DNA of 64,000 bases, taken from the human T2T-CHM13v2.0 reference genome, Homo sapiens. The notes under the pieces were generated by a model. The model was given only the letters and a program-made list of their open reading frames with translations, was not told the DNA's origin and searched no databases. How positions within the stretch are numbered: position 1 is the first letter of the stretch; each line of letters opens with the position of its first letter. A program made the translations under genes and the position numbers. Positions 1-64,000 of the stretch are shown here, one piece after another. The stretch lies in NCBI RefSeq assembly GCF_009914755.1, contig NC_060925.1; one strand, given 5' to 3'.

Positions 1-1010
1 CACAAATACTACCTTGATTTACCACATATCTGTAATGGATGGCCTGGGAGTAGTGACTGCAGCCTGAAAAGTAATTTAGGGCATGGGGTATTAACTGATG
101 ACCTTATCCATAAAATATTTTAGTTATCCTGTGGAAGTTCTGATTTTAGTTGACAAAACAGAAGCTTCTATAGACCTGTATATTGTTGAGACTACATATA
201 TTATTCTAAGAAGGCTTTTGAATAGATTTGCTGAGTGTAGTTGATGAAGATGGCCCTTTTAAATATTAGGGAATTCATACTAGATTTACTGTTTCAGTTT
301 TTTCATTACAGATTTTGAGAGGCTTCTCCTGGTAGTAAAATGTCAGATGAAACTGTTACTGTAGAATTCACTAGGTTACTGATTCAGTTTGTGAGTATTA
401 GAAAATGTTCTTCCATAGAGATTTTAAATAGTTTTTGTGACAAAGCAAAAACAAAGCAAACTGAAGTTTTCCCTGGATTGAAGCAGCCGATCAAATATTT
501 TAACGTTTGGAGTTTCAACTTCTAAGTGAAAAGATTCCTGATTTTAAAATATAAAAGGATTATTTGAGAAGCACGTACTTTGTGTATGAATGAAGAAATG
601 TATCTATTTTCCAATGAAAGTTTATATTTTGGTGACTGCTTCTACTGAAGTGATAGCATGGTCAGTAGTATTCCAACATCTTTGGATACTGTTAGCTTCA
701 GCCATCATATGGTTTGATTAATTGAACTGGTGTAATAGATTAATAGATATGGTGGTATCTATACTAATCTGATTTTCTTTTTTATGTTACATAAAATAGA
801 ATTTTTCCTTCCTTCCTTCCTCTTTCCTCTCATAATTTGAACAGATACTGGATTCAAAAAATTTATGATAGCTTAAACCCCAGGGATATCATTTTCTAAA
901 GGAGTCATCTGTAGATGGTTTATGTTAAAGTTGGACAAATGGATAGAACATCAAGATTTTAATATTTGTTTCCACATTTGTCCCACTTACGGCATAAGTA
1001 TCAGGGAAGT

Positions 1011-1278
1011 GGCCAGATGGGGTGGCTCATGCGTGTAATCCAAGCACTCTGGATGGCTGAGGCAGAAGGAACACTTGAATTCAGGAATTTGAGACCAGTT
1101 TAGGCAACATAGTGAGACCCCATCTCTACCAAAAAAAAAAAAAATTATCCGTGCATGGTGGCATGTGCCTGTAGCCCCAGCTATTTGGGAGGCTAAGGTG
1201 GGAGAATCTTTTGAGCCTGGGAGGTGGAGGCTTCAGTGAGCCGACAGAGGGAGACCTGTCTCAAAACAAACAAACAAG
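1011..1278 (+). mobile_element. Alu (AluJ-like) with a ~35-bp deletion in the right arm
   Basis: Dimeric Alu with A-rich linker. TSD is approximately aag(t/a)atcagggaag. The right arm jumps from GAGCCGA to CAGAG. Confidence 0.9.
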
Positions 1279-2584
1279 AATCAGGGAAGATACATATTCA
1301 TTTGCTTTTAGAACTTATAATAAACCATTGATAACAACTCAAGGATTAATTAGGCCTAACATTTGAGTGTATGTATAGCATAACACCTCTGTTACAAATT
1401 ACTGGAGGCATTTGTGAATTATCTAGTTAATTTCATCTGAAGAAAGAGACCTAAAAAGGAAGCTGGGGTAGACCTGCTTTTGCCATGTACCCCACTTCAT
1501 TTCTTATGGCTAAGGTTGTTCCACAGTGGTCCTAGTTTCGAACCTTTGCCTTGGTAGCATAACCCCAAATTTTTCTGAGGCTATAGCCTTGGAGTTGGAA
1601 TTGCCTAGATCTTCACAGAAACTATTGTGCTGAACTCTATTGGGTTGACAGAGAGCTGGGTATATACCACCCCACTCACCTATCATATTTGGGGATGATG
1701 ACAGTTGGCAAGGATTGGCACCATTATCAGTATCTTTAAAAGGTATCAAGAAATTACTGGCAAGTTTATAGCTTTAAATGCCTATATTAGAAAAGAAGAT
1801 AGATCTAAGTTTCTATCTTAACAAGCTAGAAAATGAAGAGCAAATTAAAACCTAGATAAATAGATGGAAATAAATAATAAAGAACAGAAATAAATGAAAT
1901 AGAAAATGTATTTAAAAAAGAAAAAGATAAAACCAAAAGCCAGATCTTTGAAAAGATTAATAAAATTAATAAATCCTTACCAAGACTAATCAAGGAAAAG
2001 AGAAAATATAAGTTTAAACTTTTATGTATGAAAGAGGATAAATCATATACAGATATTAAAGAGTCAATTAGGGACTATTATGAACGAATTTATGTCAGTA
2101 ACCTTAACAATTTACATACAAAAGAGCATTTTTTGAAAAACACAAATTATTTAAATTGAAACAAAAAGAAAATGAAAATACGGATAGCTCTATTTCCACT
2201 AAAGAAATTTAATTCATAATAAAAACCTTTCCAAGGAGAATACTCTAGGCCCAGATGGTTAAAGAAGAATTAATACCAGTCTTACGCAAAACTCTTTCAG
2301 AAGCAGAGTGACAGAGAACACTGACACACTTGTTTTATAAGGCCAGCATAACCCTATACCAAAATGTGTCAGGCATTACCAAAGAAGTTACAGACCAGTA
2401 TTCCTCATAAAATATTCTCAAAAAACCCCCACAAAACAAAACAAAAAAAAAAGAGTAACAAACTTAATACGGTAATATAAAGGATAATAACTCTTGACCC
2501 ATATATACAAGGTTGGTCCAGCATTTGAAAATCGATATATTTTAACCACATTAACCGAATAAAGAGAAAGTAATATGATCATTA

Positions 2585-3307
2585 TGTTACTGGTGGGTAT
2601 TTGTTCTTAGAGTTCCCAAGATGGTGGCGGGCTGCTTCCAAGATGGTGGCAAGCCTCTTGTTCTCTGACCTGGGGTTCTTGGCCTCACGGCTTCCAAGAA
2701 ATGGAATTTTGGGCCATGTGGTGATTGTTATAGCTCTATTCAGCTCCATTAGAATGAACCCCAGGCACTTAGCCTGCACAGGAACAATGGCGAGCCTCTA
2801 GCCCAATTGGGAGCGGCAGTGGGCGCCACCTCACTGGATCAGGAGCACAGCAGACACCTGCCCTATCCGGAGGGATGGAAGTCAGCAGTGGGTGTGCGAC
2901 AGTGGCAAACAGCAGTGGTGGATGGCAAGCGAAAGCTCAGCTTGAGCCCTAACAAACACAGACCAGAAGAGTGTGCAGTTGCAAGATTTAAGAGAGTGAA
3001 AACAGAGCTCCCATGAAGTGGGAGGGGACCCAAAGGGGCTTTCCATTGCCTGCTCAAATGCCTGGGTTTATATCCCGATCATTGTCCCTCCTCCTGTTCT
3101 CTCAGGCGATAGATGATTGGCTATTTCTTTACCTCCTGTTTTTGCCTAATTAGCATTTTAGTGAGCTCTCTTTACTACCTGATTGGTCGGGTGTGCGGGT
3201 GTGAGCTAAGCTGCAAGCCCCGTGTTTAAAGGTGGATGCAGTCACCTTCCCAGCTAGGCTTAGGGATTCTTAGTCAGCCTAGGAAATCCAGCTAGCACTG
3301 TCTCTCA
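2585..3307 (-). mobile_element. HERV-W solo LTR (LTR17)
   Basis: The reverse complement begins TGAGAGACAGTGCTAGCTGGATTTCCTAGGCTGACTAAGAATCCCTAAGCCTAGCTGGGAAGG and ends CCAGTAACA. It has two CCAAT boxes and GGGATATAAACCC. 4-bp TSD atta/attg. Confidence 0.93.
3067..3186 (-). promoter_or_regulatory. LTR17 U3 core promoter: TATAAA (3067-3072) and CCAATC boxes (3115-3120, 3181-3186)
   Basis: The motifs sit at the positions known for the HERV-W LTR promoter. Activity cannot be shown from sequence. Confidence 0.6.
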
Positions 3308-4153
3308 ATTGCAATAGACGCATGAAAGGCATTTTATAAATTCAGTACCCATAGAAGATAAAACATGCTCAGCAACGTAAGAATAGAGAGAAACTTCTAA
3401 ACCTAATGAAGGATATCTATGGAAAATCTGTAGCTAACATTATACTTCATGGTGAAAGACAATGTTTGACTTCTAAGATCTGGAAGAAGACAAAGATGTC
3501 CTTCCTCTTTGAGCACTTATATTCACCATTGTATTGGAATACAGTGTAATATAGTACTGGAGTCAGTGCAGTAGGGCAAGAAAAGAAGGCATATGGCCAA
3601 AGGAAGTAAAACTAACATTCACAAACAACATGGTTATGCATGTAGAAAATCCTAAGAAATAATAAATGGAGAGAGATATATCAGGTTCATGACTGTTAGA
3701 CTCTATATTGTGAAGATACCATTCTCCAAATTTACTTATAGATTCAACACAATCCCAGTCAAAATCACGGTAGGCATTTCTGGGAAGACAGTAAATTAAT
3801 TCCTAAATTTATATGGAAATGCAAGGAATCTAGAATAAACTCTTTTGCAAAAGATCTAAGTTGTAGAACATAGACTTACCAGGTTTTTAAAACTTCTTAT
3901 TTCAAAGTGGATTACAGACCTAAATGTAAATGCCAAAACAAAAAAACTTCTAAAGAAAACATGGGAAAAAATATTCATGACACAAAAACAGGGCATGTAC
4001 AAACACAAATATGAACCATAAAAGACAAAAACTATTAAACTGAACTTTTTCAAAATTGAAACTTGCTCTTTGAAAAACAGCATTAAGAAAATGAAAATGC
4101 AAGCCATAGACTGGGAAAACATATTTGTAATATGCATGTCTGACAGTGGACTT

Positions 4154-4520
4154 GGCAATGGTCCCATTGTTTGTGTCCCCTCAAAATTCATATGTTGAAA
4201 TGCTAACCACCAAGGTGATACTATTAAGAGATGGAGCCTTTGGTAGGTGATTGCATCATGAGGGCGGAGCCCTCATGAATTGGATTAGTGCTTTAATAAA
4301 AGAGGCCGGAAGGATCTTGTTTGCCCCTTCCACTATGTGAGGAGACAATGAAAAGGCACAATTTCTGTGAACCAGGAAACCGACCCTCATCAGACTGAAT
4401 TGGTTGGTGCCTTGATCTTGGATTTTGTAGCCTCCAAAACTGTGAGAACTAAACTTCTTTTGTTTATAAGCTAATTAGTCTGTGGTATTCTGGTTATAGC
4501 ATCCAGAATGGACTCAGACA
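4154..4520 (+). mobile_element. ERVL-MaLR solo LTR (MLT1A/MSTD-like)
   Basis: Runs tgtgtcccctcaaaattcatatgttgaaa ... tatagcatccagaatggactcagaca. 5-bp TSD gactt/gagtt within the L1M. Confidence 0.85.
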
Positions 4521-4607
4521 GAGTTGTATACAGAGCATATACAGAATGAAGAACTCGTAGGAACCAACAATAATGAGATGAACAACTCAATTAAACAATT
4601 GGGCAGG

Positions 4608-4880
4608 CTGTAATCCCAGCACTTTGGAAGGCTGAGGTGGGCGGATCACTTGAGCCTAGGAGCTCCAGACCTGGGCAACATGGCAAAACCCCATCCCTAC
4701 TAAAAATAGAAAAAAACTTAGCTGGGTGTGGTGGGGCAGCCTGTAGTCCCAGCTACTCAGGAGGCTGAGGTGGGTCGATCGCTTCAGCCTGGGAGGCAGA
4801 GGCTGTAGTGATCATGCCACCGCACACCAGCCTGGGTGTCAGAGCCAGACCCTGCCTCCAAAAAAAAAAAAAAACAAAAA
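4608..4880 (+). mobile_element. 5'-truncated Alu (AluJ-like)
   Basis: Starts at ctgtaatcccagc and has an A tail. TSD aattgggcagg. Confidence 0.88.
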
Positions 4881-5970
4881 TCAGCAACACATAATTGGGC
4901 AGGAACTTGAACAATCACAAAAGAATATGTATCAATTGTCTAAAAGTACATGAAAACATTTTCTATACCATTAGCCACCAGGGAAATGAAAGTCAAAACT
5001 ACAGGAATTAATTAAAAGGAAAAAGACTGACAGTATCAAGTATTGACAAGGAAGTGAAGCAAGGGGTGCTCTCATATGTTGCTGCTAGGGGTGTAATAAT
5101 TGTATAACCACTTTGGGAAACAATTTGGCAATTTCTTATAAAGATAAACTTACATTTAACATTTGAAGTTTGAACCTCCATTCCTAGGTATTTATTCAAG
5201 GAAAATGAAAATCTGTATCCACAAACGCTGTGTATATATTTACAGCTCTATTCATACTAGCTGAAAGCTGGAAACAGAGGAATGAATAAACAGATCATGG
5301 TATATTCATACAGTATATATTCATGCTACTCAGCAATGAAAAGGAATGAACTACCGATGCACACAACAACATGAAAGAATCTCAGGAACGTTATGCTGAG
5401 TAAAAGAAGCTAGACACAAAAGACTACGTATTATATGAGTACATTATTGTATGATTCCATCTATATGAAATTTTTTTAAATGCAAAACTAATATATTGTG
5501 ATAAAATTCAGATCTGTGGTTGCCTGGAGTGGAGGTGTTTGACCAAAGAGAGGCATGGGGGAACATTCTGGAGTGATGGAAGTATTTATAATGGCAGGGC
5601 TACATAAATGCCCCAGCTCAAGGAACTGTACAATTAAAATGTATGCCTTTCACTGAGTATAAACCATACATCAATAAAGTTTATGTTTTTGAGTAAAAGG
5701 GAGTTCCAGACTCTGTGCTCTGACAACTTTGGCACATGGGGAATACTACACTTACTCTCCATAGGTTAAGCCTTCCTAGTTATCTTTGATAAGCCTTGTC
5801 CTAGACAGAGACAATTTTTATACTGACAAAATCAAAATACATTCTATTAAATTAAATGGAAATCTCCTCACTAAAATGAAGTACAACACATAGATGGAAT
5901 ACATGGGATGAGATACATATCCTGGATTTCAGTAGTATTCTTTGAGAGTCTTTTAAAAATATATTTGGCA

Positions 5971-6344
<374 letters not shown>

Positions 6345-6350
6345 CTAATT

Positions 6351-6550
6351 CAGGGTTCAGTGACTGGACCATGAAGCCTATTTTTGTACTGCCCCAATGT
6401 AAGAATGGTTTTACATTTTAAAAAGTTGTTTAAAAAAAAAAAAAAAGTCCTGTCCCTTAAGAAAAAACAAGCAACCAGTACTATAAGTGTTCCTCAAAGT
6501 CTACAATATTTACTATCCAAACTTTTACAGAAAAAGCTTTCTAACTCCTA
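6351..6550 (+). mobile_element. MER58-like hAT-Charlie DNA transposon remnant
   Basis: cagggtt start, internal aagaatggttttacatttt, and end tatttactatcc...tttacagaaaaagctttctaactcc. Confidence 0.65.
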
Positions 6551-7492
6551 TTCTTTACCCTTTGATCTGCACACTCTACCTACTGTAACTGATTCAGCCT
6601 CAAAAACTAACATGTTGTCTTTTTGTTTGCATTAGAGAATCCTAGATGTTTGAAGTACTAATTAGTATACACTAAGCCTATGGCCTTATTTCCTTTGCTC
6701 TGAAAACTAAGAGGGAATGTTAAGTTGAATGATATGATAGCTACTTTCCAAGGAATGCTGTATTTCTTACGAATTGGCCTCTTTGGCTGTACTCCAGATG
6801 GCCTGGTTAGAATGACGTTAAAGCTGTGGAATAGCCAAAGCACTTGAAATATCAGTTATGTATGTAGCATGAGGCTGTCAGCCATTTTGCAAAAAGCATG
6901 GGACAATGCTAAATATTTCTGGTTTGCCCCAGTGGTATAGATTGGAGAACCATTTTTACTCTTCAGCCTTCATGGAAAATGGCAGGGTAGTTTAAAAGGT
7001 CTTTGAGAAGTTTTGGAGGTTCTAAAGGGGTTTTTTTTTTTTTTTTTTTGGCATGGGGTTGTCAGAATAGCGGATTTGCACTTCTGTCTCAGCAATATCA
7101 AGATTTCCCCCTTTTAGTGCATTTGAACCCACACTTCAACCTTAGAATCTTCTTACTCTCTCCCACCCTTTGCCTCTGCCTCCTGTGGCCTCATACAGCT
7201 GATCTCAAACCATAATAGATCTTTTAATATTAACTTAGGTCCTCTGAGCATCTCTTTATTTCAAAATTTTAAAGATGAACCTGGGATAAAGGGACATAGA
7301 GCTGCTTTAGGAAATACACAGCCTCTTTGGGGATCTCACTGTGCTAGTGGTATACAGATTCAAGTTGAAAGACCAGTGGAATTGTGGTTGACAGCCCAGG
7401 GACAGGAACAAGCAGGAGCCTGGTATGAGCTAACATTTAAGTTAAAATCTGTGACTATTTACGATATTTCTTTCTTTTCATCTTTTCTCTAG

Positions 7493-7567
7493 GCCTACTC
7501 TGTGTATGATGAAGACATTGGGTACTGTCAAGGGCAGTCTTTTCTTGCTGCTGTATTACTGCTGCAT
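7493..7567 (+). CDS. RABGAP1L: RABGAP1L internal coding exon (75 nt, phase 0/0), TBC domain with Q-finger: AYSVYDEDIGYCQGQSFLAAVLLLH
   Basis: Polypyrimidine tract plus AG at 7491-7492 and GTAAGT donor at 7568. The translation contains the TBC YxQ motif (GYCQG) and continues in frame into the next two exons. The residues match RABGAP1L as recalled rather than its paralog RABGAP1. Confidence 0.96.
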
Positions 7568-8665
7568 GTAAGTAATGGTCCGTGTGATAAATAGCACAGT
7601 GCTGCCAAGTTTATTTTACTTTCTACTGGCTTTGTTCTTCCTTCTTATTTCCCATTTATCTGATGGAGATTACATATGGCATATCTTTTTTAAAATGTAC
7701 GTTAGGTGATAAAGTAAGAGATATGATGTCAAAAATACGACAGTTTCTCAATGGAATTAGTTTTGTTGGCTAGAAAAGGATAAATTGCTTATTTGGAGTT
7801 ATTTTTAACTAGAATCCTCTGGAATTAAAGAAGTCGGTATAACTGCCCAAATATCAGGACCTGGACCATTAAGACCCACTATACTGTGACAAGGAAGTCC
7901 TTTATCATTTCTGTGATGTATTTTTATATATCCTCTTTCCTGTCAGTTACCTTCATTTGACAGATCATTTATTGAGCATCAATTTTCAGGTACTGGGCTA
8001 GGAAGTGGGGTTATAAAGATGAATCATTTATAATTTGTGTTCTCAAAGACTTCATAGTCCAGGATGGGGCACAGATAATGTAGGCATGAACTTATAATTT
8101 TTGTTCTCTTTTATGTGTCTTTATTTTTCTGATGACAAAAATAATACATACTCATTAAATAACTTACAGTATGCTAAGTGAAAGTGATACACAGGTTAAG
8201 AGAATAGAGAGGAGAATTACCCAACCAAGCTCTGCCAGAACTTTCAGAAAAGACTTTCTGGAGGAGGTGGCAGCTTTGTCAAGACAGAAATGAGATTGGA
8301 GAAGGTGAGAGGGGAAAGGGAGGGGGTAAAGAATTATTGACAAAAGTCACAATATGAGAAAATGTATGGAAGTATGATAGGGCACAGCATACAAAGGGAA
8401 CAATATGAAATCACAGTTTACTATAGCAATTGTACACGGGGAGTGGTATGACGTAAAAATGGTAAGATGGGAAATTGTGAAGACTTTGTAATGTGTCAAA
8501 AATGCAGGCTTTATTCTAGAGCTAATGAGGAACCATTGATCACTTTGGAGCAAGGGAATAATACAGTCATATGATCATTTTAGATAAATCTTTTCATACC
8601 TGTGTAAAGGGCAGAATTAAAGGAAACAGACAGCAGCAGAGAGACCAGGTAGAAAACATCAATAT

Positions 8666-8975
8666 GGCCAGGCACAGTGGCTCACACCTGTAATCCCAAC
8701 ACTTTGGGAGGTTGAGGCAGGAGGATCACTTGAGCCCAGGAATTTGAAACCAGCCTAGGCAATATAATGAGACACCATCACTACCACACACACAAAAGGT
8801 ATCTGGGTGTGTTGGTGAGCACCTGTAGTGGTGGTGAGCTACCTGGGAGGCTGAAGTGGGAGGACCACTTGAGCCTGGGAGGTCAAGGCTGCAGTAAGCC
8901 TTGATTGCACCACTGCAGTCCAGCTTGGGCAATAGAAGGAGACCCTGTCTCAAAAAAATAATAATAATAAAAAGG
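8666..8975 (+). mobile_element. Alu (AluJ-like)
   Basis: Dimer with gaggcaggaggatcacttgagcccagg in the left arm. Confidence 0.9.
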
Positions 8976-9216
8976 AAAAGAAAATGTCAGTTTAAATGAG
9001 AGATGTTGAGAACCCAGAGAAAAGCAGAATTAAGAAACATTCAGGGAGCAAAATTGTTAGGTTTTGTGGATGGATTGGCAAAGGAGCAGTCAAAGGTGAC
9101 ATATCTAGTTTCCTGGCTTTGGAGACTGGATGAATGTTGTATTTTGAGTTCAGATAGCAAATATATCTATGGAGATTGAATGAAGGAAAAAGTTTAGGAG
9201 TTGATGATGATGAGTT

Positions 9217-9834
<618 letters not shown>

Positions 9835-10621
9835 TGATGATAAGTTTTGTTTCTAATTATTTGAGTTCAGGATATTCTTGGGACATCTAGGTGGAGATAT
9901 ATGTTCAGCAGCCAGTTGCATACTGGAGATTAATGCTGGAGGAGAAATGAAAGCTGAAGTCATGAGAGTACATCAGATCATCTAGAAGAATGAATAGAGT
10001 AAGAAGATTAAATCCCAGGAACAGCAAACATTTGAAGGGCTGATGCGGAAGTAAAATCCTTAAAGAAGTTCGGATTCTCAGTAGGGAGGAAGCAATGAAT
10101 AGTGTCAAATGTAACGAGAGGCCAAACAAGTTTAAAAGGACAGCATTGTTTTTTTGAGGTTTAGCATTCTGGAAGTGAAGAGCAATTATAGTAGATTCAT
10201 GGTCCTAATTCTGAAAACCTGATTTTAATTATAATAGTTCTATTATGATTTTCACTTTGTTTCACTTTGAGGTTGATGGTTTTTTTCCCTCTGTTACATT
10301 ATTATCTGTTTATGACAGTTTCTGTCTTCTTGTTATCCTTCTTTCTTTGATTTCTCTACATCTCACCTTTTTGGGACTTCCTGTGATGACCAGTTACTTT
10401 ATAGTCACAAATTCTCAGGGGCCCTTGTTCCCCTTCTAAACCCACTAGAATCTAGAATAGTCAGGTCCCTTCCCTAAGAGGCTGGAGACCATACCCAGTG
10501 ACATGGATGTTTTCTTCAAGGCTCAGAGCCATCTTTCTTCTAAAGGAAGCCTTTATAATTACTTGGATGAGAAGCTGAAGTTCAAGACATGGGTGGTGAA
10601 GCTTTGGTTTGAACAAAGTAA

Positions 10622-10623
<2 letters not shown>

Positions 10624-10654
<31 letters not shown>

Positions 10655-10936
10655 AGATGGAGTCTCGCTCAGTTGCCAGGCTGGAGTGCAGTGGTGCAAT
10701 CTCAGCTCAATGAAACCTCCGCCTCCTGGGTTCAAGCGATTCTCCTGCCCCAGCCTCCAGAGTAGTGGGACTACAGGCACACGTATCACCATGCCCAGCT
10801 AATTTTAGTTTTTTTTTCAGTAGAGACAGAGTTTCACCATGTTAGCCAGGCTGGTCTTGATCTCCTGACCTGGTGATCCTCCCACCTTAGCCTCCCAAAG
10901 TGCTGGGATTACAGGCGTGAGCCACCACGCCTGGCC
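10624..10936 (-). mobile_element. Alu (AluS)
   Basis: Long T tract plus dimer. TSD acaaagt(a/g)atc. Confidence 0.92.
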
Positions 10937-12519
10937 ACAAAGTGATCTTTGAACATACCGTAGTTTAGCATTTTTTACCTGTAGCCCTGTTTAACATATT
11001 ATAATATATTTATTAATGTTCAGTGAGAAGAATATCTCTCTGAGAAATCTGTTTTGGATTTGACAGAAGTTTGGGTCAATTATAAGTTCATAATTATTTG
11101 GAAACACCCTCCCCACCCCGTCCGCAAAGAGAGAAAGAGAGAGATTCAAATAACGAGAGCTCAAATACCCAGAATTTTTTTTCTACATTAGGTACTCTAC
11201 TATTATAAGGGCCACGTAGTGAGTCAGCCTTTGTGAACTCCAACAAGATAGCTTCCAGTGTATGTTACAAGAGAGACAGAAATTCAGTCTAGTCTCTCAC
11301 ACTTTCTACATTAATAGAATTATTCAGTGTTGTCATGGCTTTTATAAAAATAACTTGAAATATAGAAATCCTTTTAGAATCCTTAAGGAACAATGAACTG
11401 ATATTCAGCATTCTGTTAATGAAAAACATATTCTAATTTTTAATTGGCAGTATGTTTGATAATTCTGTTAATTAGCATATTCCATTAACTGACCAACCCA
11501 TCCATTCAACCAATTTGAATAACAGAAGTTAACTGTAATTTATTTTTTACTATATTTTTGTCTCCCTGGTTTAAACAAATAGAAGAATACGGACTGGTTT
11601 AAACAATTCATCAAACACACTATCTCAGGTTCCAGGGAGATACATTATTAGGGTCTTACTGACTAATTTGTTATCAGTTACATAAGCTATTGCTTCTTTT
11701 TGCTGCCAGACATCTTTGGAAGCTCCATATTAATCACTGTGAGAGCCTGCTTCCTTTTGGGTTCTGTCCTTTCCTCACCCATAGTCATTTATATTTCACA
11801 TTCATTGCCTGAGAAGAAAGTAAGACCAAAAATGAAAGTATGTTCAAAAACAGTTTTGAATTTTTAGGATTTTTTCGTGTCTAAGTAGTCTAAATAAATA
11901 ATTAGCCTCTCCTTGTACTTGGAAATTTCTAGATGCTTTGACAATAGCTTTGTAACATGTAGTAGTTTAGACAATGGAAGAATTAAATGTTTATCACAGT
12001 AGACTCTTACATCCATTTATGAAATTACAAGAAATTTGTCATTTACAGTTGGAGAATGTTATAGTACAGATTGCCTGCAACCATTATAATGTTCAACTGC
12101 CTTTGTAATGAAATATACAATAATAATTTCTAATTTCATAATCATGATATTAGTCTTTATCTCTTAGTCTTAATAAATTATGACCTGATTATATTTCACT
12201 TACTCTAAAAATTATATAAAATATTTTAGATAATTTGTAACCCAATAATTTTTCTACAATATTTATTGTTACAAGTTTTAAATTTTTTAATTGAACATGT
12301 ACCTTTTTAGACATTCAGAAGTTTATGTTCATTTTTAAGGTTAAATTACTGTATGTATACTAATATTGGCATTTATAGAAGCTTTCCAACTGCAAGAAGG
12401 ATTATGTTTGAATAATCTAGCATGTTTAAAACTATTGAATTTTTTTAAAAAAACTATGACTAGGTACAATTCCTTTCGAAACCAATTTGGCTTTGTCTGA
12501 TAAAGATATGCACACCCAG

Positions 12520-13160
12520 AAGTTTTGCTCCTAGACGTACCTTAGTCAAATTTACGCACTTGTACATCAAAATACATGTATTACTTTTGTCCTAATTAAT
12601 AGTGTTTATAACAGTCAAAACACTGAAGCAACTCAAATGTCCACTACTAAAATGTCCAATATTAGAATTGTAATTAGACAGTAAGATGGCTAAATTATGA
12701 TATTCTTAGAGTATGAATGCCATACAGCAATGGAAATGAATGTTTCACACTACATTGATTCATATAAATGAATCATATAAACATAAGATTTAGTTTAAAA
12801 AAAGCAAAGTACAACATTACATTTGGTATGATTCCATTCTGCATAAAGTTCAATAACAAGCAAAACTAAATTCTATTTTTAGGATGCTAGATAGATGGAA
12901 AAAACTATAAAGAACACCAATGAAGTGGTAACTGTTAAAGTTACGAAAGTGATTTCTCTAGGGAGAAACTGGGAATCATGACTGAAAAGAGACAGGGATT
13001 TTCAGGGCTATCGACAGTATTCTCTTTCTTAACCTAGATAGTGGTTACATGCATCCTTTGTAAGTTTTTTTAGTTTATAATCAAGTATTAATTAAAGTGT
13101 ACATTTAACTTTTATACATTTTTCTGTTTGTTGTATTTCAGAGTAAAATAAAATTAAAAA
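12520..13160 (+). mobile_element. Old L1M (L1ME-like) 3' fragment
   Basis: caactcaaatgtcca, atacagcaatggaaatgaatg and tatgattccatt...ataaagttcaa are L1M 3'-end motifs. Confidence 0.7.
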
Positions 13161-14149
13161 TTATAAATTTTAAAATATTTCTCACCAAAAAGACAGGTTT
13201 GGGATAAGATTTAACCAATGGAAGTAAATAAGAAGCAGAACTACCTATTACAGATTCCAGAGTCCAAGGTGACAAGATAAAGGCTTCATTTTGAAGTCTC
13301 TATCGTATATATATATATTTATAACATATATATATGTTAAGTATTTGTGGCATTATATTATTCAAGACTCTTTCTGCTGCATGTGACAGAATTGACTCAT
13401 ATAACTGGGAAATCTAGGGTCAGAGATGATTTTTCACATGATTGGACTGCAGAGTTCATATTTTGTCATCAAGAATCTGTATCTCTGCTTTTCTTGAATT
13501 TTATTGTCTTAATTATGTTAGTAGACAAAAAAGTGGGGCAAAATGACTGTTGGCTGGCCTGGATTCATATGATCAGGACAACTTCATTTAAAAGGGACTA
13601 TTTTTTGCTACCTCGTTTAAAAGGGACTGTCTTTTGCTATAGCTCCTGCATTTATTTAAAGTGACACACAACAACACCACCAACAACTCCCTCTGTTTTT
13701 CTTCCTGTTGGACTTTGGCCTGGTTGGGTAGGGCATTCTAATTGTCACAGCCCAGGTCTTTAGTCAAGATCAGTGAACACCATCAGCCCCTCCTAAACAA
13801 TGGAATGGTCTTCCTATAGGAAGAGGGGTTTTGATATCAGATGATGGGACAGTAGGATGCTAAACAGGTACATCACATCATCTTGAGTGATATACTTACT
13901 ACAAGATTTTTAGTGTATTTAAAAAGTAAGTCCTATACTTCCAAATCACTTTTCCTTCTAGTTCAAGAGAAAGAAGCATTCATTTTCCTATTCCAAGTTA
14001 ATTCTTATGAAGTGCTTTTGAGCCATTTTCCAACATCTCCCTGTGTCCTAATACACACAAACATTTTACCTATTTAAAAAATATTTAACTACTATCTTAT
14101 GTCTCTCTGCCTTTTTGAAGCTGAACTCTTTCAAAGGATACTGAAAAGT

Positions 14150-14500
14150 ACAACTGTGAATTTGGATTGTGGTTTAATACCTTTCAAGTTATATGGCTTT
14201 GGGCAAGTTTCTTCAACTGAGCTTTAGTTTCTTGTTATCATCCTTCTAGGCTTATTATGAGTATTGAGTACCTTATGATGAGTGTAAAGAGTCTTACATA
14301 TTTTGTACCTAGCACAAAAATAATGCAGTTATGAGATTAAAACCAGGCTTTACTTAATAGACCTATAGTTACTGGCAAGTCATTTAACTTCTTTGAACTT
14401 CACTAGTATTATATTTATAATGTAAAAATAATGCCTACCTTGCAGGATTTTTGTGAATATCAAATGGGGTCATGAATGAATATGTCTAATAATGGTAACT
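14150..14500 (+). mobile_element. MIR fragments
   Basis: ttgggcaagtt and ggcaagtcatttaacttctttgaac...aataatgcctaccttgcagga. Confidence 0.6.
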
Positions 14501-14807
14501 GTTGCTGTTATTTTTTAAATTAATAATTATTTGCTTTTACATTAATAATTATTTGCCCAGCCAGTTTTCTTTTGGTCCCTGGTCCAACTAATTTGAATGG
14601 ATTACACATAGGAGACTAATATATCATACAGTGATAGAATTTTATGGCTTATACATTGACATTCAATTTAAATGTATTAAGCTATTTGATTTAAAGGGAG
14701 AATAGACAAATGACTAGAAGTTTTCATTCTATTTGCTTTTTAATATGTAAACAAAAAATGAAGACATGATAAATAACCTTGAGTTTGAAGGTTCACCAGC
14801 ATTCATC

Positions 14808-15107
14808 TTTTTTTTTTTTTTTTTTTTTTTGAGACATGGTCTCGCTCTATGACCCAGGCTGGAGTACAGTGGCAAGATGTTGGCTCACTGTAGCCTCTTC
14901 TCCTGGGTTCAAGGAATTTTTCTGCTTCAGCCTGCCGAGTAGCTGGGATTACAGGCACATGCCACCATGCCTGGCTAATTTTTGTATTTTTAGTAGAGAT
15001 GATGTTTCACCATGTGGGCCAGCCTGGTCTCGAACTCCTGACCTCAAGTGATCACACACAGCCTCCCAAAGTGCTGGGACTGCAGGCATGAGCCACCATG
15101 CCGGGCC
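14808..15107 (-). mobile_element. Alu (AluS)
   Basis: T tract plus dimer. TSD cattcat. Confidence 0.92.
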
Positions 15108-17263
15108 CATTCATTTTTGTTGAAGAAAATTGGGAATATCAGTAGAGTGTTCATCTCCTTCATAGAGAAAGGTAGATCATTCCAAAAAGATGTGAAACAC
15201 ATCATGTGAAGCAGGAAATTTAGTTTTACACTAACTATGGGGATTACTTTAAATTATCAAAATGTAGTTTTACTTCAAAAAATACCTTGATGTAAATGAT
15301 TTCAGGTGCATCTTAAAGACTTGAAATACTTAGCACTGCTTTGTTTTATAGTTTCTTGTGGAGAGAAGTAGTGAGGGCTTGGAGATTGTCTCCATTCAGT
15401 GATCATCACAATTAGTACAGATGGCAGATCATTATCAACATTTATTACCAAACGGTGATTACATCACTCAATTCTCAATTATGCATGTGAGGCAGGTATT
15501 TTTGTTTTGTATTTCATAAAGCCATGGATGATATTTTGATATCTTAAATTATAATATTTTAATGTTTATCCCCTCTTTTCCTTAATGAAATAACACTGGT
15601 GATAAAGTTTCTGTACACAGCAAAAATGGACATTCAGTCTTAGAGACCCACCATATTCCAACACCTTAATATTTTATTTAAAGATGTGTTGTTCAATTAT
15701 GTATTTTTATTGTAACTTTAGACCAATTGCATAAATTGGATAAATTGGATTATCTTATTCTATGAAGCATTAATCATTGTAATAAGTTAAATAGTCATTT
15801 TAGTGCTTTTTTTTTAAGTAGGTAGGTACCACCGTACTACCTCGTGGAGGAATTGCACGTACTAAGATGAAGTTTGACAGTACAACCTAGCATTGCATCT
15901 CACATCTTGGTTGATTTTCTTTATGCCGATTGAGGGATAAGCTGAATAGTCAACACAAAATATAGATAATATAAAAGCTTTTTATATTTAGCATTTGGAA
16001 TAGAATTACAGGAAATCAAGTGCTAATATAGTTGCATTTGGCTGCCCCTTGCTTCTAGCCTTCACACCAATACTTTCCTTCTACATTTTTGTTGGCAGTT
16101 ACCAACAGATTGCCCTACTTGTGTGGTATGACTTCATTAAAAAGGCAGATATATGCAGAATTTTGCTAGTTTATCTTAAAGAAATATTTAACACTTGATA
16201 TTTATTGAAGGTTCTATGCCAAGAGTTGTGGAGCGGGGGGTACAACATTAAAGTGGTGGTTAGAAGTGCACAAATAACTGTAATGGTATACAACAAAGAG
16301 TTTTGGGATTCAGAGAAAGCAGGGGTCTCCTCACGTTAAAGAGAAATAACAAAGTGCCACTTATGATCAGTTTTAAAAGATCAGTAATATTTTAAAGGCA
16401 GAGCTGTGCTATAGAGTATATCCCAACCCAGTTATTCCCTCTGAGCTTGTATACAAAACCATGTGGAGAACCTTGAAACTGCAGTTTGTCTGAGTCATAA
16501 AAAGCATGGGGAGGAGGAGGGGGACATTCTTCCTAGTGATACACAAGAAATGCTGTCACTTATATGAAAAGCAGCATATTTTTGCTGCTTCATGTTATCA
16601 ACTTAAATTCCAGCAAATCATTTTAACAGAAAGATCTTAGAGTAAAAATTTTACCTATGCATCTGTTTATTCTTTTGAGTATCCTTGTATAAAGCACTTT
16701 GGTAATTGTCAATGTATAAGACAGAGTCTCTGTCTTTAAGGAAGGAAAGATAAGAGAAATTTACATTTAGTGATTGCCAACAATATGTATATGTTGTCTC
16801 TTAAATATATTTCACTTAATACTTGTAGCATCCCTATGACATAGGTATTATTATTTCTAATTTTTTAGAAGTAAAAAAAATCTTAGGCATTAAAAGAGGT
16901 TGCCTGCTCAAAATCACCCAGCGAGTAATTAAAACCTTACCTGAAATTACATCTATTGGTATAATTCCAAAATCATGTATTTCTCCTGCAGCGCCTTTTG
17001 TATATTCATGATCTGTTTCTGGGCAAAGTTTTGAGAGGAATGATTGAATATAGGTTCTTGTAGATTATACCTTTATACAAAAGAAAAGTGATAGATTCTT
17101 AGTAAACCAAAATATAGTTGTCCCTCAGTATTGGGAACTAATGAGGAATTGGTAGCAGCTGCGTGACCTTACTAAAAATAAAAATCAGATCCGCTGCTGT
17201 AAACTCTTCACTGATTTCCCACTGCACTTAGAATACATTCCTAACTCTTTATCATGGTCATAT

Positions 17264-17560
17264 CAGTGCTGTGCTACAGCCAGGTCATACCAGCTTTTGA
17301 CGGCCAATTGTTAAATTTTCAGGAATTCTGTGAACCAGTTGTTAAGCACAGCCATTGTTACAAATTAAATGATAAAAACTTACAGTTAAATAACTCATGT
17401 TAAAAACAAAAGTAATAAGTACTCAAAATTCATCACTTTCTGGTTATGTTACCACTTTTTACTGTTGTCTGTGCTCTTGAACTATTTACATTGTTTTATC
17501 TGTATGATAAAAATGGTATATGATGGTATGCTGCAGCTCTACTGTTATGCATCACTTTTC
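17264..17560 (+). mobile_element. MER63 (hAT-Blackjack) 5' part, target of the L1 insertion; resumes briefly at 19145-19152
   Basis: cagtgctgtgctacagcc...attgttaaattttcaggaatt...aagtactcaaaattcatcactt matches the recalled MER63 consensus, which continues (C)AACTCC after the second TSD copy. Confidence 0.75.
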
Positions 17561-17569
17561 TTTTTTTTT

Positions 17570-18158
17570 GCAAATGATATTTTATTTTATGCAATTTGTT
17601 TATTTACTCATTCATTCAATTGCTTATTTAATCATTCCTTAAAATATATAAGCTGAGAGCTGATTATATGGATGGCACCAGGCAAATACAATAGATACAG
17701 TAGTGAAAAAAATAAACATGGTGTCTTTTGTTATGGAGTCCAAAGCTCAGTGGAGCAGTGAGTGATACTAATCAAACAACTGCACAAATGCATCTATAAG
17801 TAAATTATTTTAAAAGTACAGTTAAAGGAAACAAGTAGGTGCTATTAAGTACATGATATAATATCAGGGTTCAAGAAAATTTTCAGAGCAAATGGCAAAT
17901 GAGATACATATATTCAGTCTGCCCTTCATGTCTGCAGGTTCAGCCAATCGTGGATGAAAAATATTTGGAAACATTAATAACAGTGTAACAAGTAAAAATA
18001 TAAATAAAAATACATTGTAATGACGATTTACATAGCATTTACATTGTATTAAGTATTATAAAGAGATGATTTAAAGTAGATTACTAAAATCATCTACTTC
18101 AGTAATGTTATATGCAAATATAACATATATGGTTACCTGCAAATACTGTACTATGCCA
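17570..18158 (-). other. L1 3'-transduced genomic segment (~590 bp) with a second poly(A) at 17561-17569
   Basis: Lies between the L1's own A tail and a second A tail, inside TSD ttatgcatcacttttc (17545-17560 and 19129-19144). AATAAA on the - strand at 17581-17586. Confidence 0.88.
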
Positions 18159-18162
18159 TTTT
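17915..18162 (-). mobile_element. MER2 (TcMar-Tigger) fragment inside the transduced segment
   Basis: cagtctgcccttc...aaaatatttgg...atttacatagcatttacattgtatt...tgcaaatact...gccatttt, truncated at the L1 tail. Confidence 0.8.
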
Positions 18163-19129
18163 TTTTCTTTTTTTATTTTTTATTTATTATTATTATACTT
18201 TAAGTTTTAGGGTACATGTGCACAATGTGCAGGTTAGTTACATATGTATACATGTGCCATGCTGGTGCGCTGCACCCACTAACTCGTCATCTAGCATTAG
18301 GTATATCTCCCAATGCTAACCCTCCCCCCTCCCCCCAACCCACAACAGTCCCCAGAGTGTGATGTTCCCCTTCCTGTGTCCATGTGTTCTCATTGTTCAG
18401 TTCCCACCTATGAGGGAGAATATGCGGTGTTTGGTTTTTTGTTCTTGCGATAGTTTACTGAGAATGATGATTTCCAATTTCATCCATGTCCCTACAAAGG
18501 ACATGAACTCATCATTTTTTATGGCTGCATAGTATTCCATGGTGTACATGTGCCACATTTTCTTAATCCAGTCTATCATTGTTGGACATTTGGGTTGGTT
18601 CCAAGTCTTTGCTATTGTGAATAATGCCGCAATAAACATACGTGTGTATGTGTCTTTATAGCAGCATGATTTATAGTCCTTTGGGTATATACCGAGTAAT
18701 GGGATGGCTGGGTCAAATGGTATTTCTAGTTCTAGATCCCTGAGGAATCGCCACACTGACTTCCACAATGGTTGAACTAGTTTACAGTCCCACCAACAGT
18801 GTAAAAGTGTTCCTATTTCTCCACATCCTCTCCAGCACCTGTTGTTTCCTGACTTTTTAATGATTGCCATTCTAACTGGTGTGAGATGGTATCTCATTGT
18901 GGTTTTGATTTGCATTTCTCTGATGGCCAGTGATGGTGAGCATTTTTTCATGTGTTTTTTGGCTGCATAAATGTCTTCTTTTGAGAAGTGTCTCTTCATA
19001 TCCTTCACCCACTTTTTGATGGGGTTGTTTGTTTTTTCTTGTAAATTTGTTTGAGTTCATTGTAGATTCTGGATATTAGCCCTTTGTCAGATGAGTAGGT
19101 TGCGAAAATTTTCTCCCATTTTGTAGGTT
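18159..19129 (-). mobile_element. 5'-truncated young L1 (L1PA3-like): ORF2 C-terminus plus 3' UTR and A tail
   Basis: ORF 18397-19008 encodes an uninterrupted ORF2p C-terminus ([18 protein letters not shown]...FSLIGGN). The 3' UTR has GATGACGAGTTAG (GAG, not the L1HS ACA/ACG), GAGAACACATGG and GGAACATCACAC. Confidence 0.93.
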
Positions 19130-19154
19130 TATGCATCACTTTTCAACTCCAGTC

Positions 19155-20940
19155 CATTTATTTTCTAATATTCTACTCTGATCTCTTCCCCTACCTCCTC
19201 TTTACGCTCAATAATTCATGGATTTGCCCTTTTGAGGCTATTTTCTAGATCTTGCAGGCATGCCTAATGTCTTTTTATTCTTTTTGTTGTTGTTGTTTCT
19301 CCTCTATGTATTTTCATATAGCCTGTCTTCAAGCTCACTGATTCTTCTGCTTGATCATCTACTGTTGAGAGACTGATACATTTTTAAGTTTGTCAGTTGA
19401 ATTTTTTAGCTTCAGAATTTCTGCTTAATTATTTTTTATTATTTCAGTCTTTTTGTTAACTTTATCTGATAGGATTCTGAATTTTTTCTCTGTATTGTCT
19501 TGAAGTCATTGAGCTTCCTCAAAGTAGCTATTCTGAATTCTCTTAAATGTCACATATCTCTCACTCCAGGATTGGTCCCTGGTACCTTGTTTAGTTCATT
19601 TGATGAGGTCATGTTTTCCTGGGTATTCTTGATGCTTGTGGATGTTTATTGATATCTGGGCATTGAAAAGTTAAGTATTTATTCCAATCTTCATAGTCTG
19701 AACTTATTTTTACCCGTCCTTCTTGAGAAGGCTTTCCAAAGGGAATTAAGTGTTGTGATCTAAGTCTTTAGTCACTGAAGCCATATCTGCTTTAGGGGAT
19801 GCCCCAAGCCAAATAATGCTGCAATTTTTGCAGACTCGCAGAGATATAGCCTTGGTGGGCTTGGGTAAGATCTGAGAGAATTCCTAAAATCTCTTTTTCT
19901 CTTCTCTCACTTTCCCCTGAATAAATAGTGTTTTTTTCTCCTCATGCTGGGCTTCCTGGAGTTGAGGAGCAGGGTGACACAAGCACTAGCCACCACAGCT
20001 GGGACTGGCTACTATGGCTGCAACTGCACTTGGTCACACCTGAAGCCAGCATGGTACCTGACGACTACTGCCTGGCTGCTGCTGGTGTTTATTCAAGGCC
20101 CCAGGGTCTTTCCATTCAGGGTAGCAGGTTTCCTTCTGGCCCAGGATGGATCTAGAAATGCTTTTCAGGAGCTAGGGTCTGGACTCAGGGGATTCAGGAC
20201 TCTGCTTCATGTTACTGTGGCTGAGCCGGTACTCAAGTTGCAGGACAAAGTCCTCTTTACTGTTTCCTCTCTTTTCCACAAGCAGAAAAGGAGTATCTCC
20301 CAAGCTGCCCTGCCTGGAGTTGGGGAAGGGGTGTAAGTATAGCCACTCTTACTTTTTTGTTGTTGTTTCTATTTGATCCCTTGGCTACCCCAGCTGGTGT
20401 TTCACTGGATTGTATGTACCCCAAGTCCACTGGCTTCAAGCCCAGCACAGCACCAGGACTTGCCGGAAGATTGTAATACTCGTGGCCTAGACTGCTTTTC
20501 AAATTTGTTCAGGACACCAGGGCACTTTAGTCTACCAGGGGGCTTCCCTTCTGTCTGGGGCCAGTCTGAATCCTTCCTTGTTGTGTGCCTGCTAAATTCT
20601 GCCCTGTGTTGTGTTCTGCTGTGACAGGGCAGCACTGAGTACCAGTGCAAAGTCCCACAATCCCTGCTCTCTCCCTTTCCCAAGTGCATGGATTCTTTCT
20701 CTACACAGTGCTGGGGGGATAGGATAGGTGTGGTGTAGACGATGTAAGACTGTTTTTTCTATCCTCTTCCATGCCTTCTTCCTTGATATCATGTTAAAAC
20801 CAGGTACTGTGATTGCTCACCTGATTTTTTGTTTTTATGAAGGTGTTTCTTGCGTGGATAGTTGTTCAATTTGGTGTTCTTGAGGGAGGATGATTGCTGA
20901 AGGATGATTGCTATTTGGCCATCTAGCTCTGCCTCCTCCA
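19155..20940 (-). mobile_element. L1M (L1MA-type) 5' UTR plus partial ORF1, 3' part missing
   Basis: The reverse complement at 20940 reads GGAGGAGGCAGAGCTAGATGGCCAAATAG, an L1 5' terminus. A decayed ORF1-like tract lies at 19200-19700. Confidence 0.75.
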
Positions 20941-21296
20941 AAATTGTCTCTGATGTTTACCTTTACTTCCAACACCCAACATTCCCTAGTCTAGGACTTC
21001 TGCATCCTTATGAAACTCAAGTAGAGTTGCCTGTTTACTCTTCCCCTAGGGAGGCACTATACCTTTATCTCTGTATCCCTAAAGCCTAGAACAGGGCCTG
21101 CACCTCATCTGTTCAGTGACTATATGTATGAATGCCAAAAGGCACATAAACCTTTTATTTGCCCTAATGATTTTACCACATTCAAAGAAATAAAAACATA
21201 TTCCCTTTATAAGACATCAGATGGTAAGACATTTACTTAGAAAGAGAGAGACTTAAGTGAATTAGTATCTCTAGGACTGGCTACAGTTCAGTTATC

Positions 21297-21594
21297 TTTT
21301 TTTTTTCTCTCTCTCTTTTGAGATAGAATCTCAAAACTCCAGGCTGGAGTGCAGTGGTGCGATCTCAGCTCACTGCAACCTCCACCTCCCAGGTCAAGCA
21401 GTTCTCCTGCCTCAGCTTCCCCAGTATCTAGGATTACATGTACACACCAACATGCCCAGCTATTTTGTATTTTTAGTAGAGACGGGGTTTCGTCATGTTG
21501 GCCAGGCTAGTCTCGAACTCCTGACCTCAGGTAATCCACCCACCTTGGCATCCCAAAGTGCTGGGATTACAGGCGTGAGCCACCGCGCCCGGCC
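21297..21594 (-). mobile_element. Alu (AluSx-like)
   Basis: Dimer. TSD tggctacagtt. Confidence 0.92.
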
Positions 21595-22509
21595 TGGCTA
21601 CAGTTATCTTACATGCAGCTATTTTGTATAGCCATTTGAGTAGAGATCTGAGAGGAAGATGAAGAGGCTTACACCTTGGTAAGAGAAGTATTCTTGGCCA
21701 TATATGTTCAAGTTAGTGTCACTTGAGGCTTTGATGACAAAGGAGTAAAGAATACAGTGTAATTGTATCCTAAATAACCAAACGGAAGCTGAAAAATAGT
21801 TGCTAACTTGAATAGCTGAGGTCAGTGGCCAGAAATTTTGAAAAGGTCTCAAACAACTCATAGATAAAAAGAAAATAAGCAAATATTTAAAGAATCAAAA
21901 TGAAAACACTATAATGTATTTATTTAACTTCAGGAGATGTTATTTAACAAATTTGGGTATTTTGTGGTTTATAATTAGAAAATAGAAGTGGCTGATTTGT
22001 ATGAAATCTTGTACAACTGCATTTCTAAGTGGATAAATGGAACTCTACTTGATTCACTTGCTGAAGTATGAAGTTAGTCTAACAAATGTATGAAATACCA
22101 TAATCAACCAAATGTAAATTTTCAAGGAAGTAATATTTAAAGTAGATGTTTGTATAATAGTTACATCCTAGGACATTGAATAAGTACAACTTTTTCTGTA
22201 TGCTTGGTGTAATTTCTAGAATATTAGATATGTCCCTTTCCATATTCTTTCACCTGTTGATACCACTGTTTAGAGGTTTGTTCCTTTGACTTCAGACTTT
22301 ATTCCCTGTTCAGATAAAAATACCTCTGAGAAAGCTAGTATGTTAGAGTTTACTGGCCATTTCCCTGAAAACTGTATTTTACAGAAAGTAGCAACATCAA
22401 GAAAACGCAGGGAGGATAGTCTCACGCTATTTACCAAAATTTAAAATGCATTTATTTTTTCACCCAGCATTCCCCCTTTTGGGAATGTGCTCTACCCCAC
22501 CCCATTTTT

Positions 22510-22955
22510 GCATATGTACAAAATGATACATATGCAAGGTTTATTGAAGCTTTATATGATTAAAAATTTAGGAACATCTCAAGTATCAATAGGAAACTTG
22601 TTAAATGAGCTATAGTACTTTTATATAATGGAATACTATGTAATTGCTTTTAAAAAAATAAAGAGACAACTCTTTATATACTGAGATAGAAAGATTTCCA
22701 ACATATATTGTTAAGGAAAAAAATCAAGATGTATAACAATGTATATAGAATATTATCTTTTATGTGGGATGGGACAAAATAAAATTAAAAATGTAATTAT
22801 TTTATTTGCATAGATAATCAGTGGCAGAATACAGGAGAAATTATTTAGAGTAGATATGAGGCTATGCAAAAGAGGTTGGGGGGTGTAGGTACCGGGGATT
22901 AGTTTATATATAATGATAGGGAGGAGCGAGACTTTTACCTTTAGATCTTTTTACA
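22510..22955 (+). mobile_element. Old L1M 3' fragment
   Basis: tataatggaatactatg and gaaagatttccaacatatattgttaag. Confidence 0.6.
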
Positions 22956-22957
22956 TT

Positions 22958-23234
22958 GTTTTTATTTTATTTTATTTTATTTTTTTTTTAGACGGGGTCT
23001 CGCTCTGTCACCCATGCTGTAATGCAGTGACGTGATTTTGCTCACTGCAACCTCCACCTCCCAGGCTCAAGCGATCCTTCCACCTCATCCTCCCAAGTAG
23101 CTGGACTACACACTCATGTTGCCACACTCGGCTAATTTTTTTATTCTTTGTAGAGACAGGGTTTTGCCATGTTGGTCAGGCTGGTCTCGAACTCCTGGGC
23201 TTAAGTGATCTGGCTGCCTTGGCCTCCCAAAGTG
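22958..23234 (-). mobile_element. Alu (AluJ-like), 5' end missing
   Basis: caggctcaagcgatcc and ctcctgggcttaagtgatc. Confidence 0.88.
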
Positions 23235-23500
23235 TGCTTTGGTTTTTTAATCATGAGTGTATTGCCTGTTTTTAAAGGTAGCCTAATGAATGAATGACAA
23301 CATGATTAAAATTAACAAAAGAAGATAATTCATCTCAAGTAAGGAGGTCATGTCACTCTGCCAAAGACTGGCTCTGAAGGACTTCATTTGCTCCAGGCCT
23401 TCAGCTACTTATGCAGAGGACTAATAACATGAAGGAACTTTTTTGACATTCTGGCAAAATGCCACTTATTTATATTGTATATGTATATATTTTTCTGTAG

Positions 23501-23626
23501 ATGCCAGAGGAACAAGCATTCTGTGTTTTGGTGAAAATCATGTACGACTATGGTTTGAGAGACCTCTACAGAAACAACTTCGAAGATCTTCATTGCAAAT
23601 TCTACCAGTTGGAGAGACTAATGCAG
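23501..23626 (+). CDS. RABGAP1L: RABGAP1L internal coding exon (126 nt, phase 0/0): MPEEQAFCVLVKIMYDYGLRDLYRNNFEDLHCKFYQLERLMQ
   Basis: ttttctgtag acceptor ending at 23500 and CAG|GTAAAT donor. 42 open codons of typical RABGAP1/EVI5-class TBC sequence. Confidence 0.96.
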
Positions 23627-25435
23627 GTAAATAAAAATTAGGAACTTTTATCACTCAGGGATTTGTTGAGTCATAGAAAAAGCCTAATAGAGTTGGTAAG
23701 CAATAATGAATTATAGAAGTTTAATGGAATATTATAGAAAATGTACATGGATTTAGTTTCAGACCAATATCTACATTGGTCTATCATAATATGTTTATTT
23801 AGCCATTTTACTATTTTAAAAATATCTCACATTTTAAATGTTCAAGTTAAATATACTTTGAAGTGAGAATCTAATGAGTTTAATCATTAAGAGATTGCCA
23901 AGTATTGTTTGTAGAGGAATGGAGATATTTACAGAGTAAAAATTGAAATACCTAAGAGCTTTCTGCATACTAATTAGCACCACTTCCTTATTTGAGTCCA
24001 CGTAGAACACTTGGAAAAGCCAGAAAGATATTCATAAGAGAATAAAACATACTAAAATACTGTAGGGATACATTTAAAAATTTTTAAATATAATTCCTAA
24101 TCTCAATGTTGTTGTTGTGCTTTACAATGCGTATTTATAAATGTGTGTGAGAAACATGCATCCTTTTATATATACCAAATATTACACAGTAAAAAAGATT
24201 GTGACCACAGGCAAAGTGATTGACCAGAGCTGACAAAAGGAATTTTTAACTAGCTTTGGAGTTCTACCTGAAGTTGATAATCTTAAATTTATAATGGGTT
24301 TTTGTGGCATGTTTATGTGACTTTGTTTAAAAGGGGTTTTGGGAATCCAAGAGAAATGTGAAGGAGATACATGGATGGATTGATTCCATATTGGGGAAGG
24401 GTAAAATGGTTGAGGAAGGAGGTTCGTGGAATGTGAGAGCAGAAGATGCTAGTAGGAGCTCATTGATATGAACTGCCAGGGGATCCGTAGGTGTCTAAAG
24501 AGGGAAGTGAAGCCAGTAGGAGACTGAGAGATTAGAAGAACAGGGCAGTAGAGGATGAATTTGCAGTGAGGTTAAAGGAACAATTTATTGGGAGAAGGGA
24601 ATGTAGGAGGGTAGAAGACTTTAAAATTGAAAAGAAATAAAAGGAGGCAGGGATGTAAAACGAGCCATAAGTACAATGACAAATGGGCATTAAGGAGGAA
24701 AAAGACTATGTAGAAGAATCTGGTAAATATGGATATTAACAGCAATAAGCTCCTTTTTAACGATTTAATTCTACCAAGTAAATATTTGGGATTACTCGCT
24801 TTTTGCCTTTTATTTACCAAAAAATTCATATATTTTCAAAGGTCAGTATTCCTAAGGGCTTTGAGAATCAAGTAAATATACCTAATAAATAACAGATGTG
24901 TGGTACTATGAAGAACCTCAACCACATTTTTCTGTTAGCAGTTTTTTTTCAGTTAACTGAATGAGCATTTGGACGTTCCATTTGAAGTACCTAATGGGCA
25001 CATTTGGCTATTTTTCAAAGAGAGCATGTAGTTCAAGAAATGGCTTATTTTGTTTTTTATTCTTCTTTTTGTGGTCTATTTAGGAAAACAAAATGAAGGT
25101 GGCCTTTGTCTTTCAGTTATGGTAATAGCTATGCTAATACTTTGTACCTTGCTGTTCATGCTTTTGAAAACCATTTGCTTGTTTAAATTGGGAGAAAAAA
25201 ATAAAGTTACCATAAAGGCATTTTTAGAAGATATCCAATTTTATATATTATACCTTTGCATAATTTCTTTGCTTTGCCATTTTTAATATGCTGAAGACAG
25301 ATTTCTAAATAGTTTGTCGTGGCTTAGAATTTTCTAAGTGTTCAAAAAATATACTGAAACATCATAGACCCCAGATTAGATGATTTCCAAAGAGAAGATA
25401 CATTTCTTTTCTAGCTAGTTAAGAATTGAACCCTG

Positions 25436-25738
<303 letters not shown>

Positions 25739-26089
25739 TTTAACCCTGAATGGGGATGCTATGACTTGACCCTGGAGTCAAGATACTCATTACACTACAG
25801 ATGCTCTGGTAGAATGAGAATTTTGCAAGAATCAAGAACAGTCAAGTGAGCAAGAGATGGTCTTTCTTAGTTGTTTATAATAAGTCTGTTTTTATTTTCC
25901 TCAATTATCTGTCATATCCCTAATTCTCATCTGCTGTCATCACTTCTGTGCAGTTATACAAGACAACCAATACTAGAATAGAGTTACAGCGATCATAGAA
26001 AGCTGTTTGTAAGTTGCAGTTGTGGCAGGAACTTCATTGTTCTGCTGCAAGCTTCTCATTGCTCCTAAATTTTCCACTTTGACTTTTAG

Positions 26090-26233
26090 GAACAGCTACC
26101 GGACCTGCATAGCCATTTTTCTGATCTGAACCTGGAAGCTCATATGTATGCATCCCAGTGGTTTCTCACTCTTTTTACTGCCAAGTTCCCACTCTGCATG
26201 GTGTTCCACATCATTGACTTACTGCTTTGTGAG
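26090..26233 (+). CDS. RABGAP1L: RABGAP1L internal coding exon (144 nt, phase 0/0): EQLPDLHSHFSDLNLEAHMYASQWFLTLFTAKFPLCMVFHIIDLLLCE
   Basis: cttttag acceptor ending at 26089 and GAG|GTAGAG donor. Contains the conserved TBC segment MYASQWFLTLF. I did not find the next expected exon (GLNIIF...) in the remaining 38 kb. Confidence 0.96.
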
Positions 26234-27094
26234 GTAGAGTGACTCCCATCTTTCACTAAGCCAAAATAGAAAGTAGTTTCTACTAAAAATGGTTACAGTT
26301 TTCTTCCTTTTGTTTTTGCCTGTGACATTAAGCCATAAATACTCACTGACCAAAAAGCTGTATTTGAATTTTCAGTAAAAACTATTTTAATTGTAATTTT
26401 ATTATTTCTGAGGAATGAAAATGTTAAGGCATATATAATTCCTACAAAGTAAAATGGGTGATTAAATTTGCATAATTAAATTCATAATAAGCCTATATCT
26501 GTATAATAATGTTTTACCAGTATAAAATGCCTTTAAGGTTAAATAAATGAATTTAGAATTGGGTGTTTTTTAATATTAATGCAGTTATACTGCAAGAGTG
26601 AATATAAATGAGATTTTTATAATAACTAATTTCTCAGTTCATCAGATATCTTTCTGTTTATCATGTTTGGGACTGCTGCGAAATGATGAGACAAATGATA
26701 AACTAAAGCTATTATGTCATATAATTATATTTTTATATAGTAGAATATTTCAAAAATTAGTTTGTAAAATTTCTTAGGTGTTTATATTTGTGTATTTTAT
26801 TGTTTTTAGTTCCTTAGATGGCTATATTTATTTACTCTTTTAAAGAAATAAACAGTATTATGCATATATATGGCTTATATTGGTCATCAAAATGTTTGAC
26901 TATCTTAGCAGTAATAGGGAATTTGCTAGATAAGAAGTGTATATTTTCAATGGCAGTATAAATGTATATAAAATATAGCTATCTTAAAAAGCAGGACTAA
27001 TCAAAAGTATAAGCTTATCTATGTGATTATAAGCTTAATATATAATCTAGACAGTTTTGTATTACTATGCTTCTTAAGGTAAACATCCTTTAAA

Positions 27095-28249
<1,155 letters not shown>

Positions 28250-30539
28250 AGATTCCTCTTTCTTAAAAGGAAAGTCTAATGATTTTAATCACACTAGGAA
28301 TTAGAAGTTTAAATGTAAAAATAAGATTTAAAAGATGCAATGTGTAAACTATATAAAGCATAAAAATGTTATTTCTCAGCCTACTAAAACAGTAACAATT
28401 ATATATGCAGGCAAGGCTGGTCTTTTGCTCTTCAGTGGCTTTAGTTAGTACTTGCCTAATACCTGAAGGTCACAGGGCATTTGTAAGCATGTAAGAGTTT
28501 TAATCATTTGTACTGTACTTTGATAAAGAAGGGTTCAGTGACTTGCCAGGCTTGCAGAATAGGTTTCCAAATCCTGAATATAACAGCTAGAGAATCTGAT
28601 TTATAATATGTTAATTCTCCGACTTGTTTTACTTACAAATTAGTTTGTAAAATGCCTTTCTAAATGTATCTTAAAGGAAGAATTCAGAATTAGGAGCTAA
28701 AACTTTATTCAAAGTCACCATGTTGTAATCACAATATTCACAAAGCATATGTGGTTATTTGTACCAAAAACTCTACCTGATTATCCAAATTGGTGTAGTG
28801 AACAGTTCCAACTCCGCTATTTTATAGGGCAATACTCTTTGAAAGTATAAACCAAATTCACATCTTCAAGTTCTAGAATATTAAAATAAGTGAATGCTAA
28901 AAGTTTTGATAAATATTCATAGACTTTTATATACTGAGCTGAGTTTAGTATTTCATGGTATTTCATAAAAATAGGAAAGTGGGGGTATGACATTTTAACA
29001 GTTTTTGAGTTATATATAGTATGAGCTTGCAAATATTTGTTATTGCTTCACAATTTTTGCAGAAAGAGATTAATTTCATACTAGATTGGTTCTATAGTGT
29101 TCATTGTAGAAAAGGGAATAAAATTAATGTGCTTAATCATAACCAACTAAATGTGATTTCTCAATCACTTTTCCTAGAGTGGTATCTCTGCCCTTCAGTT
29201 CACTGGGATGGTGACTTTCTAAAGTTGTCTGCCCGAATGTTGGCACCCGTGGCATCGGAACATTGTCCATGGGTTTTCTGGAACCTAGATTCAAATTTTA
29301 TCTTGAAGATACATGAATTTCTAATGTCAGTTAAGAAAACTAGCAACATTTGTGCTACAGAAAAGATAAATAAATTTATTAGCCTTCCCGTCACTTGTCA
29401 ACTGTGACTTACAATCAGTGTTTGAAAGGTCATAATGTTCATTAATATTAATAAGAACATCATAGATATTACCTTTCCTCCCCTTAAACCTGTACTCTAT
29501 AGCTGTTTAAGGAAGTTGGAAAACTTTTCAAAACATAGATTGTAATCATAGCATCATGATGTTCGGGGAAGTAAATGGTAACATCCTTTACCATTAAAAT
29601 TGCTTTTCAGAATAATCTATTGGAAACAATATTGTAGTGTGCCTCAGGATATTTATTCTTTCCACTAACTCATCTTTGTCAAGAATTATTTTACAAAGGA
29701 AATTTTTGAATAAACTTTTACTTCCTGCATGTCTGTGTTTTCTTTTTGCCCCTTTCCTTCTTGTAGTTAATAAAATATTTATATCAAAAGCTATTATTTC
29801 ATATGTGATGACATATTCTAAGAATTGGTAAACACAGTCTTAAATAGATTATCCATAGGTATTTGTTTTTGTCATATTCTCTGTTTTTAAGAAAACAATT
29901 TAAATTTTGAGGTTACGACTCAATGTTTACTTAAAAATGGAAGGATAGGAAGCTCTCAGGTAGAAAAGTATTGACTTTTCAAAGTTTTACATTCTGATTT
30001 TTAACATGTGCAACATGTTTACTCAAAGATCCCATTGCAAAGTGAAAAAGAAAGACATTGAGTTTGAAACTTTATGCTTAGAAGACGTATCATGACATGC
30101 TTTCCTAAGCTATATTATTTTAAAGATTTCTTCATTCATTCTGAGGTTAAGCCAATAAAGTTAATTTAGCAGAAAAGAGAAGAATTTTATAGACCTTGAC
30201 AATGCAGCCTGACTGAACAACTGCTAATTATTAATAGTTTTATTTAAAGTATTTGCTTAAATCTGAATATATGATAACATGGGTTAGTTAATTCCAGAAT
30301 GATGGATAGCAATGGGATTTGAAACTGGAGTTTAAAAATACATTTTCTTATGTTAAGATGAGTGAAAATCTGTTTTGATTGTCTTTTAGTCAGTAACTGA
30401 AATGAAAATCATTTTTAAAAAAACAAACCTATATCTTATTATCTGCCTTTATCTGTTTAGCAAGTCTAAATGTATTAACATTTATAGTGTAAATATTATG
30501 CTATTAACCTATCGATAATAAAACATTGCAGTCTTTAAA

Positions 30540-31130
30540 ATAACTTTTTATTGAAGTATAATAACAGATAAAAGAAAATTTGCAAATATTAATGTAGAAC
30601 TTAATGATTTTTCAAAAAATGGACATAACGAAGTAACCAGCACCCAGATTTAAAAAAGAACAAAAACGAACATTATCTGCATTTCAGAAACCCTCTTCCC
30701 CTTCACTGCCCTTTTCCAGTAACTACACTCTGAAAAGTAATCACTTTCCTGACTTTTAATGCCATAGTTTAGCTTTGCTTGTTTTGGAACTTTATGTATG
30801 TGGAATCATACAATACGAACTCTTTTCTGTCTAACTTTTTTTAGTCATCATTATGTTTGTGAGATTCATCCGTATCATTGCATTTAGGCATAGTTTAGTT
30901 TTCCATTCTCCCATTCTATTGTTGACGGTTATTTGAGTTGTTTCTAGTTTCCAGAAGGCCATTATGAATAGTGCTCCGTGTGAATCTTTTGAACTTTCTT
31001 GAACTTGTCTTTTAGTTAACGTACCTATGCACTTCTGTGAGTACACATCAAGGAGTAGAATTGTTGTGTTAGGATGCACATACATTCAGCTTTAATGGAT
31101 ACTGCCAAACAGCCTTCCAAGGTAGCATGA
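30540..31130 (-). mobile_element. Old L1M (L1ME-like) 3' fragment
   Basis: aactttttattgaagtataa, ggaatcatacaata and tttgtgagattcatcc. Confidence 0.75.
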
Positions 31131-31187
31131 GCATTAACTTTGAGTTGTTTTTATTCAATAAAGATCTTTCTTGTGATCAAGGGCAAG

Positions 31188-31228
31188 GTTTTGTTCTGTT
31201 TTGTTTTGTTTTGTTTTGTTTTGTTTTT
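31188..31228. repeat. (GTTTT)n microsatellite
   Basis: Read directly. Confidence 0.95.
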
Positions 31229-31449
31229 AGGTCGCAGATAATGGGTCAGATAAGAGTCCATGAATATGCAACAAAATGAAACTCATTTGGTGATTGGAAT
31301 GATTGACCTGATCTCTGAAGTTGCATACAGGCAGATTGAAAGCTAAGAACTGGACCTAAAAGCAGAGTCCCTTTAGTGCTTTTATGAGAGAAGTTACTAT
31401 GATGGGGAAAATCCAGCAAAGTATTTTCAGTCTTACAAAGAGCAATGTA

Positions 31450-31670
31450 GAGACGGTATGACATTTGAGTTAGGATATTGGACTTTTTAGTCAACCTTTC
31501 CTAGACAGCCTTGTTCAAGTTACTTGACCTATGTAAATCTCATTTTCTTTGTTTGTGTAATGAGACTAACAATACCTGTCTCTCAGGTTTAGTGTAAGAA
31601 TTAGATGAGATTATGATATCAAGTACTTAAGTACTCTGCCTACTATACAGTATTCAATTAATAATAACAT
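31450..31670 (+). mobile_element. MIR
   Basis: caagttacttgacct...ctcattttctttgtttgtgtaatgagactaacaatacct. Confidence 0.65.
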
Positions 31671-32314
31671 TGCCCTGCAGTCTGCTCCATCCATCTGTAT
31701 AGCCCATTTAGTTGCTTCTTAATTTCTTCAATTATCTAGGTTTCTAATCACCTTCCCCTCCATCACCCAGTGGTTGAGATGCTTCTTTGGTAAAAGCAAA
31801 ATTTTAAGTGAGTGACCTTAATGGAAGCTTAATTCTATTTCCTTTTTCAGTAGTGATTCAAATACTGCTCTAAAAGTGTTTTTTGCTTCTCCTCCACATT
31901 CTTTCAGAAGACATAAGGAAAATACTGGTATTTCTTTTAGTCTTCACAGAATAACTGACAGCCGGTGTTTGAAGTTGACTCTTCCCAGATAGTTCAATTT
32001 TTAGAGTACCAAATATGTTCAGCTTTATATAGTAACTTGGTATTTTCATGAAATTTAAGGAAATCGTTGACCCTTCAAATTAGAATGTATCTTCTGCTTC
32101 TCTTCTCTTCTCAGGATGTTGAAAAAATGACAGTACTACATTATTTGATTAAATATCACCAGGTATAATTCTCTCAAAGCAGTTTTCAGAAGTTGTTATC
32201 TGAAGAGTAGATTCATTATTTATTACACAATATTCTCCCTCCTTATCCCCATTCTCCCCCACAAAAAACTCATCAGAATGAGCTTAATACAAGCAAGATT
32301 AAGACTCTGACATA

Positions 32315-34883
32315 GGGGAGCTGGCAAGATGGCCAAATAGGAAGAGCTCTGGTCTGCAGCTCCCAATGAGACCAATGCAGAGGGTGGGTGATTTCTGCAT
32401 TTTCAACTGAGGTACCCGGTTCATCTCACTGGGACTGGTTAGACAGTGGGTGCAGCCCATGAAGGATTAACAGAAGCAGGGTGGGGCATCACCTCACCTG
32501 GGAAGCACAAGGGGTCAAGGAACTCCCTCCCCTAGCTGAGGGAAGCTGTAAAGTACTCTGCCATGAGGGACAGTGCTATCCAGCCCAGATACTACACTTT
32601 TCCCATGGTCTTCGCAACCTACAGACCAGGAGATTCCCTCGGGTGCCTGCACCACCAGGGCCCTGAGTTTCAAGCATAAAACTGGGCAGTCGTTTGGGCA
32701 GACACCAAGCTAGCTGCAGGAGTTTTTGTTTGTTTGTTTTGTTTTGTTTTGTTTTGTTTTTACCCCAGTGGTGCCTGGAATGCCAGTGAGACAGAACTGT
32801 TCACTCCCCTGGAAAGGGGGCTGAAGCCAGGGAGTTGAGTGGTCTGTCTCAGCAGAACCTACCCCCATGGCATCCAACAAGCTAAGATTCACTGGCTTGA
32901 AATTCTCACTGCCAGCACAGCATTCTGAAGTCAAGCTGGGATGCTTGAGCTTGGTGTGGGGAGAGGTGCTGCCATTACTGAGGCTTGAGTACGCAGTTTT
33001 CCCCTCACAGTGTAAACAAAGCCTCCAGGAAATTCGAACTAGTTGTGGAACCCACCGCAGTGCAGCAAAGCTGCTGTAGCCATAGCACCTCTCTAGATTC
33101 ATGCTCTCTGGGCAGGGCATCTCTGAAAGAAAGGCAGCAGCCCCAGTCAGAGGCTTATAGATAAAACTCCCATCTCCCTGGGACAGAGCACCTGGGGGAA
33201 GGGGTGGCTGTGGGCGCAGCTTCAGCAGACTTAAACATTCCAGCCTGCCAGCTCTGAAGAGAACAGTGGATCTCCCAGTACAGTGCTCGAGCTCTGCTAA
33301 GGGACAGACAGCCTCCTCAAGTGGATCCCTGATACCTATGCCACCTGACTGGGAGACACCTCTGAAGAGGGGTTGACAGATAACTCATACAGAAGAGCTC
33401 TGGCTGGCATCTGGCAGGTGCCCCTCTCTGATGAAGCTTCCAGAGGAAGGAACAGACAGCGATCTTTGCTGTTTTGAAGCCTCTGCTGGTGATATACCCA
33501 GGCAAACAGGTTCTGCAGTGGACCTCCAGCAAACTCCAGCAGACCTGCAAAAAGGGCCCTGACTATTAGAAGGAAAACTAGCAAACAGAAAGCAATAGTA
33601 TCAACATCAACAAAAAGGACACCCATGCAAAAATCCCATCTGAAGGTCACCAACATCAAAGACCAAAGATAGATAAATCCATGAAGATGAGGAAAAGCCA
33701 GCGCAAAAAGGCTGAAAATTCCAAAAACCAGAATGCCTCTTCTCCAAAGGATCACAACTCCTTGCCAGCAAGAGAATAGAACTGGATGGAGAATGAGTTT
33801 GTCGAATTGACATAAGTAGGCTTCAGAAGATTGGTAATAACAAACTCCTCTGAGCTAAAGACACAGTGCAAGGGAGCCAAAAACCTTGATAAAAGGTTAC
33901 AGAAACTGCTAACTAGAATAACTAGTTTAGAGAAGAACATAAATGACCTGATGGAGCTGAAAAACACAGCACGAGAACTTCGTGAAGCATACACAAGTAT
34001 CAATAGCCAAATTGATCAAGTGGAAGAAAGGATATCAGCGATTGAAGATCAACTTAATGAAATAAAACAGGAAGACAAGATTAGAGAACAAAGAATGAAA
34101 AGGAAGAAACAAAGCCTCCAAGAAATATGGGACTGGGAAAAGACCAAACCTACGTTTGACTGGTGTACCTGAAAGTGATGGGGAGAATGGAACCAAGTTG
34201 GAAAACACACTTCAGGATATTATCCAGGAGAACTTCTCCAACCTAGCAAGACAGGCCAATATTCAAATTCAGGAAATACAGAGAACACCACAGAGATACT
34301 ATTCCTTTGTGGAACCCCACAAAGAACAACCACAAGACAGATAATCATCAGATTCACCAATGTTGAAATGAAGGAAAAAATGTTAAGGGAAGCCAGAGAG
34401 AAAGGTCGGGTTACTCACAAAGGGAAGCCCATCAGACTAACAGTGGATCTCTCTGCAGAAACCCTGCAAGCTAGAAGAGAGTGGGGGCCAATTTTTAACA
34501 TTCTTAAAGAAAATAATTTTCAACCAGAATTTCATATCCAGCCAAACTAAGCTTCATAAGTGAAGGAGAAATAAAATCCTTTACAGACAAGCAAATGCTG
34601 AGGGATTTTGTCACCACCAGGCCTGCCTTACAAGAGCTCTTGAAGGAAGCACTAAATATGGAAAGACCAGTACCAGCCACTGCAAAAACAAAACAAATTG
34701 TAAAGACCATCAACACTATGAAGATACTGCATCAACTAATGGACAAAATAACCAGCTAGCATCATATGACAGTATCAAATTCACACATAACAAAATTAAC
34801 CTTAAATGTAAATAGGCTAAATACCCCAATTAAAAGACAGACTGGCAAATTGGATAAAGAGTCAAGACCCATTGGTGTGCTGT
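32315..34883 (+). mobile_element. L1PA (L1PA7/8-like) 5' UTR, disrupted ORF1 (~33687-34702) and first ~40 codons of ORF2; 3' part absent
   Basis: ggcaagatggccaaataggaa 5' start. ORF1p fragments ITSLEKNINDLMELKNTARELRE and GKPIRLTVDLSAETLQARREW. ORF2 start MTVSNSHITKLTLNVNRLNTPIKR at 34766. Confidence 0.93.
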
Positions 34884-35366
34884 GGAGCAGGGGGCGGTGC
34901 TCATCGGGGAGGCTCAGGCTGCGCAGGAGCCCACGGTGGCGGGGAGGCTCAGGCATGGCGGGCTGCAGGTCCCAAGCCCTGCCCCACAGGGAGGCAGCTA
35001 AAGCCCGGCGAGAAGTCGAGCACAGCAGCTGCTGGCCCAAACACAGCTTAGCAGTGCTAAGCCCCTCACTGTCTGGGGCCGGCAGGGCCAGCTGGCCGCT
35101 GTGAGTGCGGGGCCTGCCGAGCCCACGCCCACCCGGAACTCACGCTGGCCCGCAAGTGCCATGTACAGCCCCGGTTCCCACCTGCGCCTCTCCCTCCACA
35201 CCTCCCTGCAAGCTGAGGGAGCCAGCTCCAGCCTTGGCCAGCCCAGGAAGGGGCTCCCACAGTGCAGCGGTGGGCTGAAGGGCTCCTCAAGTGCCGCCAA
35301 AGTGGGAGCCCAGGCAGAGGAGGCACTGAGAGTGAGTGAGGGCTGCCGGCACGCTGTCACCTCTCA
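34884..35366 (-). mobile_element. LTR12C (ERV9) 5' ~480 bp
   Basis: The reverse complement begins TGAGAGGTGACAGCGTGCCGGCAGCCCTCAC, the LTR12C 5' terminus. GC/CpG-rich U3. Confidence 0.88.
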
Positions 35367-36613
35367 GAGGGAGAGGCGTGGGTGGGAACCGAGGCTGCGC
35401 ACAGTGCTTGCGGGCCAGAACGAGTTCCAGGTGGGCGCGGGCTTGGCGGACCCCGCACTCGGAGCGGCTGGCCTGCGCTGCTGGCCCTGGGCAGTGAGGT
35501 GCTTCGCACCCGGGCCAGCAGCTGTGGAGGGTGCACCAGTCCCCCAGCACTGCTGGCCCACCCGCACCACGCTCGAATTCTCGCCAGGCCTTAGCTGCCT
35601 CCCCATAGGGCAGGGTTCGGGACCTGCAGCCTGCCGTGCCCGAGTGCCCCCTGGCACTCCTGCCCTCCACGGGCTCCCGCACGCCCGAGCCTCCCTGACT
35701 GGCACTGCCCCCTACTCCGGGGGCCTGGTCACACCAACCGCCCAAGGGCTGAGGAGTGTGGGCACATGGCATGGGACTGGTGGGTACCTCCACCCATGGC
35801 CCTGGCACAGGATCCACTAGGCGAAGCCAGCTGAGCTTCTGAGTCGGGTGGGAACTTGGAGAACTTTTATGTTTAGCTAGAGGATTGTAAATGCACCAGT
35901 CAGCACTGTGTCTAGCTCAAGGTTTGTAAACACACCAATCAGTGCTCTGTGTCTAGATAATCTAGTGGGGACTTGGAGAACTTTTGTGTCTAGCTAAAGG
36001 ATTGTATATGCACCAGTCAGCACTTTGTGTCTAGCTCAAGGTTTGTAAACACGCCAGTCAGCACCCTGTCAAAACGGACCAATCGGCTCTCTGTAAAATG
36101 GACCAATCAGCTGTCTGTAAAACGGACCAATCAGCTCTCTGTAAAACAGACCAATCAGCAGGATGTGGGTGGGGCCAGATAAGAGAATAAAAGCAGGCTG
36201 CCCGAGCAGTCACCTTCCGGACTGTGGAAGCTTTGTTCTTTTGCTCTTTGCAGTAAATTTTGTTGCTGCTCAGTCTTTGGGTCCGCACTGCCTTTATGAG
36301 CTGTAAGACTCACTGCGAAGGTCTGCAGCTTCACTCCTGAAGCTAGTGAGACCACGAACCCACTGGGAGGGACGAACAACTCCAGACGCGCCACCTTTAA
36401 GAACTGTAACACTCACCGCGAAGGTCTGCAGCTTCACTTCTGAAGCCAGCGAGACCACGAACCCACCATAAGGAAGAAACTCCAGACACATCTGAACATC
36501 TGAAGGAGCAAACTGTGGACACACCATCTTTAAGAACTGTAACACTCACTGTGAGAGTCTGCGGCTTCATTCTTGAAGTCAGCGAGACCAAGAACCCACC
36601 AATTCCGGACACA
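35367..36613 (+). mobile_element. LTR12-family (ERV9) solo LTR lacking its first ~170 bp
   Basis: GC-rich U3, tandem (c)accaatcagc enhancer repeats, gagaataaaagcaggctg promoter box, U5 repeats (gcgaaggtctgcagcttcact) and terminus aattccggacaca. Confidence 0.92.
35860..36200 (+). promoter_or_regulatory. ERV9 LTR enhancer/promoter: CCAAT (NF-Y) repeat array and AATAAAA TATA-like box (36186-36192)
   Basis: At least five intact CCAATC motifs (about 35935, 36079, 36103, 36127, 36151). Several upstream copies are mutated to CCAGTC. Confidence 0.65.
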
Positions 36614-37090
36614 GTGGTTTTCCCCTGCAGTCAGGCTGCCCAGCAGTAGCTACTTTCTCTAAGAAGTTTTCCCTGATCACCCGTTCTTAAATGGATATAT
36701 CCTTTTCCTTTCTCTCTTAGCACCCCGTGGTTGGTGTTTATTTATTGACTTACTTACTTACTCCTCCAACCTCCCCAGCCAAACTTTGCGTCATTCCATC
36801 AGTCAGTGGCCTGCTGGTGTCTGCCAGTGCTTGCTGGTGTGCTCTTCTGCTGGTGTGTGTTCCTCCCAACGTCCAGCCGCTTGTGTCTGTGCCCCCAGGG
36901 TCTTGGGGATTTTATAGACACAAGATGGGGGCATGGCGGACCAGGGTGGTCTTGGGAAATGCAATATTTGGGGACGAAAACAGAAATGCCTCTCCTGATT
37001 TAGGTCCAATGGCACAGGCCCAGAGGTGGAGCCCTCACCAGGAGCCCCACCCTTCTGCTCCCAGCACTTCCTTGCCCCCATACTATATCA
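36614..37090 (-). mobile_element. MER52-like ERV1 LTR, 5' part, containing a templated insertion at 36647-36759
   Basis: gaaaacagaaatgcctctcct...ggtggagccctcaccagg...cccagcacttccttgccccc...tatca matches the recalled MER52 reverse complement. Confidence 0.7.
36647..36755 (+). repeat. Direct duplicate (~110 bp, ~95% identical) of 38209-38318
   Basis: Manual alignment gives 5 transitions and one 1-bp indel. Confidence 0.95.
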
Positions 37091-37326
37091 TTAAGACATA
37101 CATTGAAGTGCTATGTATCTCACTTCTAGAAGTAAAACAATGTCAATGAGATTAGAAGCTTTATATATACCTCTTCCTGACTACATCTTCTTTGGTCTTC
37201 CTCAGGAGAACCATTATGAAGAATTTAGTGTTAATCATTCCCATGCATGTCTGTTTTTTTTACTACATATGTATGTATCTCTGGACAATTTATAATTGAG
37301 AATATTTGAAAAATATTATTGCAGTC

Positions 37327-37752
37327 TGATATGGTTTTGATATTTGTCCCTTCCAGATCTCATGTTGAAGTGTAATCTCCATTGCTGGAGGTGAGGCCTT
37401 GTGGGAGGTATTGGATGATGGGGGCAGATCTTTCATGAATGGTTTAGCACCATCCCCTTGGCAATGAGTGAGTTCTTATTCTGAGTTCATGGGAGATATG
37501 GTTGTTTAGAAGACTGTGGCACCTTTCCCTCAAACCCTGCTCTCGTTTACTCTCTCACTGTATGATGTGCTGGCTCGCCCTTGTCCTTCCACTGTGATAG
37601 TAAGCTTCCTGAGGCCCTCACCAGCAGCAGATGCTGGCACTATGCTTTGTGTACAGCCTGAAGAACTGTAAGCCAAAATAAAACCTCTTTTGTTTATAAA
37701 TTACCCAGCTTCAGGTGTTCCTTTATAGCAAAGCATGAACCAGACTAACACA
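37327..37752 (+). mobile_element. MSTB-like ERVL-MaLR solo LTR
   Basis: tgatatggttt ... aaataaaacctcttttgtttataaattaccc ... gactaacaca. 5-bp TSD cagtc/cactc. Confidence 0.88.
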
Positions 37753-37769
37753 CACTCACTAGTTTATCA

Positions 37770-38475
37770 AGTCTACCTCCAAAATAGGTCTTGAACCTTT
37801 ATTCTTTCTCCAAGTCAGCATTATCTCCTATTCAGTAACTTCCTATCTGTTCTTCCCACTTGTCTTCCTGTCATTTTTTTCCCATTATTCTCCATAGCAT
37901 CCAGAGAGGATTTTGTAAAACACATAACCGATTACACTCCTCTACTGAAAACCCTTCTGTGGTTTCCCACTAAATAAAACTCACATTGTTTCATTTGGCC
38001 TGCAGTTATTCCCTTCCTTCCTCCCCAGTGGTATCCAAAGGTCAGCCTTTTTCCTGCTCTTTGTAGTGGAACACTGGTCTTCTTTTAGTTTCTGGAACAT
38101 TGAAAACATTTGTATATTTTTTAGGACAGCAGGGATGTTAATTTAAAAAAAAAAAGAAAAACATTTTTTCCTCTTTGTGCTTGGAATGAACTACTCACTC
38201 TACCTTGCTAGCTACTTCCTCTAAGAAATTTTCCCTGATCACCCATTCTTAAATGGATACATCCTTTTCCTTTCTCTCTTAGCACCCTGTGGTTGGTGTT
38301 TTATTTATTGACTTACTTTGTATTGCTTTTAAAATGCCTATTTCCCCCACCAGATTATAAATTTCTGAAAGGAAGAGCTATGTCTTTTTTGTGTGCAGCT
38401 GAATACCTAGTATCTAACTTTACATATGGTAGACATACTCAAAGTATCTGTTGAAGGAAAATAGGAATGAAGAAG
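37770..38475 (+). mobile_element. L2 3' region
   Basis: aaaacccttctgtggtttccca and atatggtagacatactcaaagtatctgttgaaggaaa (L2 tail). Confidence 0.7.
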
Positions 38476-39881
38476 TAACGGACATAATTATTTTTATCAT
38501 CTTCATTTAAATTCTACAGGCTGAAAAATAACTTTGCTCTTGAGTTTTAAGAGGAAAAAATAAGTTGTTTTAGTTTAGATATTTTAAGAAACAGAAACCT
38601 AGACATAGTAGCTCCAGTACAGTGGGGGTTTATTGTAAAGATAGAGGAAATCCAGGAGAAGTTGAGCAAGTAGACTTCAGGAAGGACAGGCACCAAAGTT
38701 AACCTAGACACTCGTCTGTATTATTCTCTATCAATCTCTATGAATCAGATTTTCTCCCCTCTTTCCTGACCTACCTCTTTGTAGCTTTGTTTTTTTTACA
38801 GGGCCTAAAAGATCTCTAAGTATTTCTAGTGTGTGTGTAATTTAAGACTAAAATTCTTAATGTTGACTGCATTGAAAGTAGACATTTGATAAATGTAATA
38901 TTAAGTAAAATTCTGATGCATCTCAAGACAAGCTATATATTAGCTTGGCATAGGAATTTAATTAGAGTGGAGCATAGCATAGTTTTAATATAGGGCGTAA
39001 TCTTTAAAATTATAATTTGGTCCTCAGGGTTGAAGTGGTAGCTGGATCCAAATCATTTTCATAGTATACATTTGCAGGTGAGGTTATAAGTAAAAGCAGT
39101 GTGCAATTTTGACCCATATAAATAATTTTAATGATTATTGGCAAAAGTATATGAAATATTTGAATGCTTCCCATTGTCTAGAAACTGTATTGGGAAAGCA
39201 TCTTCTAAGTAATAAGTGTTGAAAGACCTCCATTGTAATTATTAGTAACAACATTCTTTCAATTTATAAATTATCTATATTGTACAAAAGAGAAGGAACT
39301 CATGCAGTATCAGTGGAAGTGGATTAAAAATGAGACCTTTCATTGAAGAGTAGTTATTTCCCTTTACCACCTTGTTTCATAAATATCCAATTTTAGCTGA
39401 TAAACTTTCAGACTTACTGTTTAAGTCTCAAATATTTGAGGACAGAATACTGGCAGGCTTTACTGGAGAGTATTTCTGGGCCACACACTGTACTAAAAGA
39501 TTTACATACCTTGTCACACTATTCTTACCTTCTCCAAACAGACTGCAGCCCTTCACACCCCTCATACAGTTGCCCAATTTAGAAATAGGTTTTTCAACTT
39601 TTTTCAATTCACATGGGCAGACGCTGTGATTATCCTTGTCCTTCATGTCCCTTAGTAAATAACAGATGGTCTTTGTCTCTTTTAAGAAATCCTCATTACC
39701 TACTCTCATTTTAAGACAGAAATAGTAATCAATTCCCAATATCATTTTGGGTCTTTCAGTCCAAGACTTGACTCTGTTGATCTCATATCCCAGGTCCTCC
39801 TATGGTCTGGCAAGACTTCTCCATGTTAAATTCCTTCACCTGATGCTCCTGGTATTCTTTTCCAGCTGCACTTTTCAGGCA

Positions 39882-40203
39882 CAGTTTTCCATTGGTATCC
39901 ACAGGGTTTAAAGTTCCCCTCATCCCCCACAGATACCAAAATCTGAGGATGCTCAAGTTCCCTGTATAAAATGGCATAATATTTGCATATAACCTAACAC
40001 ATCCTTCCATATGCTTTACATCATCTCTAGATAACTTATAATACATAATACATTGTAAATGGTATGTGAATAGTTGTTATTTGTTTTTAAGTTTACGTTA
40101 TTTTTATTGTTATTATTTTTATTTTAAAGATTTTTCCATCTGCAGTTTTCCATCTGTTGTTTGAATCCACATATGCAGAATCCACCGATAGGGAGGGCAA
40201 CTG
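39882..40203 (+). mobile_element. MER2 (TcMar-Tigger)
   Basis: cagtt...gataccaaaatctgaggatgctcaagt...tataaaatggcataatatttgcatataacc...gagggcaactg, with cagtt/aactg terminal inverted repeats. Confidence 0.88.
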
Positions 40204-40236
40204 AACTTAATTATCTGCATCCATTGTTTGGCATTT

Positions 40237-40418
40237 AGTAGTAGTAGTATTTTTAGAGACAGGGTCTTGTTGTGTTGCCGAGAGTAGAGTGCAGTGGCTA
40301 TTCACAGACATTATCATCATAGTGGCGCACTACAGCCTTGAAATCCTGGGCTCAGGTGAGCCTCCTACCTCAGTCTCCCAAGTAGCTGGGACTGCAGGTA
40401 TGCGCCACTGTACCCAGC
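40237..40418 (-). mobile_element. FAM (fossil Alu monomer, 7SL-derived)
   Basis: A monomer retaining the 7SL segment CTGTGAATAGCCACTGCACTC. Perfect 12-bp TSD tgtttggcattt. Confidence 0.82.
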
Positions 40419-41100
40419 TGTTTGGCATTTTTAACCAAAGAGTAGTTTAACCTTTTTCTTATTTATCCAGGGCTTCTTAACCATATCTAAACATACAATA
40501 TTTAGCTACCAGTACTAGAACTGTTGTTTGCATTTGTTAAAAAAGAGGCATAATAGGACCTTCTGGTCTCCTACTTTTTGGGTTGTCTCACCGGGACTTT
40601 CAGAGGCTCTTATTTTTTATTTTTTTCTTTCGATACCTTTGGTATGAAAGCTGTTATTTTTTAGAAGTCCACTTGACATTTTGCTTCTTGTCCTCATCCT
40701 AGTAGTATAGCCCATTTTGCTCTTCTTAGGAATATGCCAGAAAATTTTTCATAATTGAATAAAACAATTTCCTGCTGGTCCTCTGGCTCATTGACCTATT
40801 GGATTTCAGCTTGGACCACATCATGTCTGGTAATTATTTCTTAAGGCACTTAAAGCACCTGGTAGTTTGTTTACTTACTTACTTCGTGTAGTTGTTCTCC
40901 TAACATCCCAATGAAGTAGGTACACCCTACTTTGTAGACTCTAAAGATTCTTGGTTATGCTCATTGGCAGGCAAGAATCCATTTTATCCATAAGAATCCT
41001 TAATACAGAGAAGAATTAGTGCATTCTTAGTGTTTATCATCTCTGTTACCTTGCAAATATACATAAAAGATCCCTCGTTAATATTAACATATGAATTTTA

Positions 41101-41395
41101 GGCCAGGTGCAGTGGCTCAGGCCTGTAATTCCAGCATTTTGGGAGGCTGAGGTGGGATGATCATTTGAAATCAGGAGGCTGAGACCAGCCTGATCAACGT
41201 GGCGAGACCCTGTGTCTATCAAAAGTTAAAAAATTTAGGTAGGCATGCTGGGCACAACTGTACTCCCAGTTACTCAGGAGGCTGAGGCAGAGGATCGCTT
41301 GAGCCCAGGAGTTTGAGGCTACAGTGAGCTATGATAGCGCCACTGTACTCCAGCCTGGGCAACAGAACGAGATTCCTGTCTCAAAAACAAACAAA
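41101..41395 (+). mobile_element. Alu (AluJ-like)
   Basis: Dimer with gaggatcgcttgagcccaggagtttgaggct. Confidence 0.9.
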
Positions 41396-42800
41396 TGTAT
41401 GACTGTAAAAGAATGAAAGATAAATATCCAATAGTACTGATTAAACCTCTCGTTTAAGTGCCCTTTTTTGTTCCCGTTAAATAGAATCAAAGCACATTTT
41501 ATCTAATAATGTATAAGCTTTCAGCCTGAAAAACAGCTTAAAATAAGTGACTAAGGTTGAAGCTAATATGAGTCAACCTTAAAACATGCAAAATTTTTAC
41601 AAAAAACAGGTCACCTTTAGATGCCAGGTATTACTTTGCCTATTCACCAATCTAGATGTATTATCTAATTCTTGTCTTAGACCTTACATTTTTTTCCAAA
41701 ATCAGTATAGTTGCTTTCTGTTTGTCTGGTGGTGAACCGCATGATAACTTTACAAGTACTGCTGGTTCTATGAGAGTCTTTTTCTTACTATCAGAAGAGC
41801 ATGGTAACAGTCCAATACTAAAAGAAAAAGGAAGTACGTTAGTTGATTATACCAGTGAATCTTGAAGAACATATCAAGTAATTCTTTTCTCCAAACTTCA
41901 AACTGTTATAGTTCACACGGAACTAATCTTGGGTAGGGAGGCAGATGGGGTGGGCTTCCTCTGTCTGCTGCTTCCTGTCCCAGTTGCTCCTCAACAGTAA
42001 CACCTGAGTCTTCTTAGCCACCTTTCTCAGTACCTCAGGAAACCTCTGTGAAGCTTTCTTTCTCCTTACTTATTCCTCCAGACTCTGTTGTCTTCTTCTT
42101 TCATTCTTCTGTTGTCTTCTTATTTTATTCTTTTGCCCTGTGGTCTTCCTTCCTTTTAGGTTTTTGGTTTGAGTTTTGGTTATTCAATCTCACCTAATTT
42201 CACCTGGGAAAATTTTTGAGATCCAATCAGGTTGAAGAAGAAAGGGAAAGAAAACCACTTAGCACTAGTCCCTCAGGATCTACCGTATATAAGCCAAACA
42301 GACATTCTCCTCTGCCAGAATGCTCATCTGTTGGCATAACTTTGTTCCTAAGAATCTCTACCTCACTTCTCTGCTTAGAGTTGTATTATAAAAGACCCCC
42401 TTCTATTATCCTGGGTCAATAAGTGCACAAGCTCAAAAGGAAAAGAAGGGATGTGCTGTGCCCCAAGAAAGGATGATAGAGGAAGAAAAATCCTGTCCTG
42501 GCTCGTCTGATGTCTCAGTTGGATATTACCCAATTCTTAATGTTTAATAAGCCCATTTATTTTTGAGGCCCTTGGCATCATTTGTCATCGTGTACTATTT
42601 TAATGGCAATAAAACGTTCCTCCAGCTGTATCAGGCTGAGTGTAAGGATGGTGGAGACCCAAAGCAGTTTACATGAAACCCTCCATGGGAAGGAGAGGAG
42701 AGAAATTCAGGATGAAACTACAGCCACAGCCAGAATGGTGGACTGAAGTACCAGTGTTCCCTCAGATGGGGGAACTCCTTTATAGTGTGGTAGGTTTTCT

Positions 42801-43110
<310 letters not shown>

Positions 43111-44201
43111 TATAGTATGGTAGGTTTTCTGAGGCCTTCTTTATACCAGTATTAAAAATGAATTTTTAAAATTGTGCCAGAATTAAGATTTTTTATCTAT
43201 TTTTCTCCAAGAATTATTAGCCACTTTAAAAAATATCTTTAATAATTAAAGATAAAATTGGATTTTATTTGAAAAGTACTGATAAACCTGAATTACATGT
43301 TACGTAATATATTAACTGTCTTCCTATCTTCAACCTTCAAATCTATAATAGACTCGATATCAAATAGTACTTTGAACCCAGTAGAGTTTCACAACCTTTC
43401 AAGTGTAGAACCAATCAGTCAACAAGCATCTATTAAATCTCTCTAAGTTCAAGAAAAGATCCTTTAATTTAATCTAGCATTTGGATAAAACCCTTGAAAA
43501 AATTGGTTGTTGGTTACACTTTTTCTACTTTTCCTTAATGGGGCTACTTAAAGATTTATTTAGGTCAGATATGGCCAACTCAAATGCACAAAAATGAGTG
43601 AAATGTGCTAGGTATAAGACAAGATGGAGTATTGAGGACTGGGATGAACTGCAGAGTACATATTCACGTAAAGGAACTCAAATTCAATTTTTATAAAAAG
43701 CTGAGGCCAAATAGAGTGTATCATCAGTCCAAATTCAGCCAAAGGCTGCAGTTTGTGACCTCTGATTTAGATAGCAAGATGAAATATTATTTGGTTGGGA
43801 TTTTTGGAGGTGGTAGGAGTGACTCCAAATCATAATAAATTAATATATATGTACTTTAGAAGCCCATATTGCAAGACTTGTATTTATGATGGCTATAATA
43901 TATATTGATAAAAGAGTAAGTATAATTATGCCTAGAAGCATAAGACAGTATTTCTCAAAGTGTAGTTCATAGCAACTTTCACTAGAATAATTTGGGAGGG
44001 GTGGGAGAGGGACTATTTCAAAACTTACTACAAAGCTATAGTAATCAAAACTGCATGGTAATGGCATAGGTGTAAATCTATAGATTAACAGAATGGAAAT
44101 ACACTCACGTATTTGTGGGCATTTGATTTTCAACAAGGATGCCAAGACAATTTAGTAAGGAATGAATGGCCTTTTCAACAAATGTTGCTGAGGTAACTGG
44201 A

Positions 44202-44221
44202 GATAGCTAGCTAGCTAGATG

Positions 44222-44261
<40 letters not shown>

Positions 44262-44272
44262 CAGACAGATAG
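44202..44272. repeat. (TAGC)n(TAGA)n(CAGA)n tetranucleotide STR
   Basis: Read directly. Confidence 0.95.
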
Positions 44273-44583
44273 TTGTTTTTTTTTTTTTTGAGACAGGGTC
44301 TGGCTCTGTTGCCCAGGCTGGAGTGCAGTGGCACGATCTCAGCTCACTGCAACCTCTGCCTACCTCTGCCTCCAGAGCTCAAGCACTCCTCCCACCTCAG
44401 CTTCCTGAGTGGCTGGGACTACAGGTGCATGCCACTATGGGCCTGGCTAATTTTTTAATTTTTTGTAGAGACAGGGTTTTGCCATGTTGCCCAGGCTGGT
44501 CTCAAACTCCTGAGCTCAAGTAATCCGCCCACCTCAGCCTCCCAGAGTACTAGGATTACAGGCTTGAGCCACCGGTCCCGGCT
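44273..44583 (-). mobile_element. Alu (AluJ-like)
   Basis: Dimer. TSD ggtaactgga (44192-44201 and 44584-44593). Confidence 0.9.
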
Positions 44584-45902
44584 GGTAACTGGATATTGAC
44601 TTATAAAAGAATGAAGTTGCACCCCTACTTCACACCCCTCTCTCCATATAAAAGAATGAACTTGTACCCCTACCTCTATGGCAAATCCATAGAGATAGAA
44701 AGTAGATTAGTTTCCTAGAGTTGAAGAGAGGAGGGATTGACGAGTGAGTGCTTATAGGAAAAAGTTTTCTTTTGGAGATGATGCAATGTTCAGGAATTAG
44801 GTAGTGATGATGGTTGTACAGCCTTGCAAATATACTAAAAACCAACTGAACTGTACATTTTTGAAGAACAAATTTTATGGTGTTTGAATTACATCTCAAT
44901 GTAACAAAATAACTTGAAGCAGGAGAGATTGCTCATTAAAGATAAAAATTCTAGAGGTCATCTTAGACTCAAGCTTCTTTGAGAATATGGCTCTAGAAAT
45001 CTACAAGTTTAACAAATATACTCAGGTTTATTTCCTAATGACTAGGAAATACTGATTTAACAGTTGTGTATACTTGTACATTGAAATGTGTTTAGGCTAA
45101 AGGACATGTGCTTTTTGATCATTTTAATCATCAGCAGCAAAGAGTTATGTGGTATTACTTTCTGTCCCATATGAGAGTTATCAGATGATAAAGGTGTGAT
45201 GCTTTCTCTGGAGGAACAAGAAGACGGCCATACATAGAAGCATGAAATGGTGTACTTTTTCATTTCTTTGAATTTGTTACTTTGGCAAATTCTGGGAAGA
45301 AAGATAATAATTCAACGTAATGAATTCAGAGAAGCACAAAACTTAAGGGAAATATCCAGCAATATTTCTGTGGTTGCTTTGTTTTTAGTGTTTATTTTGG
45401 GGATGAAAACCTTGGTGTGTTGATTTTTCTCAAGGCTTTCTTGGTCATGTGTTACTGTGGGCCTTTCAACAAAGCCAAGTTGACAGAGAACAGATGCATA
45501 TTTTAATAACTAAACTTCCTCAGCAATAGTATCTGGATCAGATTGGTTTCACAGCAGTGTTGCAGCAGGATAAATTATAATTAAAAATAGGCAGGTATTT
45601 TATTTCATGAAGATTTAGGGGAAGAACAAGATGGAACTTTTTAGAGTTAGCAGTTACCAAATAGGGGAATGAAGGTAGATCTGCAATTTCCCAGTACAAA
45701 GTATTTGGGGGCTTATTCAGAGTTTTACTTGCACTGAGTTGATAAATGGTATATGATCATCAGTAGTATCCTATAAATATTAAACTGTAAGTCTCTTTTG
45801 AAAATCTAAAATTACTCCTTTTTCTAAATTATCAAAGGTTTTAAAACATCAAATTCACAAATACCTTTTTTATTTAAAGAGAAAGTAGGATTTGATACTC
45901 AA

Positions 45903-46241
<339 letters not shown>

Positions 46242-46360
46242 TAATCCTGTTTCTTTAACGATAAAAATAGATGATGAAGCTTAAAAGATTCTACACTTAC
46301 ACGAATGGTATATTATATTGTTTTGTTATATGTAAGATGTACGAAAAGTACTTTGTTTAA

Positions 46361-46718
<358 letters not shown>

Positions 46719-47022
46719 TTTATCTCAAGCTTCTACCAGTAGTGATAAATGGCTAGCAAGAATCTTCTATGCCTTAGCCTGAAGGAGATGGGTTCCATTA
46801 CCAATCTTCTTTCTTCCAAAATATAGAACTTCAGGTATTTGCCCGAGGCTGCACCCTCAGCCAATATTTTGGCTCTATTTTGGCCTCAGCCAATATGTTG
46901 TGCTCTATATTAGGCAAGTCACAGTACATGATGGAGACACAGAACTGATGAACATTTTCAAAAGGAGGCATGCTGGAGTGATTCAATACAAATAAGATAG
47001 ACAGACTCTTGCATTATGTTGA

Positions 47023-47352
<330 letters not shown>

Positions 47353-48554
47353 TAAGTCAAAATTTTTTGAATATTGGCAGTTTCCTGTGGTGCATCCTAA
47401 TATTATACTGAGAGTAGTGATATGTTGGAGATAAGGTCGTAAGAACAGGTAATACCTAATCTAAACTGGGAGAATAACTACTGTTCAATCCCACTATTGG
47501 GCCATAGTAGTCACTGTTTATATAATAAATGAGTGAAGTCTTCTGTGATGTCTTTTCGACACATGTATTCAGTGTGTATTATGTATCTAGTAGTCTCCCA
47601 ATCTCAAAGCTTCTTTGAAGTTGCATATCATATATTTAAAATACATGTAAAATTTGCAGTTTGCTGCACAATAGAGCCATAGTTGTCTTAGTACAAATAT
47701 TTTTTTCACATGTTTAAGTAAAACTTGTCCAAAGAGATATAGCATATTTGCCTTGTTTTTCCCTTTTCTTACACACAGCTCTTTGTACCTCAGGGGTTTG
47801 TCATACCATAATTTGGGATGCATTGTTATATAAATAGGAGGCCACTGAAAGTTTAAATCAAGGTAATGCCATGGTGAAATTGATGTTTGAGAAAAGTAAT
47901 TCTGAGAGAGTCAAAATAGTTGTGTTGTGATAGCAACTGGCATATGTGCATTAAAAATTGAACATTAAGAATAAATGCTGACATTGTGGATTATTTGTTG
48001 CTTTCATAAGTTTGTCCTCTAGCACTTGTGCTTTTTATCTTTTGTATTAAGTATGCATTTTAAGAGTAAATGGTATACCACCAAATTGTCTAACAGTGCT
48101 ACATTTTTGTGGAATCTTGGGGGAGGGATCATATATAGTTAAAATTTTATATTAGATTTTCTTTTATAGCCATTTACATGATGTGGCTTTTTATATTTGG
48201 AGGACAAAAGAATTCATAGAATACATTAATGTGTTACATGATGTCAGCAGATAACTAGATTTCTAAAGGTTAAGTTATTAAAGGCTTATATGGAAATCTA
48301 AAAAGACTCATGAGTAATTACTTTTAAAGGCATTGAAAGGAGTGAAAAAGTGGGTGACTATCTAATTCCAGACATGAATATGAGACAGACTAGTACTTAT
48401 AGCAGTTTGGAGGATGCCAGAGAAGCCAAAAAGGGAGCAGCATATGCTTCCAAATTGTTTTGAAGTGAGGCTTTGTCTTTTCTCTAGAAAAATAGATAAT
48501 ATCTCATCAACTTAACATCTAGAGGACCAGAGATATTCACTGAAAGGAATGCTT

Positions 48555-49210
48555 TTTATTCATTCAATTATTCATTCATTTATTAAATATTGAACACTTT
48601 AATGTGCTGACACTGAAATAGTCCTAACATAACATATGGTTAATAGAACAGACGTTGTCTTTGCATCTATAGTGCTAATACACTAATGGGCAGATAATAA
48701 ATACAAAAAATATATATGACTATATATTATAATAAATGTTATGAAGGGAAACTACAAGTTACTTCAAGATTTGGTAACAAGGAAATCTATTTTAGATTAG
48801 GGTTTCAAGAATGGTCTCTCTGAGTAAGTGACATTTAAAGCTGAGATCTAAGAGACGAGTAGGAGAAATCACGGTGATGAGTAGGGGAAGTGCATGCTTG
48901 AGGCTCTTGGGTGGCAGGTTCTAAAAGAAAGCCAGACTTTCTAGAACACAAGAGCAGTTGGCCAAGAGGTAGGTAGGACCCAAATTATACCAGAGCTTGG
49001 TGGCCATATTGAGGAGGACATGGGATTTCATTCTAACTGCAGGAAAAAGCCATTGAAGATCTTTAAGCATGGAATTGGATGGAGTGACTTAAGTGTTTCA
49101 GAGATGACTATGGCTGTTGTGAATGCATTGAAGGGGATAAGGAGACCAGGGAAACCAGTTAGGAGCTACTGCTCGGGTAAGAGTTGATGGTGGTTAGTTG
49201 AATGTATCAG
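48555..49210 (-). mobile_element. L2 3' region
   Basis: (attc)n tail, tctctctgagtaagtgacatttaaagctgaga and ggaaaaagccattgaag. Confidence 0.75.
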
Positions 49211-49800
49211 CAATGAACTTGCAATTGAAGGTCAAAGCTAACTTTAAATTAAACTCTTAAGAATATTATTGGTGGTGTGTCTCCCAAGAAAAATACCTGT
49301 CTAAGAAAATAGGAAACATCATCCCCAAAAGACTAAATACGTAGTGTGAAGGTTGAGAAAGAGGAATATATTGCAGGGAAACTTTTGGTGAGGTTTATTT
49401 GTTGTTGTTGTTTACTTCCAAAATATGGTTTCCATTTTTCTCCCCCATAAGTTTTCTATTTGGGAAAAGAGATTTAGTGGAATTATAAACTGAAAGAATT
49501 CATGTATAACTTTTGCCTCACTTTACTTTTTATTTTCATTTTTAATCTTTCATTTTTTTCCTTCTATAACTTTCTTGTCTTTGAAAAAAAGAGTGCAGGT
49601 GCCTTATGTGTCCAAGAATGAAATAGCCTCTGAAGTACTATCTGTTTGCTTGCTAGCTTGCTGGCTTGCTGGGTCAAAGAAAAGGAAGGGCTCGTTTATA
49701 CTGTAACAGTGTTTTTATTTAGCATGCCTCTGAGGTTTTTATTGTGTTCTGGGACAGTGTTTATGACATTGGAAGTTAAAGAAAAGAATTGCAATGAGTT

Positions 49801-49986
49801 GGGGGGATGGGGGAGGGATAGCACTGGGAGATATACCTAATGCTAAATGACGAGTTAATGGGTGCAGCACACCAACATGGCACATGTATACATATGTAAC
49901 AAACCTGCACATTGTGCGCATGTACCCTGAAACTTAAAGTATAATAATAATAAAATTAAAAATAAATATATTTAAAACAAACAAAC
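49801..49986 (+). mobile_element. Very short 5'-truncated L1PA (L1PA4/5-like) 3' end
   Basis: gggggagggatagca...atgacgagttaatgggtgcagcacaccaacatgg...aaagtataataa. 19-bp TSD aaaagaattgca(a/g)tgagtt. Confidence 0.92.
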
Positions 49987-50262
49987 AAAAGAATTGCAGT
50001 GAGTTTGAGTGACACAAAAATAAAATTCCCATGATAATTCAATACCATGAATTATCTTTATTGAGTGAAATAAATTCTGAGGGTATAGTAATTATTTTAT
50101 GGTCCTTTTGTATTAGATTTGTGTTTGCTTAATAATTTAGCACTTTGAATTTTCTCTTTGAATTTTTATTCTTCCAGAAATCTTTGCGGGGTTGGAGTTT
50201 TCATATTGTGACTTTTGGGCTAACATCTCTCTAGCTCTTCTTATTAGTTAATTTTCAGCAGA

Positions 50263-50378
50263 TTTTTTTTTTCTATATTGCCCAGTCCAGTCTCAAAGTC
50301 CTGGGTTTATGCAATCCTCTCTCCACAGCCTCCCAAGTGACTCACTGGGATTACAGGTGTATGCCACCATGCCCAGCC
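50263..50378 (-). mobile_element. FLAM-like Alu monomer
   Basis: tattgcccag...tcctggg...gcaatcctc...gggattacaggtgtatgccaccatgcccagc. Confidence 0.75.
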
Positions 50379-50999
50379 TTGGAAGACTTTTTATAAATTA
50401 GGGTACATCTTTTTTTTTTATTTTTCACATAATTTTGTTTTTGTTATCAGCAAGGTTGAATCAAAAGTAACTTCCTTTCCTGGTGGTCTAATTGCTAGGA
50501 TAAAGAGAGGGAAAAAAATAACTTCATCATTACTGAATTATCAAAATGAGGTCTTTTAATTTATCTATTACTATTATAAGGCTAGTTAGAAAATTTAAGT
50601 CATTTTCTAAGAGATAGAAATTTTGTTAGCTTGATTTTTCTGACTTTTTGTCATTCCTTCTCTTATGTATGGTGCCATCTGCTGTTTGTGGGAAGTATTT
50701 TATATTTTGAAGCACTACACATAATAGAAATACAGTGTCTAAAAGAAAAATGCCAAAATACATGAAATGAAAAAAGCAGTAGTGTGGCCCGTTTGAAACT
50801 TTGTGGCCTGTGGCTTGTTTCTTTTTATGTAAAAATTATTTTTATATCTGATTATTTTTAGTACTTACATGAATCACAAGATTTTGGTACTCATCGTGTT
50901 CTGTCTTAATTTTGTTTTTGCTCAGAATAGAAGTAATCGGTAAACATTTGTTAGTTGACTCATTTGGTTTGTTTTTTGTGACTCCTCAGGCACCTTTCT

Positions 51000-51160
51000 T
51001 GTAAGCTTCTGCTTACAGTCTATGCAACCTTAGGCAAATAATTTCAGCCCTTAGCACCTCTGTTTCCTTCTCCATAAGAAGAAGATAATAATATCAATTT
51101 CTTAAGGTTGTTCTGAGGATTAAATGAGATAACACTTGTCATATGCATAGCACAATCCTT
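51000..51160 (+). mobile_element. MIR
   Basis: accttaggcaaat...cctctgtttccttc...ggttgttctgaggattaaatgagataa. Confidence 0.75.
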
Positions 51161-51509
51161 TCCTTTCGCTAAAATGTTGTTTCCAGGTTCAGTGAGTTTC
51201 CCTTTTACCTTATTTCAAAGACACCTTTGTTAAGAATCAGATTTCATTGCTATAGGATCATAAACTCTTTGAGCCAGAAGGAACTTCAGTAAGTGGGCCT
51301 CAAAATGTTAGCATGCATTTGAATCATATGGTGATCCTATTTAAATGCTGATTCGGATTTTATTGGTGGTTATAGGATATGGAACCTCATAGTCTGCACA
51401 TCTAACTTTTACTTAAGCATTGCTGATACTGCCCCCACAGAATGCCTTTTCTGTAGCAAAGCTTTGGAAAACAACAAACAGAAAAACAACTAGTAAAGAT
51501 GGAGATGGA

Positions 51510-51820
51510 TGGGAAGAGGATGACTGAAAGGTATAAAATTACAATTAGAAAGAAAGAACAAGTTCTGGTATTCTATTGCATGGTAGGGTGACTATAGTCA
51601 ACAATAAGTTATTGTATATCTTAAAATGACAAGAATAAAAGGTTCTGTGTCTTCACACCACAAAAAAATGACAAATGTTTCAGGTGATGGATATGCTGAT
51701 TAGCCTGATTTTAACATTACACAATGTATATGTTTTGAAACATCACATTGTAAGCAATAATATGCACAATTATTATGTGTTACTTAAAATAAATTTTTTT
51801 AAAAAACAAAAGAAAAATAA
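51510..51820 (+). mobile_element. L1M (L1MA-type) 3' UTR end
   Basis: aagttctggtattctattgcatggtagggtgactatagt...aaacatcacattgta. Confidence 0.78.
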
Positions 51821-52230
51821 TCCACCAAAATCTGATTTTCTTTTTTGGGTAATCTCATGTGCCAGTCATCAGAACTGTATTTCTTTGTAGAAGAGGAAAG
51901 GAATCCAGAGTCTGTCTCCAGAAGACATTCCAGACTAATTTCTTATTCTTTACTCTCAGCACTAAATTTTATTAGTCAGCAGTTACATTTTGTCATTTCT
52001 ACCAATGTTATACAGCAGTAACATTGCTGAGAGAAATTATTAAAGAGAATTATATTCAAAACCCAGTTATTTATTGTCCAAGCATTATGACCTACAAATA
52101 TTTAATTGGTATCCATTTAAAATTCAACTACAACTTTTATTTCTATTTGTAACTTGTTGCCTTGTTCTTTACTCTTTAAATTGCTTTAAATTTTTACAGC
52201 ATTAAAAAATGAAAAGCTAAACAAATTAGC

Positions 52231-54454
<2,224 letters not shown>

Positions 54455-54832
54455 AAACAAATTAGCCCCAATAACTCTCTGTAAATTCTAGAGTAATTAC
54501 TTGACTCCAATAAGACCTTTTTTTGGTGAGTTGGATATACAATGCTATTCTCTTGATGTTTGGATTTTCCCCGAAACTGGTTAATTATGTTTAAAACTGA
54601 ATACCCTTAAGTCCAGTGCCCCAGTGTGGGTTCAACAGGATAAAGTGTCTATCCACAGTATTCTCTGAGAAGGAATCCTTTAGTTTTAGCCAGAGAGTCA
54701 TAGAGTTGTTCACACCTGAGGAATCATCCAGCTTAGTTACACAAGTTCAAGGTCCTAAAGGAAATTAAAAGAGGCATAAAATGACTTCTCAGAAATGTAT
54801 AGATTGACTAAAAAGTAAAAATTGTGGCCTAG

Positions 54833-55246
<414 letters not shown>

Positions 55247-55888
55247 TGATTTTATCTGGTGTAGCCCAGTGCATTCACAAGCATTGCTGTAAGACTACAC
55301 AAATGTCATGAAAGCTACTAGGATTTGTATGGACAGGTTGCACTATCATCCTGTCTGGATACTTGTCATGTTTAAGATTTCTAGAAAAGGAACTTACCCA
55401 GTGTACTTTGATAACTTTTTCTTGATTTTTAATTCTTTTGCTTTTACATCTGTGAAAAATAGATCATTATAATACTTTTGAGGTATTTTTTTTCTAGTGG
55501 ATAATCTGAATGCAAAATCAACCAACAAAAGAAACAAACAAAAAAACCCTGTTATACCCTGGAACTCCAACTTGAGAATTTTCTTTTCCTTGCCATTCCT
55601 GGCTTCCATCTTCACAGTCATTCGTAGACTCACCCTCTCTTTAACTTTGCAAGATCTCTGGCAATTATTCCAGTCCTAAAAGGCTAGATTCTATAGGCAT
55701 ATTCTGTAAATGCTTCTTGGTTTTCAGACTGTGTCATGGTAATGCTGTTGCCTTCCTTGCTACATCTTCTGAGAACTAGAACTTAAGGACTTCCATGTCT
55801 CTGTACACTTATTCAATCTGTTCTTATTTTAAAATCAGAAAAAACAAGGGACTATGTTTCTACTATATTCAAATCATAAAGAATTATG

Positions 55889-56294
<406 letters not shown>

Positions 56295-56889
56295 TCAAGC
56301 TTAAAGCCGGAGCAGATAGTTTAGCTTAGCATTAGGGCTTAAAGTTAATACTCTAAGTAGATTAGGTAATTCTTTAATAGTAGACTGTGGTATTTGGACC
56401 TATGCTACAGAATTCTGTCTAGTTTTATTTTTTAGATGATTTATAAGAGTCTTGAAGATAGTTTATAGGTGAACAAACGAATTTAAAATTAGTACGCATG
56501 AGAACACATCAAAGGAATTAAGAATATTTCCTTAAAAAGGATACCTTCAAAGGCATCTTCAGTAACATGAAAAATTCAACCAAGTGTTCTCTACTCTATT
56601 TTTTTTTAGGATAGTACAAAGGAAGTAAAGGCATAATATAGTAAAAAGAACAGCAGCAGTTAGGTGTGAGGCAAATCCACACAATGAAGCTGGTGAACAC
56701 TAGAACAGGAGGGATATTTGCCTTCCTGGTTATTTTCCTCAAATTCTCTGCTTATTATCAATATCTGTTTACTGTGGTTGGGATTTAGCATCCAAAGGCA
56801 CGAATGGATGCACTTCCCAAGACTCTGTCCTGTTTAGTGATATTTCATGGTCTATTTAATAAACTGTTTGGGGGACTTTAACATGATAA

Positions 56890-57120
56890 TTGTCAGGGCA
56901 TATAGTGCTTAACTGTGTGTCAGACACTTTTCTAAGTGTTTTTTTATATAGTAACTCATTTAATTCTGAAAAAAAACCCTCTGAGGTATCTATAAGGAAA
57001 TCGAGGTAGAGAGAGTTAAAATAACTCTAAGTCATATAGTTAGGAGGAGATGCAAAGTTGATTCAGACCTAGGAAGGCTGGCTCCGAGTCTGTCTCATAA
57101 CCACCATGCTTTATTGCCTC
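56890..57120 (-). mobile_element. MIR
   Basis: tgtgtcagacacttttctaagtg...aactcatttaattct...aggaaatcgagg. Confidence 0.7.
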
Positions 57121-57584
57121 TCCAAAAAAGAATAAAAGGAGGAAGCGGTCAGACTTCAAGGGAAATAAAATTTCTTTTATTTTACCTAGATATCTCTAGA
57201 TCCGATAACAGCTGGGACCAAGATATGGCAGGCTGCAGGGGTCAAGGAGAGCCAGCAAGCAGTGAAACATCTGCCTCCCTCTCCAGCTTCATCCCTCACA
57301 TGCACTTTCGTGGTCCCATCCCTCCCAGATCACAGGCAGTTCTGCCTGCTTCGTTTCTCTCTGCCTTTACAGATGCTATGCTTTTGGTTTGCACTGCTTT
57401 CCTCCCAATACTTTAACTTGACCAATTTGTATTTATTTCTCTACCTCTTTCAGGCAAAACTGCTTTGTAAGCATCTACTGCATTGTGAAACATTTCCAAG
57501 TTTACCCAAGAAGTACTGATCTTTCTACCTTTGGGCTCCCCCTGTCCCCTAAATATCCCTCCTTTTTTTGTACTTTCATCACTC

Positions 57585-58270
57585 ATTTGACAACTATTTA
57601 TTTAGCATTACTATGTGCCAAGCACTATTCTGGACACTGAGGAAATCAGTCAGTCCAAATTTCTGACCTAATAAAACATAATATCTAAGTGGGGAAGAAA
57701 AGCAAGATTTGGAAGAGAAATGATAGGATTTGATGTCTCCCTTAAAGGGATCACTCCGGCTACTGTCACTCTAGAGAAAAGGAGTCACTCTGGAGAATAG
57801 GCTGTGGGGGGTCAAGAGCAGGAGTGAGGAGACCAGGAAACTGTTGTGTTAATCCAGATCAGGAGGTGATGATGGCTTAGGTAAGGGTGGGAGCAGTGGG
57901 AATGGTAGGAAGTAGTTGAATTTGGGATATGTTTACCAAGTAGATCCAAAAAGATTTGCTGATGGTTTAACTGTTCGTTGTGAGAGAAAGAAAGGATAAT
58001 TCTATGATTTTTTGCTTATGCAACTAGAGGAATGCACTTACCATTGAAGAAGAGATTGGAGGAAGAACAGGTTTATGGGGAAAATAAGGAATTCAGATTT
58101 TTACATGTTTTTGATTCCTATTAGGACATCCAAGTAGAGATCTTAAGATAGTTGAATATATGATTCTGGAGTTCAGAGGAGATAGTGAGGCTAAAACGTT
58201 GATTTGGGAGTTATTAGTGTATGCTATGTATTTAAAGCCACAAGACTTGATGGGGTCACCTAGAAAGCTA
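57585..58270 (-). mobile_element. L2
   Basis: tactatgtgccaagcactattct and gacatccaagtagaga...ctggagttcagaggag. Confidence 0.75.
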
Positions 58271-58922
58271 GCTGACGACCAGGTATGACCATAGGGAACT
58301 CGGGAGATGGTAGTATTCAGAGCAAAAGGTAGTTCAGTAAAGCTTTCAAAGCCCCAGCCAAAGGGATAGAATTTAGAGTCAGGACCTCATTAAAAAAATA
58401 AAAATAAAAAGGAACTGAAAAGAGTGAAATGAGATGCCTGTTCTAAACAGGCCTGGAGATTTGAGCAAGTTCTCAGGACAGCAACTAGAAGAAGGTAAGA
58501 ATCCAGAACCAGAACTCAATTAGGAGACAGAAACTTGGTCTTAGGAGAAAGTCAGATGCCATTTATTATAAATGAGGCACAAGATCAGAGATAGGATCTA
58601 ATCAAACATATATTGATGTTCAGCACCTTGAATGTTGGATTGTAGAACTCTTTACTTTTCCACTGGGACCATGTGCCAGATCATTCTTTATGCCATGAGT
58701 CAACCAGAGCTGGAGGCATATCATGGGTTGACCTTCGTTCATCATGTCCAATAGAAATAGAATTATTTAAAATACAAATAATTTTTGCTTATTTATATGC
58801 CTAAAATTCTTGCACCTTTCCTACTAATTCTTCAGATTGCATTGAGTCACACTTATGCTTATTTAGTCTTTTTTTTAAGTGGGAAGTATGCTCATTTAAT
58901 TTGGGAAATTAGGATCTCTCTC

Positions 58923-59243
58923 TTTTTTTTTTTTTTTTTTTTTTTTAAGATATGGGGTCTCACTTTGTTGCCCAGGCTGGAGTACAGTGGCACAATCATA
59001 GCTTACTGCCGCCTCAAATTCCTGGGCTCCAGCAATCCTCCTGCCTCAGCCTCTCAAGTAGCTAGGACTATAGGCATGCACCACCACACCAAACTAATTT
59101 TAAAAACATGTTTGTTTGTTTTTTGGTAGAGACAGGGTCTTGCCATCTTGCCCAGACTGGTCTCGAAATCTGAGTTCAATCAGTCCTTCTGCCTCAGCCT
59201 CCCAAAGTGCTGGGATTACAGGCGTGAGCCACCATGCCCAGCC
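58923..59243 (-). mobile_element. Alu (AluJ-like)
   Basis: atcatagcttactgccgcctc...tcctgggctccagcaatcctc. Confidence 0.9.
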
Positions 59244-59365
59244 ATCTTATTTTTTTATAATCCTTCTCATTCCTTAAGAAACTGAAAGGCTGGAAGCTTC
59301 TCCCTTGAATAGAAAGCTTCCCAGTTTCCAGTCACCTAGATAATAGGGTCAACTCAATTAAATTA

Positions 59366-62036
<2,671 letters not shown>

Positions 62037-63452
62037 TGGTGGCATCATGGGCTGACATTAATACATCTCTTTAATGGGATTGGAAGTTAGGAGATGTTTC
62101 AAGGAGGAGATTACCTTGAACTGAGCTGTCCTGGTCAGTTGGCCATCTGAGAGAAAGAAATGGGGTCCCTGCCACAAGGCGCCTGGGAAATTAAATCCCA
62201 GTTAGAGAAATAGGAAGACACTCAGGAAGTAATCAGAAAGACACTTCACTGGTTATTTCCCCCCAGCAGTTTTGCTGCGATGAATTTCAGGGGTAGAAGC
62301 AGGAATGGTGGAATAAGGAATTGGAATTCAGGCCTACTTGTATAAGGCCCTCCTCAGTTGACCTATACCAGTATTTCTACATTTTTCTTATTTGACTTCT
62401 CTTACCTTGTAAAATATATAGAAATCAGTGGTTTCTAGGGTCTGCAGAGTGGGGTGGGTGGCACTAAAATACAGTAGATGTTAATACCCGTCTTAGACTT
62501 AATGAATCAGAATTATCCAGGGTGGGATCCAGGAATCTGAACTTTTAACAAATCTCTTTTGTTATTCTTAACTGGTACTCCTCAATTTACTGTTTAGGAA
62601 TCTTACACATGGGGGAGGTTGAGACACTTAACTAAGCTAGTTGGTGGCAGAAATGAAACTGTGATATGGATCTTCTAACTCCTGCTCTAAAGCTTTTGAT
62701 TTATAGTATAGTATTAATGAACTTCTATTGTGAACTTGCAGACCGTTTAATATTAGGTTCAATATACTATGTTTAAATGGGAATGAATTTCACAGGGCTT
62801 ATAGAGCCTTTCCCCATAATTGTAAAATTTTTGCAGCAACCGCTATATTACTGTTGCTACAATTTTCTTTGCTAATTAGGTCTCTTTGCCTTGTAGCTCT
62901 CACTTTTAAATTGTTTTTGTTTTGTCATTTAGTAGATCTCAGAGCAATTAACTAAACTAATTCTTCCATCTTTTTTTAAATGGAGACATCTCCTCCTCAC
63001 TATGGCAGGAAGATCTGTGATTTCTAGTATAACTGCTTGATGTGAGGACAGGGTTACTTGGGAAAGAACTTTCAGCATGAGTGATTTAATTATCTGCCTC
63101 CATTAGATAGGTACCTTTCTCTTGCTTGGCTCCTAATAAAGGAACAAGCACTCTCATCCATTTTACGGTTTAAATAAATTTTACAGTTAAATATGACTAG
63201 ATATACTTTTAGTACCCAAAGTTGTGGATATTTTGTTCCATAAAAGCTAATTACTAATAGAAAATGGTTTGCTAGATAAATTACTTAACTGAAAATATAC
63301 TAGAAGCTTATTTGTGCTTTCTAAAAAAGTTGATAATTATGATTCACTGGTTAGAAGTTGTAGATTTTACATATCCCTGATGTATAGATGGATAAGTGCA
63401 AATAGGAAAACTATGCTCTTAAATTATCATGATTGCTTGAAAACTTGGTAAT

Positions 63453-63635
63453 GCTCAGTTCTCAGTCTGGTTTCATACTAGAAACTCCTGGAAGTTCTTA
63501 AAAATACAAGTGACCACATTCTACTCCTGAGAAATTTCTATTTATTTGACCTAAGATGGATCTCCTGCCTCTGTGTGTTATGAAAGCTCCCCAGGTGATT
63601 TTAATAAGCAGCCATGGTTGAGAGCCAATGGTCTA
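63453..63635. mobile_element. MER5-like hAT-Charlie element
   Basis: cagttctca...cttaaaaatacaa...aagctccccaggtgattttaataagcagccatggttgagagccaatg. Confidence 0.7.
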
Positions 63636-64000
63636 ATGGAAAGAGAACTGAATTATAATCAGGAAACTTGTCATTCCAGTCTTAATTCTGTGAACTCAGG
63701 TAAATCATCTAACATATTTAAGCTTGCATTGTAAAATGGAGGTAATTAATAATGGCCTATATGCCGGATTAATATTTTTACAGTTGAATGAAACTATATA
63801 CTCAAAAGTGCTTTGCAGTAAAGTGTTATACAGATGGTGGCATAGCAATTAAGATTTACTACGCAATATACTACTGTGAAGTGGTATGTTTAGTCTTTTG
63901 TACTTCTTGGCAGAAAGATGCTAGATCCCCTGTGGCAGAAAGAAACTTAGGCTCCTTAGCGATCCTCAGGGTATATTATTATGATTCTTAAAGTTCACTC

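What the first reader, a model, noticed from the sequence alone, without database searches (positions are those of the whole stretch)
17545..19144. L1PA3-type insertion carrying a ~590-bp 3' transduction, with a built-in pointer to its source element
Seen: the 16-mer ttatgcatcacttttc occurs at 17545-17560 and 19129-19144. Read on the - strand, the interval holds a 5'-truncated young L1, its own A-rich tail (18159-18190), about 590 bp of non-L1 DNA, AATAAA (17581-17586) and a second poly(A) 11 nt later (17561-17569). The reconstructed empty site, TTTTC/AA, fits the L1 endonuclease consensus, and the host MER63 resumes after the second TSD. Established: this is the signature of L1 read-through 3' transduction. 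Inference: the cargo (an L2 tail plus a MER2 cut at gccatttt) was copied from another locus. There, the parent L1 should sit inside a MER2 whose missing remainder lies at the L1's 5' side. Repeat-masking would show this only as five unrelated fragments.
Basis: partly seen in the sequence, partly recalled or inferred. Interest (0 to 1): 0.8.

Follow-up and report, generated by a model that had tools for sequence, protein, structure and literature searches.

The report
L1 insertion carrying copied chr5 DNA
This is an ordinary truncated L1 retrotransposon that carried about 590 bases of chromosome 5 DNA into a RABGAP1L intron, and the parent L1 is no longer at the chromosome 5 source site.

Summary
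The 16-mer occurs exactly twice in the window, at 17545-17560 and 19129-19144. On the minus strand it brackets these parts in order:
- a 5'-truncated young L1, covering ORF2p residues 1062-1275 with 203 of 214 residues identical;
- the L1's interrupted A-rich tail;
- 589-596 nt of non-L1 DNA;
- AATAAA;
- A9.

A search of the window's own genome found one other full-length copy of the non-L1 DNA, at chr5:21,709,815-21,710,403. It differs by 18 substitutions in 587 aligned bases and three indels. Homology stops exactly at the poly(A) site and at GCCATTTT.

On chr5 the repeat runs on uninterrupted. No young L1 lies within 10 kb either side. The break point there is TTTT/AT, a plausible L1 endonuclease site.

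The donor was probably a segregating L1 that was later lost (inferred).

A template-switch chimera is not excluded. The names L1PA3, MER2, L2 and MER63 and the outgroup test could not be checked here.

Known mechanism, low interest.

The parts
17545..17560 (.). Target-site duplication, copy next to the terminal poly(A). This is the 3' TSD in L1 sense.
   Evidence: It is an exact 16-mer with only two occurrences in the window. On the + strand it ends in CTTTTC, the primer end for target-primed reverse transcription.
17561..17569 (-). Terminal poly(A) of the composite RNA (A9). Up to 3 of these A could be templated by chr5 (GTTT|GCA).
   Evidence: Sequence and the alignment with chr5.
17570..18158 (-). 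Transduced cargo, copied from chr5:21,709,815-21,710,403. The maximal homology is 17567-18162.
   Evidence: There is one other full-length copy in the genome. It differs by 18 substitutions in 587 aligned bases and 3 indel events, K2P 3.14%. The homology edges are sharp and blastn extends them to 17567-18162. The L1-proximal 99 nt and the distal 331 nt each have only these two places in the genome.
17581..17586 (-). AATAAA polyadenylation signal used by the read-through transcript, 11-14 nt before the cleavage point.
   Evidence: Sequence. The same hexamer is present at the chr5 source.
18159..18190 (-). The L1's own A-rich tail, interrupted by T and G. The last four A (18159-18162) could equally be the AAAA of the chr5 site, which would be the start of the donor's 3' TSD.
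   Evidence: Sequence and the alignment with chr5.
18191..19128 (-). 5'-truncated young L1. It holds the ORF2 C-terminal part (open frame 18400-19056, stop codon 18397-18399, two stops upstream of 19056) and the 3' UTR (about 18191-18396).
   Evidence: Translation and ORF listing. ORF2p residues 1062-1275 match at E 2.7e-143. The 3' UTR is 97-99% identical to 39 other scored genomic copies.
19129..19144 (.). Target-site duplication, copy next to the truncated L1 5' end.
   Evidence: It is followed by AACTCC, which is contiguous with the TSD in related copies of the host repeat.

Best explanation
Window 17561-19128 is one retrotransposition event: an L1 3' transduction. The steps below are marked as shown or inferred.

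1. Inferred: a full-length young L1 once sat on the minus strand of chr5, inserted at the + strand site GCCATTTT/ATATTAG, between chr5:21,710,407 and 21,710,408 in this assembly.
2. Inferred: its transcript ran through the L1's own weak poly(A) signal, continued for about 590 nt into the flank, and was cleaved 11-14 nt after a genomic AATAAA.
3. Shown by the TSD and the A tracts: the L1 machinery nicked the RABGAP1L intron at CTTTTC/AA and primed on the poly(A). It copied the flank, the donor's encoded A-rich tail and about 940 nt of L1 before stopping, and left a 16-bp target-site duplication.
4. Shown: the source sequence on chr5 is in the assembly. It is uninterrupted and has no L1.
5. Inferred: the donor was a segregating insertion that produced this offspring and was then lost by drift or selection. 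A precise deletion between its TSDs is less likely.

The cargo differs from its source by K2P 3.1%. With phylogenetic rates recalled from memory (about 1-1.7 x 10^-9 per site per year), this puts the event roughly 9-16 Myr ago. Counting error on 18 substitutions is wide.

The element lies antisense in an intron, and nothing suggests a function.
For: - An exact 16-bp TSD brackets the whole composite, not the L1 alone. There is no second TSD around the L1 part.
- There are two A tracts: one interrupted tract at the L1 end and one pure A9 at the far end, with AATAAA 11 nt upstream of it. This is the anatomy given for 3' transductions in passages of PMC4859970 and PMC5668948.
- The L1 part is ORF2p 1062-1275 plus the 3' UTR.
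- The cargo has exactly one other full-length copy in 3.1 Gb, on chr5. The remaining 38 scored hits are 72-84% family hits covering only cargo bases 336-512.
- Homology begins at the poly(A) site and ends at GCCATTTT.
- About 51 nt (L002 2011-2061) are shared by the two copies, but none of the 8 other family copies examined aligns there. This ties the cargo to this chr5 copy.
- On chr5 the repeat continues across the break, as it does in 6 of 8 family copies. Two of those, on C23 and C24, gave identical alignments.
- The chr5 break is TTTT/AT in the orientation needed for a minus-strand L1. TTTTA occurs at 82 of 20,000 positions there.
- Both TTTT/AT and TTTC/AA appear as real insertion sites in the table of PMC4859970.
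Against: - The donor L1 is not at the chr5 site. The only L1-like match within +-10 kb is a 219-nt stretch at 70% identity, about 8.4 kb away.
- No sibling offspring with the same or a shorter cargo exists in this genome, so the donor is attested by this one copy only.
- The orthologous empty site in outgroup primates was not examined.
- The terminal poly(A) is short: 6-9 untemplated A.
Confidence: 0.88

Rival explanations
1. This is a template-switch chimera, of the kind described for U6-L1 chimeric retrocopies. In this reading no L1 ever sat on chr5. The L1 reverse transcriptase primed on a polyadenylated non-L1 RNA from the chr5 minus strand and copied about 590 nt to its 5' end or a break at AAAA. 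It then jumped onto the poly(A) tail of an L1 mRNA and copied about 940 nt of it.
For: - It yields the same order of parts and the same single TSD.
- It needs no donor L1, and none is at chr5.
- The AAAA at the junction could give microhomology with an L1 poly(A) tail.
- Chimeric retrocopies made by L1 are in print (passage of PMC4859970).
Against: - The break on chr5 is a full TTTT/A endonuclease-type site in the right orientation. That has a chance of about 0.4-0.6% per position, and this model predicts only the A run.
- The internal tail carries several T and a G while the terminal tail is pure A. That fits a tail encoded in an aged genomic donor better than a fresh mRNA tail, though this is a weak argument.
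- The described chimeras have the small RNA as the 5' part and L1 as the 3' part, which is the opposite arrangement.
- 3' transductions are far commoner. The abstract of PMC13009371, seen in the listing, says about 25% of insertions carry one.
Confidence: 0.07
2. These are two independent events or a chance repeat. Either a retrocopy of chr5 RNA and a separate L1 landed side by side, or the 16-mer is a coincidence.
For: None specific. The surrounding DNA is AT-rich, and short two-copy repeats occur in it.
Against: - None of 100 shuffles gave two matches.
- The repeat sits exactly at the L1 truncation point and exactly after the terminal A run.
- Neither part has a TSD of its own.
- The reconstructed empty site is contiguous in 9 of 12 related host-repeat copies.
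Confidence: 0.02
3. This is a DNA-level copy: a segmental duplication, or capture of chr5 DNA at a break next to an existing L1.
For: The copy is unspliced genomic DNA, co-linear with its source.
Against: - The copy ends precisely 11-14 nt after AATAAA and is followed by an A run that is absent from chr5.
- The TSD and the endonuclease-type nick site point to target-primed reverse transcription.
Confidence: 0.02

Closest known systems
L1 3' transduction. Moran 1999, Goodier 2000 and Pickeral 2000 are recalled and were seen only as reference-list entries. The mechanism text was seen in passages of PMC4859970 and PMC5668948.
   Same: It has an L1 3' end with its own A tract, then unique flanking DNA, then a downstream AATAAA and a second poly(A). 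One TSD surrounds the whole unit, the nick site is of the endonuclease type, and the cargo maps to a single other locus.
   Different: The source locus holds no L1 in this assembly. The event is old, with about 3% divergence from the source, so the donor cannot be a current human polymorphism of the kind tracked in population and cancer studies.
Offspring of non-reference or polymorphic source L1s. [quoted passage not shown]
   Same: The cargo points to a site where the reference carries the empty allele.
   Different: Those cases are recent, and the source can be found in other people. Here the donor is inferred to have been lost millions of years ago, and this was not tested in other genomes.
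Chimeric retrocopies made by template switching (U6-L1 and others). Buzdin 2002 and 2003 were seen only as references. A passage of PMC4859970 was seen.
   Same: Two unrelated RNAs are fused inside one TSD with a terminal poly(A).
   Different: In those chimeras L1 is the 3' part. Here L1 is the 5' part, and the junction on the source DNA is an endonuclease-type site.
Orphan 3' transduction, listed in the table of PMC4859970.
   Same: Source-flank DNA is mobilised by L1 read-through.
   Different: Orphan events carry no L1 sequence at all. This one keeps about 940 nt of L1.

Membership tests
L1 3' transduction | L1 sequence with an intact 3' end and its own A-rich tract | tested here: met
   ORF2p residues 1062-1275 match at E 2.7e-143. 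The 3' UTR is 97-99% identical to 39 other scored genomic copies. The A-rich tract lies at 18159-18190.
L1 3' transduction | Non-L1 DNA after the L1 tail, ending in a second poly(A) that lies 10-30 nt after a poly(A) signal | tested here: met
   AATAAA lies at 17586-17581 and A9 at 17569-17561, with 11 nt between them.
L1 3' transduction | One target-site duplication around the whole composite, at an L1 endonuclease-type site | tested here: met
   The TSD is an exact 16-mer, with no shuffle of 100 reaching 2 matches. The nick site is CTTTTC/AA. TTTC/AA is listed among real insertions. The empty site is contiguous in 9 of 12 related repeat copies.
L1 3' transduction | The cargo is co-linear with one other genomic locus, and the homology ends at the poly(A) site and at the L1 junction | tested here: met
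   The other locus is chr5:21,709,815-21,710,403, covering cargo bases 1-589. The edges are sharp. The two copies differ by 18 substitutions in 587 bases.
L1 3' transduction | A donor L1 lies directly upstream of the cargo at the source locus | tested here: not met
   The repeat runs uninterrupted across the junction, and no young L1 lies within +-10 kb. Sources can be absent from a given assembly (footnote seen), so this lowers the direct proof but does not change the anatomy.
L1 3' transduction | The source junction could have received an L1, meaning an endonuclease-type site in the right orientation | tested here: met
   The site is GCCATTTT/ATATTAG on the chr5 + strand. The background frequency of TTTTA there is 0.41% per position.
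L1 3' transduction | The insertion is absent from the orthologous site of species that split before the event | not testable with these tools
   No primate genome other than the window's own assembly is held.
L1PA3 subfamily | Diagnostic bases against subfamily consensus sequences | not testable with these tools
   No Dfam or Repbase library is available. The indirect evidence is as follows. ORF2p identity to the solved L1 protein is 203 of 214. Cargo divergence of 3.1% fits the L1PA2-L1PA3 period. The 7.6 and 26.8 Myr brackets were seen in PMC4083085; the 12.5 Myr age for L1PA3 is recalled. The GAG versus ACA 3' UTR diagnostic that would exclude the Ta and pre-Ta subfamilies is also recalled.
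Template-switch chimeric retrocopy | The 3' part derives from an independent, non-L1 polyadenylated transcript of the source locus | not tested
   No annotation or expression data for the chr5 locus is available here.

The most novel reading that the evidence does not exclude
No donor L1 ever sat on chr5. Instead the unit is a reverse-order chimeric retrocopy, with L1 as the 5' part and a chr5 non-coding RNA as the 3' part, made by template switching of the L1 reverse transcriptase. That class would be routinely misread as 3' transduction whenever the 'donor' is missing.

A milder variant is that the donor was real and survives in one ape lineage through incomplete lineage sorting. That would give a dated example of source-element turnover.
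Probability: 0.07. Interest if true: 0.35.

Novelty: new member of a known kind. Interest (0 to 1): 0.18.

Why it matters
It matters little beyond annotation. Five stretches that repeat-masking would list separately are one insertion event. A 590-nt 'unique' stretch in a RABGAP1L intron is a dated paralogue of chr5:21.71 Mb. The case also shows that an old, fixed offspring can record the position of an L1 source element that has since vanished from the genome. This is expected if most active L1s are low-frequency alleles that are lost. The element is antisense and intronic, and there is no sign of function.

Tried and rejected
- Sibling offspring with a shorter cargo: the L1-proximal 99 nt have only the two places in the genome, with 2 candidates and 2 scored. 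None was found.
- Donor L1 near the source: blastn of the L1 part against chr5 +-10 kb gave one 219-nt hit at 70% identity. It was rejected as a donor.
- Spliced read-through from a distant L1: the chr5 sequence before the junction (TCTAATAT|AAAA in RNA sense) has no AG acceptor (read by eye). Rejected.
- Pfam on the ORF2 fragment matched 0 families. The PDB sequence search was used instead.
- 'L2 tail': the first 331 nt of the cargo have no third copy at this sensitivity, so the label was neither confirmed nor refuted.
- Host repeat continuity: the hit lists for the left and right flanks share no place besides the window itself. At first this looked like a refutation of 'MER63 resumes'. The alignment of 12 fetched copies showed continuity for about 15-20 nt past the TSD.
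- Literature: Szak 2003, Pickeral 2000 and Buzdin 2003 are not held. What they say on missing progenitors could not be read.
- In print: a search for RABGAP1L + transduction + LINE-1 gave 5 papers. I opened only PMC7763009, which lists an 8-kb L1 near RABGAP1L at other coordinates. The other four were judged by title and abstract only.
- In print: a search for phrases on lost progenitors returned 2 irrelevant papers.
- Supplements were not consulted.
- Earlier findings of this scan were not open.

Full report
**Observation**

The 16-mer TTATGCATCACTTTTC is present at 17545-17560 and 19129-19144 and nowhere else in the window, even with two mismatches allowed. None of 100 dinucleotide-preserving shuffles gave two matches (family D2). 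The bases just outside the two copies differ, so the repeat is exactly 16 nt.

Read on the minus strand, the interval between the copies holds the following:
- L1 sequence runs from 19128 down to about 18191.
- An A-rich tract interrupted by T and G lies at 18190-18159.
- About 590 nt follow that are not L1.
- AATAAA lies at 17586-17581.
- Eleven bases later comes a pure A9, at 17569-17561, abutting the first copy of the 16-mer.

**The L1 part**

- Frame 1 of the minus strand has two stops near the truncation point and then an open stretch of 219 codons, 18400-19056, ending in a stop.
- That stretch matches human LINE-1 ORF2 protein residues 1062-1275, the C-terminal end (8sxt_A, E 2.7e-143). 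I count 203 of 214 identical residues in the printed alignment. Pfam gave no family for it.
- The 230 nt after the stop, 18191-18420, have 39 other scored copies in the genome at 97-99% identity. There were 868 first-look candidates, of which 40 were scored.
- So this is a young primate L1, truncated within ORF2.
- The label L1PA3 cannot be tested here because no repeat consensus library is available.

**The cargo and its source**

- A search of the window's own assembly with 17570-18158 gave 40 scored matches out of 377 candidates. These were the window itself, one full-length match at C5:21,709,815-21,710,403 (bases 1-589, reported as 96%), and 38 family-level hits of 72-84% identity covering only cargo bases 336-512.
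- A global alignment of the two full copies has 569 matches, 11 transitions, 7 transversions and 4 gap columns in 3 events, giving K2P 3.14%.
- Homology starts at (TTT)GCA, exactly where the A9 begins in the window. It ends at GCCATTTT, exactly where the L1 tail begins. blastn puts the maximal homology at 17567-18162.
- The L1-proximal 99 nt and the distal 331 nt of the cargo each have only these two places in 3.1 Gb. So there is no sibling with a shorter cargo, and the distal part behaves as unique DNA.
- A stretch of about 51 nt (L002 2011-2061) is shared by the two copies, but none of the 8 other family copies examined aligns there. This ties the window copy to this particular chr5 copy.

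**State of the source locus**

- On chr5 the sequence runs straight on: GCCATTTT ATATTAGAAACTTGAACATCCATGG....
- Six of 8 other family copies align across this point without a break. Two of the six, on C23 and C24, gave identical alignments and may not be independent.
- So chr5 carries the ancestral, uninterrupted state and the window carries the cut copy.
- No young L1 lies at the junction. The only L1-like match within 10 kb either side is 219 nt at 70% identity, about 8.4 kb away.
- The break is TTTT/AT on the chr5 + strand, the orientation required for a minus-strand L1. TTTTA occurs at 82 of 20,000 positions in that region and at 4 of 629 in the source segment.
- In RNA sense the chr5 poly(A) site reads AATAAA, then 11-14 nt, then GCAAA, followed by a T- and GT-rich stretch (read by eye).

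**The target site**

- The + strand was nicked at CTTTTC/AACTCC.
- TTTC/AA and TTTT/AT both appear as documented insertion sites in the table of PMC4859970 (passages).
- The flanks belong to two different repeat families. The left flank has 168 candidates, and their hits end at about 17532-17536. The right flank has 2646 candidates, and their hits start at about 19167-19181.
- I fetched 12 copies of the left family that reached the end of the query and aligned them with an empty-site model. Nine of the 12 show a contiguous CTTTCCAACTC-like stretch across the junction.
- The host repeat therefore continues through the TSD and for about 15-20 nt beyond. After that the other repeat takes over.

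**Mechanism**

The anatomy is the one given for L1 3' transduction in print. Transcription bypasses the weak L1 poly(A) signal and ends at a downstream one. The chimeric RNA is then retrotransposed. The insertion carries two A tracts and, as the first bases of the cargo, the 3' TSD of the source locus (passages of PMC4859970, and PMC5668948).

- Shown here: a single TSD, two A tracts, the signal, the endonuclease-type target, a unique co-linear source, and sharp homology edges.
- Inferred: a full-length L1 once sat at chr5:21,710,407/8 and was later lost.
- Loss is the expected fate of most new insertions, and sources absent from a reference are recorded for recent events (table footnote of PMC9311842).
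- What the early genome surveys (Goodier 2000, Pickeral 2000, Szak 2003) say about missing progenitors I could not read. They are not held.

**Age**

- K2P 3.14% between the copies means about 1.6% per lineage.
- With recalled phylogenetic rates of about 1-1.7 x 10^-9 per site per year, this is roughly 9-16 Myr.
- The Poisson error on 18 substitutions widens that by about 0.6- to 1.6-fold.
- This falls between the 7.6 and 26.8 Myr brackets quoted for L1PA2 to L1PA6/7 in PMC4083085 (passages). It is compatible with, but does not prove, the L1PA3 label.

**Rivals**

- A template-switch chimera would give the same layout without a donor L1. Three things count against it. The source break is a full endonuclease-type site rather than just an A run. 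The described chimeras have L1 as the 3' part. The internal tail is interrupted while the terminal tail is pure, although that last argument is weak. I give this rival about 7%.
- Two independent insertions, chance, or a DNA-level copy are each contradicted by the single TSD, the untemplated A run and the exact poly(A)-site boundary.

**Comparison and novelty**

This is a member of a well-known kind. I found no mention of this particular insertion. A search for RABGAP1L + transduction + LINE-1 gave 5 papers. The one I opened, PMC7763009, lists a different 8-kb L1 near the gene. A search for phrases on lost progenitors gave 2 irrelevant papers. The only mild point of interest is that the fixed offspring preserves the address of a vanished source element.

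**Verdict**

- Observation: confirmed.
- Interest: low.

Noticed in passing
window 19167-19360: The right flank, from about 38-53 nt after the second TSD copy, belongs to a very abundant repeat family. It had 2646 first-look candidates, and the scored hits are 78-85% identical. This repeat cuts off the host repeat in which the L1 landed. By eye it looks like an older L1 piece, but that was not tested.
   Followed up: partly
window 49795-49966: A 172-nt stretch is 92% identical to bases 14-184 of the L1 query (window 18172-18342, the tail and 3' UTR), in the opposite orientation. It is probably another young L1 3' end.
   Followed up: no
window 53501-54235 and 27339-27920: These are older L1 ORF2-like fragments, 74% and 71% identical to the L1 part studied here.
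   Followed up: no
L002 2011-2061 (chr5) = window about 18082-18131: The chr5 copy of the cargo repeat carries about 51 nt to which none of the 8 other family copies examined aligns. It includes a short hairpin-like stretch and what looks like a local duplication of GCAAATA...CTGCAAATAC. It predates the transduction, because both copies share it.
   Followed up: partly
window 17533-17547: Compared with 3 of the 12 related host-repeat copies (L016, L018, L019), the window has about 11-14 extra bases just before the TSD.
   Followed up: no
outside the window (RABGAP1L): A table in PMC7763009 lists an 8-kb L1 near RABGAP1L among the L1s most expressed in bladder cancer, at chr1:174,376,771-174,384,818 in that paper's assembly. 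I take it to be a different element from this 1.6-kb insertion. This rests on its size only; the coordinates were not converted.
   Followed up: no
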